Source: Candidatus Poribacteria bacterium
Lineage (GTDB): Bacteria; Poribacteria; WGA-4E; WGA-3G
Length of the DNA: 64,000 bases
NCBI GenBank assembly: GCA_965232545.1
Contig: OZ246979.1
Location: 4,002,481 to 4,066,480, forward strand
Direction: 5' to 3'
Within the stretch, counting starts at the first letter, position 1. Every line of letters begins with the position of its first letter. The position numbers and the translations under genes were made by a program. Under the pieces are notes generated by a model that was given only the letters and a program-made list of their open reading frames with translations, was not told the DNA's origin and did not search any database. Positions 1 to 64,000 of the stretch are shown in pieces.

Positions 1-394
1 GCACGAAGCTGACCGGTGGGGCATCCATACTTTTAACGTTCACGGACAATTCGGTGCTAACACCTTTGACCGTTACCGTAATTTTTGTTGTGCCTACCGC
101 CGTCGGGAAGATATAACCATCTTCATATACCTTCACCCCCGCAGCGGGAGTCAACGCAGCCCATGGTGTTACATCTACCCATGTGCCATTTTTCGTCTTT
201 CCTGACACCAGCACCCGTCTACCGTCACGTGCGTGCTCCAATGTCAGGGGCTCAGGATGAACCTTCAACGCTTGCACCGTCGGAACTTCTGCACTCACAG
301 GCTGTTCCATCTCGCTCGACGCCGTTAATTGGAATGCGAGAAAAATGGAGAATGCAACAAGGAATGTTGTTACAAAGTTAGACCTGGGTTTCAT
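1..394 (-). CDS. N-terminal part of a secreted Ig-like protein, probably planctomycete DUF1549/DUF1553 type (runs off window edge)
   Basis: Manual translation from ATG 394: MKPRSNFVTTFLVAFSIFLAFQLTASS...GTTKITVTVKGVSTELSVNVKSMDAPPVSFV; signal peptide, Ig-like segment, PVSF motif; open to position 1; absent from the ORF track. Confidence 0.7.
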   Translation of the reverse strand, partial: MKPRSNFVTTFLVAFSIFLAFQLTASSEMEQPVSAEVPTVQALKVHPEPLTLEHARDGRRVLVSGKTKNGTWVDVTPWAALTPAAGVKVYEDGYIFPTAVGTTKITVTVKGVSTELSVNVKSMDAPPVSFV

Positions 395-450
395 CAAAAA
401 ATTCGGCGTAGGACCCCTGACTGTGATCGATAGGGGAGACGCCGTCCTCC

Positions 451-470
451 TTTTTAATTTTACCTTGCGG
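451..470 (-). repeat. Dispersed repeat CCGCAAGGTAAAATTAAAAA
   Basis: Reverse complement of the 20-mer at 14721, 14837 and 14858. Confidence 0.75.
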
Positions 471-592
471 TTCGGTCAAGTGGGTTGGATACATCGCGTT
501 ACTCGACGTATAGCCACCTGCGCCGTTAATGGACACTGAATCGTCGTTAATTCGCCTCAAGTTATTACTTATTTTCGTTCTATATGAATGAT

Positions 593-1534
593 TTAGGTAA
601 GATCCCAGATGAGTACAGTGTGATCGTCGCTTCCGCTGGCGAGGACACTTCCATTCGGAGAATACGCGACATTCCTGACGCTGCCTGTATGTCCTGTGAG
701 CGTTCGTGTAGGAGGGGTTTGTAACCCCGATTTGATCACTTCCTCGATATCCCATAAACGAATTGTGTTGTCATTCCCGCCACTTGCGACGCTTTTGCCA
801 TCAGGTGCGTAAGCGACACCCCAGACATAACCGGCATGTCCTGTCAGTGTCGTTAGCAATTTCCTTGAGTCTGTATTCCACAACCGAACTGTGCCATCAA
901 TACTTCCGCTCACAAGAACTGCTCCATCGGGTGAATAAGCGATCGAATCGACAATATGTGTATGTCCCTTGAGTGTCGCTTTGTGCCTTCCGGTAGTAGC
1001 ATCCCACAATTCCACTGTGTCGTCTCCGGTTCCAGCGGCGAGGGTGCTTCCGTCTGGGGAATATTTAACACATCTGATAGAGTCTGCGCGCCCTGTGAGT
1101 GTATTTTTAGCCTCTCCTGTGCTGGTATCCCATAACCGCACGGTCCCATCAGGGCTTCCACTTGCGACGGTGGCACCGTCCACGGAATATGCAACACTCC
1201 TAACAGCGTCTGTATGTCCGACGAGCGTTGCTGTCGGAGATCCAACGGTCGCGTCCCATAAAACCACCGTATTGTCTGTACTCCCGCTGGCAATTGCACT
1301 CCCATCGGGAGAATACGCGACGCATCTGACGTATTCGTTGTGCTCAACGAGGAGGTTAAGTCCGAGACCGCTGTCCACATCATAGACCCAAACTCCGATG
1401 TCACAGGCGACTGCAAGTTGCGTTCCATCCGGTGAAAATGCTATATCTCCGGTTAAGTTTCCTTGGTCGAGGCGTACTATGACACCTTCGGGTAGATTCG
1501 ATTGTGAGTCTGTCTGAGCGTTTAGAGTATCCAA
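593..1534 (-). CDS. WD40 repeat protein
   Basis: About 7 GH...V..VAYSPDG..LASGS.D.TV.LWD repeats. Confidence 0.95.
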   Translation of the reverse strand: MDTLNAQTDSQSNLPEGVIVRLDQGNLTGDIAFSPDGTQLAVACDIGVWVYDVDSGLGLNLLVEHNEYVRCVAYSPDGSAIASGSTDNTVVLWDATVGSPTATLVGHTDAVRSVAYSVDGATVASGSPDGTVRLWDTSTGEAKNTLTGRADSIRCVKYSPDGSTLAAGTGDDTVELWDATTGRHKATLKGHTHIVDSIAYSPDGAVLVSGSIDGTVRLWNTDSRKLLTTLTGHAGYVWGVAYAPDGKSVASGGNDNTIRLWDIEEVIKSGLQTPPTRTLTGHTGSVRNVAYSPNGSVLASGSDDHTVLIWDLT

Positions 1535-1737
1535 TGCTAAAGTATCCTTTTGAGGTAATCAAACTAAAATTTGTTATTATTGCTGTCTTTGCGATAGATT
1601 TTACAATTACCGATACAAGTATGAATCACAGTCATCCATCAGTTACAAGAGGTGTTAGACATATCAGAAGCCGGGAATTGGGGCTTCATCCTACTGATGA
1701 CTGAAAGGGTTTTTTTCTAAAAAATCCGACCTGACTG

Positions 1738-2592
1738 TTAATGGCTATTCTTTAGTCGTCCCCATACGATTGGCAGCTTACCACCAGCGGAAACCTCTGC
1801 GTATTCCGATTCACTTGCCAACCAATTAATGACGTTTTCTGTAAGTTTCTGTATTTGATCAATATCCTTGTTGTTCTTGTGATAATTCGGGAGTCGCCAG
1901 TTCATGTTGAACACCTTACCGTCTCCAGCTTCCCAATAACCGAACGCTGCAATCCTATCCGTGTAATTGGTGCCCCCCTCCCAAGCATGCGCAAGCGTCG
2001 TAAAATTCTTCCAAATCGTGTCGAAATAGTCACCACTTACTGGATACCCAGTTGAATTGACCTGAATCCAATCCTCGACCTGGGGTGTTTTTCCATCGAC
2101 ATTCTTAAGTCCGTCTACCAACCCGAGTGCCAGTGTCTCTTTCAAGACGATAATACCGACATTACTTCCATCGTTTTCAACGGGTCCAAATGCGCGGGGT
2201 TGCGCGTTTTCTAATCCCAACGGCGTAGCATACCGGATAGCTGCACCTGTCAAGAGCACCGCGCCGCCGCTTTCAGCGTAGTCTAAGAACGCATCAAGTT
2301 CTGCGCCAGATAATCCCCCCGGATCGGCATCGCCATCATGCCACCAGATAACCCCAAACTGCTTGAATGTCTCACTTTTCAAATCAGCCTTCGCGAGTTG
2401 CTCTGTTTTAAAGGTCTTTTCAGCAAACTCCAATGCAGGTGAAGTAAAGTTACCCTTGTCGCCGAGGTAGATGAACCCGACTTCCACCGCCGCGCCACTA
2501 ACACTTATACCACAAACGAGAAGAAATGCCAAACAAAATACGATGTGGCTTACAAGTTTCGCCAAATCTTGCCATTTAAAAGTCCGTTCCAT
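1738..2592 (-). CDS. Secreted protein with GKLPIVWGRLK C-terminal tail (possibly glutamine amidotransferase-like fold)
   Basis: RBS AAGGAG before ATG 2592, signal peptide, tail motif shared with 58095..58880. Confidence 0.8.
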   Translation of the reverse strand: MERTFKWQDLAKLVSHIVFCLAFLLVCGISVSGAAVEVGFIYLGDKGNFTSPALEFAEKTFKTEQLAKADLKSETFKQFGVIWWHDGDADPGGLSGAELDAFLDYAESGGAVLLTGAAIRYATPLGLENAQPRAFGPVENDGSNVGIIVLKETLALGLVDGLKNVDGKTPQVEDWIQVNSTGYPVSGDYFDTIWKNFTTLAHAWEGGTNYTDRIAAFGYWEAGDGKVFNMNWRLPNYHKNNKDIDQIQKLTENVINWLASESEYAEVSAGGKLPIVWGRLKNSH

Positions 2593-2658
2593 GATGCTCC
2601 TTATATGTTTACACGAAGTGGCGCGCGGATGATTATCCCTACTGATAACATTCTTCAA

Positions 2659-3105
2659 GGGAATTGTCGGTTTTGGAATCCCAATCCTTTAGGTTTGGGA
2701 GGAAAAACCGCCCTCTTGGAAAGGACCAAAGCGTTCATTTTTCCCTTGACACAAAGTCTTTGTTATGCTACAATGTTCCTTGTAGTGTAAGGTTGCAAGT
2801 TATGCTGCTGTTCGCTATCCCCGTGTGCGACTTGTGTAAAGCTACAGCACTATACGGAAAAGAAACAGACAACGCTGCTGGAGGACAACTTGAGTGTATC
2901 GGGAACAGAAATTGCGTAACTGCACGTTCCCAAAATAGCACTCGTATCTTTTTAGGGTGGCTTGCACCCTTCGTGGAGAGCGTCGGGTTACTGACCTCTA
3001 TGAAACGAGAAACAAGAACGAAGCACGAGACACGGGACCTACAAAACGCAAAACAGTTATTGCTTTTTGCTACAAGGACAAGTCTTTAGGCTTGGGTACA
3101 TTGAC
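2659..3105 (+). mobile_element. Non-autonomous IS200/IS605 mini-element (left end + promoter + omega-RNA right end, no tnpB)
   Basis: First ~90 nt nearly identical to the left end at 56555; last ~150 nt similar to 57921-58076; preceded by TCAA, ends TGAC. Confidence 0.9.
2746..2774 (+). promoter_or_regulatory. Sigma70-type promoter inside the mini-element
   Basis: TTGACA-17-TACAAT with extended -10 TG. Confidence 0.7.
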
Positions 3106-3125
3106 AAATAGCGTTGATGCTCGTA
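2955..3125 (+). ncRNA. Putative orphan TnpB omega-RNA scaffold plus ~20-nt guide (AAATAGCGTTGATGCTCGTA)
   Basis: Homologous to the tnpB 3'/right-end region 57921-58076; boundaries approximate. Confidence 0.6.
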
Positions 3126-3155
3126 TCAGGTTCTCTTTCCTCTGGTCCTCCACAA

Positions 3156-3184
3156 ATAGTAACATAAAATAACGTTTTTGTCAA
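3156..3184 (-). promoter_or_regulatory. Sigma70 promoter for gene 1738..2592, separated from it by the mini-element
   Basis: TTGACA-17-TACTAT on the minus strand. Confidence 0.55.
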
Positions 3185-3215
3185 GTCTTTGGCGTGGAAT
3201 TCACAAATATTGCCT

Positions 3216-4007
3216 CTATAAAGACAAGTCTGAGTCCTTATAGCACTCACGAAGCCGTTTATTGCCCGCTTGCACAAAACTCGGTTCAATCTCAAATCCG
3301 ATGAAATCTCGCTGATGCCGCTTACACACCACAGGACAGGTGCCAACTCCCACAAATGGATCCAGAACCAAATCCCCCGGTAATGAACTCGCTAATACGA
3401 TCCGCTCAATGAGTTTCTCCGGTTTCTGGATCGTGTTAAGGGTTTTTCTACTCACTAACTCTTTAGATTTGTAGGTTAATTGCTTTATATCGCCCCAGAC
3501 ATCGCCAGGATTCTTTCCTTTCGGATTGTATTTCGTCTTGCCAAATTTACCGTTCGTTACGGATGGTACATTTTCGCACCGACTCCGATGCTCTAATTCA
3601 ACAAGTTGCGCGACTCTGATAGCATCTAAGTTGTAGCACCGCGGCTTTTTGCCCTTGATGAAGTAACAGATAATATCGTGGTTATTAGTGTAACTAATTC
3701 GTCCCTGGGCAAGTCGACTCGGTTGATACCATACGATCTTTGAACGAAGATTTAAGTATTCTCGATAGTCTATGAAGTCGATGCAGTCCGGTTTTCCAAA
3801 CAGATAGAGCGCGCCTCCATCCTTCAGTTTCGGTGCGAAATCTTTGATAAGCGTGAAGTTGTATTCCTGAATTGAGGAAATCTCGTCCCACGAGTTCTCC
3901 GTTACACCATACGGTCCATCACACACAATCAGGTCCACTGAAGCGTCTTTTACCGCTTTCAGCAGCGTAAACGTATCGCCGCAATGGATGGTGTTCCGCT
4001 CAAGCAT
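3216..4007 (-). CDS. Orphan site-specific DNA methyltransferase (N4-C/N6-A, beta class)
   Basis: DGPY catalytic motif first, QKPEKL, then VLDPFVGVGT SAM motif; start placed at ATG 4007 (MLERNTIH); no adjacent endonuclease. Confidence 0.9.
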   Translation of the reverse strand: MLERNTIHCGDTFTLLKAVKDASVDLIVCDGPYGVTENSWDEISSIQEYNFTLIKDFAPKLKDGGALYLFGKPDCIDFIDYREYLNLRSKIVWYQPSRLAQGRISYTNNHDIICYFIKGKKPRCYNLDAIRVAQLVELEHRSRCENVPSVTNGKFGKTKYNPKGKNPGDVWGDIKQLTYKSKELVSRKTLNTIQKPEKLIERIVLASSLPGDLVLDPFVGVGTCPVVCKRHQRDFIGFEIEPSFVQAGNKRLRECYKDSDLSL

Positions 4008-4021
4008 AATTCCGTTTTGTC

Positions 4022-4114
4022 TCAATCTTTGTAGGCGTGGTGTATTGCCTTTCCGGCGACTATTCCAAGTCCTGTGATAAACACTACGAGTGTCAAAATT
4101 GCGACCCATTCCAT
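4022..4114 (-). CDS. 30-aa single-TM small protein MEWVAILTLVVFITGLGIVAGKAIHHAYKD
   Basis: AAGGA RBS, fills the sulfatase-MTase gap, one hydrophobic helix; below the ORF-track cutoff. Confidence 0.55.
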   Translation of the reverse strand: MEWVAILTLVVFITGLGIVAGKAIHHAYKD

Positions 4115-4133
4115 TATAATTCCTTAAAGAGTG

Positions 4134-5582
4134 TTACATCGGTCCCACGCGTCGCGATCCTCTGTCCATGGCAAGCATGGATGCATCAAAACTCTGTTTT
4201 AGAAGTTCAAATTTGACCCCTTGTTTCGCATCGACATGCCAGAGATTTTCAAACTCGTCTGGGTCATTAATGAGGTCGTAGAGTTCACCCGCTTCGTGTC
4301 CGTGATAAACTACTAATTTGTAACGTTCATTTCGGTACATTGTTGCGAAAGTGTGATCCGGCAGGTCCACAGCGTCGTAATACTCGCATCGGACGAAATC
4401 GCGGTGATGGTTCGGATCCGCTTCACCGCGGAGAAGAGGCAGGAGGGATTTGCCGTGCATCTCGTCGGGGACTGTTAAGCCTGCCAATTCCAAGAGCGTT
4501 GGTGCTTTGTCAACGAGTTCGACAAGCGCGTCACTCTTAAGTCCGTTCGCAAACTGCGTCTGCCATGAGAAAATCAGCGGTACCCTGACCAAGCCTTCGT
4601 AAAACCTACAACCCTTTTGGATGAGTCCATGGTCGCCGAGTGTCTCTCCATGGTCACTCGTAAAAATGATGACGGTGTTTTCCCGTTGTCCTGTTTCGTC
4701 AAGCGTTTCAAGGATCCTGCCCAATTGCTCGTCAATCAGTTGAATCATCGCGTAATAGGCGGCTATAAGTGTTTTGGCATCTCTTGCCCCGACTGCCTCT
4801 GCTTCTTGACGCGGGGTCTGCGGTAAGATTGGACTCCGAATGTCCAGTTCATCGGGGGTACGTACTTTGGATTGAAAATCGACCGTTTGTAGTCGGGTCT
4901 GCTGTTCGAGATCGCTGCTTCGGAAAAGTGGCTCTGGCATTTCTGCCGGATTATATTGGTCTCGGTGTGTTTGTGGTGGATTGAAAGGCGGATGCGGGTC
5001 GTAGATATTGACACTCGCGAGCCACGGGCAATCTCGGTCTTCGCGAATGAACTCAATCGTCTTTTCCGCGCACCATGTCGTCTGATGCAACTCCGCTGGA
5101 ACGCCTTCTCGATTCTGGTTCAACTCACCTAAAATATACCCCTGCGTACGGACCCAATCAGCGTAGTCATGTCCGTGTTCCCAGTCATCGCGTGGCGCAT
5201 GACTGTATTGCCAGTAACGGTAACCGTCGTTTACGCGTGGTTCCACCCGACGGTAAGCACTCGCAAGATGGAGTTTGCCAATCAGTCCGCAATCATAACC
5301 GATGTCTGCGAGGGTACGCGTTACAAGCGGATATGCCTCTGGAAAAAAGTCGTTCCCGTTGCGAATCGCGTGTGTTGCGTTTGGGTACATGCCTGTGAGA
5401 AAACTCGCTCGACTCGGCGTACAGATGGGACTTTGACAATAGGCATGTGTAAATGCAACACCTTCCGTCACTAAATTGTCGATGTTCGGTGTTGACACAT
5501 ACGGGTTACCTAATGCGCCAATTGTGTCGTAACGCTGCTGATCTGTGCAAACCCAGAGTATATTGGGTGCCTTAACAGCCAT
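4134..5582 (-). CDS. Sulfatase (formylglycine type)
   Basis: PNILWVCTDQQR, CTPSRASFLTG, GKLHL, SDHG motifs. Confidence 0.95.
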   Translation of the reverse strand: MAVKAPNILWVCTDQQRYDTIGALGNPYVSTPNIDNLVTEGVAFTHAYCQSPICTPSRASFLTGMYPNATHAIRNGNDFFPEAYPLVTRTLADIGYDCGLIGKLHLASAYRRVEPRVNDGYRYWQYSHAPRDDWEHGHDYADWVRTQGYILGELNQNREGVPAELHQTTWCAEKTIEFIREDRDCPWLASVNIYDPHPPFNPPQTHRDQYNPAEMPEPLFRSSDLEQQTRLQTVDFQSKVRTPDELDIRSPILPQTPRQEAEAVGARDAKTLIAAYYAMIQLIDEQLGRILETLDETGQRENTVIIFTSDHGETLGDHGLIQKGCRFYEGLVRVPLIFSWQTQFANGLKSDALVELVDKAPTLLELAGLTVPDEMHGKSLLPLLRGEADPNHHRDFVRCEYYDAVDLPDHTFATMYRNERYKLVVYHGHEAGELYDLINDPDEFENLWHVDAKQGVKFELLKQSFDASMLAMDRGSRRVGPM

Positions 5583-5603
5583 ACATTAGCCTCTTCACGC
5601 GTA

Positions 5604-7202
5604 CTATTTAGGTTTCGCGCTAAATCCGGTCTCTTTAACGAGGGTCGCGAGGGCATCTGCAGTAACAGTGTTCTTCCGAACTTTAATGATGGCTTGATCG
5701 GGGAGAGAAACCTCGACACTGATAACGCTCTGGTGTTGTGTAAGTGCATCCTGCACTTTAGCGACGCAAGCCCCTCACGTCATGCCTGTCACTACGAGAG
5801 CGACCTCCTCGCTTCCCGCCGGTTCAATCGGTACAGACATAAATGCATTCAGGAGTTTACCGGTGGCGGTATCAAATATCCGAATCTTTCCGTCAAAACC
5901 GCCTGTGGCGAGTTGTGTGCCATTTGGATGGAACGACACTGAGAAAACACCAACCGCATCGCCTTGCATACTTGCTAAACGCGTTCCATCTTCCGTGTTG
6001 TAGATACGTGCTTCACCGCCTGTGCTACCAGTCGCGAACCGACTACCATCTGCTGAAAACGCGACACCTTCAATGGTACCCGACTGTGCTTCGTATGCTT
6101 GGATGAGATTAAAGTCCGTATTACCTACATCTCTCCGTATTTCACGAAAGATTTTGTAGAGACGTGGAATACGGTCTTCACCGCCATTGAGAACCCAGTC
6201 TTCAGTCGGGTGCCGTGCGATGGTGTTGATTTCTCCATAACCCTTGTTGCTGGAGTTGATGTCGTCAACGAAAGAGCCTGTGTCTACTTCAACCAATTTG
6301 AGGGCAGTATCCCGTCCAGCACTCACGAAATGAGAGCCCTCCGTAGAAAACACCGTTCCGAACACCCAATCGCTGTGGTTATCAAATTTAATCAGCTCTT
6401 TCTCGCCTTCAACGGACAGCACGCGTACAGTTTGGTCTGAACATCCGAAAGCGACACGACTCGCGTCTGGTGAGAAAGAGAGCCCATATACAGTGTCATA
6501 ACTGGAACGTATCGCTTTGATGAGCGAATTTGTTGCTGTATCCCATAACTGCACTTCGCCGAATTGCGCTGGCGACCCACCTGCCATGCCTAAAATTTTT
6601 CCATCTGCCGTATACGTCAGCGATTCTATGCGATGTGCTTTGCCTACCAGTCTTGCTTTGAGTTGAAAGCTCGTTGTATCGTACAACAAAATTTCACGGA
6701 ATCCTGACACCGCGAGTGTGCTACCATCAGGCGAATATGCCAGGGCGGTAACCACCGGAGGCACTGTGTAAATCGGGTAGTTTCCTTCATCCATATCGTC
6801 GACTTCATCCGGCGTGTCGTCGTGCGCGCCTTCGAGAATCCAACGTCGAAATAATTCGACCTCTTCGGTTGAAAGCGGTTCTTGGTTCTGTGGCATTGCC
6901 GGTTCATCGCCGGAGATAAGTTCAATCAGGAGGCTTTCATCCGGTTCCTCAGGGACAATCGCATCACCCGCCATTCCACCTCGCTTGAGATCTGCGTAGG
7001 TTGTTACAATCAGGTCACCATTCGGATCACCGGGGTGATGGCATCCTTGACAACTCCGTTTGAGGAGTGGGACGATCTCGGAATGGTAACTAACGGCTGA
7101 ATCTGTAGCGTGCTGGTCTGCTATTCCGTACGGACTCAATGCTACAAAACAGAGCAGATACACCCCTAAATAAATTGCAAACCTTGGTCGTGATACTTTC
7201 AT
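5604..7202 (-). CDS. Secreted planctomycete-type cytochrome c + WD40 + HMA protein with probable selenocysteine (UGA 5775-5777), 532 aa
   Basis: CQGCH heme motif, WD40 repeats, VTGMT-TGA-GAC then 56 more codons of HMA-like sequence to TAG at 5604. Confidence 0.85.
5742..5758 (-). promoter_or_regulatory. Putative bacterial SECIS hairpin
   Basis: AAGUGCA-GGA-UGCACUU, beginning 17 nt 3' of the UGA, G-led apical loop. Confidence 0.65.
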
Positions 7203-7341
7203 GTTTGTTGAAAAACCCCCCTCTCGTTACACCACTTTGGTGAGTTGTCTCAAAAAGGACGCAGCTAATATAACTTTATTTAATAATTATATCACAATTT
7301 TGTAATGAAATTCAAGAAAATTTTGTGCCGAACATTTTACA

Positions 7342-7370
7342 TTGACATCTGTCAAAAAATACAGTATACT
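7342..7370 (+). promoter_or_regulatory. Sigma70 promoter with palindromic operator over -35
   Basis: TTGACA-17-TATACT; inverted repeat TTGACA-tc-TGTCAA. Confidence 0.6.
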
Positions 7371-7442
7371 TCTTTTGCCGAATACAAGACAATATACGCT
7401 TATAGAACTTAACTATCAACTGAATTAAGGAGATCTTTTTCA

Positions 7443-8057
7443 ATGAAAATAGGCTTAGGACACAACATACGAATCCGCTATACTGCTGCTCTTGTTTTTG
7501 CCTTACTCATCAGCGGCTTCACTGGAAACATACAACGTGCGGATGCAGCAGATACGTATGAAATTGACACAGCACATTCAATGATCATTTTTCGAGCAAA
7601 GCATAATGGGGTTAGTTACAATTACGGCAGATTTAATGAGTTCACCGGCCAGATCATGATGGACCCAATGGGTATTGACAGCATGGTGGAATTTGAGGTC
7701 AAGGCAGCGAGTGTTGATACTGGCAACGAAAAGCGAGATCAGCATCTCAGAAGTTCCGACTTCTTTAGTGCGAAGCAGTTTCCCGTCATCACCTTCAAGA
7801 GCACAAAAGTTAGTGCGAAAGAAGGGGAAGAGGATGTGTTAGAGGTCACGGGCGACCTCGAACTGCACGGTGTTAAAAAATCGATCACGGTGGACGTTGA
7901 AATTACGGGGCAAGCTAAAGGAAGAGAGGGTGAATCCCTCATCGGGTTTGAGAGCACCTTTACGATTGATCGAAGCGAGTTTGGTATGACTTACGGGATG
8001 GGTCCCGTCAGCGACGACATCCGAATCACCGTCAGTATTGAAGCGGCGCAAAAATAG
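7443..8057 (+). CDS. yceI: YceI family lipid/polyisoprenoid-binding protein
   Basis: YEIDTAHS, GRFNEF, SVDTGNEKRDQHLRSSDFF, GDLELHGV, IDRSEFGM. Confidence 0.93.
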   Translation: MKIGLGHNIRIRYTAALVFALLISGFTGNIQRADAADTYEIDTAHSMIIFRAKHNGVSYNYGRFNEFTGQIMMDPMGIDSMVEFEVKAASVDTGNEKRDQHLRSSDFFSAKQFPVITFKSTKVSAKEGEEDVLEVTGDLELHGVKKSITVDVEITGQAKGREGESLIGFESTFTIDRSEFGMTYGMGPVSDDIRITVSIEAAQK

Positions 8058-8069
8058 GCTTTTTCAGCA

Positions 8070-8981
8070 GTGTTAATATTCAAACAACTGATACTTGGTT
8101 TACTCCTACCGGCTATTGTTACCGGCGGAATCCTTGTGTTTGCCAAAGCTTTGGCTTCTAAAGGAGAGGGAGAGAGCACTGGAAGGGAAACCGGTATATC
8201 ATCGGAATGGCTCATCGCTGTCGCATTGGGTGCTGGATACATCGTTGGATATATCGGTTTAGAGGGTTTGCCTCCTTTCCCACCCCGTGAGGGTGTCCAT
8301 TGGCTCTGCTATCTCGCTATTCTTGGGGTAATTCTTGGGTGTTTTTGGAATTTTTCACTTTGGGGACGCTTGTTGGCTCAAGTGGTGCTCTCGATTGTTA
8401 TACCACGGCTCCTTCTGAATTCGGTATTTAAGTATACATGGGGACAACTTGAAGGCGTTATCTGGTGGGTATGTCTCGCCGTTGTGATTTTTATCTTTTG
8501 GAATCTCGTCCAGCAGAGTTTCACTCTCTGGTTTCCGTCTGGTGCTTCGAGTCCATTTGTATATTTTGGACTTTCTGGCGGTACTGCCTTAGTCCTTGCT
8601 GTCTCCGGTACGCTGCGGTTAGCGCAACACGGTGGTATTCTGGTAGCGATTTTTGTGGCGAGTTGGATTGTTACGCTCGTTCTACAGCGGCATTCCAGTA
8701 GTTGGCGCGTCTTTCCACTCAGCGCATCGCCGGTTGTGACACTCCTACTTGCGGGGATCTGGATGAACGGCTATTTTTTTGAAGAGGTTCCGGCGGCAAG
8801 TGCTATTTTGTTAGCGATCTCACTCTTTTTAGCACCAATCGGGCGGATAGGGGCGATTCAGAGACTTGGTGCGCGGCGTTCTGTGCTTGTCCAGATAGCA
8901 GTCATCGCGCTGCCCGTCGTTATTGCAATCGGTGTGGCTATCGCACGTTCCGGTCTTTTTGGTGACAACAGCGGTTATTAA
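8070..8981 (+). CDS. Multi-pass membrane protein
   Basis: About 9-10 hydrophobic helices; operonic with yceI. Confidence 0.85.
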   Translation: MLIFKQLILGLLLPAIVTGGILVFAKALASKGEGESTGRETGISSEWLIAVALGAGYIVGYIGLEGLPPFPPREGVHWLCYLAILGVILGCFWNFSLWGRLLAQVVLSIVIPRLLLNSVFKYTWGQLEGVIWWVCLAVVIFIFWNLVQQSFTLWFPSGASSPFVYFGLSGGTALVLAVSGTLRLAQHGGILVAIFVASWIVTLVLQRHSSSWRVFPLSASPVVTLLLAGIWMNGYFFEEVPAASAILLAISLFLAPIGRIGAIQRLGARRSVLVQIAVIALPVVIAIGVAIARSGLFGDNSGY

Positions 8982-9007
8982 TTATTTAACAACATGAGTT
9001 TGGTAAT

Positions 9008-9146
9008 AAAATGTGAGTTCGCTTTAATCACTTTTCATCTAAAAGAAGGTGGATTATTGTAGCATAAACTGTTAGTTTGGGTTTCCGTTTTTTGCCAAAA
9101 CTGACAGAGGACGTTACGGGTGAAAACTTTTTTCAAACTCACATTT
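9008..9146. mobile_element. MITE-like element with AAATGTGAGTT terminal inverted repeats
   Basis: AAATGTGAGTTCG ... CAAACTCACATTT; internal GTAGCATAAACTGTTAGTTTG REP-like hairpin. Confidence 0.55.
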
Positions 9147-9264
9147 ATAGTAAAACCGGAAAATAAAAGGGCACTTTGGAAAACCCAAAACACCTCGCCT
9201 TCGCTGGCGAGGATTGTATCCTCGCCTTTACGTTGGTGTATCGGTAATTATGGGTTTTACTATA
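9146..9264. mobile_element. MITE family A (TATAGTAAAA...TTTTACTATA)
   Basis: Terminal inverted repeats; related copies at 56324 and 59987, half copy ending 26984. Confidence 0.8.
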
Positions 9265-9457
9265 AGATGAACAAAAGGTGAGAGAAGTCTGTCTAAGTAC
9301 CTTAATGTAAATTCGACTTAATAGATTTTCTGCAGCATCCCAAACGATTGGTCAAATCTGCACTGTTTTGGATAGTTGCATGTAGACGCTGCCCCATTTT
9401 GTGCAAGGCTTTCTAACATTTCGCTGAGGGATCCCGTTAGTGCAGTATTGTTCGGAT

Positions 9458-9473
9458 TGGCACGGAATTTGCT
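9458..9473 (+). promoter_or_regulatory. Sigma54 -24/-12 promoter
   Basis: TGGCAC-GGAAT-TTGCT, 43 nt upstream of ATG 9517. Confidence 0.75.
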
Positions 9474-9516
9474 ACGATTGGTGTAAGTTTAATCTAAGGA
9501 TGTATCGGAGGAAAAA

Positions 9517-12500
9517 ATGAGTTTGGCACGTAATCTGACCCGTTTTGGCGTGTATTATAAGTCAAAACTTGCTGTTAATAGTTTTGTCATGGTACTTCTC
9601 TTCTTTGGCATCTTGTTCCTTTTTAACGGTTGTGTCAAGATGGAGGCAACTCGGAAGGCGGATTGGGAGACACACTTCACCGATCTACACTTCGTCAATC
9701 ATAAACAGGGATGGGTTGTCGGACAGCAGGGGTTAATTATCCATACTGCAGATGGTGGTAAAACGTGGAAGCAACAAGAAGTCGACACAACAGGTGTTGG
9801 ATATCGCATGCCCGATGCCTCCTTAGACTTCAAAGCCGTCTACTTCACGAACGCAAACTACGGATGGGCAGTCGGCGATGAAGGGTTAATCGCAGTTACC
9901 GACGATGGTGGTAAACATTGGACCTTGCAACGAAGCGGCACTTCCGCGATGCTGCTTGATGTATATTTCGCCAATTCAAAAGAAGGCTGGATTGTTGGGG
10001 AAGATTCGGATGTCCTCTACACCAAGAATGGCGGAAAAGAGTGGAAACGGTACGAATACGTCAGTGAATTTATGCTCAACGGTGTCTGGTTTGTTAATGA
10101 TTCGATGGGATGGGTTGTCGGTACCCATGACAGGATTCTTCACACCAAAACCGGTGGTGAATCGTGGCGGGAACAGAGCAATCGCTTTGCGGGTGAGCGC
10201 GACCGGATGATTAATGACAATAAACAGGTCTTCTTCGTCAGCGATAATGAAGGCTGGATTGTCGGCAGTGATGGATCTATCTTCCATACAGCAAACGGCG
10301 GTATCAATTGGGGGCGTCAAGACAGTCGGATCCCGCTGATTAATGGGCATGTCCGGGATACTATCAACGGTATCCATTTCACAGATGAAAATTACGGGAT
10401 CGCCGTGGCAGATGTCGGCTTTATTACGCGTACCGAAGACGGCGGTGACAACTGGCAATTGATGGAAAGTGGAACCGAAAACAATTTGACAGGAATCCAG
10501 TTTACGACACCCACAGAGGCATGGGCAGTTGGGTGGTACGGTACTATTTTGCACACGACGGATGCGGGTGCGACGTGGGAGATGACCAGTGGAACGACTG
10601 CGAATGACCTGCAGAACGTCCAGTTTACGGATGCGAACCGCGCAATCGCAGTCGGCAAGCGTGGCACGATGGCGATGAGCAATGATGGCGGACAAACTTG
10701 GAGCGAAATTGAAACTGATATCTGGGACGGCATCTGGAATATCTATTTCGCAACCGATAAACACGGCTGGGCGGTTGGTGATCGAGGTCTTATTGTTCAT
10801 ACCAATGATGGTGGTGCGAATTGGGAGCGTCAGCGTAGTCCTTCTGCATTTGCACTCCGTGCTGTCCACTTTGTGAGTCCTCAAGTCGGCTGGATCGTCG
10901 GAGATCTCGGTAGTATCCTACACACAATTGATGGCGGCGAAACATGGCTTCAACAAACCGCCACGGGCGATTTTCTTTCTTTGATGCTGAAGGGTGTATT
11001 TTTTCTTGATGAAAAGAAGGGTTGGGCGATTGGATGGCCCGGTGTTTGCCTCACGACGGAAGATGGGGGTTTGACATGGAATCAGCAGACGACCGGCACT
11101 TTCAACGAACTCTATGCCGTTTACTTCGTAGATGAAAACATAGGGTGGATTGTCGGACAGTTTGGCGAAATTCTGCATACGAAAAACGGTGGAAAGCGTT
11201 GGAATTTCCAGCGCAGCGGCACGCAAGAGAATCTGAATAAACTCTATTTTGCTGGTACACAACACGGATTAATCGTCGGCGATAATGGTGTGATGCTTAC
11301 CACCGTCAACGGCGGCAAAAAGTGGGAAATGCAAGAGAGCGGCACCGGCAACGACCTGTATGGGTTGGCACTCTCACCCGATGGTGTCGTCGCTGTCGGT
11401 AAGGGCGGAATTGCGATGCGCTACTCTATTGAAAAGGCAGAATTGCCAGCAAAATTGCCACCTGTTGCTGAAGAACCAGAGGTAGTTACGGCTGAAGAGG
11501 AAACCCCTGTTGAACCCGTTGCCTACCATTGGGACATTATCCGTCAAGCAACTTGGCGAACGAATTTCGCCGATACCCATTTCGTGAATACGCAGAACGG
11601 ATGGGCGGTCGGTTCAGGCGGCGCAATTGCGCATACCACAGACGGCGGTAAGACGTGGTTGCCTCAACACAGTGGGGTCACTGAGGATCTGCAACAGGTC
11701 GAATTTTCTGACGAAAAGCATGGACGAATCCTTGGATCTGGTATCTTACTTCAGACCGAAAATGGTGGTGAAACGTGGAAACCGATTCTTCAGGCAACAA
11801 AGCAGAACCTGCCACGCGTCAGCACGATGTACTTCCTAAATGCCGAAGAGGGATGGCTCGGTGCCAGGATTGGACAGACCTTACATACGACCGATAGCGG
11901 CAAGACATGGAAGATCCAAAAGACTGGAACGACAACGGCAAACATTACTGATCTCCACTTTATCAATAGTCAGAAGGGGTGGGCGGTCACGCCGCAGCGT
12001 CGAGACGGTGGGTTTATTCTCCATACCGTTGATGGTGGCGATTACTGGAAAATTCAGGCAAAAACGAATCAGCCCGGTATTGCTGTCCATTTCGCTGACG
12101 AAAACCGCGGTTGGGTAATTCTCGGCAACGGCAACTCTTTGTTGACTGAGGACGGTGGTGAAACGTGGAGATTGCAGACCACGACACAGAGCACGCGCGG
12201 CTTACGGCGCATTACCTTCCGTTCGTATACCAATGCTTGGGGGCTCGGTAGTGATGGTGCTTATATCACCAGAGATCAAGGCGTGAATTGGGAACCTGTT
12301 CCTGTCGCTACAGGAGACGATATGTTCGCCTTATGGGAAACTGAGGCAGAGATGCTTGAAGAAGCCGAGCCAGAAGTGGAGGAAGACCCAACGGAGGAAG
12401 AGGAAGAAGAGGTCGCAGAGGGACCGACGCTAACGTATGACGAGACACCGGAGGAAATTCAAAATCGGTTGCGAGCACAGTGGCAACGTCCCGGACGTTT

Positions 12501-13632
12501 CGCTCCTGAAGGCGAGCTCCCGCCTAATCCCGAACGGGCGGCTCCTTCACCCGCACCTCGGCAGCAACAACCCCCTCCACCAGCACCTGAAGGACGCCGC
12601 AGACGCGGAGCACGCCGAGTCGCCAGCGTATATTTCTTGGATGCAGAGCACGCATGGGCTGTCGGAAGTGGCGGCAGTATCTACCACACCGCAGACGGTG
12701 GAGAGACATGGGAACGTCAACTCGGTGAACAGCAGCGTAATGACTTCCGAAAGGTCCTCTTCTACGATGACAAAAACGGTTGGATAGCAGGGGACAGCGG
12801 TGTCCTACTCGAAACCCAAGACGGTGGACAGACGTGGGAGACGCTTTCAAGTCGGACGCGTCAACGCCTCATCGGGGTACACTTTGCGAGTCTCGAACCT
12901 GAAAAATGGGGGTGGGCAATGCAACGTGACGGAACGGTCCTCTATACGACAGATGGCGCGATTTGGACAGCCGGGGATACGCCTGAGCAACCGCCTTTCA
13001 TGGAAGGCGATCCACCCGGTACATTCTCGCTGAACGATGTTGACTTCGGTAAGTTTTCTGAAGGTTGGGCAGTCGGTAGACTCGGATATATTATCCATAA
13101 CAAAGATGGCGGTCCCACGTGGACACCTCAGCGCACCACTGCAAATGACACACTTATGGATGTGGATATGAAATTCGCACCCCTCGGTTGGGCAGTTGGA
13201 CAGGGCGGGGTAACCCAACGCACCATCAACGGTGGTGAGTATTGGCGGATGCATGAAACCAAGTCGAATTACGATCTCAATGCGGTCTCATTTATCGCCA
13301 AGCGGACAGGATGGGCGACCGGTGAAGCCGGTATCGTCTTGAAGACGACCGATGGTGGTTTTACATGGACACCTAAATTGACCGGCGTTAACAAAACGCT
13401 CCACGGCATCATTGCACTCTCCGATCAGGAGATCTACGCCGTCGGTGAAGAAGGAACAATTGTTCGTTCAACTGATGGTGGTGAGACTTGGGAGCAGGAG
13501 CACACCGATATTGACAACAATCTTTATGTCATCACCCGTTCCAAAGATGGTAAGACGTTGTGGGTTGTTGGACAGTGGGGTGTTGTCCTGCGTCGGAAAT
13601 TAGAGACCCCCGTGCGGATGTCAATGCGATAA
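9517..13632 (+). CDS. YCF48/BNR (Asp-box) multi-propeller lipoprotein
   Basis: More than 20 GW.VG..G.I.HT.DGG.TW repeats; LFNGC lipobox-like. Confidence 0.93.
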   Translation: MSLARNLTRFGVYYKSKLAVNSFVMVLLFFGILFLFNGCVKMEATRKADWETHFTDLHFVNHKQGWVVGQQGLIIHTADGGKTWKQQEVDTTGVGYRMPDASLDFKAVYFTNANYGWAVGDEGLIAVTDDGGKHWTLQRSGTSAMLLDVYFANSKEGWIVGEDSDVLYTKNGGKEWKRYEYVSEFMLNGVWFVNDSMGWVVGTHDRILHTKTGGESWREQSNRFAGERDRMINDNKQVFFVSDNEGWIVGSDGSIFHTANGGINWGRQDSRIPLINGHVRDTINGIHFTDENYGIAVADVGFITRTEDGGDNWQLMESGTENNLTGIQFTTPTEAWAVGWYGTILHTTDAGATWEMTSGTTANDLQNVQFTDANRAIAVGKRGTMAMSNDGGQTWSEIETDIWDGIWNIYFATDKHGWAVGDRGLIVHTNDGGANWERQRSPSAFALRAVHFVSPQVGWIVGDLGSILHTIDGGETWLQQTATGDFLSLMLKGVFFLDEKKGWAIGWPGVCLTTEDGGLTWNQQTTGTFNELYAVYFVDENIGWIVGQFGEILHTKNGGKRWNFQRSGTQENLNKLYFAGTQHGLIVGDNGVMLTTVNGGKKWEMQESGTGNDLYGLALSPDGVVAVGKGGIAMRYSIEKAELPAKLPPVAEEPEVVTAEEETPVEPVAYHWDIIRQATWRTNFADTHFVNTQNGWAVGSGGAIAHTTDGGKTWLPQHSGVTEDLQQVEFSDEKHGRILGSGILLQTENGGETWKPILQATKQNLPRVSTMYFLNAEEGWLGARIGQTLHTTDSGKTWKIQKTGTTTANITDLHFINSQKGWAVTPQRRDGGFILHTVDGGDYWKIQAKTNQPGIAVHFADENRGWVILGNGNSLLTEDGGETWRLQTTTQSTRGLRRITFRSYTNAWGLGSDGAYITRDQGVNWEPVPVATGDDMFALWETEAEMLEEAEPEVEEDPTEEEEEEVAEGPTLTYDETPEEIQNRLRAQWQRPGRFAPEGELPPNPERAAPSPAPRQQQPPPPAPEGRRRRGARRVASVYFLDAEHAWAVGSGGSIYHTADGGETWERQLGEQQRNDFRKVLFYDDKNGWIAGDSGVLLETQDGGQTWETLSSRTRQRLIGVHFASLEPEKWGWAMQRDGTVLYTTDGAIWTAGDTPEQPPFMEGDPPGTFSLNDVDFGKFSEGWAVGRLGYIIHNKDGGPTWTPQRTTANDTLMDVDMKFAPLGWAVGQGGVTQRTINGGEYWRMHETKSNYDLNAVSFIAKRTGWATGEAGIVLKTTDGGFTWTPKLTGVNKTLHGIIALSDQEIYAVGEEGTIVRSTDGGETWEQEHTDIDNNLYVITRSKDGKTLWVVGQWGVVLRRKLETPVRMSMR

Positions 13633-13650
13633 AAAGGTAAAAGTAAAAAA

Positions 13651-14631
13651 ATGAAGTCAAAATCCAGTAAAGCATTGCTTATCTCTGTCCTATTGCACCT
13701 CGGTGTTGGGGTGCTCGGTCTTTTCTTTTGGTTTAGCACCAATCCACAGCGGAATGCTGACGCTATCAATGCCCTATTTGTCATCGAAGAAAAGCCGAAG
13801 GTCAGGCGCGTGACACCTCCGAAACGCACACGAGTCAGGCACAGAAGAACACGTGATGTCAGCCAACCACGACTGAAAATTCTCACGAGCAATCAACCTG
13901 CCAGCAACCGAGGGGTTGTCTCCGCAGCGGAACCCGCACCTTTTCAACCCTTCGATACCGAAGACGTCGGAGAACCTGTTGGACCCACCGCAACCCATGT
14001 CGAATTTGACGACACGCCACGTGTGCAAAGGGTCATCGAACGTCCTTTCAGAAAAGAGAAAAAAGCCAAAGCACGTCCCAAAAGCCGGTTAGTGAGGTTC
14101 ATTGAAGCGCAAGAGGGACCGCAGCGCATCGTCTACTGCATTGATCTCTCTACGAGTATGCAAAATCTGCCGCCCCGGAAACTCAAACGGATTATAGATC
14201 TCATGCGGAATTCGCTGACCTTCCTTGAACCCCACGATAGTTTCAATATCGTAGCGTTTAGTGCAGAACTCATCGTCTACCAAGAAGGCTTCGTCCCTGT
14301 AACCGAGCAGACAGTTGCCACATCGTCAAACTATCTCGCCGACATCCAATCCCAAATCCACACAAAAGGGACCGACCACGATATGCTATCGGCGTTGACC
14401 GAAATTGCCAAAACCGCACCTACTATCGTTGTTTTGTTTAGCGACGGCATTCCTACCACGATTTCGGGAACGGATCTCACGCTCGTTGGTCAGCACGCCG
14501 CAGGTAACGGACGCATCTTCGCGATGGGGATCGGAATGGCACCTAATTTCCCGGGTGCTGTGATGTTGAGACGCCTCTCGACCGTCAGTGAGGGAGATTT
14601 ATGGCTTGTTGACAGAGGTAGAAGTAGATAG
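13651..14631 (+). CDS. Membrane-anchored VWA domain protein
   Basis: N-terminal S.LLH helix; MIDAS DLSTSM; LFSDG. Confidence 0.85.
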   Translation: MKSKSSKALLISVLLHLGVGVLGLFFWFSTNPQRNADAINALFVIEEKPKVRRVTPPKRTRVRHRRTRDVSQPRLKILTSNQPASNRGVVSAAEPAPFQPFDTEDVGEPVGPTATHVEFDDTPRVQRVIERPFRKEKKAKARPKSRLVRFIEAQEGPQRIVYCIDLSTSMQNLPPRKLKRIIDLMRNSLTFLEPHDSFNIVAFSAELIVYQEGFVPVTEQTVATSSNYLADIQSQIHTKGTDHDMLSALTEIAKTAPTIVVLFSDGIPTTISGTDLTLVGQHAAGNGRIFAMGIGMAPNFPGAVMLRRLSTVSEGDLWLVDRGRSR

Positions 14632-14647
14632 GAAAAATTAACCTCAA

Positions 14648-14878
14648 AAACCGTAGTCCGTAACGAAGTGGAGGGCGGCTCTTGCGCAAAAACCGTCAAA
14701 TCATGAACCACGTCCTACCCCCGCAAGGTAAAATTAAAAAACGTGCGTCTTTTCTGTGACGCGAAACCGTAGTCCGTAACGAAGTGGAGGGCGGCTCTTG
14801 CGCAAAAACCGTCAAATCATGAATCACGTCCTACCTCCGCAAGGTAAAATTAAAAATCCGCAAGGTAAAATTAAAAAA
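14648..14878 (+). repeat. Two 93-bp direct repeats (14648-14740, 14764-14856) plus a third copy of the terminal 20-mer
   Basis: Direct comparison shows two mismatches between the copies. Confidence 0.9.
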
Positions 14879-16654
14879 CGTGCTGAAGAGATTGCCGAAG
14901 GGCTCTATCCACATCAGATAGAAGGAATCGCCTTCCTGCTCGGTCGTCGCCGGGCACTTCTTGCCGACGATATGGGGCTCGGCAAAACTCGACAGTCCAT
15001 CATCGCGATGGTTGAGGCTGAACCCGAAGGTCCCTATCTTGTCGTCTGTCCTGCCTCTGTTAAACGGAATTGGGCGCGTGAAATCGAACTTGTGCTTCCC
15101 ACAGCTGAACCTATCATTGTAGGTCCGGGGCCCCTTCCTTCAACCGCCAGTATTGTTAAAGGGCAAGATTGGGTTATCATCAACTATGAGATTCTCGGTA
15201 AACACCTGGAAGGACTCCTCGCGTTTGAATGGAAAGGTGTTGTCTTTGATGAAGCGCATTACTTGAAAAATCACCAGAGTCAACGCAGTCGGAACGCCGC
15301 TAAACTGGTGAAAGCGATTCAACGCCAGCCAATGGTCCACGCGTTAACGGGGACCCCGATGACGAACCGTCCTCGTGACCTCTTCCCAATTTTGCAGTTG
15401 GTGGATCACCCCCTCGGTAAGAGTTTCCTCAGTTTCGCCAAACGGTATTGTGATGCCTATCAGGGAGACTTCGGATTGGTGGCAGATGGCGCGAGCAATA
15501 TTGAGGAATTGGCAGTTCAATTACACGGCGTGATGCTACGACGCACCAAAAACGAGGTATTGGACCTGCCACCCAAAGTACGAACATGGTTGGATGTTGA
15601 GCTGCACCCTTATGCGATACAGCACTTCAATAACGCCGTCCGCGAATATCTAACAAAGTTTGACGCACCTGAATCTATTGGTACGATTGAAAGTGAATCG
15701 GAAAATTCGGAACGGCGACAAGCGGTTGGCAGGTTAACGACAGCACGTCGAAAACTCGCTTTTGCCAAGTGTCGACACACTATCAAGTTTGTCGAAAACG
15801 CATTGGAACAGGGTGAAAAGGTCATTCTTTTCACTGCATTCCTCAACACACTGGAACGTTTCCACAAACATTTCGGTGACCGAGCCGTTTTCGTTTCTGG
15901 AGAAGTTCCGACCGAAGAGCGACAGGACCGAGTCGATCAGTTCCAGAACGATGAAAACGTCAGACTCTTCATCGCCAATATGCACGTCGCGGGTGTCGGA
16001 ATCAATTTGACCGCGGGTCGACAGGTCGTCTTCAACGATTTAGATTGGGTCCCAGCGAATCATTGGCAGGCAGAGGATCGTGCCTATCGCATTGGACAGA
16101 CGGGGACTGTTAACGTCACCTATATGATTGCACGCGGCACGGTAGACGAATTCGTCAAAACTGTGTTGGAGACGAAAGCCGCGCTAATGGATGCTCTTGT
16201 TGAAGGTACATTGTTGATACCTGATGAGGACGGTGCGCTCCAGCCCGATGTTCTCAGTGAACTTAAGCGAATGATGAATGCGCTCTCTGTGCATACTGCC
16301 GAGGTCGAAGAACCACAATTGCTCAATGTACTCCAACAAGCGAGCGATGCCTACCTTGAAGAAAACGCCTCTCATCTCCAAGAAGCGACCCGTGCGCAGT
16401 TACGCCCATATTCTGAAGAAGCCATCCGTACCTTAGCCCAAGTCCTCGCCGGTCCCGATCGGAATGTTTATCGCGCTGAGAGTTCATCGCAAAAGGGCAA
16501 GTTTTATACACTGGAGGTTGTCGGTGTAGATGTAACGTGTGATTGTCCTGGCTTCACGCACCGCGGTAGTTGCCGACACGTCCGTCCACTGAAATCTGCC
16601 CTTGTTGCAGGAAAGCCGTTGCCGAAAGGATATAAGAAAGTTTCCTGCGATTAG
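14819..16654 (+). CDS. SNF2/HARP-like helicase with C-terminal SWIM zinc finger
   Basis: LADDMGLGKT, DEAH, LTGTP, QAEDRAYRIGQ; CDCPGFTHRGSCRH; start uncertain because it lies in the repeat. Confidence 0.9.
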   Translation: MNHVLPPQGKIKNPQGKIKKRAEEIAEGLYPHQIEGIAFLLGRRRALLADDMGLGKTRQSIIAMVEAEPEGPYLVVCPASVKRNWAREIELVLPTAEPIIVGPGPLPSTASIVKGQDWVIINYEILGKHLEGLLAFEWKGVVFDEAHYLKNHQSQRSRNAAKLVKAIQRQPMVHALTGTPMTNRPRDLFPILQLVDHPLGKSFLSFAKRYCDAYQGDFGLVADGASNIEELAVQLHGVMLRRTKNEVLDLPPKVRTWLDVELHPYAIQHFNNAVREYLTKFDAPESIGTIESESENSERRQAVGRLTTARRKLAFAKCRHTIKFVENALEQGEKVILFTAFLNTLERFHKHFGDRAVFVSGEVPTEERQDRVDQFQNDENVRLFIANMHVAGVGINLTAGRQVVFNDLDWVPANHWQAEDRAYRIGQTGTVNVTYMIARGTVDEFVKTVLETKAALMDALVEGTLLIPDEDGALQPDVLSELKRMMNALSVHTAEVEEPQLLNVLQQASDAYLEENASHLQEATRAQLRPYSEEAIRTLAQVLAGPDRNVYRAESSSQKGKFYTLEVVGVDVTCDCPGFTHRGSCRHVRPLKSALVAGKPLPKGYKKVSCD

Positions 16655-16688
16655 GCATGCTTGTTCTCTCGCCAGTGCGTGTATATAC

Positions 16689-19619
16689 CTACGCCTGTGG
16701 TAGGGTATATACGCCCCACCGGACCTTTACGATCTCGCCCGCATCTACAAGACGTTTGAGCTCATTTTTTATCGCTTTTGGATGTCCTTCAATAGCCGCA
16801 ACGAATTCGGCTGTTCTTTTTTCGCCATCGGCAGCCAGAAGCGTGAGGATTTGCTGACGGAACGGGACACGTAAGGTTCTTCCACCCCTGAGCCTTTGCA
16901 GTACACGATTTGCCTGCCTTGAGGAACATCCTAAGACCTGTTCAACTTTTTCCCTACTGGATTCGGCGGTTAGATTGTCGCGTTCTGTTTCAAAATGCTG
17001 ACGTGTGGCAATCGCCTCAGGGAGTTTGTTTAACCCACCAGCGACTTCAAAATCTTCCCAGTCGAAAAGAAGCGTTTCAGGCCTGTCGGTAATATCGGGG
17101 AGTGCCAAACTGGAGATTAATACAACTTTCTTATTTGTCCAGTGGTTCAACCTCACTCGCAGGATGAGTCTCGTGAGTAATCGGGCAACAGCTTGTTCAT
17201 AAATGCCTTGGATCCGCTCATCCTTATAGCGGAGGGTATCCGTTTCTTCTTCCTCATAAGAGAGCGGTTCTTCGTCGTTTCCAAACAAAATCTGTGCACT
17301 CCGCCAAACGAGATTCGGATTCCATTGTGGCGTGCCGACTATCCAAACGACTTGTGCTTCTCTAAAGGTAGCGTTCAGCCCATTCACGTTTTTGAAATCG
17401 GTCACGAGACAGACATTTTCTTTTTCTGCGATATCTTCCAATCGCACCGCGATTGACTTGTAAGTGATGATGGCATGCTTAGGGCTTGGATCTCTCTCAA
17501 TTTCTGCACGTATACCCGCAAAAAAACGCTGTCCCGTTTTAGAGATGCCGGTGATATCTTGGTTGCCGTTATAGTTTAAAATTGTATGTCGTGGATAAAC
17601 ACCTGTGCGAATTTGAAATACTTGGTTTCCTGCCCTCCACGCTGCTGGTTCGGTACGATTGACTGTGATTTTGTCATCAGGAAGTGCCCTGCGAAGATGT
17701 TCTTCAGGAAGAATTAGCGATGTGAGCAGGAGGCGTTTGACGCTCGGGTGCAGTACCGGTGGTATCCAGAACCTCAAGATTTTGTTGTTCCACCGTATCG
17801 GTGCGTCAGCATCTCGCGTGTAGTGCGTGAAGAAGTGCTTGAGTTGGTGCCAATATGTCCAGTGTGGTTCCTTACCTTCTACATTGACCTCGCGCATCTG
17901 TTTGACGAGTGCTTCTTCTTGCCATTCAAATACTTGAACCGCCGTACGGATCCGTTTGACAGAATCGGCATGAGGTTTATCCTTGATTTCTACTGCATGC
18001 AGTAAAGTTTTGGCGAAATTTCCTAAAGCACTTCCTTTCCAGTTTAGACTCCACTCTTCTAATACATTTTTAGATATTCTACATTCAGGGAAGAGTTGAT
18101 ATGCTTTCGTTTTTGCGACGATACAAAGCTGTTCTGCATCATCTCCCTTTTCGAGCATTTCTTTCACTATTTCTGAATGTTGTGGATCGAAAAACAGTTG
18201 ATGAATTGCCGATATCTGTATCTTTTCACTTGGCAAATTTTGCTTTTGGAAGTGTTGTTTTGCTTCTTCTACCAGTTTGACATTTGGTAGGTTTAGACAG
18301 GCTGCACCACCCTTGCGGACATGGGATTCAATTCCATAGTTCTTCTTTTTCTCTCTCTGGGTAACAAGCCCGAGGATGTGCGAAGTTCCATCGAGACTAC
18401 GCGCTACCTGAGCGATCTGCGTTTCAAAGGTCTCATCAACTGCATTGGAGCGTTCTGATTTCTGCAGCACCGGAGGCGGACGTTTTACCGCCAATGGACT
18501 AAGTTTTCCTTCCCGCACAGCATTCACTTCATCAAAGACAGACAACCCTATGGCAGGTATTGGTTGTAGAATGCCTGTATCGTTCCAGATGTCAGTGATT
18601 GATGTTGATGTTGTAGGCAGCCCGACATTAGGTGAAGAGGCGCGTACCCATACGATGCCGTCGCTTTCCCACAGCGATACGTATGCGTTGCCAGCGGGGT
18701 TATCAGGGGACATCCAGTAATGATACCCATCCTCTTGTCGGACATAAGAAAAACCGTGCTTCAAAAACGCCACTTTTGCCAAGTTAAGATTATGCGAACC
18801 GAGAGATGCTGGCGCAGAGGCAGTATTCTTCTCCAGGGCTTCGTTTTCGGTAACCGATATTAAACTTGCATCTTCAAGAGGAATAGGTTCGTGGAGTTCA
18901 GCGCGGAGGGCATCAATAGGAGCAAAGAGGACCTCTTTGGCAATGATAGGGGGATCCAACAGATTTCCAAGCAAGATTTCATAGCGAGCGTCCCAGCGGC
19001 TGTATCCTTCTTCCCCGAGAATTTCAAGATATACGTCGCTTTGGTCTGGGATTTTTGAGGTGGGTGTATGTTTGTGGATATATAATTTTTCTTGCTCGGT
19101 ATTTGGATGGAGGTAATCAAGCACTCTGCAAGAGAAACGTAAGCCGCCAGATCTTGACATCGTCAATAACGGGTTTGCGACAGCGTTGACGAGTGCCTCA
19201 ATACAGGCAAAAACCGCATCGGGTGCGGCACAAATCGCTTCATATGTAAAATTAATGTCGTGCCATCGGGCACCATCGCTTGCTGAGGGGACTCCAGTAT
19301 ACACTTGGAGCCCCCAGGAGGCATGCCATCGTCTTACCCCCCAATTTTGTTGACCTTGACGTTTCAAGAACCGCTCACCGTCAAAGTCCCTCGGGCCCCG
19401 GTCGTACTCTGGGGCGCGTCCTATTGGCATAAAGGAAATGTCGGCCTGCTCCATGTCAGCAAGCAACACAGGATATCTCTGCGCACAATAAACTGTAACC
19501 TGATAAGAATAACTTTTATTATATAAGGCAGGTGTTACCACTGTTCTCCGCTGCCGCAGCGGCTTTTCGTGCCGTTGGTGGCAGCGTTCAATGAGTGCTT
19601 CCAAAGAGTTCATTGTCAT
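16689..19619 (-). CDS. Large protein with Prim-Pol-like N-terminus, degenerate helicase-like core and two C-terminal HTHs (paralog 1)
   Basis: WGLQVYTG..S..RWHDINF and TMSRSGGLRF resemble Prim-Pol motifs; wHTH tail ELKRLVDAGEIVKVRWGVY; domain calls tentative. Confidence 0.6.
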   Translation of the reverse strand: MTMNSLEALIERCHQRHEKPLRQRRTVVTPALYNKSYSYQVTVYCAQRYPVLLADMEQADISFMPIGRAPEYDRGPRDFDGERFLKRQGQQNWGVRRWHASWGLQVYTGVPSASDGARWHDINFTYEAICAAPDAVFACIEALVNAVANPLLTMSRSGGLRFSCRVLDYLHPNTEQEKLYIHKHTPTSKIPDQSDVYLEILGEEGYSRWDARYEILLGNLLDPPIIAKEVLFAPIDALRAELHEPIPLEDASLISVTENEALEKNTASAPASLGSHNLNLAKVAFLKHGFSYVRQEDGYHYWMSPDNPAGNAYVSLWESDGIVWVRASSPNVGLPTTSTSITDIWNDTGILQPIPAIGLSVFDEVNAVREGKLSPLAVKRPPPVLQKSERSNAVDETFETQIAQVARSLDGTSHILGLVTQREKKKNYGIESHVRKGGAACLNLPNVKLVEEAKQHFQKQNLPSEKIQISAIHQLFFDPQHSEIVKEMLEKGDDAEQLCIVAKTKAYQLFPECRISKNVLEEWSLNWKGSALGNFAKTLLHAVEIKDKPHADSVKRIRTAVQVFEWQEEALVKQMREVNVEGKEPHWTYWHQLKHFFTHYTRDADAPIRWNNKILRFWIPPVLHPSVKRLLLTSLILPEEHLRRALPDDKITVNRTEPAAWRAGNQVFQIRTGVYPRHTILNYNGNQDITGISKTGQRFFAGIRAEIERDPSPKHAIITYKSIAVRLEDIAEKENVCLVTDFKNVNGLNATFREAQVVWIVGTPQWNPNLVWRSAQILFGNDEEPLSYEEEETDTLRYKDERIQGIYEQAVARLLTRLILRVRLNHWTNKKVVLISSLALPDITDRPETLLFDWEDFEVAGGLNKLPEAIATRQHFETERDNLTAESSREKVEQVLGCSSRQANRVLQRLRGGRTLRVPFRQQILTLLAADGEKRTAEFVAAIEGHPKAIKNELKRLVDAGEIVKVRWGVYTLPQA

Positions 19620-19870
19620 TAAAGTGCTCCGTCAGTTAAAGCAAGGAGTTTTCATCTTCTGCAAAACGTAGATTGTCGGGTCAACAGGAATTTCTCACAC
19701 AAATGAATTTTGCATTCTTTTTTCTTGATTTTCCTGAAGTTGATGTCTAAACCCTATGAATCCGTTGAGTTCGTTTCTTACGGAACTTATAACCAACCTG
19801 AAAAAACAAGAAGTGTACTGCCGAAATCGGCGCGCCGATTTCGCTACCCCTCTAAATCCTGATTTGAAAT

Positions 19871-22800
19871 TTATGGGAGTGCATACACTCCGCGTTGCAC
19901 CCTTACAATCTCACCAGTATCTGCAAGACGCTTGAGTTCATTTCCGATTGCCTGTGGATTTCCATGAGTGGCTGCGACAAATTCTGCTGTCTTTTTCTCA
20001 CCGTCAGCAAGCAGCGCGAGAATTTGCTCACGGAAGGGAACCCGGGGGATATTACCGCCCCGAAGTTTATTCAACACACGGTTCGCCTGCCTTGAGGAGC
20101 ATCCCAAAATCCGTTCGACTTCTGTCCTGCTGGTTTCGGCGGTTAATTCAACACTTTCAGTTTCAAAACGCTGGCGCGTGGTGATAACCTCAGCAAGTTT
20201 GTCTAATCCACCTGCAACTTCAAAATCTTCCCAGTCGAAAAGGAGGGTCTCAGGTCTGTGAGTGATGTCAGGCAGTTCCATACCAGAGATTAACATAACT
20301 TTCTTGTCTGCGAAACCGTCTAACCCAGCGGCCCCTATAATCCGAGTGAGCAGGTAGATAACTTCTTCTTCATAAACGCTTTGTAACCGTTTGTCTGTGT
20401 AGGTACCTGACTCTGTTTCTCTTTGATAAAAGAGTGGTTCCTCGTCGTTCCCAAACAAGATCTGTGCGCGTTGCCAAACAGCACGGAGGCCCACCTCCGG
20501 TGTGCCGACTATCCATAAGACTTCTGCTTCTTCAAAATCAGCCTCCAACCCATTTAGATCTCGGAAATTTGTCAGCAAGCAGACGTTCTCCTTCTCTGCG
20601 ACATCGCCTAACTGTTTGAGGGTTGTCCTATGTGTGATAATCCCATGCTTAACGCTCGGTGTTCTCTCAATTTCTGCAAGGATACCGAGAAAAAAGTGTT
20701 GCCCGGTTTCGGACATGCCGGAAACCACCCAATTGCTATCATTGTCCAACATGGTATCTGGGGGGTAGGCACCCGTGCGAATCTGAAAAATTTGGTTTCC
20801 GGGTATCCATGTTGGGGGGGCAGTCCGTAAAACTTCAATGTCGCTGTTCGGAAATACGTTTTGGAAGTTCCGTTCGGGGTCGATTGTAGAAATTAACAAA
20901 AGCTGTTTGATGCTTTGGGGCAGCACTGGGGGTACCCAGAACCGCAGCCCTTCGTCATCCCACCCCATCGGTGCGTTTTTATCCTGTGTATAGTGTGCAA
21001 AGAAGCGTCTGAGTTGATGCCAAACCGTCCAGTTCGGGTTCCGGCAGACTGTAGGGAATCTCTGAATATTCTGGACGGTTTCTACGTTCAAAATACCCAA
21101 ATCAATGGCTTCGGTCATCAGCATGGGAATTCTCATCTCTTCGTCAATCACAAAGTCGCTGAGTTGAAAAAAAGGTAACCCGTTTGAAATGAATGCCTCT
21201 ACAGCTGTATCGTCGACCGGAATGTAGGCAAAAGTGCCTGCTTCAAACGCAACGGCAAAACGTGCTAATTCTTTTCCGGTTTCAGGATCAATAGCCCCGC
21301 GTCTCACCACGACCCCTTGCGCATTGACGTGACACATCTGCCTGATAATGTCTGCCTCTCGCCATTCAAACGTCTGTACCGCTGTACGGACACGTTTGAC
21401 AGCATCCGTATAGGTTCTACTGCTGATTTCTAAGGCATTCAGCAAGGCTTTGGCGAAACTACCCAAGGCATCTCCGTGCCAGGTATTACCCCACTCTTCC
21501 AATAAACATTTTGGTAGCCTACATTCCAGAAACAGATCATCCGTTTTTGTCGGTTCAATAATACAAAACCTATTGGAAGACAACGATGTAGATTCCATCT
21601 CCTCCGTTTCAGCCTCGCCTTCAAGCAGCACTTTCACGACTTCCTGGTATTGTGGGTTGAAAAACAGTTGCGGAATCTCCGAAATCTGCACCGCAGCACG
21701 GGGTAAGGAGAAAGATTGCGATAGATAACCGAGGTTCTGACATTCAGCATAGACCTGACATTGTGGACAGATACTTTCACGCGGGTCCCCGCCTTTTTCC
21801 TCAAGTGCCTCGCACCGCTCAGGATCCTCACAGACATTCCCATGTTGAAAAGGATTTTCCATTCGTATCTCAATAGGTATCTCTTTCACCTGTTCCCATC
21901 GGTACATTCGAGGTTTATAGTGAGCAAGAGGGAGCACGGTTGACTTTTGTTGGTTTCCTTGTTCTGCTGCTTTTCTCCATCTGTCATTTGACACGTTTAA
22001 GCAGATAGAGTTATTGATAAGTAACGATCTGATTTTGCTGTTTTTCTCTAAGGATGCCCCGGCAATAAGTCTGACGATGCGCACATTTTCGTTGAAAGTC
22101 CGCTGTATCTGAAGTGCATTCTCTTCAGGGGTTCCATAAATCTTTCTCGTGTCCCCCGGGTGCGGCTGCAGAACAGGCGCGGGACGTTTGATCGCCAACG
22201 GACTCAGGTTCCCCTCCCGGACTGCAAGTACCTTATCTGAAACAACCAACCCCTTGGCGGAGATCGGTGGCAGAATGCCAGTATCAGCCCAGACATCTGT
22301 TATTGGGGTCGGTTCAGTGGGGAGTTCCGCGTTAGGTATAGACGTGGATATCCACACCGTCCCATCGCGCTCCCATAGTGAAACGCGCCCATCGCCAACG
22401 CTACTCGCGTCAGAAATCCAGTAATGAATGCCATTATCTTCCCGGACATAAGAGAAACCGCGTTTTAGCAAAGCCTCTTTTGCGAGGTCCAACTTATGCG
22501 AACCAAGATACCGTGGCACATTCGGAACGGGCGGCTCCAGTTTCCTCACCGCAGTTGGTGCAGGTTTGTGAATAGCAACCCGGAGTGCCTCAATCGGTCC
22601 GAAGAAAATCTCTTTGGTGATGAGAGGCGGCTCTAACAGATTACCCAACAGGATCTCATAGCGCGCATCCCAAGGATTGTATCCGTGTTCCCCTAAAATT
22701 TCGAGATACACCTCTGTTCGGTGCGGGTCTTCTGCGGTCGGTATATGTTTATAAATATACAATCGTTCCATCTCGGTCTTCGGATGGAGGTAATCCAGGA

Positions 22801-23290
22801 TCCTGCAAGAGAATCGGATCCCGCCGGATTTTGACAACGTCAAGAGCGGGTTTTCAACAGTGTTGACAAGTGCCTCAATACAGGCATAAACGGCATCCGG
22901 GGCGGTGCAAACAGCTTGATATGTAAAATCGAGATCGTGCCACCGTGCACCGTCACGTTCCGAGGGAATGCCAGTATACACCTGAATGCCCCAAGACTTG
23001 TCCCAGTGTCCCATTGCTGAGCTTCTTATCCCTTGACGTTCCAAAAACCATTTCCTGTCAACATACCTGGGACCGTGATCGTTTTTAGGTGCGCGTCCTA
23101 TCGGCATAAAGGAGATATCCGCCAGTTCTATGTCATTGAGCCTCACAGGGTAATTGCGCGCACAATAGATGATGTGTTCGCGCGGATAGCCCAGGTTGTA
23201 AGCCGCAGGTTTCACTACTGTCTTTCGTTGCCGAAGGGGTTTGTTATGCCGTTGATGGCAGCGTTCAATGAGATCTTTCAAGGAATCCAT
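19871..23290 (-). CDS. Paralog 2 of the Prim-Pol-like/helicase-like/HTH protein, with Cys cluster
   Basis: Collinear with paralog 1; WHDLDF; CEDPERC..CPQC..C; start MDSLKDLIERC aligned with MNSLEALIERC. Confidence 0.6.
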   Translation of the reverse strand: MDSLKDLIERCHQRHNKPLRQRKTVVKPAAYNLGYPREHIIYCARNYPVRLNDIELADISFMPIGRAPKNDHGPRYVDRKWFLERQGIRSSAMGHWDKSWGIQVYTGIPSERDGARWHDLDFTYQAVCTAPDAVYACIEALVNTVENPLLTLSKSGGIRFSCRILDYLHPKTEMERLYIYKHIPTAEDPHRTEVYLEILGEHGYNPWDARYEILLGNLLEPPLITKEIFFGPIEALRVAIHKPAPTAVRKLEPPVPNVPRYLGSHKLDLAKEALLKRGFSYVREDNGIHYWISDASSVGDGRVSLWERDGTVWISTSIPNAELPTEPTPITDVWADTGILPPISAKGLVVSDKVLAVREGNLSPLAIKRPAPVLQPHPGDTRKIYGTPEENALQIQRTFNENVRIVRLIAGASLEKNSKIRSLLINNSICLNVSNDRWRKAAEQGNQQKSTVLPLAHYKPRMYRWEQVKEIPIEIRMENPFQHGNVCEDPERCEALEEKGGDPRESICPQCQVYAECQNLGYLSQSFSLPRAAVQISEIPQLFFNPQYQEVVKVLLEGEAETEEMESTSLSSNRFCIIEPTKTDDLFLECRLPKCLLEEWGNTWHGDALGSFAKALLNALEISSRTYTDAVKRVRTAVQTFEWREADIIRQMCHVNAQGVVVRRGAIDPETGKELARFAVAFEAGTFAYIPVDDTAVEAFISNGLPFFQLSDFVIDEEMRIPMLMTEAIDLGILNVETVQNIQRFPTVCRNPNWTVWHQLRRFFAHYTQDKNAPMGWDDEGLRFWVPPVLPQSIKQLLLISTIDPERNFQNVFPNSDIEVLRTAPPTWIPGNQIFQIRTGAYPPDTMLDNDSNWVVSGMSETGQHFFLGILAEIERTPSVKHGIITHRTTLKQLGDVAEKENVCLLTNFRDLNGLEADFEEAEVLWIVGTPEVGLRAVWQRAQILFGNDEEPLFYQRETESGTYTDKRLQSVYEEEVIYLLTRIIGAAGLDGFADKKVMLISGMELPDITHRPETLLFDWEDFEVAGGLDKLAEVITTRQRFETESVELTAETSRTEVERILGCSSRQANRVLNKLRGGNIPRVPFREQILALLADGEKKTAEFVAATHGNPQAIGNELKRLADTGEIVRVQRGVYALP

Positions 23291-23440
23291 TATGTGAGTA
23301 AGAAAGCGGATGTGAATTTTCCGTTTTGTTAACGTCTGAGTAACTACTAACGCGATTAACATCATACCACAAATCCTTTTTTAATCAAGATTTTAAAGCA
23401 AAAAAAGCAGTGGTGGCAAGAACCACAACGATTATCATAG

Positions 23441-23731
23441 TAAGACAAAACAATAAATAGTTTGTAATAATTTGTTATGTCTTAAAATGTATATCTATCA
23501 TCAAAATCGCTGGGAAATCAACGAACATCAGGTTACTTGCTGCAGATTGGATAAGACCTTGCAGAACCATAAAAGTCTTACCATGACTGGCTCTGGAACC
23601 ACAATGTAAACCCAACCTACTCACATTTGTACAATTCCTGAAAAAAATAGTTTGGTTTTATAGTCCAAATTTGCTATAATTTCATATTAAGACATAAAAT
23701 ATTAAACTATTATGATTTTTATCTTGTCTTA
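23441..23731. promoter_or_regulatory. Two 44-bp TAAGACA-N30-TGTCTTA sites in inverted orientation (23441-23484, 23688-23731)
   Basis: Same length and arms; interiors are partly reverse-complementary. Confidence 0.65.
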
Positions 23732-23889
23732 ATACGCAATATATATATAATAGAGGATATGCCGAGTGATTGAGGGATCATTATCAACATATTTATACGG
23801 TCACCATAAACTTCAATATACTGTTGTAGAACCAGCAGCAGAACAACAGTAAAGCCCGCTGACCAAATATACTGTCAAGGAGTTTTGAA

Positions 23890-24423
23890 ATGCGTAACCT
23901 AAAAGTCATCTTAGCAGTCATTGGAATTGCTTTTGCTTTGACATCAGGGTGCGTTAGAAACCCTGATGCTATACCCAAAAAGTTCGTCAAGTTAGACGCA
24001 CCTCTCGAAAATGTGTTATCTAAAATTACACTCTCCACTCACGATGTTGCTGTTGGCGATACCTATACCGGCACGATCATACCCCCCGACAGTGAGGGAG
24101 AAAGTGATAGAATTGAGTATACATTTCTCAAGCAATATGCTGTCGAAGGAACGCGATCTATCTTTGCGATCGTTGCCTATAACGCCGGCGGGAGTGGCGT
24201 TTTTCACTATCTGACTGCGGTGGATAAAACGACGCTCAAAAGTACTGATGAAATCTTCCTTGACGATCGACCGAAAATTGTACAGGTTCTATTGACGGAC
24301 CCTAAGATCGATACCGTATCTGTCACTTATATTAAGAGAGAGGGCGTTGAATATCCGCCTAAAAATACAATACAACAACACTTTATAGTGAAACAAGGTA
24401 AACTACAAGAAGTCTCGCGTTGA
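23890..24423 (+). CDS. Hypothetical lipoprotein
   Basis: AGGAG RBS, LTSGC lipobox, GGSGVFHYL motif. Confidence 0.8.
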   Translation: MRNLKVILAVIGIAFALTSGCVRNPDAIPKKFVKLDAPLENVLSKITLSTHDVAVGDTYTGTIIPPDSEGESDRIEYTFLKQYAVEGTRSIFAIVAYNAGGSGVFHYLTAVDKTTLKSTDEIFLDDRPKIVQVLLTDPKIDTVSVTYIKREGVEYPPKNTIQQHFIVKQGKLQEVSR

Positions 24424-24473
24424 GAACTAACCACACTACGTGGGGCTTGCCCACCAACCTATAGAGGATTCAA

Positions 24474-24679
24474 ATGAGAAAATCAAGTCTATTTTTTTAC
24501 TCATGATTGGATCGTTATTTTCCCTAATCGGATGTACTCGCGATCGTGGTCATATCCTAATACCCGATCCGATTTCATCTCCGATGGAAGTTGACGAACC
24601 TGAAGTTCTGAAAATCGGTTTTATGGATGGCGGCGTTTATGCCTTAATGAAGCATAGGTATTCTTCCCCATCCGCCTAA
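24474..24679 (+). pseudogene. Frameshifted N-terminal remnant of an ABC substrate-binding lipoprotein
   Basis: LIGC lipobox followed by LKIGF (compare VKIGF in 27153), truncated. Confidence 0.4.
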
Positions 24680-24704
24680 TAGAAAGGAATAGAACACGTC
24701 ACGG

Positions 24705-25040
24705 ATGTCACCTAACCAATACATTGAAGAAGCCATATTAGAGACTCTTTCGCAAAGTAAAGCGGATTATGTCCATGCCGATGATATACCAGAGCGGATC
24801 CGACTGGAACTTCCGATGTCGGATGAAGAAAAGAATCGGATCATTAACAAATTTTTAGATAAATTAGAGACAGAGAAACGCGTAGAAGCAAGGCGTAGGA
24901 AAGACGGAGGCGTAATTGATTGGAAACTGTCCGCGTCAGAAGCGAGTCGGCGAGGGTTGAAAAAGTTCAGCAGGAACGAGAGACTCGCGGACGGAGATAT
25001 CCCGGGACCGCCAAATTCTGGGAACTCCGAAGATTACTAA
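24705..25040 (+). CDS. Small hypothetical protein, possibly winged-helix
   Basis: AAGGA RBS, 111-aa charged helical ORF. Confidence 0.6.
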   Translation: MSPNQYIEEAILETLSQSKADYVHADDIPERIRLELPMSDEEKNRIINKFLDKLETEKRVEARRRKDGGVIDWKLSASEASRRGLKKFSRNERLADGDIPGPPNSGNSEDY

Positions 25041-25049
25041 CTCGGTTGA

Positions 25050-25185
25050 TCCACTGCGAAACCGAATGTCGTCTACTATTATCGCATAGAAGATGTGTCG
25101 TACGCCGGGAACCACAAGCAACTCGCAACCGTGCAATTGAGAGGACTGGTCTCTGCGACCGGTAAACGCATCACACTGAAAGGAT
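25050..25185 (+). pseudogene. Remnant of a secreted-protein C-terminal domain (TAKPNVVYYYRIEDVS...VSATGK)
   Basis: No start codon; degenerate GK..WG-type tail; in frame with the next ORF. Confidence 0.5.
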
Positions 25186-25190
25186 ATTGT

Positions 25191-26381
25191 ATGTTTTTTA
25201 TTTTTTCTCTATCACAAGATTGGCAGTCTATTTTCAAAACCGTTGTTATCGGATTCGTCGTGTTTTGTGTGCTTTTCACGGTATCGGAGCCGGTTGCGGC
25301 CCAAGCACCCGCGGTGGTTTCGATACCCGACGATGGTTTACGACAGGCAGTGCGCGATGCCCTCAATTTGGCGGCAGACGATGTGCTTGAAGCAGATAAA
25401 ATGCGTAGATTAAAAGTTTTAAAGGCCCCAGAGCTGAGTATAAACAAACTCACGGGGTTGGAACATGCCCCGAATTTAGAGGAGTTGGATCTGAGTTGGA
25501 ATGGGATTAGTAACTTTTCGCCGCTTGCGGGTTTGACGAAGCTTAAGAAGTTAAATCTCAGTATTAATGGGATTACTGATATTTCGCCGCTTGCGGGTTT
25601 GACGAAGCTTGAGGAGTTAGATCTCAATCTTAATCTGGTTAACGACCTAACGCCGCTTGCGGGTTTGACGAAGCTTACATTGTTAGATCTCAGTATTAAT
25701 ACTATTAACGACCTAACGCCGCTTGCGGGTTTGACGAAGCTCAAACACTTGAGGCTGGGGGGGCTTGAGGATCGGATTCAGATTAGTAACATTTCGCCGC
25801 TTGCGGGTCTGACGAGCCTCACAATGTTAGATCTGAATCAGAATAACATCAGTGTTCTCACGCCGCTCCAAAGTTTAACGAAACTCCAGACGTTGGACCT
25901 TTCAAACAATCAAATCAGTGATGTTGGAGCCCTTTCGGGTCTAACTTCGCTCTTATTCTTATACCTTGATGGAAACACCATCACAAATTATCAACCGCTT
26001 CACACGCTCAGGGCGGCGAATCCGGATGTTTGGATCGATATTCTGCCTACCGATACGACAGCTGGGGCACCGCGACAGGCAACATCTCCGCACACAGCAC
26101 TCTTGTCCAACTATCCGAACCCGTTCAATCCAGAGACGTGGATCCCTTATCAGTTGGCAAAGGCAGCAGATGTCACGGTGACGATCTACGATATGCGTGG
26201 GGTCATGGTTCGTGAGTTCGTGTTAGGATATCAACGAGCAGGTGTCTACCGTAGCCGTGTCCGGGCAGTGCACTGGGATGGACACAATGACTTCGGTGAG
26301 AAGGTCGCCAGTGGCGTCTACTTTTACACGCTCACAGCAGGCGAGTTCACAGCAACACGGAAACTCCTGATACGGAAGTGA
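25191..26381 (+). CDS. Internalin-like LRR protein with FlgD/T9SS-like C-terminal domain
   Basis: 22-aa LRRs (near-identical 66-bp units), NYPNPFNPETWIPYQL...TRKLLIRK. Confidence 0.9.
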   Translation: MFFIFSLSQDWQSIFKTVVIGFVVFCVLFTVSEPVAAQAPAVVSIPDDGLRQAVRDALNLAADDVLEADKMRRLKVLKAPELSINKLTGLEHAPNLEELDLSWNGISNFSPLAGLTKLKKLNLSINGITDISPLAGLTKLEELDLNLNLVNDLTPLAGLTKLTLLDLSINTINDLTPLAGLTKLKHLRLGGLEDRIQISNISPLAGLTSLTMLDLNQNNISVLTPLQSLTKLQTLDLSNNQISDVGALSGLTSLLFLYLDGNTITNYQPLHTLRAANPDVWIDILPTDTTAGAPRQATSPHTALLSNYPNPFNPETWIPYQLAKAADVTVTIYDMRGVMVREFVLGYQRAGVYRSRVRAVHWDGHNDFGEKVASGVYFYTLTAGEFTATRKLLIRK

Positions 26382-26407
26382 CACCGGACAGGCAGGGGAT
26401 GGCAGCG

Positions 26408-26519
26408 GATAGACAGCAGCCCCCCTGTCTTATACCAAAATGGGGCGCATTATGCAAATTCAGATTAAAACCAGTTTTTTGTTATACATGTTTATGTTCT
26501 CCCTCTGCCTGAATACCCT
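26408..26519 (+). pseudogene. Truncated duplicate of the upstream region and first codons of gene 28971
   Basis: GATAGACAGC...ATGCAAATTCAGATTAAAACC...CTGAATACCCT matches ~28913-29038. Confidence 0.8.
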
Positions 26520-26529
26520 AAAAATGTTG

Positions 26530-26923
26530 TATAATTATACTTAACACTTTGGACACCGCTTTGACCCCCAACACTCGTTGGGGAGGTGTCCGCTTCGGTC
26601 AAAGGAAGTCAAAAGGTGTTAAGTGTGATACCACTGAAAACATATACTGGGCAGTTCACACATAATTGAGCGAAAGCTTGAATCGGAGCAGAGGTGAAAG
26701 TCTGCGCGTCGTATTGCTGCCCTGCTTTTCAACTTTTCTCTCCTTTTGGAGAGAGGCAGGCGGGGATAGCCATGAAAGTTTCCGCATGATGTGCCTAAAG
26801 GGATTTTTCACCTTTTAGGTAATCGCCTGCGGGTGGAGACACCGTAAGACGGTTGACTCTCTGAGAAAACCGCAAATGTCTATGAAACCGAAGCCCACGC
26901 CTTTAGGCGTTGGGTGCTATCAC
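26530..26923 (+). ncRNA. ORF-less IS200/IS605-derived structured RNA: -10 box, pseudoknot leader, hairpins, omega-RNA-like right end
   Basis: Ends GAAG-CCCACGCC-TTTA-GGCGTTGGG...TCAC; GAAG guide matches a TCAC cleavage site; GCCTGC..GGAGAC..GTAAGAC..TCTATGAAAC scaffold-like words; left end not seen. Confidence 0.6.
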
Positions 26924-26991
26924 AACAGTTCGGTTGGGAAACCGAACCTACCATGGTGTCAAAATAATTATGGATTTTACTATAAAGGCAA

Positions 26992-27031
26992 GTGATACCA
27001 TCCACTGCCTAAAGGCAGGGGCTTCGGTTTC
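26992..27031 (-). mobile_element. Second IS200/IS605 right end, inverted
   Basis: Reverse complement GAAACCGAAGCCCCTGCCTTTAGGCAGTGGATGGTATCAC is similar to 26884-26923. Confidence 0.7.
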
Positions 27032-27152
27032 GGACGCTGCGCTAAAAATCATTCAGAATACAAAATCTGACATCTGACATCGGTGTAAATGAACCCACAG
27101 AATGTCCTGGGGGTGCGTTTGCTTTTGAAAGTCAAAAAAGGACTCACAAATA

Positions 27153-28307
27153 ATGCTCAAATCGTTTATGTCATTTATTCTAAGTTTGTTGGTGATCGGG
27201 GTTATGGGGTGTGATAATGTTAGCAAAGTGCTTACATCGAAACCAGCTTCTACTGTGAAAATCGGATTTCTTGTCGCTGGAGACAGAGCAAATTACCTTA
27301 ACGGTGCGGAGATGGCGGTATCTGAAATAAATGGGCGTGGCGGGTTATTCGGTATGCCTGTTGAATTGATTAGTCATATCAACGTGGATTCGGGACCAGA
27401 AGTCTCTGTTGAAGTTGCCGAGTCTATGATACGCGAAGACAAAGTGATTGCGTTGATTGGTCCCAATCGTTCTTCTCACGCTGTAGAGGTTGGGCGTGTT
27501 GCACAAAAACATCAGATACCGATGATAGCGACAACCGCGACGAACCCGAATGTTACCGGGGCAGGTGAGTTTGTATTTATGGCATCGTTTACCGATAGTT
27601 TTCAAGGGGCAGCGATGGCACGCTTTGCCAAAATGGAGCTGGGTCTGACGACCGCGGCGATTATGACACGCAGAGGGGATCTCTATACCGAAGGTATCTC
27701 CGAATTTTTTATGACACATTTTATTCAGCTGGGTGGGAAAGCCACTCAGGTGTTTTATGAGGCAGGCACAACCGACTTTACGTCATTATTAGAGGAAGTT
27801 GCCGGAGAGAAACCGGATGCGCTGTTCGCGCCAGGGTTTGTTGAAGAACTTCCACTTTTGACGCAGCAAGCCCATGCGATCGGATTGCAAAATAGCATCG
27901 GAACCCCCACAGTGTTCTTAGGTTCAGATTCGTGGGACAATCCGTTGTTGCTAACAACGACAGCGACTGCGATAGAAGGGAGTTATTTCACCGGTCACTT
28001 TTCACCGGATGCCGATGAACCGAACGTGCGCACTTTCGTTGATACATACACCTCTATTTACAGGGATACACCCGTTGGGGGTATCGCTGTCAGTTATGAT
28101 GCGGTTATTTTGCTTGCGCTTGCTGCGGAGAAGGCAGGGAGTTATGAACCAAACGCGCTCCGTCAACAACTCGCTGCAACACAAAATTATACTGGCGTAA
28201 CAAGTATTGCACACTATGATGAAAACCGCCACCCGACAAAAAGTGTCGTTATTTTTACTATCAAGAACGGTAAAAAGCAGTTCTATAAACAAGTAAAAAG
28301 CAGTTGA
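27153..28307 (+). CDS. ABC transporter substrate-binding lipoprotein (LivJ/LivK-like)
   Basis: VMGC lipobox, KIGF, ALIGP..S, DSFQG, YDA, GVT. Confidence 0.9.
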   Translation: MLKSFMSFILSLLVIGVMGCDNVSKVLTSKPASTVKIGFLVAGDRANYLNGAEMAVSEINGRGGLFGMPVELISHINVDSGPEVSVEVAESMIREDKVIALIGPNRSSHAVEVGRVAQKHQIPMIATTATNPNVTGAGEFVFMASFTDSFQGAAMARFAKMELGLTTAAIMTRRGDLYTEGISEFFMTHFIQLGGKATQVFYEAGTTDFTSLLEEVAGEKPDALFAPGFVEELPLLTQQAHAIGLQNSIGTPTVFLGSDSWDNPLLLTTTATAIEGSYFTGHFSPDADEPNVRTFVDTYTSIYRDTPVGGIAVSYDAVILLALAAEKAGSYEPNALRQQLAATQNYTGVTSIAHYDENRHPTKSVVIFTIKNGKKQFYKQVKSS

Positions 28308-28309
28308 TT

Positions 28310-28562
28310 ATGAAAAAATTGTTTTGTCTTTTTATTTTACTGTTCGCTGTCTGTTTGGGTAAATTAGGGGGTGTCGCGGCATAAACGGTGAACGATGACT
28401 TGTACCTATCGTGGTCTTCTGATGGTAGAAAAATCGTCTTCACGGTTTCCCTAATGATGGCACGGCTGATATTTCGGTGAACCTGTGGCAAGTGGTGTGT
28501 ATTTCTATACGCTCACCGCAGGAGACTTCACGGCGACACGGAAATTGTTAATACGGAAGTAG
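28310..28562 (+). pseudogene. Collapsed secreted-protein remnant (signal peptide, WSSDGRKIVF, ASGVYFYTLTAGDFTATRKLLIRK)
   Basis: Fragments in different frames. Confidence 0.6.
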
Positions 28563-28697
28563 CAGACGACACAAGGGGCTTCTGGGGGAAATCTGTTCCA
28601 TTCCACATGATACATTCATCAGGTTTCCCTCGCCTTATTTTTCTGCGGGTTTGCTATACCGCTTTGTCCGCTTGCCACCGTTTTACAGAAGGTGTTT

Positions 28698-28815
28698 ATG
28701 CCCTCCCCAATACTCATTATCGAAAGCCGTCTGGGGTCAACGGATTGTTCGGGATGCCGTATTTTTCGGCGCGGTCGCGCGCTTTTCGCCAAACGGTTGC
28801 GGCAGCCGGAGGACA
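28698..28815 (+). pseudogene. Truncated paralog of the small protein at 37566
   Basis: PILIIES.LGSTDCSGC..FRRGR..FAKR..QPED shared, with synonymous differences. Confidence 0.6.
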
Positions 28816-28970
28816 GCCGGAGAGGCAGAAGCGGCCGGAGGGAAATTACGATCCGAGATCCCAGAATCTGGACGGCAGTCAGAAATCGTGAAGGTAACGT
28901 TCGGTCAAAGCTGATAGACAGCGGACCCCTGTCTTATACCAAAATGTCTTATACCAAAATGGAGCACATT

Positions 28971-31900
28971 ATGCAAATTCAGATTAAAACCCGTTTTTTG
29001 TTATATATGTTTATGTTGTCCTTATGTCTGAATACCCTTTTTCTTGGCAATACGGATGCACAACTCATCACTGAACCCTTTGACTCATCCACCGGTCCCA
29101 CCTATACTTTTGAGAGCATTGATGTCCCCGGTGTAGATTATTTGGAGTTAACCGCGAGTAGCGACTTTGAGGATTACGCAGGGAACACCCGGTCTGCCGA
29201 TGGTCAAAAAATTGTCGGCTTCACACTCATTGACGGCGTTTTTGCGACCTACGATTTCCCCGGCTCACAAAATACCTATTTCTATGCGCTCGGTAATGAT
29301 GGGCGGGCTGCCGGCCACTACGAGGACAGCGAGGGTCTGTATCATGGTGTCGTCTTGAAAGATGGCGAGTTGCGGCAATACGATTTCCCGGGTGCTGTCG
29401 AAACAGAGATATATGGGATGAGTGATGCGACCGGGGTACTGACAGGTAATTTTATTGATGAAGCGGGTGTGCGCCGCGGTTTCTCAGGAGACATTATCGT
29501 TGAAGCCCCCGATGCCTCCGCAACTTATGCTGATTTTGTGAGCGCGGGCCGTATCGTAGGGAGTTACATAGATGCTGAAGGCATCTATCATGCATACATA
29601 CGTACGCAGGATGGCAGGTTTGCGTCTTTTGATCACATAGGATCATCTGACCCAGAGTACCTTTTTATTCACGGCATCAATGACGTTGGTGTTCTCGTCA
29701 TTAGAGCCAAAGCGGTGTTTGATATTCCGCGCACTTATGTCGGTAAATTCACAAGGCTACAGGAATTACAGTTTCCAGGCAGCGTGAGCACAGAAGGTTG
29801 GAATATCAATCAGGACGGCTCCGTTGTCGGACATTACGACGCAGCCGATGGACGCAGAAACGGGTTTATCGCAAGACCCGTAGCGGACACCGGGGCACAC
29901 GACGAAGATGAACCCGTTGTCACACCCGTCGACTCCGACTATACTTTTGTGAATCTTGATATTCCCAGTATAGCGTTCTTAGAGTTGACGGCGAGTTCCG
30001 ACTTCAACTATACATTTGAGAGCATTGACGTTCCGGGTGTAGATTTTTTAGAGGTGACATCGAGTGACGATTTTGAAAATTACGCTGGGAGCACCCGAAA
30101 CCCCGAGGGCGAAAATATAGTCGGCTTTACGCGCATTGATGGCGTTTTTACGACATACCATTTCCCCGGCGCAAAGAACACTTATTTCTATGCGTTGGGG
30201 AATACAGGCATCGCTGCCGGACACTACGAGGACAGCAACGGTCTGCACCACGGTGTCATCTTGGAAGACGGCGAGTTACGGGAATATAATTTTCCGGGTG
30301 CCGTCGAAACGTTCATACACGGCTTTTCTGATGCGACCGGGGCATTGACCGGGAATTATATAGATGCTTCGGGCGTGCGTCGCGGATTCTCAGGGGACAT
30401 CATCATTGAGATTCCCGGGGCATCTGAGACCTACGCAGATTTTGTCAGCGCGTCAGGGAGCGTCGTGGGTAGCTATGTAGATGCTGATGGGATATATCAC
30501 ATGTACATACTTTTCCCAGGCAGGATTACATCTCTCAACTTTCCACACGCAGAAAATATAGAATACCTTTTTGCGCACGGTGTTAATCAAGCATTAATTT
30601 ACGTTGTTCGCGTCAAACGGGTAGATGATGTGCCACGTACTTATGTCGGTGGGGTCCACGGTCTACATGAGTTTCAGTTCCCCGGGAGCGTCAGCACGGA
30701 GGGCTGGAATATTAATGAGGATGGTTCTGTCGTTGGGTACTATGACACAGCGGATGGACGCAGACACGGCTTTATCGCCAAACCCGCAGCGGACACCGCT
30801 GCACACGTCAGCGGTGCCCCCGTTGACGGATCCCTCACCGGTGCCGCCTATACATTTGAGAGTATTGACGTTCCCGGCGTAGATTTTTTAGAGGTGACGG
30901 CGAGTTCCGACTTTGAGGATTACGCTGGCTACATACGCAGTGCTGATGGTGAGAATAAAGTCGGCTTTACGCGCATTGATGGCGTTTTTACGACACACCA
31001 TTTCCCCGGCGCAAAGAACACTTATTTCTATGCATTGGGGAACAATGGCGTAGCTGCGGGACACTACGAGGATAGTGAGGGGCTCCACCATGGTGTCATC
31101 TTAGAAGATGGCGAGTTGCGACAATACGATTTTCCGGGTGCCGTCGAAACGTTCATACATGGCATTTCTGATGCAACCGGGGCATTGACGGGTAATTATA
31201 TAGATGCTTCAGGCGTGCGTCGCGGATTTTCAGGGGACATCATCGTTGAGTTCCCTGGAGCAGCGGAAACGTATGCCGATTTTGTCAATGAGCACGGCAG
31301 TATCGTGGGCAGCTACGTAGATGCTGATGGGAGATATGAGGCATACGTGCGGACCCCGGATGAAAGGTTTCTGTCTTTAGACTATACAAACAGAGCAGAC
31401 CTACACTTTACAGACACACCCGAGTTGGAATACATTTTTCTGCACGGTATCAGCGATGTTGGTGTTATCGTGGCGCGTTCCAAAGCGGTGGGTGATGTGT
31501 CGCGCACATACGTCGGCGGTCCCGAAGGCTTACATGAATTGCGGTTCCCGGGGAGCGTTTCCACGGAGGGTTGGAATATTAATCAGGATGGCTCTGTCGT
31601 CGGGCACTATGATTCACCCGACGGACGTAGACACGGGTTCATTGCCAGACCTGTTCCCCAGGCAGAGAGCGATCATTTTGGCAACTTCTACACGGTCACG
31701 CTCTCTAAAGGTTTGAACATGCTCTCCGTGCCGTTGGCACCCCCAAAACCGATGACTGCCAAGTCACTCGTCGCTATGACAGGGGCGACAACTATCATCA
31801 TGTTTGACGCGCCACACCAAAAATTCGTTGCGTGGACACCAGACGCACCCAATGATGGTTTCTCAATTGAAGGTGGACAAGGCTATATCATCAATGTTCC

Positions 31901-32591
31901 AGCAACCCGCAACTTTGCATTCGTCGGCGCACCGTGGACAGATCCAACCGAAGGGGCTGCTGCAGCACCCTCCATATCCACACAGATGTCCCAAGAAGCG
32001 TGGGCGTTCGTTGTCAGTGGACACTTGGAAGGTAAACCAACGTTCGATGACCACCAGGTAATCGTTCGTAACCTGAGAACAAACACCGTGATAACTGTTC
32101 CAGTACAAGGGGATTATTTCGCTGCCGCAACTGCCGACCTAACGCGGCGGAGCGTCGTCGAAGTCGGAGACGTGATTGAATTACGCCTCATCGGTCCCAA
32201 TGGAAATGCTGAGTTACAACCCCTCAGTTTCAAAGTGACCCCTGAGCACCTTGCCAACGCTGTTCTGTCTGTTAAACTTGATGACATCGGTCAACCGACG
32301 CAGGATCTCCTGCTGCAGAACTATCCGAACCCGTTCAACCCGGAGACATGGATTCCTTATCAACTTTCCGAAGATACTTCTGTATCGATATCCATTTACG
32401 ATACAACGGGTCAGTTGGTTCGCACGCTTTCACTCGGTTTTCAATCCGCGGGCTTCTATAATAGTCAGGGGCGTGCGGCGTATTGGGATGGACGCAATGC
32501 CCTCGGCGAACGCGTTGCGAGTGGTATCTATTTTTACCAGTTGACGACGCCGTCTTTCCAGCAGACACGGCGGCTCGTCATTGTAAAGTAG
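28971..32591 (+). CDS. Secreted protein with three ~280-aa beta-propeller-like repeats and FlgD/T9SS-like CTD
   Basis: GGAG RBS, signal peptide, YTFESIDVPG...RHGFIARP units, NYPNPFNPETW. Confidence 0.9.
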   Translation: MQIQIKTRFLLYMFMLSLCLNTLFLGNTDAQLITEPFDSSTGPTYTFESIDVPGVDYLELTASSDFEDYAGNTRSADGQKIVGFTLIDGVFATYDFPGSQNTYFYALGNDGRAAGHYEDSEGLYHGVVLKDGELRQYDFPGAVETEIYGMSDATGVLTGNFIDEAGVRRGFSGDIIVEAPDASATYADFVSAGRIVGSYIDAEGIYHAYIRTQDGRFASFDHIGSSDPEYLFIHGINDVGVLVIRAKAVFDIPRTYVGKFTRLQELQFPGSVSTEGWNINQDGSVVGHYDAADGRRNGFIARPVADTGAHDEDEPVVTPVDSDYTFVNLDIPSIAFLELTASSDFNYTFESIDVPGVDFLEVTSSDDFENYAGSTRNPEGENIVGFTRIDGVFTTYHFPGAKNTYFYALGNTGIAAGHYEDSNGLHHGVILEDGELREYNFPGAVETFIHGFSDATGALTGNYIDASGVRRGFSGDIIIEIPGASETYADFVSASGSVVGSYVDADGIYHMYILFPGRITSLNFPHAENIEYLFAHGVNQALIYVVRVKRVDDVPRTYVGGVHGLHEFQFPGSVSTEGWNINEDGSVVGYYDTADGRRHGFIAKPAADTAAHVSGAPVDGSLTGAAYTFESIDVPGVDFLEVTASSDFEDYAGYIRSADGENKVGFTRIDGVFTTHHFPGAKNTYFYALGNNGVAAGHYEDSEGLHHGVILEDGELRQYDFPGAVETFIHGISDATGALTGNYIDASGVRRGFSGDIIVEFPGAAETYADFVNEHGSIVGSYVDADGRYEAYVRTPDERFLSLDYTNRADLHFTDTPELEYIFLHGISDVGVIVARSKAVGDVSRTYVGGPEGLHELRFPGSVSTEGWNINQDGSVVGHYDSPDGRRHGFIARPVPQAESDHFGNFYTVTLSKGLNMLSVPLAPPKPMTAKSLVAMTGATTIIMFDAPHQKFVAWTPDAPNDGFSIEGGQGYIINVPATRNFAFVGAPWTDPTEGAAAAPSISTQMSQEAWAFVVSGHLEGKPTFDDHQVIVRNLRTNTVITVPVQGDYFAAATADLTRRSVVEVGDVIELRLIGPNGNAELQPLSFKVTPEHLANAVLSVKLDDIGQPTQDLLLQNYPNPFNPETWIPYQLSEDTSVSISIYDTTGQLVRTLSLGFQSAGFYNSQGRAAYWDGRNALGERVASGIYFYQLTTPSFQQTRRLVIVK

Positions 32592-32734
32592 ACTCCATCC
32601 GTATAAACCTACAGGATCCTCGCTTTTACCGTATTGTTGAACGCAAATTTGCGATGCTTCAACAGCATCTGTCATCTGTCAAGATAGGTATCTGAAAGAT
32701 TGTTTCTATTTTCTTTTCATTCTTTTGATAAATA

Positions 32735-32920
32735 TAGGGCTTACGTATGCGGCTCTTTTGTAGCATGATGCACGTCGCATGAATCAACGGTATGAATGCC
32801 GTGTGGCATTCACCGGGGCGAATACGCCGCAAAACTGTTAGTTTGTGCCACAGACCGCCTGCGTTTTTTATCCGCTCCCTTTCTCATGGCGCGGGGGTGA
32901 TCAAAATTGCGTAAGTCCTG
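32735..32920. mobile_element. MITE family B (AGG[AG]CTTACG...TGCGTAAGTCCTG)
   Basis: Terminal inverted repeats; partial relative at 59867. Confidence 0.7.
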
Positions 32921-32945
32921 AAATACTTTAAATGAGGGTTTCGTT

Positions 32946-35900
32946 ATGCAAACTCAGATTAAAACCAGATTTTTATTTTACACATTTACGTTGTTCGTAT
33001 GCTTTAGTTCCTTTTTCCTAATTAACACACCCGCACAAGTTATCGAATCCGCCAGCGACAACTATACCTTTGAGACGATCGACGTTCCGGATGTAGATTT
33101 TTTAGCGGTGACGGCGAGTAGCGACTTTGAGGATTACGCCGGTTATACGAAAAGTGCTGATGGTGAAAAAGATGTCGGCTTTACACTCATTGATGGTGTT
33201 TTTACGACCTACGATTTCCCCGACTCGCAGAACACCTATTTCTATGCCCTCGGTAATAATGGGAACGCCGCTGGACACTATCAAGACAGCGAAGGGCTCT
33301 ACCACGGTGTCGTCTTAGAAAATGGCGAGTTGCGACAATACGATTTTCCGGATGCTGTTCAAACGGAGATATACGGGATTAGCGATGTGACGGGGGCATT
33401 GACGGGTGATTTTATAGATGTTACCGGGGTTCGCCGTGGCTTCTCAGGAGACACAGTCGTTGAAGTCCCTGGAGCGTTAGCAACGTATGCCGCTTTTGCA
33501 ACCACATCAGGAGCCGTTGTGGGTAGCTACATAGACGCGGACGGTTTATATCATTCATACGTGCACGCTCCGGACGGCAGGTTTATATTTGGCGATGTTT
33601 TACCAGCATCGAATCTGGAGTACATTTTTACGCATGGTGTCAACGATATCGGTGTTATCGTTGCACACGTCAAAATCGTGGGTGATGTCCCGCGCACCTA
33701 TGTCGGTAGACCCGGACAACTACACGAATTACAGGTTCCGGGTAGCGTTAGCACGGAGGGGTGGAATATCAATCGGGACGGCTATGTCGTCGGACACTAT
33801 GACTCTCCCGATGGACATAGATACGGATTTATCGCCAGACCCACAGAAGATACGGCTGCACAAGTCGACACGCAACCCGTCACTCCATCTGCCAGTGCCG
33901 ACTATGCGTTTGAAAGTATTGACGTTCCCGGTGTAGATTTCTTAGAGTTAACTGCGAGTAGCGACTTTGACGATTACGCCGGTAATACCCTGAGTGCTGA
34001 TGGTAAAAAAATCGTCGGCTTTACGCTCATTGATGGCGTTTTTACGACCTACGATTTCCCGGGGGCAAAGAATACCTATTTCTATGCGCTGGGTAACAAT
34101 GGACAGGCTGCCGGACACTACGAGGATAGCGAAGGGCTCTACCACGGTGTCGTCTTAGAAAATGGCGAGTTGCGGCAATACGATTTCCCGGGTGCCGTCC
34201 AAACGGAGATATACGGTATTTCCGATGCGACGGGTGCCCTGACGGGTAATTTTATAGACGCTCCCGGGGTTCGTCATGGCTTCTCAGGAGACACGATCGT
34301 TGAAGTCCCTGGAGCGTTAGCAACGTATGCCGATTTTGTGAGCGGGTCAGGGACCGTCGTGGGTAGCTACATAGACAGTGACGGTCTATATCACGCGTAC
34401 GGACGCCTCCCGGACGGCAGGTTTATATTTGGCGATGTTTTACCAGCATCGAATCTGGAGTACATTTTTACGCATGGTGTCAACGATATCGGTGTTATCG
34501 TTACCCGAGTCAAAGCGGTGGGTGATGTCCCGCGCACTTATGTCGGTAAATTCGGGCAACCACACGAATTACAGGTTCCGGGTAGCGTTAGCACGGAGGG
34601 GTGGAATATTAATCAGGATGGTTCTGTCGTCGGACACTATGACTCAGTTGATGGGCGAAGGCACGGTTTCATCGCCAGACCCACTGCGGAAACTGCTGCG
34701 CCAGTTGAGGATCCATCTTTGGTCTCATCCGTCAGTGACAACTATACTTTTGAGACGATAGACATCCCAGGCGTAGGTTTTTTAGCGTTGACGGCGAGTA
34801 GCGACTTTGAAGATTACGCCGGCTACACGAAAAGTGCCGATGGTGAAAAAGACGTCGCCTTTACGCTCATTGATGGCGTTTTTATGACCTACGATTTCCC
34901 CGGCTCACAGAACACCTATTTCTATGCCCTCGGTAATAATGGGAACGCCGCTGGACACTACCAAGACAGCGACGGGCTTTACCATGGTGTCATCTTAGAA
35001 AATGGTGAGTTGCGGCAATACGATTTCCCGGGTGCCGTCCAAACGGAGATATTTGGTATTTCTGATGCGACCAGGGCACTGACAGGGAATTTTATAGACG
35101 CTTCTGGCGTGCGCCGTGGATTCTCAGGGGACACAATCATTGAAGTTCCCGAGGCATTGGCAACATACAGCGATTTTGTGAACGCGAGCGGCGGTTTGGT
35201 CGGCAGCTACATAGATGCCGAAGGGATATATCATCCTTATGTCCGTACCCCGAATGGCGATTTTATACCTTTTACATTTTTAGACCCCCCCGATCTGGAA
35301 TACTTTTTTGTCCACGGTGTTAACGACGCAGGGTTTATCGTTGCCCGGAGCAAAATTATAGGTGATGTACCGCGCACCTTTATCGGCGCATTCCGTGAAG
35401 AATACCAGGAATTGCAGGTTCCGGGTAGCGTTAGCACGGAGGGGTGGAATGTGAATCAGGACGGTTCTATCGTCGGATACTATGACTCAGCGGATGGACG
35501 CAGACACGGATTTATCGCCAGACCTGTCGCAGAAGTCAGTGATGAATCCGTTGTCACCCCCACCATCTCCCAGTATACTTTTGAGAATATAGATGTTCCG
35601 GGTGTGGACTTCTTAGCGTTGACAGCGAGTAGCGACTTTGAGGATTACGCCGGCTACACGAAAAGTCCCGATGGTCAAAAAGATGTTGCCTTTACGCTCA
35701 TTGATGGCGTTTTTATGACCTACGATTTCCCCGGCTCACAGAACACCTATTTCTATGCCCTCGGTAACAATGGGAACGCCGCGGGCCACTACCAAGATAG
35801 CGAGGGGTTATACCACGGTGTCATCTTAGAAAATGGTGAGTTGCGGCAATACGATTTCCCGGGTGCCGTTGAAACCCAAATCTTCGGTATCAGTGATGCA

Positions 35901-37304
35901 ACCGGGGCACTGACAGGGAATTGGACAGATGCTTCCGGGGTGCGCCGTGGCTTCTCAGGGGACGAAATCATTGAAGTTCCCGACGCATCGGCAACTTATG
36001 CCAATTTTACGAACGAGATCGGTCTTGTAGTCGGTAGCTACATAGATGCCGACGGCATATTTCATGCTTATGTGCGGCCCCCGAATGGCATATTTTTACC
36101 TTTTGACCTACCGAACCCAGCTGAGTTGGAATACATTTTTGTCCATCACATGAGTGAAAAATTGACTGCCATTGCCGGAGCCAAACGGGTCGGTGATGTC
36201 CCACGCACCGTTATCGGCACACTCGAGGGGGGGATATATGATTTTCAGTTTCCGGGCAGCGTCAGCACAGAAGGTTGGAATGTGAATCAGGACGGCTCTG
36301 TCGTCGGACACTATGACTCATCCGATGGACGCAGACACGGATTTATCGCAAGACCCGCCAACAAGGTGAGAAGCGATTATTTTGGAAATGTTTACGATGT
36401 CACGCTGTCTAAAGGTTTAAACATGCTATCTGTGCCTTTGGCTCCCCCCAAACCGATGACAGCAAAATCACTCGTTGCGATGACAGGGGCAACAACCATC
36501 GTCGCACTCGATGCCGAAAACCAGCGGTTCGTCGCATGGACACCCGGCGCACCCGACGACGGTTTTCCAATTGAAGGTGGCAAAGGATATATCGTCAATG
36601 TCCGTGAAACTCGAAACTTTGCTTTCGTCGGATCACGATGGACAAACCAAACGGAGAAGACCGCTGCAGCACCATCTGCCATATCCACGGGCAGGTCCCA
36701 GCAACAGGCAGCGTGGGCGTTTGTTGTCAGTGGACACTTGGAAGGTAAACCTGATTTTGATGGCTACCAGGTAAGCGTCCGTAACCTGAGAACAAATAGC
36801 ACGATAACCGCCTCCGTTCAAGAGGATTACTTCGCGGCTGCAACCGCCGACTTGGCGCGTCGAAGCGTCGTTCAAGTTGGAGACGTGATTGAATTACGCG
36901 TCATCGGTCCGAATGGAAATGCTGAACTACAAACCCTCAGTTTCAAAGTGACCCCTGAGCACCTTGCCAACGCTGTTCTGTCTGTTAGACTTGATGGCAT
37001 CGGTCAACCTGAGCAGAATCTCTTGTTGCAGAACTATCCGAATCCGTTTAACCCGGAGACATGGATTCCCTATCAACTCTCCGAAGATAGTCAAGCATCG
37101 ATATCCATTTATGATACAACAGGTAAGGTGATTCGGACGCTTTCGCTGGGCTTCCAATCCGCAGGCTTCTATAATAGTCGGGGGCGTGCGGCGTATTGGG
37201 ATGGGCGTAATGCCCTCGGGGAACGCGTTGCGAGTGGTATCTACTTTTACCAGTTGACGACACCCTCCTTCCAGCAGACACGGCGACTCGTTATTGTAAA
37301 ATAG
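32946..37304 (+). CDS. Tandem paralog with four ~280-aa repeats and FlgD/T9SS-like CTD
   Basis: Same architecture as 28971..32591. Confidence 0.92.
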   Translation: MQTQIKTRFLFYTFTLFVCFSSFFLINTPAQVIESASDNYTFETIDVPDVDFLAVTASSDFEDYAGYTKSADGEKDVGFTLIDGVFTTYDFPDSQNTYFYALGNNGNAAGHYQDSEGLYHGVVLENGELRQYDFPDAVQTEIYGISDVTGALTGDFIDVTGVRRGFSGDTVVEVPGALATYAAFATTSGAVVGSYIDADGLYHSYVHAPDGRFIFGDVLPASNLEYIFTHGVNDIGVIVAHVKIVGDVPRTYVGRPGQLHELQVPGSVSTEGWNINRDGYVVGHYDSPDGHRYGFIARPTEDTAAQVDTQPVTPSASADYAFESIDVPGVDFLELTASSDFDDYAGNTLSADGKKIVGFTLIDGVFTTYDFPGAKNTYFYALGNNGQAAGHYEDSEGLYHGVVLENGELRQYDFPGAVQTEIYGISDATGALTGNFIDAPGVRHGFSGDTIVEVPGALATYADFVSGSGTVVGSYIDSDGLYHAYGRLPDGRFIFGDVLPASNLEYIFTHGVNDIGVIVTRVKAVGDVPRTYVGKFGQPHELQVPGSVSTEGWNINQDGSVVGHYDSVDGRRHGFIARPTAETAAPVEDPSLVSSVSDNYTFETIDIPGVGFLALTASSDFEDYAGYTKSADGEKDVAFTLIDGVFMTYDFPGSQNTYFYALGNNGNAAGHYQDSDGLYHGVILENGELRQYDFPGAVQTEIFGISDATRALTGNFIDASGVRRGFSGDTIIEVPEALATYSDFVNASGGLVGSYIDAEGIYHPYVRTPNGDFIPFTFLDPPDLEYFFVHGVNDAGFIVARSKIIGDVPRTFIGAFREEYQELQVPGSVSTEGWNVNQDGSIVGYYDSADGRRHGFIARPVAEVSDESVVTPTISQYTFENIDVPGVDFLALTASSDFEDYAGYTKSPDGQKDVAFTLIDGVFMTYDFPGSQNTYFYALGNNGNAAGHYQDSEGLYHGVILENGELRQYDFPGAVETQIFGISDATGALTGNWTDASGVRRGFSGDEIIEVPDASATYANFTNEIGLVVGSYIDADGIFHAYVRPPNGIFLPFDLPNPAELEYIFVHHMSEKLTAIAGAKRVGDVPRTVIGTLEGGIYDFQFPGSVSTEGWNVNQDGSVVGHYDSSDGRRHGFIARPANKVRSDYFGNVYDVTLSKGLNMLSVPLAPPKPMTAKSLVAMTGATTIVALDAENQRFVAWTPGAPDDGFPIEGGKGYIVNVRETRNFAFVGSRWTNQTEKTAAAPSAISTGRSQQQAAWAFVVSGHLEGKPDFDGYQVSVRNLRTNSTITASVQEDYFAAATADLARRSVVQVGDVIELRVIGPNGNAELQTLSFKVTPEHLANAVLSVRLDGIGQPEQNLLLQNYPNPFNPETWIPYQLSEDSQASISIYDTTGKVIRTLSLGFQSAGFYNSRGRAAYWDGRNALGERVASGIYFYQLTTPSFQQTRRLVIVK

Positions 37305-37323
37305 CGTCAATCCGCAACTCACA

Positions 37324-37367
37324 AGTGCCAGAGTTGTACTATTGATGTAACTCTGGCACTTTTTATT
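37324..37367 (+). terminator. Rho-independent terminator
   Basis: AAGTGCCAGAGTT...AACTCTGGCACTT followed by a T-tract. Confidence 0.75.
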
Positions 37368-37525
37368 GTGCTCTTAGGCGATTTCAATACCGAAGCCCCC
37401 AACGGGACAGCGTATCAGATGCTCATTGACGCAGAATATGTTGACACATGGCAGACGGAGCAGATAGGAAACACCTGTTGTCAGCAGAAAGACCTCGGCA
37501 ATGACATCAGCGAACACATCAAACG
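37368..37525 (+). pseudogene. C-terminal fragment of an endonuclease/exonuclease/phosphatase family gene
   Basis: LLGDFN, YVDTW motifs without an N-terminus. Confidence 0.55.
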
Positions 37526-37565
37526 CAAGGAGACAAACGTTACATTGAAAAAGAGGAAGTGCCTA

Positions 37566-37825
37566 TGGTTTACCCAATTCTGATTATCGAAAGCCATCTG
37601 GGATCAACAGATTGTTCAGGGTGCCATTTTTTTCGGCGGGGTCGGCGGATTTTCGCCAAACGGTTCCAACAACCAGAAGACATCGGTATCGGAAAGTTTG
37701 TCGCATTACCCGTAAAAATAGCGGAGTTGCCAACACCCTGTGCTGCCGAGAAAGCATTGAAACGTATTGATGCGGCTCGGCAGAAGCGTAAAGGTATCGT
37801 GGATATCAGGGATTTAGAAACTTAA
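37566..37825 (+). CDS. Small basic CxxC protein
   Basis: GAGG RBS; paralog at 28698 differs mostly at third codon positions; start approximate. Confidence 0.7.
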
Positions 37826-37978
37826 CACCCCGAAATAGAGACAATAGGTGAAATTAGAAGTCTCTCGATTGCGAGATTCAAACAAACTTGACAATATTAC
37901 CATCCTCTTTTAAACGTTGGAAATCGTAAGAACGTAGCAAAAGGATACACACGCTAAGTTTATAGAAGGGGGCATATT

Positions 37979-39268
37979 TTGTTTTCTGTTAAATTTTTGT
38001 TTGTACGGTTTTTGGTATTTGCTGTGTTTTCATTTTCTCTGGTTCTATGCTTTGGAGGCTGTGATGAAAGCACAGGAAAAATCCTATCTCAAATAGAAAG
38101 TTCAAATGAGACACTCCCCTTTAGCCCCGATGAGTGGGAAATTATAAGAAATCTCTCTCCTCTTCCGGACACACCGCCGCCGAATCCCACCAACCGCTTC
38201 GCTGATGACCCGGCTGCCGCAGAACTCGGACAAAAGTTCTTCTTTGATTTCCGATTTTCAAAAAATAGCACAATCGCTTGTTCGACATGCCACTCCCCCT
38301 TTTATGCGTTTGCGGACACTGAATCGACTTCATTCGCTACCGGACGCGGCACGAGAAATACACCGACAGTCCTTAACGCCGCCTATAACGACTGGCAGCT
38401 TTGGGACGGCAGATCCGAAACCATGTGGGCACAAGCACTTTTCGCACTCGAAGGTGAATCCGAAATGGCTGGCACACGTCTTCAATACGCACACGTCATA
38501 AAAACACACTACAAAACGGCGTATGAAGCCGTGTTCGGTCCGCTCCCTGAACTTGAGGATGCTATCCGATTTCCACCGGAAGGCAAACCCGGAGATCCAG
38601 CGTTTGATGGTATGTCCGAGGCAGATCAAATTGCTGTAAATACCATCTTCTCGAATATCGGAAAGTCGGTTGAAGCCTATCAGCGTCTCCTGATTACGCC
38701 TGACGCAGCGTTTGATCGTTATGTCGCAGGTGATGCGGCAGCGATTCCGCTTGAGGCGAAGCGAGGTTTGAAGATATTTATCGGAAAAGGGGGGTGCGTT
38801 GATTGCCACAATACACCGATATTTACGGACAATGCGTTTCATAATATCGGTGTGCCAGCGGGATCGGAAGAAGATAAAGGGCGTTTCCAAGGCATCCCAA
38901 AACTCTTAAACAATATATTTAACAGTTCTGGTATCTATAGTGATTCAAGGGCAGCATCGACACAAATGTTGGATGTTCTGGAAACGAAACCCGAAGACCA
39001 AGGTGCGTTTAGGACACCAACGCTCCGCAATGTCGCCATAACAGCACCTTACTTTCACACAGGTGAATTTTCGACACTCGCCTCAGTGATTGCGTTCAAG
39101 AATGCCGGTGGCTACACAACGACGTTCCCCCGTGTGGGAGCAGTGCCCATAGAACCGCTTCGTCTCAGCGAGGCAGAACAAAGCGATTTGATCATGTTTT
39201 TGGAGACATTGACAGGTGAGGTCCCACCCGCACATTTGCTAACGAAGCCCGTAGAAAATAGAAGGTGA
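37979..39268 (+). CDS. Di-heme cytochrome c peroxidase/MauG-like lipoprotein
   Basis: CSTCH, CVDCH, RNTPTVLN, WDGR, FRTPTLRNV, APYFH. Confidence 0.92.
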   Translation: MFSVKFLFVRFLVFAVFSFSLVLCFGGCDESTGKILSQIESSNETLPFSPDEWEIIRNLSPLPDTPPPNPTNRFADDPAAAELGQKFFFDFRFSKNSTIACSTCHSPFYAFADTESTSFATGRGTRNTPTVLNAAYNDWQLWDGRSETMWAQALFALEGESEMAGTRLQYAHVIKTHYKTAYEAVFGPLPELEDAIRFPPEGKPGDPAFDGMSEADQIAVNTIFSNIGKSVEAYQRLLITPDAAFDRYVAGDAAAIPLEAKRGLKIFIGKGGCVDCHNTPIFTDNAFHNIGVPAGSEEDKGRFQGIPKLLNNIFNSSGIYSDSRAASTQMLDVLETKPEDQGAFRTPTLRNVAITAPYFHTGEFSTLASVIAFKNAGGYTTTFPRVGAVPIEPLRLSEAEQSDLIMFLETLTGEVPPAHLLTKPVENRR

Positions 39269-39347
39269 GTACCATCTGGTACTCAGAGAAACAGAGTCAA
39301 CCTAACAAAAAATTCCAGTAACGTTAGGTTCAAAGCGGGAAGGAGAA

Positions 39348-40384
39348 GTGATGTCAGACAATCCCATAATGAACATCGGAGATTTAGCAAAACCTGCTAC
39401 CGCACTCATTGAGAAGATAGCGAGCGCGGGATACATACTTTATGAGCCATACCATATCAAAAGAGTCGCTAAAGCAAAAGCCGAGGCTGCAGTAATTGAA
39501 GCAGAATCCCAAATTAAGATAGCTAACTTGCATCGGGTTGAAGAGGAAACCCTATATGAAAAGAACACTGAAGCAGAATCCCAAATTAAGATAACTAACT
39601 TACATCGGCGTGCCATGGTTCGTTGGGTTGAAGAGGAAGCCCGAAATCAGAAGAACATAGAGGACATCACTACAAAAGCAATCAACCAGTTAAACGAAGA
39701 TGCAGATCCTCATCGCATAGACAACGACTGGATTGTCAATTTTTTTGAGCAATCTCGATTGGTATCCAATGATACCATGCAAGATTTATGGGCAGGTATT
39801 TTAGCCGGTGAAGCCAATTGTGCAGGCTCTTATTCACCAAAGGCATTGATGACCTTAGCAGATATGGATCAGAAAGTTGCAGCGTTGTTCAATAGGTTTT
39901 GTTCATTATGTATTATATCCTTGAAAGATCCACACGCATTTCTAAAGTCGCCATCCAATTTTGAAATTCAAGAGGCCAGAGTTCCCATCATAAGGGGTAC
40001 TCTGGTCGATATATCTACTCTTAGACATCACAGTACAAAATATCTTGAAGTATTTGCCGAAAATCCATGTCCATATATCAAAAGCATGATTTTGGTATTA
40101 ACGAGTTTCAATTATTATTAGAACATGGGCTTCTTCAGGATGACACCTCTTCAGGCTACCGGTATTTTTGGTATAATGATGAAATCTATATCTTCGAGAA
40201 TTCATCTGCTACGACTCTCAACAAATCAGAAGATATCCAGCAAATTCAATTATCAGGCTTCCGATTATCATTTGTTGGACGAGAACTATTCCATATCACA
40301 AAGCGAGACAATCCGCCTGAGTATTTAGGATCCTTGATTGATTTTCTGCAAAAATATTATAAAGTAAAAATAATCAGAATCTAA
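39348..40384 (+). pseudogene. DUF2806-like protein split by a frameshift near 40060
   Basis: KPATALIEKI, IDNDW, MQDLWAGILAGE..GSYS; continues in ORF 40067..40384; AT-rich. Confidence 0.65.
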
Positions 40385-40504
40385 TTCAACTTGAAAGAGA
40401 ATACTTAGGTCAAAAGAAACCACAGAATATCAGGTAAAGGCTAAAAGCAATATAGCGAAACTTAAGTCAATGCAAAGGACGCTATTTGAATAAAGGAGCT
40501 ATTT

Positions 40505-40837
40505 ATGCCAAGTATCAAATCCAACAAGGATAGGATTTTAGAAAAAATTGATGAAGAAATAAAAGGGATATCCCGTAAGTTAGATGGAAATCATGTTAGG
40601 AACTCTTATGATGCTATCAGTCTTGCTGGGAGGAATCAAAGCATTGTGGTGAGTGTCAAACGATTCCATGATACCAACCGGTCAGGATGGCATATCCTTT
40701 TAGGACTGATTTCAGCGGGAATATATCTCCTCATTGTCTGCGGCTTTTTCAAAGGCACAGATGGCGAGAATAAGTATGGTGACCCCTCATCTCTCATCGA
40801 AAAGGATTCATTTGACGACTCACAAGAAGGGGTATAG
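40505..40837 (+). CDS. DUF805-like membrane protein or fragment
   Basis: VSVKRFHDTNRSGW...GTDGENKYGDP. Confidence 0.65.
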   Translation: MPSIKSNKDRILEKIDEEIKGISRKLDGNHVRNSYDAISLAGRNQSIVVSVKRFHDTNRSGWHILLGLISAGIYLLIVCGFFKGTDGENKYGDPSSLIEKDSFDDSQEGV

Positions 40838-40840
40838 CAG

Positions 40841-41191
40841 ATGAAGAGATCACGGAGATGCGTTCGCGTTATAGGCGTATTTGGCATTATTCTCTCGACG
40901 CTGCTCGGCGGCTGCGGCGGGGACGATGGGTTCTATATTATTCCACATCCTGTGGGCTTGGTTTCAGCCAGTCCAGAACCAGGTTCAGTCATTGACGTGA
41001 ATGCGACGATCCTTCTGACCTTCGATGGTGCCCCTATGGATGTCAGTGTCAATCAGGGCACGGCTGTGCTTTCGGGTCGTAAAACGTGGGTTGTTAGCGG
41101 TCCCTTCTTTCCGGGTCGTCTCAACCGAGTCTATCTCAAGGTTACTTGGAATACGGGGACTGCGCTCCTTATTTATAGCTTTAGAGCATGA
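40841..41191 (+). CDS. Small Ig-like lipoprotein
   Basis: LGGC lipobox; similar to the N-domain of 42347. Confidence 0.75.
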   Translation: MKRSRRCVRVIGVFGIILSTLLGGCGGDDGFYIIPHPVGLVSASPEPGSVIDVNATILLTFDGAPMDVSVNQGTAVLSGRKTWVVSGPFFPGRLNRVYLKVTWNTGTALLIYSFRA

Positions 41192-41263
41192 GGGGTATCG
41201 CAAGCAAGCAACGTCTTTTCGGCGTAAACGGCACAGCAAAGCGCAGCAGACAAGGAGAAACTT

Positions 41264-41767
41264 ATGTTCAGAATCGCAGTATGCGTCGTCAGCATACTCT
41301 TGTATACGAGCGTCGTGCCGATTGTCGCTGAAACACCAGAGCTGGTGGCGGCACGGAGCGCAGGTGAAAACGACGCGAAAGGTTTTCAGTGGAAATGGTT
41401 CGCTGCGAGCTATATGACGACGAATACCTCAGTGATAGCACTTTGGTTGGTTTTTTCGCTCAACGAGACTTTTTTCTTTAACACACTTGAGACGATCCCG
41501 GCGTGTTGCGGGACACTCTACGGCGTATACATACTGACACCGACAGCGGCTGCGCTGATCGACTCACCCACACCGCCAGCGGATCGGCTCTTAGGAAAAT
41601 CGCCGCAATGGGTAAGTGCTTATACCAAAGCCTATCAGAAAATCAAGAGACGACACAGAGCCCAATCCAGTGGGGCGGGGTGTTTGTTGGGAGGGATGGC
41701 CTTGTACGGTACGCTTGCTATCCTGGGGCCTGCTCTTTCGTATGGCACACCCGGAGATGTTTATTAA
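41264..41767 (+). CDS. Hypothetical membrane/secreted protein, paralog of 49639
   Basis: AGGAG RBS; LLGKS...AY motif shared. Confidence 0.8.
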   Translation: MFRIAVCVVSILLYTSVVPIVAETPELVAARSAGENDAKGFQWKWFAASYMTTNTSVIALWLVFSLNETFFFNTLETIPACCGTLYGVYILTPTAAALIDSPTPPADRLLGKSPQWVSAYTKAYQKIKRRHRAQSSGAGCLLGGMALYGTLAILGPALSYGTPGDVY

Positions 41768-41832
41768 TTAGGAGTCGCTGCCTTGTTGGGTACGGTTTAT
41801 GCCTTGGCTCCGGGGATTTTCGGGAGCTTTCA

Positions 41833-42342
41833 ATGAAAAAAGGGTTTCTATTTATTTTGTTACACCTATTCTTCGAGACGCGTCGGATCGCTGCGCCGAT
41901 TTTCTGCATTTTCGTCCTCATCGGGGCGTGCTGTCTCGGCTGTGATCCTGACGTTGAGACGATAACGAAAAAGGCAAGGCTCATTGACTTCACAGTGCAT
42001 ATCACAGAAGAGCGACCTGCACTCGTCATCTTTGAATACACCGGGACCGTCGGTGGCTGTGACTGGGCTCACGACCCAGAACTCGAATGGTTAGGTGGCA
42101 ATCGTTTTCATATTCACGCGTTATATGAGTCCGTAGGCCCAGGTGGTGGTGACTGTCCAGATATTGTCCATGATTACGACCAATACGTGCTCCTCGGTCC
42201 CCGAGATCCAGGGCATTATAGGGTTTCAATAAACGAGTACGTCTGGCATTTCGAGGTTCCACCGGAACCCGGATGTCATACAATCACATGGGGAACTGAG
42301 AGCCAGCCGCTTTACTCATTAAGTATCAGTGAGGAGGACTAA
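41833..42342 (+). CDS. Hypothetical lipoprotein
   Basis: GGAG RBS, CLGC lipobox. Confidence 0.7.
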   Translation: MKKGFLFILLHLFFETRRIAAPIFCIFVLIGACCLGCDPDVETITKKARLIDFTVHITEERPALVIFEYTGTVGGCDWAHDPELEWLGGNRFHIHALYESVGPGGGDCPDIVHDYDQYVLLGPRDPGHYRVSINEYVWHFEVPPEPGCHTITWGTESQPLYSLSISEED

Positions 42343-42346
42343 AGAG

Positions 42347-42991
42347 ATGCGGTTTTTTGTTCTTTCCGTATTATTTTTCTTCTGTGTTCTGAGTCTCTGC
42401 ATCTCAGGGTGTGGGGGCGATGATGAAGATACATATATCGAGACACCCGTTTTGTTCCACTCGGCACGTCCACCCGGCGGTGAAATTGCCGCGAATGGGT
42501 CGATCTTCGTAACGTTCGATGGCATGCCTTTCGATGTTGCCGTCAGTGAGGGCACGGTCACTGTCGACGGTAAAACAGCGACGATCACGGGTCCTTTCAC
42601 CCCGGGTCCTCTTGTCTTGACGATCACTTGGGTAGATGGCACCGAGGAACTCAACTATATTGTCACTGCACCCGACTGATGCGCATCGAGTGTCACGGGT
42701 GGCACTGTCTCAGATGGTGACAAGGATATCGATCCTGAAACTCTCAACAGCGACGGGAAGATCGAAATTGAGTTCAGTGAGGACATGACCGGGTACATTG
42801 CGCTTGAAACTGAAGATGGTGAGGATGTCGGCTGGATTGGAAAAGTTGTGGGCAATAAAGCCATACTTGAACTCGTCAAAGGCAGAGAGCTAAAAAACGA
42901 AACCACCTACGTGATTGTAGGGAAAGTTGCGACTGCTGCTGGCAACTCTACAGATGTCAGTATCACCTTTGTCACCAGAGGTAAAGAGTAA
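42347..42991 (+). CDS. Two-domain Ig-like lipoprotein with in-frame UGA (42677-42679): Sec read-through or nonsense pseudogene
   Basis: ORFs 42329..42679 and 42785..42991 are in the same frame with only this TGA between them; APD-TGA-CAS. Confidence 0.65.
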
Positions 42992-43168
42992 GAGCAATGA
43001 TGGGAGTCCGTCATTCCACTTTCACCCCTGATAAAAAAGAGGGGTGGGTCCAACCTTTCACACCGCCACAAACAAGAAGGACAACAGCAATGAAAGGCAC
43101 CCGACGGCGTGACACCACCGAACTCCGTTAACACTTGCGTGAAAACTTTTTACAAAGGAGGATTTCTT

Positions 43169-45421
43169 GTGAGACATCGAATCATCTTCACTGTATCCTG
43201 TCTGATATTTTCTATCGTCGCCTTAAACGCCTCGGCGCAAACCGTTAACATTCCCGATGCGAACCTGCGGGCTGCGATCGCAGACGCACTCGGTAAAGCC
43301 CCGAATGCCCGGATTACCGTCTCGGAGATGGCAGCATTGCGGGAACTTCACGCGCTGAGCATGGACATTAAGAATTTGGCAGGTCTTCAAGCCGCAGTGA
43401 ATCTGGAGAACTTAGTGCTTAACAACAATACAATCTCTGACATATCGCCGCTTGAAGGGTTGAAAAAACTGCGTCACATCGAGTTAGAAGAGAATGTCAT
43501 CAGCGATCTCTCACCCCTTCAAGGATTGATAAACCTTGAGCAGTTACGTCTGGCACATAATGTCATCAGCGATCTCTCACCCCTTGCGGGATTACTCAAC
43601 TTGAGAGGCATCGCGCTCCATCATAACGCCATCTCCGATTTATCGCCCCTCGCAGGATTGGTGAAACTCGAATGGATCGGGATGAGCGATAATCCGCTGG
43701 CCGACCTATCACCGCTTTCAGGATTAACGAACTTGCATAATTTTCACGGGTGGGGCACGCCTGTCGTCAACCTTGCCGGCATCGCGAAATTGCCGAAACT
43801 CAGAGAATTAAACGTTTGTGGTGGCGGGATCTCCGACCTGTCCCCCTTAGCTGATGCGAAGGGTTTAAAAGCACTTTACATCGTCAATAACGGGGTTTCC
43901 GACCTGTCGCCCTTGGCGGGGTTAACAGGTTTGACAGACTTGGGGTTGGAACACAACTCGGTGTTGGATCTCTCCCCGCTTCAGGGACTCCACAACTTGA
44001 CCTGGGTCAACCTCCGGGACAACCAAATATCGGATGTGTCGTCCCTCGCAGGATTGGACACATTGACATGGATTGATCTCAGCCAAAACACGATAACAGA
44101 TATATCTGCGCTTGCGACCTTACCGAATCTGACATGGATGGGACTCTCCGGGAACACGCTCACCGACCCCGCTCAGATGGAGCGATTTCCCGCGAAAACA
44201 TCTATTTCACACTCGGATTTCGTGAACGCCGCCTTCCCAGAAGCCGGTCCGAAGATCGTGGGACCCTGGTTATGGGCAATCGTCCCCGGTGCAAGCGTTT
44301 CAAATACAGACCTCCTCGAAAAAGCCAGCAAAGGGGCGGCGACAGAGGTAAAGGTCGCGACCTTTGGTGCCACCGAAGGAAAACCGGTCGGGCGTCGGAA
44401 GTGGGTGGCACACACGCTTGCCCCCGTGGGCGGCGATAACATTAACCAAATGACAGATGCCCTCGGCTGGGGAAGCGGTTGGGAGGTATACGACCACGTG
44501 GTTTACGGTTCCGCGACAGTGAATTCTCCACGCAAACAAGAGACGACGATGCTCGTCGGCAGCGATGATGGCGTCAAGGTCTGGCTCAACGGGGAAGTCG
44601 TCCACTACAATCCCACCACTCGGGGTGCCGGTGATTACCAAGATGCGTTCCCTGTCACGTTGAAGCAAGGCACAAATGTCCTATTAGTTGCCGTTGATAA
44701 TCGCGGACATGGTGGATTCAGCGGTTTCTTCGGGTTCGCGAAAGACACCGACTATACGGTGAACCCGATTGGCAAGAAATTTACCGTCCAAATCCCGGCA
44801 TGGGATGTCAACAGAGATGGAAGGACAGACATCTTAGACCTCATCATCGTCGGACAGGACTTCGGAAACGCCAGGTCCACCAATGCACGAACGGACGTAA
44901 ACCGAGACGGAAAGCGCAATATCGCGGACCTCGTCCTCGTCGCACGATACCTCGGTGACCTCAGCGGCGTTTCAGCGGCACCTTCTGTCCTTGCGATAGA
45001 CCGTTTCGGGGTAGATCCAGCGATGATACGCCGATGGATCGCGCAGGCAGAGATTGAAAATGACGGTTCACTGGCATTTCAACAAGGCATCGCCACTCTC
45101 CAACGCCTTTTAGCGTTGATGACACCGCATGAGACACAATTGCTCGCCAACTACCCAAATCCATTCAACCCAGAGACGTGGATCCCGTATCAGCTGTCCA
45201 AAACCGCTGAAGTCACAGTGCGTATCTATACGGTCAATGCGACGTTAGTTCGGACGTTGCATCTCGGACATCAACCTGTGGGTCTGTACCAAGATAAAAG
45301 TCGTGCCGCATATTGGGACGGGAAAAACGCCTTCGGTGAATCCGTTGCCAGTGGGGTCTATTTCTATACGTTGACTGCCGACGCGTTCACAGCGACCCGC
45401 AAACTGTTGATAAGAAAATAG
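43169..45421 (+). CDS. LRR + dockerin-like + FlgD/T9SS-like secreted protein
   Basis: GGAGG RBS with GTG start; LRRs; GSDDGVKVWLNG; DVNRDG pairs; CTD. Confidence 0.92.
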   Translation: MRHRIIFTVSCLIFSIVALNASAQTVNIPDANLRAAIADALGKAPNARITVSEMAALRELHALSMDIKNLAGLQAAVNLENLVLNNNTISDISPLEGLKKLRHIELEENVISDLSPLQGLINLEQLRLAHNVISDLSPLAGLLNLRGIALHHNAISDLSPLAGLVKLEWIGMSDNPLADLSPLSGLTNLHNFHGWGTPVVNLAGIAKLPKLRELNVCGGGISDLSPLADAKGLKALYIVNNGVSDLSPLAGLTGLTDLGLEHNSVLDLSPLQGLHNLTWVNLRDNQISDVSSLAGLDTLTWIDLSQNTITDISALATLPNLTWMGLSGNTLTDPAQMERFPAKTSISHSDFVNAAFPEAGPKIVGPWLWAIVPGASVSNTDLLEKASKGAATEVKVATFGATEGKPVGRRKWVAHTLAPVGGDNINQMTDALGWGSGWEVYDHVVYGSATVNSPRKQETTMLVGSDDGVKVWLNGEVVHYNPTTRGAGDYQDAFPVTLKQGTNVLLVAVDNRGHGGFSGFFGFAKDTDYTVNPIGKKFTVQIPAWDVNRDGRTDILDLIIVGQDFGNARSTNARTDVNRDGKRNIADLVLVARYLGDLSGVSAAPSVLAIDRFGVDPAMIRRWIAQAEIENDGSLAFQQGIATLQRLLALMTPHETQLLANYPNPFNPETWIPYQLSKTAEVTVRIYTVNATLVRTLHLGHQPVGLYQDKSRAAYWDGKNAFGESVASGVYFYTLTADAFTATRKLLIRK

Positions 45422-45435
45422 GAAGGACATTCTTT

Positions 45436-48400
45436 ATGAAAATCCACAAATATTTCTCATTCATCTTCTTAACGTTCATTGTGCTTGGGAGTCATCGGGT
45501 GTCCGCGCAACAAAACGTTGCGCAACAGGCGTCTGCGATTTTTCAAAACAGGTGTCTCGGCTGCCACGGCGAGCATGGCCCTTTCAGAGAATCCCTGACG
45601 ATCGACACCGCAGCGGGACTGGTTCAGTCAGGTGCGGTTGTCCCCGGCGCGCCCATCGTCTCTGAACTCTATACACGACTCCTTGAAGAAGATACCGCAA
45701 AACGGATGCCCCTGAATCAACCGAAGCTGTCTGCTGAGGCAATTCTGACGATCGGGAACTGGATTCTCGCAGGCGCACCGAGTTGGGATGTCCAGCACGA
45801 TGTCTCCTTCATCACGCCCGATGCCATGCTCACTGCGATTCAGAGGCATCTTCAAACACTGGATACATTTGACAAACCCTCCGCCCGTTATTTCACGACG
45901 ACGCATCTCTATAACGCCGGTGAGGGCCCCGAGACGCTACGTGCCGCGGAAGTCGCACTCTCGAAGTTAGTCAACAGCCTCTCGTGGGGGTTCACGATTA
46001 TCAAGCCGGAACCGATTGACCCGCAAGGGACGATCTTCTATATTGATCTCCGCGATTATGAATGGGATCTCCGAGCGGCATGGACACAGATTGAGGATGC
46101 CTATCCGTATCGGATTGACTTCGATGCGACGACCCACGCGAGTCTGGCGCGAAAACTCGTGGCACTTCAGCAAGCGACGCTATCGGAAGTGCCGTTTGTC
46201 CAAGCGGATTGGTTTCTGGCGACGGCATCGCTGCCGCCGTTGTATCACGACATCCTCGCCTTGCCGGAGACGGAGCGAGCGTTGGAGCGCGAACTTGGGA
46301 TAGATGTGACTCGGAATCTCCAGCGTGCACCGGGTATCAGCGTCTGGCGTGCGGGGACCAACGATTCGGGGGTCTCGAATCACAATCGCGTGGTGGAACG
46401 ACACACGTTTCGGTATGGCGCGTATTGGAAGAGCCACGATTTTGCGGGGAGTGCGGGGGCACAGAATATCTTCACGCACCCGTTATCTTTCGAGCGCGAT
46501 GGGGGTGAGGTGATCTTCAACTTACCCAACGGGTTACAGGCGTATTATATTGCGGATGGTCAAGGGAATCGGATAGACGTTGCACCAACGCAGATCGTGT
46601 CGAATCCAGCGGCGAAGGAGCCTGCCGTGCGCAACGGTCTGTCGTGTATCGGGTGCCACACGGAGGGCATGAAGACGTTTGAAGACGGTGTACGTGCGAC
46701 GATTCAAAAGACGGCGCGTCCGGCTTATGATCGGGATCATGCGTTGCGTTTGTATGTAGAACAATCGGTGATGGATGCGCTTGTTCAGGCAGATACGGCG
46801 CGTTACGAGGTGGCTCTTGCCAAGACAGGCGGTGTTTCCGGCGGTATTGAACCGGTGCATCTCTTTCATGAGGCGTTTCAAGGTCCATTGAATGCGGCGC
46901 AGGCGGCGGCGGCAATCGGTATGGAGGCTTCTACCTTCCTTTCAAAGATACGTCAAGAGCCGAGTTTACAGAACTTAGGTTTGACGGGGCTGTTGAGCGG
47001 TGGGAATGTGAAACGTGATGTCTGGGCGTCTAACTTCTCGGATCTCGTTGCGTGTGTGTATGGTGATGACTGCGTGGAACCGGTCATCGTAACGCCGACA
47101 CCAACGCCGACACCAACGCCTGTTTTTGGGCATCCGATTCCGGATGTGAACCTGCGGACTGTGATTGCAGAAAGACTCGGCAAAGCCCCTGCTTTGATTA
47201 CGACGGAGGACATCGCAAGGTTACCAGAACTTATCGCGGACGACAGAGGTATCGGGGATCTGCGAGGTCTTGAGCATGCGACGCGACTCGAACGGATAGA
47301 ATTGCGTCGTAATGCGATCTCCGATCTCACACCCCTCGCAGGATTGACGCGCCTGAACAATATCAAGTTGCGCGGCAACCAAATCACGGATGTTTCACCC
47401 CTGGCGAAGTTAACCAATCTCGACTGGCTCGGACTTGAGGAGAACCAAATTACCGATGTTTCGCCGCTGAAGGGGTTAGTAAAATTGAACGGACTCGGGA
47501 TTGAAGGCAATCCTGTCTCCACCGTGGTATCCCTCACAGGGTTACAGAGTTTGGAAGGCATCAACGCGCTGCGCACTGACATCTCCGACTTTTCTCCTTT
47601 AGCGAAACTCCCGAGACTGCACTGGCTGGAGTTTGGAGATAATGCGTTGATCGCCGAACTTCCATCTTTGAACGGGTTTAAAACACTCAGACGCTTGGTT
47701 ATCAGGGATACCCGTATCTCAGATGTCTCCGGGTTGGAAGGCTTAGTGAGTTTGACGGAGCTGAATCTTGAACGGAATGTCATCTCAGATGTCGCACCGC
47801 TGGCAACGTTAAAAGGGTTGAAAAGATTGCAACTCAACGGCAATGTCATCTCGGATGTCTCGCCACTTGCGGGGTTAACCCGCTTGGAATCCCTGAACCT
47901 TGAGGACAACGCGATCTCTGACTTCTCGCCGCTAAAAGCGTTATCGGATAAAATACCGATCCGATCCGAAAACAACCCTGGAACTTTATGGCACGGCGGA
48001 CCGAAAATAACAGGACCCTGGTTATGGTTTTTTATCCCTGACGCACGGTGGGAAAACTTTCACAACACAGATATGCTGGCACGAAACAGTCGAGGGAAGA
48101 CAACAGAACTCGAGATCGCGACGCACGGGGCAACCGAAGACCTGCCGATCGGGGAGCGTCTTTGGACGTCCCACAAAGTTTCCGATGGAGATAATAACCT
48201 CAATACCTTGGCGAGAGTCTTCGGTATCCCGATAGGGGATCGTCAAAACGTCGTTTATGGGTCGGTCACCTTAACGTCACCGCGGCAACAGGATACACGG
48301 ATGTTTGCCGGCAGCGATAATGATCACAAGATTTGGCTCAATGGGAAATTAGTGAACGAGAAGTATGGCGATTGGGCCCATGATTACCAGCAATCCTTTC

Positions 48401-49578
48401 CTGCCACGCTGAAAAAAGGCAAAAACGTTCTTTTAGTTGCTGTTTTCACGTGGGGCGGGGGATGGGCAGGCCATTTTGGGTTCGCTCCCGATGCCGAGTA
48501 TACAGTGGTCTCTGCCGGTTCTCGATTCGCCGTGTCCACAAATGCGACACACATCGAGAAAGGGGATACCTTCACCCTCCGTCTCAACGCCGCGAATATC
48601 ACCGATTTAGCAGGATGGCAAACCGATATTGCCTTTGACCCCGCACTCCTAAAAGCAAACGTCGTCACCGAAGGCACTTTTCTCAAACACGGCGGCGGAC
48701 GCACTTTCTTCCAGAAAGGCACAATTAACAATAAGCACGGCAAAATCAGTGGTATCCAGGCGGCGAGAACCTCCATAGGGGGTGCCAAAGGCGAAGGCAC
48801 GCTCCTATCGGTGAGATTCACAGCCCTCGCCAACGGGAAAGGAAATATCGTGCTACGGAACTTTCGAGCCGGTTCGAGCACCGGGCAAACACTCCCCTCT
48901 CCGTCTCCCGATATGCCGATTGTTGTCGCGCCGCGGGTTCCCACTTTCCCGGCGTGGGATGTCAACGCCGATGGCATCACGAATGCAACGGATGTGGGGT
49001 TAGTGACAGGCGCATTGGGACAAAAAAACCCGAAAAACCCGCGTCTCGATGTCAATCGCGACGGTGTTGTCGATGGAAAAGACCTTGCGCTCGTTGCCGA
49101 ACACCTCGGCGAAAGAGCGGCACCTGCTGCACCTGTAGGCGCGAGTTTCGGATCGCAACCGCAAGGGTTCACACCCGAAACGGTTGAACGCGCCCTGGAC
49201 GTTTTGCGTGCATCAGACGATGGATCGTTTGCCTTCCAACGCGGGATCGCAAACCTTGAGCAACTTTTGGCACTGTTCGTTCCAGAGGACACCGTTTTAC
49301 TTCACAACTACCCGAACCCGTTCAACCCAGAAACGTGGATACCTTACCAACTCTCGGAACCTGCCGACGTCACGATACGAATCTATGCCGCAAGTGGTGT
49401 GCGGGTTCGGACGTTATCACTCGGGTATCAACCGGCGGGTCTCTATCAGTACCGGAGCCGTGCGGCGTATTGGGACGGTCGAAACGCTCTCGGTGAACCT
49501 GTGGCGAGCGGTGTCTATTTCTATACGTTGTCTACCGGAGATTTCACTGCGACCCGTAAGATGTTGATACGGAAATAA
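45436..49578 (+). CDS. Cytochrome c + LRR + cohesin-like + dockerin-like + FlgD/T9SS-like secreted protein
   Basis: CLGCH, CIGCH, TP linker, LRRs, DLAGWQ..I.FDP, DVN.DG, CTD. Confidence 0.92.
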   Translation: MKIHKYFSFIFLTFIVLGSHRVSAQQNVAQQASAIFQNRCLGCHGEHGPFRESLTIDTAAGLVQSGAVVPGAPIVSELYTRLLEEDTAKRMPLNQPKLSAEAILTIGNWILAGAPSWDVQHDVSFITPDAMLTAIQRHLQTLDTFDKPSARYFTTTHLYNAGEGPETLRAAEVALSKLVNSLSWGFTIIKPEPIDPQGTIFYIDLRDYEWDLRAAWTQIEDAYPYRIDFDATTHASLARKLVALQQATLSEVPFVQADWFLATASLPPLYHDILALPETERALERELGIDVTRNLQRAPGISVWRAGTNDSGVSNHNRVVERHTFRYGAYWKSHDFAGSAGAQNIFTHPLSFERDGGEVIFNLPNGLQAYYIADGQGNRIDVAPTQIVSNPAAKEPAVRNGLSCIGCHTEGMKTFEDGVRATIQKTARPAYDRDHALRLYVEQSVMDALVQADTARYEVALAKTGGVSGGIEPVHLFHEAFQGPLNAAQAAAAIGMEASTFLSKIRQEPSLQNLGLTGLLSGGNVKRDVWASNFSDLVACVYGDDCVEPVIVTPTPTPTPTPVFGHPIPDVNLRTVIAERLGKAPALITTEDIARLPELIADDRGIGDLRGLEHATRLERIELRRNAISDLTPLAGLTRLNNIKLRGNQITDVSPLAKLTNLDWLGLEENQITDVSPLKGLVKLNGLGIEGNPVSTVVSLTGLQSLEGINALRTDISDFSPLAKLPRLHWLEFGDNALIAELPSLNGFKTLRRLVIRDTRISDVSGLEGLVSLTELNLERNVISDVAPLATLKGLKRLQLNGNVISDVSPLAGLTRLESLNLEDNAISDFSPLKALSDKIPIRSENNPGTLWHGGPKITGPWLWFFIPDARWENFHNTDMLARNSRGKTTELEIATHGATEDLPIGERLWTSHKVSDGDNNLNTLARVFGIPIGDRQNVVYGSVTLTSPRQQDTRMFAGSDNDHKIWLNGKLVNEKYGDWAHDYQQSFPATLKKGKNVLLVAVFTWGGGWAGHFGFAPDAEYTVVSAGSRFAVSTNATHIEKGDTFTLRLNAANITDLAGWQTDIAFDPALLKANVVTEGTFLKHGGGRTFFQKGTINNKHGKISGIQAARTSIGGAKGEGTLLSVRFTALANGKGNIVLRNFRAGSSTGQTLPSPSPDMPIVVAPRVPTFPAWDVNADGITNATDVGLVTGALGQKNPKNPRLDVNRDGVVDGKDLALVAEHLGERAAPAAPVGASFGSQPQGFTPETVERALDVLRASDDGSFAFQRGIANLEQLLALFVPEDTVLLHNYPNPFNPETWIPYQLSEPADVTIRIYAASGVRVRTLSLGYQPAGLYQYRSRAAYWDGRNALGEPVASGVYFYTLSTGDFTATRKMLIRK

Positions 49579-49638
49579 TTAAGAAAACTCCAAGGGCAGT
49601 CCCGCAGTGCCCGCTCGTGAATCTAAAAGGAGGTTTTT

Positions 49639-50091
49639 GTGAAATTTGACTTAACACCTTTCAGAATTTTAGCGTTTCTTATGACAGTCTTGATGTCCAG
49701 TATGCCTTTTATTACCTTTGCCCAACAAAATTTGGTCCAAGTTGAAGCGACTGTTGCTGCTGAACAAGATGCTCAATCTGATGTGAATGGAGCTCTTTGG
49801 TTTTTGGGGGGTTGTCTTGGAGGCGGTTGCTACGTTGTTCCTGGCTTGCTATTTACTATTTATGCTTCTCATCATAAACCTTCTCTACCTGCACAAAGGG
49901 GTCCGAATCTTATGGGTAAATCCGCGGAATATGTTGCCTTTTACACAGCCGCCTACAGTGCAAAAGCAAAAAGAATTCAAACTAACAAAGCCCGGACAGG
50001 TTGTATCACTGGTACCGGTGTTCTGGTCGGCCTAGCTGTCGTCGGTTCTATGATCCCTTCCGGATCTTCCGGACCTGGGTTTTTTTGGTAG
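49639..50091 (+). CDS. Hypothetical membrane/secreted protein
   Basis: AGGAGG RBS; paralog of 41264. Confidence 0.8.
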   Translation: MKFDLTPFRILAFLMTVLMSSMPFITFAQQNLVQVEATVAAEQDAQSDVNGALWFLGGCLGGGCYVVPGLLFTIYASHHKPSLPAQRGPNLMGKSAEYVAFYTAAYSAKAKRIQTNKARTGCITGTGVLVGLAVVGSMIPSGSSGPGFFW

Positions 50092-50619
50092 AACACCCAA
50101 GTGGGCCTCATGCTGTGTATAAGCCCAGCGTGCCACTATCTTGTTGAAAGCGGATATGAACGGGCTGGAGTAGCCGGATACGAAAGTCTCTGAGGTGTTT
50201 GGGTGCCACCCACAGTCGGTATTGAATGCCTCTGCTGAGCATTGCTTTTACGCTTGAGTTTTGGAGGCTTTTGTTTTAGCAAGTTTAAGTATTAAACGCC
50301 AGTTTGAAAATAAATCTGTAGGTGTTTTTGCTTGGGTGTTTCCCTGAGGTAGAGCGGTAAATATACCGAAAAAATCGCAGAATATGGAGAGATATACCGT
50401 GATTGGTCTTTTCCTCCTTATGAGTAGCACATCTGATAGCACACCGGATACGCCTTTTGATTTGCCCGTGGTGCCCATCATTGTGCCTGTCATTCACGTG
50501 GATACTTACTGATTTCGTTGAAAGACCAAAAGTGGCTCTGCCGAGCAGAGACTGTTTTTTAGAGGCAGAAAAGAACCCCATTGCTTTCGCTGTGGGATTA
50601 CACCAAAAGGAGAACTGAA

Positions 50620-52227
50620 ATGAAGAAACGATACATGGCTTTGAGTGCCATTCTCATAATATCTGTCGTCTTTGTCTCCTGTGAACGAACGCAGCAGATG
50701 TTGAAACCCGTGGCCGACGACACAACGCCGACCGATGAAATGATGGAGATGCTAACGATCACCGAAGCCCATCACGCCTGGGCGCATGTGATGCTGCCTG
50801 TCCCTGGCGCACTCGATACGGCGGCAGATGCCTCTGAAACGGGTGAAGTCCACGGCAAAGGCAGCCGAACCGTCTATATCAACGCTGTCGGTGCTGCGGC
50901 GAACCAAGCGGGGACACCGTATCCCGCGGGTACGATTATCGTCAAAGAAATCATGGATGACACCAACACGTTCGTTGCCAAAACCGCAACCATGCTGAAA
51001 TCCGATGATCCGATGTATGCTGCCCACAACGGCTGGATTTACAAGAAATATGCCCGTGCGTCTGCGTCTGTCGCGTATATGCAGGTGAAAGGCTCGAACC
51101 TCGAAGATGCCGCCAACGGCTGCCACGGCTGCCACGTCAGAGCGGAAAACGATTCTGTGTTCGTCTCGCTCTCTATGGACACGGCTGTGATGCCGGAAGC
51201 GATCTCTATCGGTGTGATCGTCGCCGAGACGGGTCAATATGTCCAAGCCTATGGTGCGTCGATGCGACAGGGATTCGCGTTGGCGCGCGATGAAATTAAC
51301 GCCACGCAGCCCTCACATCCGCTGAACTTGGTCGTCGTAGACGATAGGAGCACGCTTGAAGGCACCGTTGCTGCCGTTGAGCAGTTGGTTGCCCAAGACG
51401 TGCCAGCGATTGTCGGGGTCGCCGTCTCAACGCATCTCAAGGCAGCGTTCCCGATCGCACAGGAAAACGGTGTTGTCGCCTTTTCTTCGCTCTCGGCAGC
51501 TGCGGGGCTGAGCAGTATCGGGGATTACGTCTTTCGTGTCGGACTCGCCACAGATAGACTCCTGCCTGCCGGGGTTACGGCAACACATGCGAAACTCGGC
51601 TACGAGAACCCCGCGGCGATTTATGATGCCATCGATGTCTATTCGACGAGTAGCCACGCAGAGATGAAAAAAGCACTCGCAGCCGTGGGGCTGACGTCCG
51701 TCATCGAGGAGACGTTTGAAACCGGGGATACCGATTTCACACAACAGTTGACGCGGATCAAGGATCAGAAGGCAGACGCCCTCTTTATCTCTGCGCTCTC
51801 CCTGGAAACCTCTGAGATCCTCCGGCAGGCACGCGCCCTAGGGATCACGGCTGCCATTATCCTGCCGGATCTCGGGGTCGTCGAGATTCAGAAAGCCGGT
51901 GCTGCTGCCGAGGGGGTTATCACCTTCACAGGCTGGTCGCCGGACGCACAGACACCCGGCAACGCAGCTTTCATCGAAAACTATATGGCGACGTACGGGC
52001 AGGCTCCCGACGCGTGGGCGGCACAATCCTATGCGACGCTCTATATTCTCAATACTGCTATTGAAAACGCAGCTGCCACCGATGCCGCCGCCATTCGAGA
52101 CGCACTCGCGGAGACACTGGCGGTGCCAACGATCCTAGGCGATTTCTCCTTCGACACAAACGGTGAAGCCGTCTATGACCCGATCCTACAGATCGCCAGA
52201 GACGGTGAACTCCAGATTTTAGAATAA
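50620..52227 (+). CDS. Lipoprotein fusing a cytochrome P460-like domain to a LivJ-like substrate-binding domain
   Basis: YPAGTIIVKE, GW.Y, CHGCH, then SIGVI...DFTQQL..AAQSY. Confidence 0.85.
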   Translation: MKKRYMALSAILIISVVFVSCERTQQMLKPVADDTTPTDEMMEMLTITEAHHAWAHVMLPVPGALDTAADASETGEVHGKGSRTVYINAVGAAANQAGTPYPAGTIIVKEIMDDTNTFVAKTATMLKSDDPMYAAHNGWIYKKYARASASVAYMQVKGSNLEDAANGCHGCHVRAENDSVFVSLSMDTAVMPEAISIGVIVAETGQYVQAYGASMRQGFALARDEINATQPSHPLNLVVVDDRSTLEGTVAAVEQLVAQDVPAIVGVAVSTHLKAAFPIAQENGVVAFSSLSAAAGLSSIGDYVFRVGLATDRLLPAGVTATHAKLGYENPAAIYDAIDVYSTSSHAEMKKALAAVGLTSVIEETFETGDTDFTQQLTRIKDQKADALFISALSLETSEILRQARALGITAAIILPDLGVVEIQKAGAAAEGVITFTGWSPDAQTPGNAAFIENYMATYGQAPDAWAAQSYATLYILNTAIENAAATDAAAIRDALAETLAVPTILGDFSFDTNGEAVYDPILQIARDGELQILE

Positions 52228-52367
52228 GGGGCGGGGGTGCGAAAACCGATGGGCATCGTCTGCGTCTTTGGGTAGGATCACATAAGGATGCAGACATGCC
52301 ACCTACATTTTATTTCGCAGAAGGCGTTGAAAAAGTAATGAAGTGCCAAAAATAGGAGATATTTACG

Positions 52368-53663
52368 ATGAAGCGTTCAGATTTTATACAAAGGCGTGTC
52401 GATGGGCAATTAATAAATCCATTCATCGGCATCGTACTTTTCTTCGTTATTGCGGTCTGCCTATTTCCAGGCTGTAGTGACCTTCGGCAACCTGTTCTCT
52501 CTGCCGTGTCAGACGGCAGGACTCAAGATGGCACGGTGGGTTTTTCGGGTCGCGTTCTGGGATTAGAGGGAGAGGCAATTGCAGGACTCTCGTTAGCGAT
52601 TCAACCTGTCATGTTTGCTGATGATGCAGATGAGGTAGAGTGGATAGAACCCTTAGAAACAGAGACCGACGCGGAGGGGGCTTTTTCTTTCATCGGCATT
52701 ACCCCGGGGCACGTTCAATTAATATTACCCTTTGATATAGAGACGGAGAAGCAATTTTACGTTGAACCCGAAGATGAGATCCTCTCCATCAAAATAGGGG
52801 CGGTAACTTACCATCAGGAGCCACCCTACACGTTTGGTGGCATCACCTTTACGATCACGCCCGGGGTGCACATCCAAAATGTTGAGGTTTTAGTGCGTCC
52901 GCGTATGCGGATTCGGGGACGTATCGTGTTCAACGACGGTGCCCCACTCGCAGACGCAGCCATTGGCATAAGTGTGAGGCAAAGGGATCTCGATGGCAGC
53001 GGCGGTGGACATTCAAGTGGGGGTACGCAGACAGATGCCGATGGAACCTTCACGGAGTATGTTTCTGGAGACGGTCTGTATACCGTTACCGTCGCATATC
53101 AAGACCTTTCTGTCTCGTCGGAGCCGTTTCTGCTCAACGCCGGGGAACGACGCGAAAATCTCCTGTTGATGTTTGAGAGTCCACCGATTCCACCCGTGGC
53201 GGAAGATGTAGAAACACCGACACCGCCGGCCTTCGACCGCAGAGGGGTCTGGGTCGTCAACCCTGAAAATGGACACGCCTACAAAGAGGTTTATGTTGAT
53301 GGACCTGAGGAAGCAAAAGCCTTGGCAACTGCAGAAAATGCCTATCTCGTCTCTATTAACGACGAGAGGGAACAGCGGTGGCTTGAAGGACTTTTTGACC
53401 CCGACCCCTTTTGGATCGGGCTGAGTGATGTTGAAACCGAGGGACACTGGCAATGGGAGAGTGGCGAACCTGTCACATACACCAACTGGAGCCGCAACCC
53501 AATCTTTCCCGATGACCTTGATGATGCCGAAAAAGATTATGTCGTCAAGACTTTTACGGGAGAATGGCAGGCTGTTGGCACTGAAAGTCCGTTCTGGCGG
53601 ATTACGCGTAGAGCCATTCTTGAAGCCGATGCGTTACCTGCCGAAGCACTCCCAGCGGAGTAA
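52368..53663 (+). CDS. Lipoprotein with carboxypeptidase-regulatory-like and C-type lectin-like domains
   Basis: NGHAY, LVSIND, WIGLSD, GHWQWESGEPVTYTNW. Confidence 0.85.
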   Translation: MKRSDFIQRRVDGQLINPFIGIVLFFVIAVCLFPGCSDLRQPVLSAVSDGRTQDGTVGFSGRVLGLEGEAIAGLSLAIQPVMFADDADEVEWIEPLETETDAEGAFSFIGITPGHVQLILPFDIETEKQFYVEPEDEILSIKIGAVTYHQEPPYTFGGITFTITPGVHIQNVEVLVRPRMRIRGRIVFNDGAPLADAAIGISVRQRDLDGSGGGHSSGGTQTDADGTFTEYVSGDGLYTVTVAYQDLSVSSEPFLLNAGERRENLLLMFESPPIPPVAEDVETPTPPAFDRRGVWVVNPENGHAYKEVYVDGPEEAKALATAENAYLVSINDEREQRWLEGLFDPDPFWIGLSDVETEGHWQWESGEPVTYTNWSRNPIFPDDLDDAEKDYVVKTFTGEWQAVGTESPFWRITRRAILEADALPAEALPAE

Positions 53664-53811
53664 ACGCGGCACTCCTGAGTTTGCCCGAAAATGTGCAGCG
53701 TCGTGATATTTTTCAACAAAACCGTCCATAAATTGAACGCCGAAAACCAGATATCCGACAAAAGTGGCGAAAAAATCCGTTTATAGTAGTGTTTTGGGCT
53801 TGAATTGCTTT

Positions 53812-53827
53812 TGGCACGAAATTTGCT
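53812..53827 (+). promoter_or_regulatory. Sigma54 -24/-12 promoter
   Basis: TGGCAC-GAAAT-TTGCT upstream of 53902. Confidence 0.75.
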
Positions 53828-53901
53828 TTGGGTTCAATAGAACCGTCACAAACGGTGATTGATTATGAGTATGCCAACTGTTGAACTATGGGAGGGTTGC
53901 C

Positions 53902-56238
53902 ATGAAAGCGCGCACCACTCTTTTCAGACGAAGTTTGCACGTCTCTATTGCCCTGATGAACATTGTTTGTCTTCCATGTCTCGCGTTTGCGATTCAGCCC
54001 ATCGGGTCCATCGGAGCACCGATACCCGAACAACACGCTTTTCTTTCCAATGAACGCCTTGTGCGTGTCGTGCCAACACACATCCAGATTCTTAACCCAT
54101 ACACAAACGAAATTATTGATGAATTCGGGGAACGCCTACTCTACCCAACACATGTCAGCGATGTGTTCATCAGCCCAACAGCCGAACATCTGGCAATCCT
54201 AAACTATTCCATTGATTCAAGGATAACAACGATAAATATCTGGGATGTCAAAGCCCGTGATCAGGTATCGCAATGGGAGATCCGAGCCCGGATAGATGTT
54301 GCGACATTCAGTCGCAGCGACGCTTTGTTAGCCCTCTCTTTTAACGACGAGATTCATCTGTGGAACTGGCAAATCGGTGCGTTTCGAGGAAAGATGCTCG
54401 GTGAACGCCGCCGCTTCAACCGATGCCATTCGAGTCGCGGGGGTGGGACAACCTGCACATCGATCGCTCGGGATTATGCGTCGGTTTTCAGTCGAGAGGG
54501 TCGCTACCTCTTCGTCGCCTCAAATCGTTCAGATGTTGAGTTGTGGAATGTTAAGACACGCCAATTAGAAGGACATTTTCAAGGACACACCGGTGCCTGG
54601 GTTGAAGATGTGGTGATCAGTCCCGACGGAAGACGGCTTGCGACGTTTGAGAGAGATTGGAATGAGATTTATGTTTGGGATATAGAAACACAACGCCTCT
54701 TATGGCAAGAAGAAAGTGGTATTGGACGCATTGCGGATATGGTCTTCAGTCGAGACTCTCAACACCTCTATGTCGCTTCACGGACGGGGACACTACGCTG
54801 GAGGGGTCAGGATCATTGGGAAGGTTGGGATGATCATATCCGTGTCTGGGATGTCGAATCCGGAAAACAGATGGATACCTTCGGCGACGATTTTTATCAC
54901 TGCGAGACCCTCGCCGTTTCGCCAAACGGCAAAACGATGCTCCTACACTATGAGGATGCCGTCGTCTTCTGGGATCTTCAAAGCAAGCGGTCCTTGAACG
55001 TTTGGGCGGATTTCGTCTACGGGTGGGACGAGCAGCTGAGTCCCGATGGGCGAACCTTTGTCTCTGTCTCTCGATATTTTATGAAGACCTGGGATGTGCC
55101 TTCAGGAAAAATGCGCACACTCACTTCAGCGGAGGGTAACCTTTTTCGCGAATTCTCCATCTCTGCCGACGGTGAAAAAATCGCTATCGGTCGAGACCCT
55201 TGGATCGAAATCCGTAATACCCTCACAGGTGCTGTTGAAAACCGATTTCAGTATAACTCTGGATATTCTGACATTGCCTTCAGTTCAACCGGGAGATGGG
55301 TCGCCGCCCGTGGATACAACTCCATTTTCCTCTTCGATCTCGAAAACCCAGAGAAACTTCAGAGACTCACGACAGAAGATGGCCCCGAGATCGACATCAG
55401 TTCACACTTTACGTTCAGTGAAAACGACGCATATCTCGCCGCCACCACCCGCACGTATACCCACAACGTCTGGCAATATTGGTGTCTGTTGTGGAAACGC
55501 CATGGAGAGACGTTCAACTTTGAATACGCCTGGAAACTCCCCAAACTCTACAGCGATGCAAAACTCGCTTTCGCCGCTGATGCCGAGGGGTCAGCCGTGC
55601 TGGCAGTCCCCAACGCCAAAGAAACCCAGATATGGAAACTGCTCCCAGAGCACCCCGAACTGCTCACAACGCTCGATACAGGCACACCTGCCCACTTCAC
55701 ACCAGACGGACGGCATCTCTTTGCCGCCCGCGAGTGGCACCTCGACATTTGGCAATGGCAGCGAAACAGACGACTTGACACCCCTTCTATCGAAAACTAT
55801 TTTGCCCTGAGTCGAGACGCAACACTTCTGCTTTCATACGCAGAAACAGGAGAAATCCATATCTGGGACGCCCAGGCACTCCTACCCGCAGAAACCGTCA
55901 GTGTTCACCCCAACGCGAAGCAGCTTCTCACATTCGGGGCGGTAAAACAGAATCAACTCTTACAAAACTTTCCCAATCCCTTCAACCCAGAAACCTGGAT
56001 CCCATTCCGACTCGCAGACGAGAGCTCTGTCACGATAGACATCTACGCACCCACAGGGCATTTCGTCCGTCGCCTCTCACTCGGAAGAATGCCCGCGGGT
56101 GACTATACTTCGCAAGACAAAGCCGTTTACTGGGATGGACGCAACCAGACCGGTGAACCCGTCAGCAGCGGTATCTATCTCTACACCCTCACTGCTAAAA
56201 ACTTCTCGGCAACCCAGAAAATGTTAATCCGAAAATAA
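53902..56238 (+). CDS. WD40 protein with FlgD/T9SS-like CTD
   Basis: GGAGG RBS; WD repeats; NFPNPFNPETW. Confidence 0.9.
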   Translation: MKARTTLFRRSLHVSIALMNIVCLPCLAFAIQPIGSIGAPIPEQHAFLSNERLVRVVPTHIQILNPYTNEIIDEFGERLLYPTHVSDVFISPTAEHLAILNYSIDSRITTINIWDVKARDQVSQWEIRARIDVATFSRSDALLALSFNDEIHLWNWQIGAFRGKMLGERRRFNRCHSSRGGGTTCTSIARDYASVFSREGRYLFVASNRSDVELWNVKTRQLEGHFQGHTGAWVEDVVISPDGRRLATFERDWNEIYVWDIETQRLLWQEESGIGRIADMVFSRDSQHLYVASRTGTLRWRGQDHWEGWDDHIRVWDVESGKQMDTFGDDFYHCETLAVSPNGKTMLLHYEDAVVFWDLQSKRSLNVWADFVYGWDEQLSPDGRTFVSVSRYFMKTWDVPSGKMRTLTSAEGNLFREFSISADGEKIAIGRDPWIEIRNTLTGAVENRFQYNSGYSDIAFSSTGRWVAARGYNSIFLFDLENPEKLQRLTTEDGPEIDISSHFTFSENDAYLAATTRTYTHNVWQYWCLLWKRHGETFNFEYAWKLPKLYSDAKLAFAADAEGSAVLAVPNAKETQIWKLLPEHPELLTTLDTGTPAHFTPDGRHLFAAREWHLDIWQWQRNRRLDTPSIENYFALSRDATLLLSYAETGEIHIWDAQALLPAETVSVHPNAKQLLTFGAVKQNQLLQNFPNPFNPETWIPFRLADESSVTIDIYAPTGHFVRRLSLGRMPAGDYTSQDKAVYWDGRNQTGEPVSSGIYLYTLTAKNFSATQKMLIRK

Positions 56239-56323
56239 TGTCAACTTATCGGAAAGGAAAAAATTGGATGATGTTGAAAACAATCGTTCAAAAAGTGTCG
56301 CGATCTTTGAGATATGGTTGACT

Positions 56324-56441
56324 TATAGTAAAATCCAAAAATATGTTTACAGTTCGTCAGTGAACAAGAGCCCACCGCCGCTGGCGAGGTTTCTAACCTC
56401 GCCCTTGCGTTGGTGTATAAGTAATTACGGGTTTTACTATA
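56324..56441. mobile_element. MITE family A copy
   Basis: TATAGTAAAATCC...GGGTTTTACTATA; internal GGCGAGG/CCTCGCC hairpin as at 9146. Confidence 0.8.
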
Positions 56442-56512
56442 ATATGGTCTTACGTGATTTAACGAATGTTTTTTCTAAGCGTTCCATATTTTCCTTTCTG
56501 CTAATTCTCTGC

Positions 56513-56541
56513 TTGACAGCTATCCAAGAATTTGCTACAAT
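56513..56541 (+). promoter_or_regulatory. Sigma70 promoter, probably the native promoter of gene 58095
   Basis: TTGACA-17-TACAAT just before the IS insertion site. Confidence 0.6.
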
Positions 56542-56675
56542 TGACATAAATCAAGGGAATTGTCAGTTTTGGAATCCCAATCCTTTAGGTTTGGGAGGAA
56601 AAACCGCCCTCTTGGAAAGGACCAAAGCGTTGATTTTTTCCTTGACACTGGGTCCGAAATTGTAGTATAATGAAA

Positions 56676-56757
56676 GTATCAGGTTGGCAGACATAATCAG
56701 CGTTACCGCTTGGTAACGTGTCTGCCTCCCACTGATTAGGGGATAAATACCTGATAC
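56676..56757 (+). ncRNA. Pseudoknotted 5' leader RNA of tnpB
   Basis: Four helices plus a 7-bp loop-loop pairing, directly after TTGACA-18-TATAAT (56642-56671). Confidence 0.65.
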
Positions 56758-56767
56758 CTGATAGTCC

Positions 56768-58060
56768 ATGAGATTAACATTTATATATCCTATGTATCCG
56801 ACACAGGCAGAAGAAAGAATATTAGAAAAGTGGTTGGCACACCTTTGCGACCTTCAGAACTCCGCTCGCCACGATAGACTCGTTGCGTCCGAGACGGAAG
56901 GCGTTTTTGTGTCGCTCTCTGACCAGCAGACCCTTCTCACCGCAGCGCGTGAGAAATATGATGACTTCCGCGAAGTTCCCCAAGATTTTCAGAACCATGC
57001 GCTCCGCAGAAACGATAAAGCGTTTACGGCTTTCCGTAAACGTTGTAAAGCGGGTGCAGCGAAAAAAGGTTACCCTCGCTATAAAACGCGTGTGCGTTCT
57101 CTGACATGGAGTCTCCGCAAATATACCAAAGTCGTTGGTAAAAAGACGAAAGACACTGAAAAACAGACGATACGCGTTCGTGAGAACCCAATCATAGAAA
57201 CCGAGTTTAGGCACAACCGCTTGAAAGTGCCGAAGTTAGGCGAACTCAAGATACGCATGCATCGCCCGCTTGAAGGTGACCCGAAAGAAGTTACGATCGT
57301 CAAAAAAGCCTCGGGGTGGTATGCACATATCACCTGTGAGTTGCCAGATACTCCAAAGGTTGAACCGACGGACGCTATTGCTGTAGATGTGGGAACGACC
57401 CATTATTTGACAACTTCTGAAGGTGAAACAGAAGATAATCCTCGCTGGTATCGCCAAGCAGAAGGACTTACACGGAAACACTCTAAAGACCTTTCGCGTA
57501 AGAAAAAAGGCAGCCAGCGTTGGCGAAAACAACACCAGAAACTCGCAGTGCATCATGAACGAACTGCCAATAAACGCAAAGACTTTATCGGGAAACTTGT
57601 TTACAAACTCTACCACCACCGAGAAAACAATGTGTTAGTGGCAGAGAACTTGCGCGTATCTAACATGGTAAAGAACAAACACCTTAGCAAGAGCATTGCC
57701 GATGCGTCTTGGGGTATCTTCTTTAAGTGGTGTGCAGACATAGCCGAAAGAGACGGTCTGCACTTCCACCAAGTTGATCCCAAGAATACCTCGCAGACTT
57801 GCTCCTGCTGCGGTAAGAAATCGCAAAAGAAACTTTCTCTTGCGATACGAACCTTTAATTGTCAGTCTTGTGGCACGTCTTTAGACCGAGACCATAACGC
57901 TGCATTAAACATACTCTTACGGGCGGCTTGCGCCCATCGTGGAGAGCGGTGGGTTACCACCCTCACTGAAACGAGAAACAAGAACGAAGCACGAGACGCG
58001 GGCTTTGGGAATGCTAAACAATTGTTGTTTAGCGATCTCTTAACAAGCCCAAGTCTTTAG
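56768..58060 (+). CDS. tnpB: RNA-guided endonuclease TnpB
   Basis: RuvC IAVDVG, VAENL, DRDHNAA intact; CSCC/CQSC zinc finger. Confidence 0.95.
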   Translation: MRLTFIYPMYPTQAEERILEKWLAHLCDLQNSARHDRLVASETEGVFVSLSDQQTLLTAAREKYDDFREVPQDFQNHALRRNDKAFTAFRKRCKAGAAKKGYPRYKTRVRSLTWSLRKYTKVVGKKTKDTEKQTIRVRENPIIETEFRHNRLKVPKLGELKIRMHRPLEGDPKEVTIVKKASGWYAHITCELPDTPKVEPTDAIAVDVGTTHYLTTSEGETEDNPRWYRQAEGLTRKHSKDLSRKKKGSQRWRKQHQKLAVHHERTANKRKDFIGKLVYKLYHHRENNVLVAENLRVSNMVKNKHLSKSIADASWGIFFKWCADIAERDGLHFHQVDPKNTSQTCSCCGKKSQKKLSLAIRTFNCQSCGTSLDRDHNAALNILLRAACAHRGERWVTTLTETRNKNEARDAGFGNAKQLLFSDLLTSPSL

Positions 58061-58094
58061 GCTTGGGTACATTGACCGCGAGGAGGCTTGACAA

Positions 58095-58880
58095 ATGAGA
58101 TTGATGATAATCGGAACTGTCTTACTCTGTTGCCTGTTACCTATGGCAACGCGGGCAGAATTGCCCCTTGATGATCTTGCCCTCTATATGTCTTTTGATG
58201 ACATTCAAGGCAATAAGGTTACGGACGGTTCAGAACACGGCAATCACGGAACGATTATGAAAGCATCCCTTGCAAAGGGCAAAGGTAAATATGGCAATGC
58301 CATGGAATTCAAAGGCGGAGATAACCATGTGCTGATTAAAAGCTCTAAATCACTCTCAATTGCCGATGAAGTCACAATTTCCGCCTGGGTTAATTGGAAC
58401 GATGCCCCCGGCAATGGTTGGTTGTGTGTGATGGCAAACGGGGCACAAGGTGGACCCTGGGAGAATTACGGACTCTTTGTCAACCGTGGTGCTCGCTACT
58501 TTTACTTTACACTTTCTGTCGGTGGCGAGGGTGCCCATAAGGTGATGAATTCTGGCAACGGTACGACCGAACCTGAGAAATGGACGCATTGTGTCTGTGT
58601 CTATGATGGCAAAAATGCCAAAATCTATATTGATGGCGATCTGGCAAATTCAGCACCTCATGGGGGCAAATTAATTGCTGGAGAGCAGGATTTGAGGCTC
58701 GGTCATCGGGGTGGCAGCGGGCACTGGTACAACGGTTTGCTTGATGAGATCGCAGTGTTTTCGGTCGCTTTAGATGAGGATCAGGTGAAAGAGGCAAGCG
58801 GTAACATTGATGAGGCACTTGATGTTCAGGCGCGTGGAAAACTCGCAACCGTCTGGGGCAAAGTGAAAGCGGAACGGTAG
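58095..58880 (+). CDS. Secreted LamG/concanavalin-like protein with GKLATVWGKVK tail
   Basis: GAGGAGG RBS; SFDD..G..V.DGS, WTH...YDG, GLLDEIAVF. Confidence 0.92.
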   Translation: MRLMIIGTVLLCCLLPMATRAELPLDDLALYMSFDDIQGNKVTDGSEHGNHGTIMKASLAKGKGKYGNAMEFKGGDNHVLIKSSKSLSIADEVTISAWVNWNDAPGNGWLCVMANGAQGGPWENYGLFVNRGARYFYFTLSVGGEGAHKVMNSGNGTTEPEKWTHCVCVYDGKNAKIYIDGDLANSAPHGGKLIAGEQDLRLGHRGGSGHWYNGLLDEIAVFSVALDEDQVKEASGNIDEALDVQARGKLATVWGKVKAER

Positions 58881-58979
58881 TCTAACATCTTAAGTGTTGT
58901 TTGTGTTTCTTGTATGGTTGTAGTTGGAACAGTTTCTAATTCAAAAAGTAGGCGTGATGGGGCTCGACAGAGGTTTCCG

Positions 58980-59825
58980 ATGTGGTACCTGCTCCATTTC
59001 GCCTTTGTTTTTGTCTACCTTTCCTGTTCCGAAGAGGAAGCATCCGAACCGCCTGAAGGCATGGTTCTGATTCCCGCAGGCACCTTTCAGATGGGAAGTA
59101 CCACAGGAGATGTTGATGAGGTGCCAGTACACGCTGTGGAACTTGACGCTTTTTACATTGACCAATATGAAGTAACGAACGCCGAATATCAAGCGTTCGT
59201 CGCTGCCACGGGACACCCTGCTCCACGCGGAATTGGCTATACAGCTGTCTATGAACTTCTCAAGCACGGTTACGAACCGTGGAATGACCCAGATTTTAAT
59301 CACCCAAACCAACCCGTCACAACGGTAACATGGTTTGATGCGGTTGCCTACTGTGAATGGGTAGGCAAACGGTTACCGACGGAGGCGGAATGGGAGAAAG
59401 CGTCGCGCGGTGGCTTGGAAGGCGCACGCTATCCATGGGGAGATACCGAACCCAATAACGCAAGTGCCAACTTTGCTGACAGCCAAACAGAATTTGAATG
59501 GCGGAGTGCCAATATAAACGACGGATTTCTTTTTCCCGCGCCTGTTGGAACGTTTCCTCCCAACGGTTACGGTTTGTATGATATGGCAGGGAATGTCTGG
59601 GAATGGTGTGAGGATTGGTACAGTCCAACCTACTACAGCGATAGACAAGATGTTGAAGGTCCGCTCAGGAATCCGAAGGGACCTGATACCGGTGAACGCC
59701 GCGTCTTACGGGGCGGAACGTGGTATCGTGCTGCGCACACGATTCGCAATGCCGAACGCATTAGCGATTATCCGGACAATAGCCTAAACGTTGTTGGATT
59801 TCGATGTGCCATGGATGCCCCTTGA
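58980..59825 (+). CDS. Formylglycine-generating enzyme (SUMF1) domain lipoprotein
   Basis: GTFQMGS, YEVTN, RLPTEAEWEKA, GNVWEW, GFRC. Confidence 0.92.
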   Translation: MWYLLHFAFVFVYLSCSEEEASEPPEGMVLIPAGTFQMGSTTGDVDEVPVHAVELDAFYIDQYEVTNAEYQAFVAATGHPAPRGIGYTAVYELLKHGYEPWNDPDFNHPNQPVTTVTWFDAVAYCEWVGKRLPTEAEWEKASRGGLEGARYPWGDTEPNNASANFADSQTEFEWRSANINDGFLFPAPVGTFPPNGYGLYDMAGNVWEWCEDWYSPTYYSDRQDVEGPLRNPKGPDTGERRVLRGGTWYRAAHTIRNAERISDYPDNSLNVVGFRCAMDAP

Positions 59826-59866
59826 CTGTTCCGTGCCCTGAAGGGTCAAGATGCTTTTGTTCCTTA

Positions 59867-59986
59867 CAGGACTTACGCATGATGCTCTTTTGTAGCATAA
59901 CCCGTTAGGTTGTGCCCGAGAACATCTGTGTTTTTTAGTTGATTCATGCGATCTGCATTCCGAACCGCACCGGATTTTACATAAAT
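59867..59986. mobile_element. Partial MITE family B abutting a family A copy
   Basis: CAGGACTTACGCA, GCTCTTTTGTAGCAT shared with 32735. Confidence 0.6.
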
Positions 59987-60115
59987 TATAGTAAAATCCG
60001 AAAATAAGTTTACATTTTGGGAAACCCGCGCCCTGCTTCCTGCCCGCTGTAGGAGGGAACTCCGATTCCCGACTCTTCTCCTATGGGTGTATAAGTAATT
60101 ACAGGTTCTACTATA
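59987..60115. mobile_element. MITE family A copy with GTAG-REP cargo
   Basis: TATAGTAAAATCC...AGGTTCTACTATA; GTAGGAGGGAACTCCGATTCCCGAC. Confidence 0.75.
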
Positions 60116-60168
60116 ACGGAATTAGTCGTTTTGGACTTGGAAGTTTTGATTTTTTTACATTTCTCCGC

Positions 60169-60990
60169 TCATACCTTCGGTGAGAAACTTCGCGAAGATA
60201 TTTTCATCAAGGATGGGACCCCAGTCTTCCAAAATATCCACCTTCCCATCGGAGTCGGCAGGTTTTGCAACTCGTTCGTGATACCGGAACCGTCGAGGTT
60301 CGCACTCTGGATTCTCCCACGCGAGTTCGTCCAGTAGAGTTTACTTCCCGCAATATCAACAGCGATCCCCATCGGGACAGCCAGGATTGAGGCAAGTTCC
60401 GTAACCCCTGACCCGTCAAGGTTCGCAGCGTTGATCGTGCCACCCCTCTCACCCGTCGCTTCTGTCCAGTAGACTTTTCCGCCACCGACGGCGAGGTTCT
60501 GTGCGGTATCTACACTCGGTGCGAATCTTTGGACGGTCGCACCGATCCATTGCATCCGCGCTACCCTGCACCCCCAACGCCAGCACGCATACCATCAGCA
60601 CGCCGAGCACAAATCGGTTTCTGAAAAATAAATTCTGCATTGAAAAAAACCTCTCTTTTTCTATGGCAGTCAGTTGGCATCGTTGCAGTATGTACAGGGG
60701 CAACTAACTTCGTAAGATCAAGGGTTGTTATCGTTGCAAAGGGTGCACCCGTGTCTTCAGTCCCATCCTGAACAACGATTTGCCCGTCCTTATCATAAAT
60801 AGTGAATATGAACCGCTTATGGAACTCCTTGTCTATTAAGACGTACTCGGCAAATTTAAGCGTGAACGTCAAATCACTGTCTGCGCCAATACGACCATCC
60901 TCCTGTAATCCAGGATGCGCCAATTGCAAACCATCGGCATGACTTACATCGCCGGTCATGTCAAGGGACACGCCAAATTCAGCCAGGGAA
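60169..60990 (-). pseudogene. Mosaic remnants of secreted proteins (signal peptide, YWTD-like repeats)
   Basis: KVYWTE, KLYWTN..IQSANLDGS in broken frames; orphan signal peptide MQNLFFRNRFVLG. Confidence 0.6.
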
Positions 60991-61103
60991 GATCGGTGGG
61001 GTTGGAAAGCAAGCGTGGAAGTGTGAGCGGGTGCGGGTGCGAGCGCGCAGGGGTTGACGAAAGCGGGGGCTTCGGGCCCCCGCGTCTTATAGGGATATGC
61101 GCG

Positions 61104-62010
61104 CTATGAGATGTCTAAGCGTTTGCGGAAGGTCTCAAAGTTCTCTGTGAAAGAGGCTTCAAGGTTCAACGCCCTCAGGCGGTCGAGGTCTTCAATGGCT
61201 TCAAGGACGGGGGCAAGCGTATCGACCGCCGCCGTGGGGAACCGGTGGTTGAGGATGGCAAGTGTGCTTTCAACGCTCGTTTGCCGCGCACCTTGCTCGA
61301 TGCCTTGTTGTATACCTTTTTGAAGTCCGCGTTTTTCGCTGATTTCAATGATGGATTCAGCCATATTGACGATCTCCTGATTCAGTGTATGCTCTTCAGC
61401 GAGGATACGAAGTAAGTGTTGATGTTCATTTGCGTCTCTGCGGTGTAGGATGAGGAGGAAGAGATACAAGATGGCGCGCGTATATTCCTCTGCGTCGTGT
61501 GTGTGCGCGTCCCTGAGTGCTTCTAAAGCGTCGCTGAGTGCTTTTCGCATGACGGGTGTCTCGGATGTCTCGTGCCGCAGGACGGTCAATAACCAGCCGA
61601 AGGCGTGCCCTGTTTGTGTCAGTTCTTCGGGGTCAGTGGCGTTGACATCGAGGAGCAGGGTGTCGAAAGTCGGGACGAACCGTTTGAGAACCTCAGGGAT
61701 GTCCATGAGAGCCGTCAGAGAGATCGGTGCTTTCCATTCTCCCGTGCCGGTGTAAAAGACGATCGGCACGATGGGTGTCACGCGCCAGTCTGCCTGTGGG
61801 CGTTTCTCTTCGTCCCAGAGCCGTCGTTCCTCCATCCATATCTGGGTCATGTAAGAGAGCAGCCGCAACCCCATAGACCGATCGACGCTGGATTGGTGTT
61901 CTATAAGCAGATAGACGATCACTTCCTTGGATGTCTCAGCCGGCACCCGAAACGGGATACGGAAGACCATATCGGATTCTTGAGTCCGTAGTTCATCGGT
62001 GATGAAACTT
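61104..62010 (-). pseudogene. rpn: 5'-truncated Rpn/YhgA-like PD-(D/E)XK nuclease; internal small ORF 61104..61364 intact
   Basis: SFITDELRTQESD, LIEHQS, PIVFYTG; lacks the N-terminus seen in 62111. Confidence 0.75.
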
Positions 62011-62110
62011 CAGAGAGTCTAACACACCTCAAGTCCCGTTGTCAAGGAACAAATCACGCGCTTGAAAAATCAGTTGTTTTTCTGAGGGAAGGGGTGTATA
62101 ATAAGGGTAT

Positions 62111-63202
62111 ATGTTGAACATCAACGAAGTTGTCTCTTTTTTCAGGGACTCGCTGGGTCAGTTTTCAGATAGGAGTGCGAAATGGCTGTTATCGAACCCG
62201 GATCACCTGCGGGGTCTGCTTGAAATCATCGGTAGCGATCTGTCGAGTTCTCTGGATTTCAGCAAAGTCGAACGCGTCAACACCACTTTTATCGCCGATA
62301 ACCTGCGCGAACAAGAATCGGATCTGGTATTCCTCTTACCGTTCCGGGACCCCGATGCCACAGAGGTGCTGATCTACATCCTCATTGAACATCAATCGAC
62401 GGTAGACCCTGTGATGGGGTTTCGGTTGCTGTTTTATATGTGTCAGGTCTGGGATCAACAGCGTCAGCAGTGGGTCTCCGAGAACGTCCCAAAAAGTGAG
62501 TGGCGATTTCGTCCGATCATCCCCGTGGTATTTTACACGGGTTCACAGGCATGGAAACCAACACCGCCCTCGCTTGAGGCGTTAATGGATATTCCGCAGG
62601 CACTGCTGCGCTTTCTTCCACGGTTTGAGACGCTTTTTCTCAGCGTCAAGACCGAACCCGATGCGAACCTCGTGAAGACCGACACCCCCTTTGGGTGGCT
62701 CATGACGGTCTTCAAACATGAGGACGTTCCTGAGACAGCCGTGTTCGTCTCTGCCTTAGAACGGTTCGGGGAACATCTCGGCACTCTCAGCGACTCGGAG
62801 CGCGGGGCATGGGAGCAGGCGATCTACTATCTTTACCTCTTAGTTTTCTATCGGCGGTCGGTCGAAGAACGCAGCACCTTAGAGCAGATCATCTCTGAGC
62901 ACCAAAAGGCTTTGAAACTCTCAGAACAGGAGGTAGAACTCATGCAAAGCATGGCAGAACATTACTTACAACAAGGCATAGAGCAAGGCAGACAACAAGG
63001 CATCGAACAAGGGGCGCGGCAGATGAGTCTTGAAAGCACCTTGACCATCCTCACCCGACGCTTCCCGGATGCCGATGTCAATGCCCTGAAACCCACCCTC
63101 GAAGCCATTGAAGACCTCGACCGCCTCAAGGCGTTGAATATCGAGGCTTTCTCAGTAGAGCGTTTTCGGGACTTTCAAGACGCCTTAGACCCTGATAGGT
63201 AG
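62111..63202 (+). CDS. rpn: Rpn family recombination-promoting nuclease/putative transposase
   Basis: FIADNLREQESD, LIEHQS, PVVFYTG, QGIEQG repeats. Confidence 0.92.
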   Translation: MLNINEVVSFFRDSLGQFSDRSAKWLLSNPDHLRGLLEIIGSDLSSSLDFSKVERVNTTFIADNLREQESDLVFLLPFRDPDATEVLIYILIEHQSTVDPVMGFRLLFYMCQVWDQQRQQWVSENVPKSEWRFRPIIPVVFYTGSQAWKPTPPSLEALMDIPQALLRFLPRFETLFLSVKTEPDANLVKTDTPFGWLMTVFKHEDVPETAVFVSALERFGEHLGTLSDSERGAWEQAIYYLYLLVFYRRSVEERSTLEQIISEHQKALKLSEQEVELMQSMAEHYLQQGIEQGRQQGIEQGARQMSLESTLTILTRRFPDADVNALKPTLEAIEDLDRLKALNIEAFSVERFRDFQDALDPDR

Positions 63203-63219
63203 TCTCCGATACCTCTTAG

Positions 63220-63268
63220 AAAAAGAAACGCAGGCACGGTTCTACCCCGCGCCTGCGTTTCTTTTTTT
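63220..63268. terminator. Bidirectional terminator between convergent rpn genes
   Basis: AAAAAGAAACGCAGGC...GCCTGCGTTTCTTTTTTT. Confidence 0.8.
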
Positions 63269-63454
63269 CCGGCTGATGGAACCCCTCTATAGGGTGTGTC
63301 AATGGATGACCCGGAAGCTCATAAACATCAGCCGTCGGGGCATCCATCCTCTGGTCTTATGAAACTATTTTTCAGGGGCGATGTTTTGGAGGGTTCCGCT
63401 GCCGATTTCACCGGCTTTGCTCTTCTGAACAGGGCGAGACGTTCGGCAGGCGCG

Positions 63455-64000
63455 TTAGGCATCAGCGTCGAGGTTCCAGTCGAGCTCGTCAAGGCTATCT
63501 GCGGTCAATCCCCTCTCAAAGAGGGTATCGAGGTGAGCAAGATTGGTGAGGGCATGTATCTGTGTTGCCACTGCCTCGGGAACGTTCTGAAACCGGTGGA
63601 CGAGAAGTTTCAAGAGGGCTGTCTGTTTGGCGCGGGTTTCCCCTTGCTCGATGCCTTGCTCGATGCCTTGCTCAATACCTTGCTCAATACCTTGCTCAAT
63701 GCCTTGTTGAAGCCCCTGTTGAAGTCCGCGTTTTTCGCTGATTTCAATGATGGATTCAGCCATATTGACGATCTCCTGATTCTGTGTATGCTCTTCAGCG
63801 AGGATACGAAGTAAGAGTTGATGTTCATTTGCGTCTCTGCGGTGTAGGATGAGGAGGAAGAGATACAAGATGGCGCGCGTATATTCCTCTGCGTCGTGTG
63901 TGTGCGCGTCCCGGAGTCCGTCTAAAGCGTCGATGAGTGCTTTCCGCATGACGGGTGTCTCGGATGTCTCGTGCTGCAGGACGGTCAATAACCATCCGAA
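63455..64000 (-). CDS. rpn: Rpn family protein, C-terminal part (5' end outside the window)
   Basis: Nearly identical to the 61104 copy up to the QG repeats. Confidence 0.85.
   Translation of the reverse strand, partial: FGWLLTVLQHETSETPVMRKALIDALDGLRDAHTHDAEEYTRAILYLFLLILHRRDANEHQLLLRILAEEHTQNQEIVNMAESIIEISEKRGLQQGLQQGIEQGIEQGIEQGIEQGIEQGETRAKQTALLKLLVHRFQNVPEAVATQIHALTNLAHLDTLFERGLTADSLDELDWNLDADA

Follow-up and report, generated by a model that had tools for sequence, protein, structure and literature searches.

HMA domains containing selenocysteine (Sec) are already known. A Sec-containing membrane pump carries its HMA domain at the N-terminus, in the cytoplasm. In those selenoprotein tables of reviews that are searchable, this pump has Sec as the first Cys of a UxxC metal motif, which presumably lies in its HMA domain although the table passages do not themselves place it there, and relies on standard bacterial UGA/SECIS recoding. 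Two NCBIfam models, NF041115 ("UxxU_metal_bind, metal-binding (seleno)protein") and NF045683 ("MerT/CopZ fusion-like heavy metal transport selenoprotein"), describe small HMA/CopZ-like proteins with Sec in the motif, and metal-coordinating selenoproteins other than formate dehydrogenase are described as rare in marine data in the accessible text of PMC1088965. Here we describe a gene from a genome of sponge-associated Candidatus Poribacteria that shares with the pump both the Sec at the first Cys of a UxxC motif and the standard mode of recoding, and with the two NCBIfam families the Sec within the motif. It differs from the pump in that the HMA domain comes last, at the C-terminus of a cytochrome c-WD40 protein that is probably exported, and from NF041115 in having UxxC in place of UxxU. 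The new element is therefore not the Sec-HMA domain as such but its occurrence on a protein of this type; the earlier note, which regarded Sec-HMA domains as known and the architecture as unfamiliar, agrees in this with the two NCBIfam models and with the tables of two reviews, from which the cytochrome c-WD40-HMA architecture is absent as far as they can be searched.

The gene lies on the minus strand of the 64,000-nt stretch of DNA analysed here (the window). Re-translation bore out the reading from which the study started: an ORF of 475 aa (5775-7202, minus strand) ends in ...VALVVTGMT-TGA, and the same frame remains open for 56 further codons (GACVAKVQDAL...SAKPK) up to a TAG, which is separated by 21 nt from the ATG of a sulfatase gene at 4134-5582. 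Translation with TGA as U yields a protein of 532 aa with Sec as U476; the full coding sequence occupies 5604-7202 of the minus strand, with 532 codons and the TAG stop at 5604-5606, and the in-frame UGA, codon 476, is at 5775-5777 on the same strand. As had been proposed, this UGA takes the place of the first Cys in the HMA motif GMTCxxC; in an alignment with solved Cu-ATPase and CopZ domains it likewise matches their first Cys. Computational evidence from the recoding signals, their conservation, the pairing of Sec with Cys at one alignment column, the Sec machinery and the domain folds argues that UGA476 is very probably read as Sec, the product being a full-length protein that includes an HMA-type domain, and incorporation of selenium at U476 is what the sequence predicts. 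Contigs from RNA libraries of four studies map to the gene, and some of the pieces span the TGA; they attest to the presence of the gene in RNA libraries, which may include DNA, and not to its translation.

The genome contains the complete set of genes that the earlier note had suggested looking for. The tRNA-Sec (selC) was detected by Infernal with 59.5 bits and has a UCA anticodon, while ARAGORN called no tRNA at this locus; directly upstream of it is a selB frame of 654 aa. Both selA (521 bits) and selD (358 bits) are present, the latter Sec-containing and with one TGA of its own, and across the phylum the SelB wing domain was recovered in 166 of 176 genomes. A variant genetic code, with TGA read as Trp or Gly, could account for the open frame and for nothing more, and we consider it barely conceivable: TGA closes 7 of the 31 long frames of the window and is absent in-frame from six Pfam-confirmed genes, two orthologues of the selenoprotein gene (L022 and L060) themselves terminate in TGA, and the residue aligned with the UGA in homologues is Cys. 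This candidate is contradicted by the TGA stops and the aligned Cys. A scan of the 64,000-nt window for other TGA read-through candidates returned none that looked coding.

Orthologues (E <= 1e-90) were found in 133 of the 176 genomes of the phylum, and the search for homologues with TGA or Cys at the aligned position, another of the checks originally proposed, separated them into 115 with TGA (Sec forms), 9 with Cys in the same column and 9 that have no HMA domain. The Sec forms comprise 110 from the family to which the window belongs, in which 110 of 112 genomes have a full-length orthologue with exactly one in-frame TGA and an aligned C-terminus, and five more (G064, G027, G088, G036 and G030). 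The Cys-form orthologues are continuous proteins; in two of them (L040 and L060) the codon in the U476 column is TGC or TGT, and the motifs read GMTCGAC and GMTCDAC. The possibility that the TGA is a misread TGY was also checked, and TGA was present in every independent assembly examined, so that a sequencing error is excluded.

That the TGA is instead a true stop, followed by an HMA-like stretch that is a decaying remnant or a separate small gene, might be suggested by the database record, in which the best 120 homologues, named hypothetical or WD40 repeat protein, are all called at about 475 aa, and by a 50-codon GTG-started ORF (5604-5756) downstream in the same frame. However, that ORF would begin past the metal-binding motif, and the tail keeps its frame, length and protein sequence across genomes down to 55% overall identity. 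Furthermore, mean column entropies at codon positions 1, 2 and 3 are 0.212, 0.193 and 0.780 over codons 477-532 against 0.195, 0.124 and 0.897 upstream, and the substitution pattern 3' of the TGA remains that of coding sequence. The continuous Cys forms, together with an orthologue in which two HMA domains stand in tandem and a separate TGA and hairpin go with each, likewise speak against termination. This candidate is contradicted by the conservation data, and its probability is very slight. Truncation of all of the best 120 database relatives at the UGA thus leaves the record of the phylum without an entire conserved domain. With residues 452-532 as query, a P-type ATPase was the one protein recovered from 255 candidates; as this search missed the Cys forms seen in the genomes, it says little on the spread of the domain outside the phylum.

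The hairpin noticed 3' of the UGA in the initial reading was confirmed at nt +17 to +33 after it. It is a perfect 7-bp stem-loop of 17 nt, AAGUGCA-GGA-UGCACUU, at 5742-5758 of the minus strand, with the GG of its loop at 5750-5751. It corresponds to the stem-loop directly 3' of the UGA, with a G in a small apical loop, by which the accessible text of PMC1088965 characterizes the bacterial SECIS; the comparison is with that wording. Folding energy alone gives no support for the hairpin: although it is the centroid structure of a 76-nt stretch (-7.4 kcal/mol), the z-score against shuffled sequences is -0.03, and folding is equally good or better in 86 of 200 shuffles. It stands above chance because of its conservation and not its thermodynamics. 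Among 23 full-length orthologues of the genus, the third position is invariant in 37 of 521 degenerate codon columns, and the sole run of at least three such positions, which is five long, falls on codons 482-486, that is, on the hairpin. The hairpin is also the only consensus structure recovered by RNAalifold, which found no conserved lower stem.

At the level of individual sites we read 42 Sec sites, drawn from 39 Sec-form orthologues (one with two sites) and from two small Sec-HMA genes of this genome, and two Cys-form sites. The core pairs of the hairpin are paired at 42/42 Sec sites, and the loop GG is present in all 42 and in neither of the Cys sites, whose loops read GAA or AAC. Pair 20-36 occurs as A-U (28 sites), G-U (three) and G-C (two), and pair 23-33 as U-A (41 sites) and U-G (one). 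Covariation is thus thin in a nearly invariant stem, with one compensatory change (A-U to G-C) in two sequences, and the nucleotide conservation of the hairpin follows in part from that of the encoded peptide K-V-Q-x-A-L. A weaker stem is still present in both Cys forms; therefore, the stem alone cannot tell Sec from Cys, and only the loop GG does, across just two Cys sequences. The conservation asked about at the outset accordingly has two sides: the hairpin is kept in the Sec forms, and the loop GG is gone in the Cys forms. A small loop of similar kind, again rich in G, is seen at +17 to +21 in selD (U51) of the same genome. An Rfam scan of 5600-5900 at E <= 10 gave three chance-level matches and no SECIS family.

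Termination and Sec insertion are established to compete at the UGA of bacterial selenoproteins. This raises the possibility that the UGA acts as a partial switch, with selenium permitting synthesis of the 532-aa protein and its lack causing a stop at T475 and an HMA-less form, so that supply would set the ratio of the isoforms. In this connection, the nine orthologues that are naturally HMA-less (three genomes of genus g7, G063, and G051 to G055) end just past the propeller, from which it follows that the core can stand without the tail; and, as the Sec lies in a C-terminal accessory domain, termination spares the core. Yet the TGA, the hairpin and a coding HMA domain are strictly kept in 115 genomes, which shows selection on the full-length product but does not show it on a switch, and we consider such a role rather unlikely.

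The domain reading of the earlier note, namely cytochrome c, WD40 and HMA, held up throughout the 532-aa protein, in which these domains follow, in that order, a signal-peptide-like segment. This segment (approximately residues 1-28; 7119-7202, minus strand), called by reading the sequence, has a basic n-region and a hydrophobic core followed by ...GIA/DQ, and the AlphaFold2 (AF2) model has a helix at residues 5-22 within it. A haem c domain of the CxxCH type requires export for attachment of the haem, and the protein is probably exported, its mature form being periplasmic. The planctomycete-type cytochrome c domain PSCyt1 (Pfam PF07635, 41 bits versus a cut-off of 22) spans residues 51-104 (6891-7052, minus strand) and includes the motif C51-Q-G-C54-H55 (7038-7052, minus strand), to which haem would be attached. 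In a 14-sequence alignment C51, C54, H55 and M103 are invariant (14/14); the AF2 pLDDT over this region is below 50, and the model is unreliable there. A seven-bladed WD40 beta-propeller follows at residues ~150-455 (5838-6755, minus strand), identified by the Pfam WD40 and beta-propeller families (PF00400, 104 bits), by AF2 with pLDDT mostly above 80, and by Foldseek, whose best matches in the PDB are seven-bladed WD40 propellers with TM-scores by target of 0.88-0.92. With the whole model, Foldseek against the PDB retrieved generic WD40 propellers only, with no pointer to function.

The C-terminal HMA domain (residues 464-531; 5610-5813, minus strand), with the motif G-M-T-U-G-A-C, scores 33.7 bits against PF00403 (cut-off 24.8) when the 72-aa tail is searched with U read as C; in a six-frame scan of the genome, where the stop cannot be scored, the tail gives 23.9 bits, just under the cut-off. 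AF2 predicts for it a ferredoxin-like beta-alpha-beta-beta-alpha-beta order (E464-472, H477-488, E493-499, E503-509, H515-523, E528-531) with pLDDT 73-88, in which U476 falls in the loop joining strand 1 to helix 1. By sequence, the best matches in the PDB are the Cu(I) domains of ATP7B, ATP7A, CopA and CopZ.

On these grounds we propose that SelB with Sec-tRNA(Sec) would recognize a minimal hairpin starting 16 nt past UGA476, with a stem AAGUGC/GCACUU and a small loop containing the invariant GG, and would insert selenocysteine, allowing translation to run on through the C-terminal HMA domain with its G-M-T-U-G-A-C loop. The predicted product is a periplasmic mono-haem c-type cytochrome (PSCyt1) joined to a seven-bladed WD40 propeller and a Sec-HMA module. 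Its Sec/Cys pair most likely binds a soft metal ion, as suggested by membership in the HMA family, and this selenolate-thiolate pair might then hold the ion or pass it on; the propeller could offer a platform for docking, and the haem could be a site of one-electron redox chemistry. Judging by the sequence neighbors, the best guess for the metal is Cu(I), though Hg(II), Cd and Ag are also possible; which metal is bound, and what the fusion is for, are less certain than the decoding of Sec. Alternatively, the U-x-x-C pair might be a redox centre, forming a selenenylsulfide or selenol-thiol couple that passes electrons to and from the haem or substrates, rather than a metal site. UxxC selenoproteins are mostly thiol-type oxidoreductases according to the accessible text of PMC1088965, and here the HMA-fold domain is fused to a cytochrome c domain. 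Nevertheless, it is a typical HMA domain in both sequence and predicted fold. Among solved structures, the domains closest to it bind Cu(I) and belong to P-type ATPases and CopZ, the G-M-T-C-x-x-C context being complete, and a thioredoxin-like fold is absent. Hence we regard a redox centre as improbable, and favor metal binding.

The gene neighborhood offers no clue to the metal. The sulfatase and YceI neighbors are kept within the genus only: the sulfatase is downstream in 23/23 loci and YceI upstream in 18/23, and both are absent from six loci of other families, where the downstream gene encodes a Big_2-PSCyt2 or a VWA protein. The pair of small Sec-HMA genes of this genome has unrelated genes as neighbors. 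Among the HMA domains of this genome, those with apparent export signals have Sec and those without have Cys; the P-type ATPase HMA has Cys. We tentatively suggest, as a possibility still short of an even chance, that in this order of Poribacteria extracytoplasmic HMA domains all use Sec and cytoplasmic ones all use Cys, amounting to a compartment-specific use of selenium for metal handling. Besides the cytochrome c-WD40-HMA protein, the extracytoplasmic Sec set may include, in each genome, one or two small HMA proteins that resemble lipoproteins, and the cytoplasmic Cys set may comprise the P-type ATPase and a CopZ-like protein. One reason for using Sec outside the cytoplasm might be that a selenolate remains reactive and able to bind metal under the oxidising conditions of the periplasm; if true, such a rule would open the choice of Sec over Cys to study in a natural setting. 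Selenium supply might, in addition, govern the presence of the metal-binding tail on the cytochrome-propeller protein.

Poribacteria are a candidate phylum known mainly from sponge metagenomes. Within it, Sec, Cys and HMA-less forms of the protein occur side by side in related genera, and together with the widespread Sec machinery this offers a clean natural comparison for the Sec-versus-Cys question. We found no description of the 532-aa selenoprotein in open-access full text, supplementary tables aside.

Comparison with a well-known recoding element bears on the hairpin. The SECIS of Escherichia coli K-12 fdhF (NC_000913.3) also lies within the coding sequence just 3' of the UGA, and shares with the present hairpin the apical core UGCA-GG..-UGCAC, whose GG lies in a small loop. 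The loop GG is placed differently, at +24/+25 from the UGA in the present hairpin as against +19/+20 in fdhF, and neither a conserved lower stem nor a bulged U was found here. As the Poribacterial element is minimal and fdhF-like, it may be directly testable in E. coli.

The HMA tail shares its family (PF00403) and predicted fold with the CopZ/Atx1-type chaperones, MerP and the ATP7A/ATP7B domains, from all of which it differs by having Sec for the first Cys and by its linkage to cytochrome c and WD40 propeller modules. It reaches the cut-off of none of the named CopZ, MerP or selenoprotein models: it scores 40.9 against NF041115 (cut-off 95; the small paralogue scores 62.5), 15.8 against NF045683 (cut-off 375), whose MerT region is absent here and whose architecture differs; the best scores are 45.0, 39.0 and 40.4 against the CopZ models NF033794, NF033795 and NF047957 (cut-offs 95, 91 and 85) and 30.8 against the MerP model TIGR02052 (cut-off 92.55). 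PSCyt1, in turn, is usually the N-terminal module of large PSCyt2/PSD1 (DUF1549/DUF1553) proteins, and a Big_2-PSCyt2 gene immediately follows the orthologue in another family of the order. The protein described here likewise begins with a PSCyt1 bearing CxxCH, but in it PSCyt1 is followed not by PSCyt2/PSD1 but by a WD40 propeller and a Sec-HMA domain.

The minus-strand gene at 5604-7202 begins as an ORF of 475 aa (5775-7202), which ends ...EEVALVVTGMT and is followed by an in-frame TGA at codon 476 (5775-5777, minus strand). The frame then reads GACVAKVQDALTQHQ...GFSAKPK up to a TAG (5604-5606, minus strand), and translating the TGA as selenocysteine (Sec, U) gives a protein of 532 residues with U476. 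The gene that comes next encodes a sulfatase (4134-5582), its ATG lying 21 nt past the TAG, and a hairpin AAGUGCA-GGA-UGCACUU occupies 5742-5758 on the minus strand, +17 to +33 after the UGA. An earlier note had read these elements as a hidden selenoprotein; each was located exactly where it placed them, so its observation is present in full and is confirmed.

Pfam places a PSCyt1 (planctomycete cytochrome c) domain over residues 51-104 (score 41 bits, cut-off 22; haem motif C51-Q-G-C54-H55), WD40 and other beta-propeller families at residues about 150-455 and, with U read as C, an HMA domain in the last 72 residues (33.7 bits against 24.8). The N-terminus looks like a signal peptide because a basic start is followed by a hydrophobic stretch and then ...GIA/DQ, as read from the sequence. 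An AlphaFold2 model built from 14 orthologues (mean pLDDT 71.4) has a confident propeller, for which Foldseek returned generic 7-bladed WD40 propellers as its sole matches, and a poor cytochrome part (pLDDT below 50). The HMA is predicted to fold as beta-alpha-beta-beta-alpha-beta, and U476 falls in the loop that joins strand 1 to helix 1. Among solved proteins the closest sequence relatives of the tail are the Cu(I)-binding domains of ATP7B, ATP7A, CopA and CopZ, with MerP and the MerA N-terminal domain being weaker ones, and U476 aligns to the first Cys of their G-M-T-C-x-x-C motif.

A six-frame search at E <= 1e-90 found the orthologue in 133 of 176 genomes of the phylum, which is Candidatus Poribacteria judging from the names of proteins 74-92% identical. 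The family to which this genome belongs yielded 110 matches in 112 genomes (its own included), each with exactly one in-frame TGA, 68-100% identity and an alignment reaching residue 529 or beyond. The site itself was read in 50 orthologous loci cut from the genomes: TGA fills one shared G-M-(T/M)-U column in 24/24 loci of the genus (own locus included), in 10/10 loci that represent four further genera of this family, and in five genomes of two other families (G027, G036, G030, G088 and G064). A Cys codon, TGC or TGT, is found in genomes G032 and G066 (GMTCGAC and GMTCDAC), and seven further genomes of G032's genus have a stop-free match reaching the C-terminus. Nine orthologues lack the HMA and terminate just past the propeller. 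The search for TGA/Cys-aligned homologues, which the earlier note had suggested, thus returned 115 Sec forms and 9 Cys forms, beside the 9 forms without HMA. These Cys forms are not due to loss of the Sec trait, since the SelB wing domain occurs in 20/20 genomes of the genus with Cys forms (166/176 across the phylum). In 23 full-length genus orthologues (one N-terminally cut locus was dropped), the entropy at codon positions 1/2/3 is 0.212/0.193/0.780 after the UGA versus 0.195/0.124/0.897 before it, which is the signature of coding sequence. The orthologue of G064 (L059, G064:C1:395950-398688) carries a tandem pair of Sec-HMA domains, with U471 and U545 respectively; each domain has one TGA and one hairpin AAGUGC-AGGUC-GCACUC, and this protein would hold two selenocysteines.

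The evidence for the hairpin is its conservation, not its folding energy, as the 76-nt stretch does not differ from shuffled sequence (z = -0.03); no Rfam family matched at the site. Among the 23 genus orthologues the third codon position is invariant in just 37 of the 521 columns with degenerate codons, and the sole run of more than two such positions, five consecutive ones at codons 482-486, is exactly the hairpin. This is also the only substantial helix in the RNAalifold consensus structure of 29 sequences. We surveyed 42 Sec sites (37 distinct sequences, two same-genome paralogues included): the four core pairs are paired and loop positions 27-28 are GG at all 42, while the third loop base is free (A, G, C or U, giving D, G, A or V in the protein). 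Pair 20-36 is A-U at 28 sites, G-U at 3, G-C at 2 and unpaired at 9; pair 23-33 shows one change, from U-A to U-G. As the loop-closing A-U pair is A/C at 3 sites, the true loop may consist of five bases, A-G-G-N-Y. In the two Cys forms a stem persists, though weaker, and the loops are GAA and AAC. A small apical loop with G is named as a feature of bacterial SECIS elements in PMC1088965. The fdhF record of E. coli K-12 has the same apical core, UGCA-GG-..-UGCAC, with the loop GG at +19/+20 after the UGA as against +24/+25 here.

The genome, a single contig of 5.89 Mb, contains the Sec genes for which the earlier note had proposed to look: selA (521 bits), selD (358 bits, one TGA), a selB frame of 654 aa and, about 40 nt downstream of its end on the same strand, a tRNA-Sec with anticodon UCA (G000:C1:413615-413883, L001/L012 in our own numbering of genomes and loci). 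Infernal gives this tRNA 59.5 bits, above the gathering score of 47; ARAGORN made no detection at the locus. The genome's selD (L013, G000:C1:1020137-1021060) is itself a selenoprotein gene, with U51 in K-C-A-G-U-A-S-K and a hairpin GCUC-CGGGU-GAGC with a small loop, CGGGU, at +13 to +25 after its UGA. In this genome TGA serves as a normal stop codon: of the window's 31 long frames, 7 end in it, and six Pfam-confirmed genes lack an in-frame TGA. A scan of the window for further TGA read-through gave no candidate that looked coding.

The sulfatase follows the gene in 23/23 genus loci and a divergent YceI-like gene precedes it in 18/23; neither neighbour occurs in six loci from other families, where the downstream gene encodes a Big_2-PSCyt2 (DUF1549) protein or, beside forms without HMA, a VWA protein. 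The neighbours examined give no hint to a metal. Directly downstream of the sulfatase lies an N6/N4 DNA methylase gene (3216-4109, minus), and a separate WD40-only protein is encoded at 593-1534 (minus); WD40 paralogues are very numerous, with 81 matches to the query in this genome. On the plus strand, 9517-13632 encodes a 1371-aa protein made almost entirely of BNR/PSII_BNR repeats (Ycf48-like, sortilin-like; 14 matched stretches), followed by a VWA-domain protein at 13651-14631. Two ORFs of about 300 aa each, 1738-2658 (minus) and 8070-8981 (plus), have no Pfam match; the latter, downstream of the YceI-like gene, keeps this adjacency in most genus loci. The best 120 protein-database matches, named 'hypothetical protein' or 'WD40 repeat protein', are cut at the UGA, as seen from their 439-494 aa and query coverage of at most 89%. 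Contigs from RNA libraries of four studies, of which two bear the label sponge metagenome, map on the gene, and some pieces span the UGA, which attests presence in RNA libraries rather than translation.

The genome has five HMA matches, two with Cys and three with TGA. Cys stands in a P-type ATPase frame of 770 aa, whose N-terminus is the matching part, and in a CopZ-like protein that has about 68 aa and no signal peptide. Those with TGA are the present gene and two tandem small genes outside the window (G000:C1:5483818-5484511, minus; L048/L072; open frames of about 133 aa), whose products begin like lipoproteins and contain VTGMT-U-GACTSKVQDAL; both genes have the same hairpin, here GGUGCA-GGA-UGCAC, at the same distance, 17 nt after the TGA. 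Their top NCBIfam match is NF041115 (62.5 bits, under its 95-bit cut-off), and their neighbours (multihaem cytochrome, iPGM, PhyH, sulfatase) are unrelated. In the order, 41 genomes with a completeness of 93% or higher gave 150 listed HMA matches (two further ones were not listed); by hand count 81 of these carry one TGA, all in open frames of 112-195 or 510-590 aa, and none of the listed ATPase-sized (695-915 aa) or CopZ-sized (71-103 aa) frames has one. Each of the 41 genomes has one or more TGA-bearing HMAs, and the genus with Cys in the large protein still keeps a small Sec-HMA gene. Our hypothesis is that exported HMAs would use Sec and cytoplasmic ones Cys, the N-termini of this one genome having been checked; such compartment-specific use of Sec would reach past a single gene.

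The comparative data, hairpin conservation, machinery and domains together support the earlier note's interpretation of a Sec-HMA on a cytochrome c/propeller protein. UGA476 is very probably decoded as selenocysteine, the mechanism being standard bacterial Sec recoding, and membership in the HMA family makes soft-metal binding by the Sec-Cys pair fairly likely; copper is our best guess, a weak one. HMA-type motifs with Sec have been recorded before: a 2026 and a 2022 review list a P-type ATPase for heavy metals (UxxC) and the 'metal-binding protein' NF041115 (UxxU), and NCBIfam entry NF045683 is a MerT/CopZ fusion selenoprotein. PF00403, WD40 and Planctomyc are absent from the available portion of the 2026 review, and searches of open-access full text on selenocysteine in Poribacteria and on heavy metal-associated selenoproteins turned up no description of this protein. 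Against NF041115, NF045683 and all CopZ and MerP models the HMA tail scores below every cut-off. The tail appears to work like the named Sec-HMA kinds but belongs to none of the named subfamilies; Sec-HMA being known, what seems to be new here is an unannotated gene with an unusual architecture.

Follow-up and report, generated by a model that had tools for sequence, protein, structure and literature searches.

A family of ~95-nt pseudoknotted leader RNAs at the 5' end of tnpB elements and other genes in Poribacteria-like bacteria

Introduction

Cas12 descends from TnpB elements, which are under development as genome editors; to our knowledge, work on their RNA biology has centred almost entirely on the 3' end, in the form of the omega-RNA. 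Among other transposon genes, the stem-loop in the 5' UTR of IS200 tnpA and the fold-back inhibition of IS10 are simple hairpins that hide a Shine-Dalgarno (SD) sequence, and 5'-terminal stabilisers, such as the E. coli ompA leader, are plain hairpins that make up no conserved family. In phi29 prohead RNA (pRNA), a three-way junction presents an internal loop in one arm that has its complement in the hairpin loop of the second arm, with a pairing that covaries between relatives, and in the purine and THF riboswitch aptamers the junction closed by a helix P1 has two arms that a distal tertiary pairing ties to each other. Adjoining tnpB (orfB) itself, comparative analysis has found the structured motifs IS605-orfB-I (RF03065) and IS605-orfB-II, which the Rfam 15 paper mentions.

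Here we describe two leader RNAs from a 64-kb window, that is, the whole stretch of DNA that was analysed (Candidatus Poribacteria bacterium, assembly GCA_965232545.1, contig OZ246979.1, positions 4,002,481-4,066,480, forward strand). The evidence supports well their assignment to an uncatalogued family of ~95-nt structured leader RNAs with a pseudoknot, of which a covariance-model search finds 63 copies in the source genome.

Results

Architecture of the two leaders

In its general form, the leader consists of a closing helix, P1, around a three-way junction, with one arm formed by P2, an internal loop and then the hairpin P3, and the other by the short hairpin P4; seven bases in the P4 loop are complementary to the internal loop between P2 and P3, and together these make the pseudoknot. 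The 3' strand of P1 is tandemly duplicated, such that two registers (P1 and P1alt) are possible, one of which frees the segment ahead of the AUG whilst the other covers it. The window holds a ‘B-type’ leader on a tnpB element and an ‘A-type’ leader on an ORF-less mini-element (Table 1). All of the helices, and the 7-bp loop-loop pairing, that a first-pass annotation had named for both are present, albeit with boundaries that shift by a few bases, and both leaders do directly follow a TATAAT box, as it had stated.

Table 1. Positions of the leaders, their helices and the surrounding features within the window
Feature	Position	Strand	Basis or remark
B-type leader, whole 5' UTR of tnpB	56676-56770	+	fold z, model R1, covariation on 43 relatives
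B-type P1	56676-56684 / 56749-56757	+	sequence
B-type P2	56686-56692 / 56720-56726	+	sequence
B-type P3	56701-56707 / 56712-56718	+	sequence
B-type P4	56728-56730 / 56740-56742	+	sequence
B-type pseudoknot	56694-56700 / 56732-56738	+	sequence
B-type second copy of P1 3' strand	56757-56763	+	
AUG of B-type leader	56768-56770	+	
tnpB gene, 430 aa	56768-58060	+	Pfam OrfB_IS605 (1.3e-17), Cas12f1-like_TNB (8.4e-21)
Sigma-70-type promoter of tnpB element	56642-56671	+	12/12 consensus matches
-35 box TTGACA of tnpB element	56642-56647	+	18-nt spacer to -10 box
-10 box TATAAT of tnpB element	56666-56671	+	
Left-end hairpin of tnpB element (cccaatcc-ttta-ggtttggg type)	56576-56595	+	upstream of promoter
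Right-end hairpin of tnpB element	58048-58067		same type as left-end hairpin
Limits of tnpB element	~56550 to 58076		BLAST copies
A-type leader	26541-26635	+	fold z, R1 match, covariation on 35 A-type leaders
A-type P1	26540-26547 / 26616-26623	+	sequence
A-type P2	26551-26557 / 26585-26591	+	sequence
A-type P3	26566-26572 / 26577-26583	+	sequence
A-type P4	26592-26596 / 26605-26609	+	sequence
A-type pseudoknot	26559-26565 / 26598-26604	+	sequence
A-type second P1 3' copy and conserved tail	26622-26633	+	
TATAAT box ahead of A-type leader	26530-26535	+	no -35 box in this copy
ORF-less mini-element, 5'-truncated copy	26520-26923	+	8 genomic copies, 84-100% identity
Right-end hairpin of mini-element	26894-26914		
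Duplicated 5' UTR and signal-peptide start of a paralogous gene	26426-26519	+	91% identical to 28945-29038, repeat family D16
Leader of second mini-element (~2655-3105), outside the family	2776-2859	+	z -0.72, no R1 match

Fold stability, homology and covariation

Both leaders are more stably folded than their shuffled counterparts, with RNAfold z-scores of -6.14 (A-type) and -6.55 (B-type) and none of 200 shuffles equally good. A covariance model, R1, built from 43 B-type leaders only and containing neither an A-type sequence nor a pseudoknot term, scores the B-type leader at 111 bits and matches the A-type leader over its full length (47.1 bits, E 3.4e-9), the next-best match in the window reaching 12 bits. 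The first-pass idea of one architecture in two sequence-divergent forms is upheld, and the two types are divergent homologues, found by one model, rather than independent inventions.

Pairing is preserved in 95.0% of 1307 cells across the 43 B-type leaders, versus 81.6% in shuffles and 25-44% with slid partners, and in 94.4% across 35 A-type leaders from 21 genomes. Both sides have changed in 21 of 34 B-type pairs and 14 of 33 A-type pairs, with covariation seen in every helix and in the pseudoknot of either set; covariation, which the first pass had named as a check, is strong. The P1alt register also covaries with the 5' strand, with changes on both sides in 23 of 39 sequences at one pair. 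Some 51 cells in P1 and P3 of the B-type set are G-U, and these would be A-C mismatches on the opposite strand, so the folded strand is the sense strand; sense-strand secondary structure with compensatory changes is what is expected of a cis-acting structured leader. Unpaired positions also show sequence conservation among the B-type relatives. We consider the leader to be, almost certainly, a real and conserved structured element; it also has good support as a new candidate family for Rfam, and its pseudoknot covariation is unusually clean. Co-variation of P1 with the right-end terminus was considered and rejected: B-type elements end in ...cattgac and A-type elements in ...gctatcac (at 26923 in the window copy), and P1 varies independently of both.

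At gathering thresholds, Rfam 15 (4227 models) yields no match anywhere in the window, and in E-value mode positions 26300-27200 and 56500-56900 give only chance-level matches to unrelated eukaryotic or sRNA models, none of which covers a leader meaningfully. The models covered include IS605-orfB-I/II, HEARO, group I intron, hammerhead, twister, pistol, hatchet, HDV-like, riboswitches and Phage_pRNA, and this cmscan search bears out the earlier failure to place the motif in a named family.

The pseudoknot

A contiguous pseudoknot of at least 7 bp can form in 45 of 51 distinct genomic leaders, as compared with 2.8% of mismatched leader/loop combinations, and a contiguous pseudoknot is found in 35 of 46 leaders from an independent public set; it is broken in the other 6 and 11, respectively. 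Its 4-nt core is hypervariable, such that 62 leaders from a single genome have 32 variants between them, and strictly Watson-Crick (0 of 252 pairs are G-U), unlike P1 and P3; the core TTATCAG is common to leaders of three different TnpB clades. When the pseudoknot pairing is modelled as a nested helix, the resulting B-type fold is a median of 9.4 kcal/mol worse than the state with P2 and P4, which is favoured by 33 of 37 leaders. This penalty makes an equilibrium switch between two alternating nested folds, in place of a pseudoknot, unlikely for the B-type, where the loop pairing must instead be an added contact; for the A-type, with a modelled penalty of 1.8 kcal/mol, such a switch is still conceivable.

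Promoter, start codon and transcription

The leader travels together with a near-consensus sigma-70 promoter: at least 10 of 12 positions match TTGACA-N17/18-TATAAT upstream of 60 of the 63 genomic leaders. The -10 box ends 4 nt ahead of model position 1 in 57 copies and 5 nt ahead of it in five. Of the public tnpB loci, 74 of 79 have the same arrangement, as have 28 of 30 loci of the ORF-less A-type. The tnpB element in the window has the 4-nt spacing. As P1 starts 4-5 nt past the -10 box, the 5' end of the RNA is expected to lie inside P1. A further candidate promoter feature, pairing between the -10 region and the conserved tail (GGTATA / TATACC), occurs in some copies only and does not covary, and we have set it aside.

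At the other end, an ATG closes 53 of the first 54 genomic matches and a TnpB-like ORF follows in 49 of these 54, with one genomic copy (1258387) lying ~115 nt ahead of its ORF. Neither GGAG nor GAGG occurs at -18 to -4 in any of 53 genomic or 78 public leaders, set against a genome-wide background of 36.7% of 2856 long ORFs. Nested thermodynamic models predict that the first 5 nt are mostly paired (unpaired probability 0.12, versus 0.64 in 150 control 5' regions), that the AUG region is open (0.66 versus 0.51 in controls), and that P1 and P1alt lie a median of 2.7 kcal/mol apart.

Seventeen of 23 runs are recorded as RNA, and the four compared consist of short Logan contigs from metatranscriptome libraries. 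Contigs from two of the RNA-library runs (X1 and X2) cover the leader together with tnpB, although such contigs show no start, strand or level; one RNA-library contig starts at 56675 and a second, 56581-56687, runs across the promoter, such that read-through or DNA carry-over is possible.

Mini-elements lacking an ORF

The mini-element is laid out as leader, ~120 nt, an omega-RNA-like 3' part and a right-end hairpin, and its 3' 110-170 nt are common to ~20 full-length tnpB elements. The first-pass description of an ‘ORF-less element’ at 26530 holds to the extent that an A-type leader does sit on an ORF-less mini-element, but the window copy is a 5'-truncated relic that has no -35 box and no left-end hairpin, being fused at 26519/26520 to a fragment of a paralogue. 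In the other seven genomic copies a TTGACA-like -35 hexamer is found 17 nt upstream (six exact, one TTGAGA), and in six of the seven the end hairpin lies further upstream, the copy at 2955250 having no recognisable hairpin in the alignment. Across the ORF-less A-type family, no tnpB directly follows in any of 30 loci from 21 genomes, and the promoter, the fold and the compensatory changes are all kept, as are the tandem P1 strand and the conserved tail. The leader of a second mini-element had initially been viewed as a poorer-fitting relative; 40 of 200 shuffles fold as well and R1 gives no match at E <= 10 with filters off, which places it outside the family.

Distribution and associated genes

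The leader is present, ending at the start codon, in 79 of the 80 closest tnpB loci of public ‘Candidatus Poribacteria’ assemblies, and of nine bacterial families sampled it was found only in two, which are related. Its known range, in a lineage of sponge symbionts, is narrow, namely one order of Poribacteria-like bacteria, and this limits the generality of the finding. Scanning public genomes for an exact pattern of 14 specified bases returned at least 120 stretches, but the pattern is too unspecific, with the covariance model matching none of the 80 checked; a longer two-part pattern returned 14 stretches, one of them a true leader (96 bits) from Candidatus Poribacteria, and as it catches only near-consensus B-type leaders this says little on divergent forms in other phyla.

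Among the first 54 matches, the leader is followed by at least eight TnpB N-terminal types, 26-100% identical to the TnpB of the window, and it retains 70-86% nucleotide identity across TnpB clades that share only 26-35% of their residues. In the source genome, two small membrane-protein genes and a third gene also carry the leader, with no transposon-end hairpin nearby; Pfam gave no match above its curated cut-off for the two small membrane proteins, and in other genomes 7 of 29 loci of this protein family have a model match whose end falls on the start codon. The proposal of a ‘module of TnpB/omega-RNA transcripts’ is thus right as to conservation at the 5' end of tnpB elements and too narrow in other respects, since the leader is neither TnpB-specific nor coding-specific.

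Discussion

Relation to described RNAs

The abstracts searched on TnpB, IS605-orfB and Poribacteria describe no 5' structured leader of tnpB; motif catalogues often name such motifs in supplementary files only. An omega-RNA takes in the 3' end of tnpB and the right end of the element and draws its guide from the flank, whereas the leader follows the promoter and runs to the tnpB start codon, and the distinction drawn between the two at first pass is confirmed by the coordinates (Table 1). The two share the same elements, the same strand and probably the same primary transcript, but the leader is at the 5' end, ~1.2 kb upstream, has no guide and also heads genes other than tnpB. Nor is it an IS200/IS605 end hairpin (TnpA site): a single hairpin type occurs at both ends of the tnpB element and at the right end of the mini-element, and the leader is different, much larger and downstream of the promoter. 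Neither leader matches IS605-orfB-I or IS605-orfB-II in cmscan, even at E <= 10.

Like the IS200 tnpA and IS10 leaders, the RNA described here is structured, sits at the extreme 5' end of a transposon-gene transcript and has an alternative pairing beside the start codon, and low, context-independent expression is plausible in both cases; here, however, a 95-nt three-way junction includes a 7-bp pseudoknot, an SD sequence is lacking altogether, and the structure is found on ORF-less elements and host genes as well. As in ompA-type stabilisers, the 5' end is predicted to be sequestered in a helix with a few unpaired nucleotides at most, but the fold is elaborate, conserved and pseudoknotted. With pRNA the leader shares its topology only, and no sequence or Rfam model match; its loop pairing has 7 bp where that of pRNA has 4, it occurs in a chromosomal, transposon-borne setting with no packaging motor, and pairing between molecules would be hypothetical here. 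The purine and THF aptamers resemble it in their P1-closed junction with distally tied arms, and the stability of P1 could be read out by an alternative pairing, although there is no family match, no junction pocket conserved between A- and B-types, no known ligand and no metabolic gene context.

A tentative model for leader function

Taking these findings together, we tentatively favour a model in which the leader is a 5'-terminal RNA module that protects the end of the transcript and sets SD-independent translation through host machinery. It would act as RNA, in cis, at the 5' end of the transcript, where the compact knot would keep that end base-paired and so shield a long transcript from 5'-end-dependent decay. 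The protected transcript would be the tnpB mRNA, which may double as the omega-RNA precursor, and in mini-elements the omega-RNA precursor alone. Where an ORF lies downstream, we suggest that the equilibrium between P1 and P1alt may set a low, SD-independent level of translation initiation, with the leader being recognised by, or acting through, host machinery rather than TnpB. Of the three functions suggested at first pass, 5' protection and translation control fit best and a processing ribozyme worst.

Several observations sit uneasily with this model. A plain hairpin would be enough for protection of a 5' end, and the conservation of an elaborate pseudoknot, a tandem P1 strand and a UGAUA..CCA tail suggests a more specific role; the tandem strand and tail are, moreover, retained by ORF-less elements, in which there is no translation to control. 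The copy at 1258387, so far from its ORF, and the leaders with a broken pseudoknot also count against it.

Alternative explanations

The junction might bind a small molecule or host factor and shift P1 against P1alt, making the leader a riboswitch-like sensor that switches translation. Its architecture is that of several riboswitch aptamers, two near-isoenergetic P1 registers lie beside the AUG, and the spacing to this SD-less AUG is fixed. Junction nucleotides are, however, poorly conserved between A- and B-types (only a U-rich J1/2 and an A-rich J4/1 are common), which argues against a conserved ligand pocket; the leader, including its covarying P1alt register, is kept in ORF-less elements, and the nuclease and small membrane-protein genes have no common metabolic theme. 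We therefore regard such a sensor as unlikely.

A little less likely still is a processive antiterminator of the put or EAR kind, acting on RNA polymerase or Rho such that transcription reads through the untranslated omega-RNA region, past the right end and into the guide. This would account for the obligatory position 4-5 nt past the -10 box, for retention in untranslated mini-elements that need transcription to their far end and for the presence of the leader ahead of unrelated genes; it has no need of the exact abutment to the AUG in most copies, and the leader shows no similarity to the Rfam put or EAR families.

We would place on the same low footing a protein operator, with TnpB as one candidate ligand, through which translation is repressed by feedback. 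Selfish nuclease genes often carry repressive leaders, and unpaired positions here are conserved in sequence, but TnpB itself is an unlikely ligand, as one leader serves both widely divergent TnpB clades and non-TnpB genes; a version with a host protein is possible, and would merge with the model that we favour.

Distinctly improbable, in our view, is that the pairing between loop and internal loop is intermolecular, with leaders of like sequence forming dimers or rings as the shared pRNA topology might suggest. The hypervariable, strictly Watson-Crick core and the large B-type penalty for the nested alternative speak for it, and the covariation is equally compatible with pairing in cis and in trans. 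A core found in three TnpB clades, on the other hand, speaks against a copy-specific code; a pseudoknot formed in cis is the simpler reading, and there is no known reason for these RNAs to pair with one another.

We give even less credence to a single-stranded DNA structure at the transposon left end, serving IS200/IS605-type transposition. The elements that carry it do move as single strands and have the leader inside their left end, mini-elements retain it, and the genome has Y1 transposase genes (8 matches, 7 above cut-off); yet the recognisable end hairpins are found elsewhere, one ~100 nt ahead of the leader and the other at the right end, the motif is locked to promoter and AUG, contains many G-U (G-T) pairs and precedes ordinary genes with no end hairpin, and one mini-element family does without it. 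Least likely of all is a self-cleaving or processing ribozyme, for although a compact pseudoknotted fold on a mobile element might suggest one, even a cut-off as loose as E <= 10 gives no match to the hammerhead, twister, pistol, hatchet, HDV-like or group I families, the types have few invariant unpaired nucleotides in common, and an RNA predicted to start at P1 would have nothing upstream to remove.

Implications

Were the pairing intermolecular, the leader would be a self-assembling RNA in which the 4-nt core is an ‘address code’ that pairs transcripts of like elements; this could couple tnpB mRNA and omega-RNA precursors, or sort the dozens of co-resident copies, and would be a new principle for transposon RNAs. 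Signal sensing or assembly in trans, if true, would add a new layer of control to RNA-guided transposons, whilst transcript stabilisation or SD-independent translation, if true, would make promoter and leader a portable expression cassette. The leader is a second conserved RNA module of TnpB elements, located at their 5' end; its conservation exceeds that of the nuclease (70-86% nucleotide identity as against ~30% of TnpB residues shared), and it is kept by gene-less mini-elements and shared with host genes.

One leader family in two forms

The helices that the first-pass annotation had drawn at the 5' ends of the tnpB gene and of an ORF-less mini-element are borne out in the sequence, as is the TATAAT box placed just 5' of each leader (see the table below), and as single RNA strands both segments far outscore their dinucleotide shuffles (z = -6.14 and -6.55; neither equalled in 200). 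A third leader, proposed at 2776-2859, did not hold up, with z = -0.72, 40 of 200 shuffles as good, and no match to our covariance model R1 with filters off.

R1 derives from an alignment (A1) of 43 relatives of the tnpB leader (B-type), gathered by BLAST from this genome. Pseudoknot included, standard pairs fill 95.0% of its 1307 cells, against 81.6% in shuffles and 25-44% when the 3' partner is slid by 1-3 columns. Covariation, the check proposed in that annotation, is plain: both sides have changed at 21 of 34 pairs, and the covariation score (0.410 vs 0.152 in the control) was reached by none of 500 shuffles. The pseudoknot helix is itself 96.7% paired; both partners have changed in 6 of 7 pairs, and each of the four central positions shows three to four pair types. 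The folded strand is the sense strand; around 51 G-U cells would become mismatches on the opposite one.

Built with the pseudoknot left out, R1 finds 54 sites in the genome and, in the window with filters off, matches the mini-element leader (A-type) at full length with all helices in register (47.1 bits, E 3.4e-9), in agreement with the earlier claim of one architecture under different sequences. It also matches all eight A-type copies (25.6-39.4 bits), and we therefore regard the A- and B-types as one family that has diverged. A-type leaders are present in 21 of the 101 genomes of the window's bacterial family, and an alignment of 35 of them (A4) has the same architecture: 94.4% of cells are paired, and 14 of 33 pairs show a change in both partners. 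Pairing stands at 97.4% in the pseudoknot, with both partners altered in 4 of 7 pairs, and is weak (77.8%) in outer P1. A second model, R2, built from all 62 sequences, finds 63 genomic sites.

A divergent form in another genome (L276:624-716, minus strand; 44 bits) differs in all helix sequences, its pseudoknot being ATTCCAA / TTGGAAT, and the family may be wider than the reach of the two models. The length of P3 seems to be free, given that an identical insertion of ~25 nt lengthens it into a GC-rich hairpin in four leaders of the window's genome (L025, L029, L038 and L219).

The elements around the leaders

Features of the window around the leaders
Feature	Coordinates	Details
Second mini-element	2655-3105	left end (2655-2752) and right end common to the window's tnpB element
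Duplicated gene start	26426-26519	from a large repeat-protein gene, comprising the 5' UTR and the beginning of the signal peptide; 91% identical to 28945-29038; also 32920-33013
TATAAT box, mini-element	26530-26535	
A-type leader	26541-26635	
Long near-perfect hairpin	26885-27030	mini-element right end (to 26923) and inverted right-end fragment 26990-27032
Giant ORFs	28692-37300	built of units of ~840 nt in tandem; repeat families D1-D6 with 7-8 copies
tnpB element	~56550 to 58076	a hairpin near each end, both of one type (56576-56595, 58048-58067)
TATAAT box, tnpB	56666-56671	
B-type leader	56676-56770	
tnpB gene	56768-58060	domains OrfB_IS605 and Cas12f1-like_TNB

The A-type leader heads a mini-element of ~400 nt with eight genome copies (84-100% identical); over its last 110-170 nt this mini-element matches the 3' ends of some 20 full-length tnpB elements. 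The other copies carry a TTGACA-like -35 box (7 of 7) and, further upstream, an end hairpin (6 of 7). The window copy has neither, and at 26519/26520 the gene-start duplicate is joined to it, the remainder of that gene copy being absent; it is thus a shortened relic of a genuine family, and the ORF-less element annotated earlier stands as a family but not as an intact copy.

A MIR2619 match (E 6.6e-4) at the long hairpin is spurious, caused by the hairpin itself. Several genes near the giant ORFs share a C-terminal module with FlgD_ig / Por_Secre_tail-like matches (family D9). The leader of the second mini-element does not match the family, and the middle part of this element has one other copy (95% identical) at 1247952-1248085 of the window's genome (G000:C1). 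The genome holds ~55 tnpB loci (58 tblastn segments) and eight matches to the Y1 transposase family, seven above cut-off. Four Y1 transposase (tnpA) genes adjoin tnpB matches in the IS605-type two-gene arrangement (G000:C1:4930780, 5705505, 3500090 and 4518591), and the tnpB copies beside them are absent from the leader matches.

Between promoter and start codon

Upstream of 60 of the 63 genomic leaders stands a promoter that agrees with TTGACA-N17/18-TATAAT in at least 10 of its 12 positions, the -10 box ending 4 nt short of model position 1 in 57 copies and 5 nt short of it in five. Among public tnpB loci, 74 of 79 share this arrangement, as do 28 of the 30 A-type loci that lack an ORF. With the usual distance from -10 box to start, transcription would be expected to begin near model positions 1-3, within P1. 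Contigs from two RNA-library runs cover leader and tnpB, one starting at 56675 and another crossing the promoter; because contigs do not reveal where a transcript begins and may derive from carried-over DNA, we infer rather than observe transcription from this promoter.

At the other end, 53 of the first 54 genomic sites end in ATG and 49 run into a TnpB-like ORF, the ORFs comprising at least eight N-terminal types, 26-100% identical to the window protein. GGAG/GAGG at -18 to -4 occurs in none of 53 genomic and none of 78 public leaders, and CC stands at -2/-1 in 36 and 70 of them, respectively. Across 2856 long ORFs of the genome, a Shine-Dalgarno core precedes 36.7% (7.1% in a control interval), and C just before the start is rare.

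In every leader type the 3' strand of P1 occurs twice in a row (for example CCTGATA-CCTGATA, CGTGATA-CGTGAAA, ACTGGTA-CTGGAAC and GTGTTAA-GTGTGAT). Its second occurrence, immediately 5' of the AUG, covaries with the opposite (5') strand of P1 (90.8% paired; one pair changed on both sides in 23 of 39 sequences), giving an alternative register, P1alt. Nested folding models set the two registers a median of 2.7 kcal/mol apart and favour P1 in 32 of 39 sequences; the first five nucleotides have a predicted unpaired probability of 0.12 (0.64 in 150 control 5' regions), and the AUG region is predicted to be open (0.66 vs 0.51 in controls).

The pseudoknot core is hypervariable, with 32 different strands among 62 leaders of this one genome, and its pairs are all Watson-Crick (G-U in 0 of 252), unlike P1 and P3, which hold many G-U pairs; the public set has 30 core variants and 3 G-U among 258 pairs. 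Of 51 distinct genomic leaders, 45 have at least 7 uninterrupted bp here, compared with 2.8% of non-cognate combinations; in the public set, 35 of 46 leaders do. Forming it as an alternative nested helix would cost a median of 9.4 kcal/mol (B-type) or 1.8 kcal/mol (A-type), which argues that the pairing comes on top of the nested fold, as a true pseudoknot or as a contact between molecules.

Leaders beyond tnpB, and their distribution

Three genomic leaders precede genes other than tnpB, with no transposon-end hairpin seen upstream. Two of these genes are adjacent paralogues (G000:C1:1271121-1272227; L230 and L232) encoding small membrane / coiled-coil proteins of 113 and 125 aa, neither matching a Pfam family above cut-off; each has its own leader, differing in P1 and pseudoknot sequence and keeping the tandem strand. 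The third leader lies ~115 nt ahead of its ORF. The small-membrane-protein family is multi-copy, with as many as 17 matches in a single genome, and 83 of the bacterial family's 101 genomes have it; at 7 of 29 of its loci from other genomes an R2 match ends exactly on the start codon (E 1.5e-5 to 0.05; three at or below 1e-3).

None of the 30 A-type loci has tnpB directly behind the leader; at one, a tnpB 512 nt downstream carries its own B-type leader. Across genera, ORF-less A-type elements retain promoter, fold and compensatory changes. Leaders are 70-86% identical in nucleotides between TnpB clades sharing only ~30% of residues, and the right ends of A-type elements match full-length elements with B-type leaders; promoter and leader thus behave as one interchangeable unit. 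Its earlier assignment to TnpB/omega-RNA transcripts holds as to the conserved structure at tnpB but is too narrow, given the leaders ahead of other genes.

R1 matches 80 of 151 sampled genomes of the phylum, the window's own included: all 56 others of the genus, 72 of 99 in the family, 7 of 26 in a second family of the same order, and none of 25 in seven further families. The closest 80 public relatives of the window TnpB are all in assemblies titled Poribacteria, except one titled 'uncultured bacterium', and at 79 of these loci a leader ends on the start codon. Two exact-pattern scans of public genomes gave no near-consensus B-type leader elsewhere among the matches listed.

A possible role at the transcript 5' end

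The lock to the promoter, the abutment on the AUG, the presence before ordinary genes and the retention with a consensus promoter in gene-less elements together disfavour a DNA-level role in transposition, and likewise TnpB as the partner. We suggest that the leader probably works as RNA through host machinery; the transcript 5' end is the common denominator of all its contexts. Tentatively, and at somewhat less than even odds, we propose a 5'-terminal module that protects the transcript and sets a low, Shine-Dalgarno-independent initiation. By keeping the 5' end base-paired in a compact knot, it would protect the tnpB mRNA, which doubles as the omega-RNA precursor (in mini-elements, the precursor alone), and where an ORF follows, the P1/P1alt equilibrium would hold initiation at a low rate.

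This 5'-end reading leaves unexplained the elaborate fold, the hypervariability of the core, and the tandem strand and UGAUA..CCA tail in ORF-less elements. Its rivals are a riboswitch-like sensor, a put/EAR-like antiterminator, an operator for a host protein, intermolecular pRNA-like pairing, a role as single-stranded DNA, and a ribozyme.

As to a named family, which the first-pass annotation could not supply, cmscan against Rfam 15 gave no relevant match: no family reached its gathering threshold anywhere in the 64-kb window, and in E-value mode matches near either leader were at chance level. A full-text literature search, in which motif catalogues may name motifs in supplements only, found no description of it. 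The leader belongs with the structured 5' leaders already known from transposon genes, and Rfam has no family for it; what distinguishes it is the unusually clean covariation of its pseudoknot, within a known host range that is narrow.
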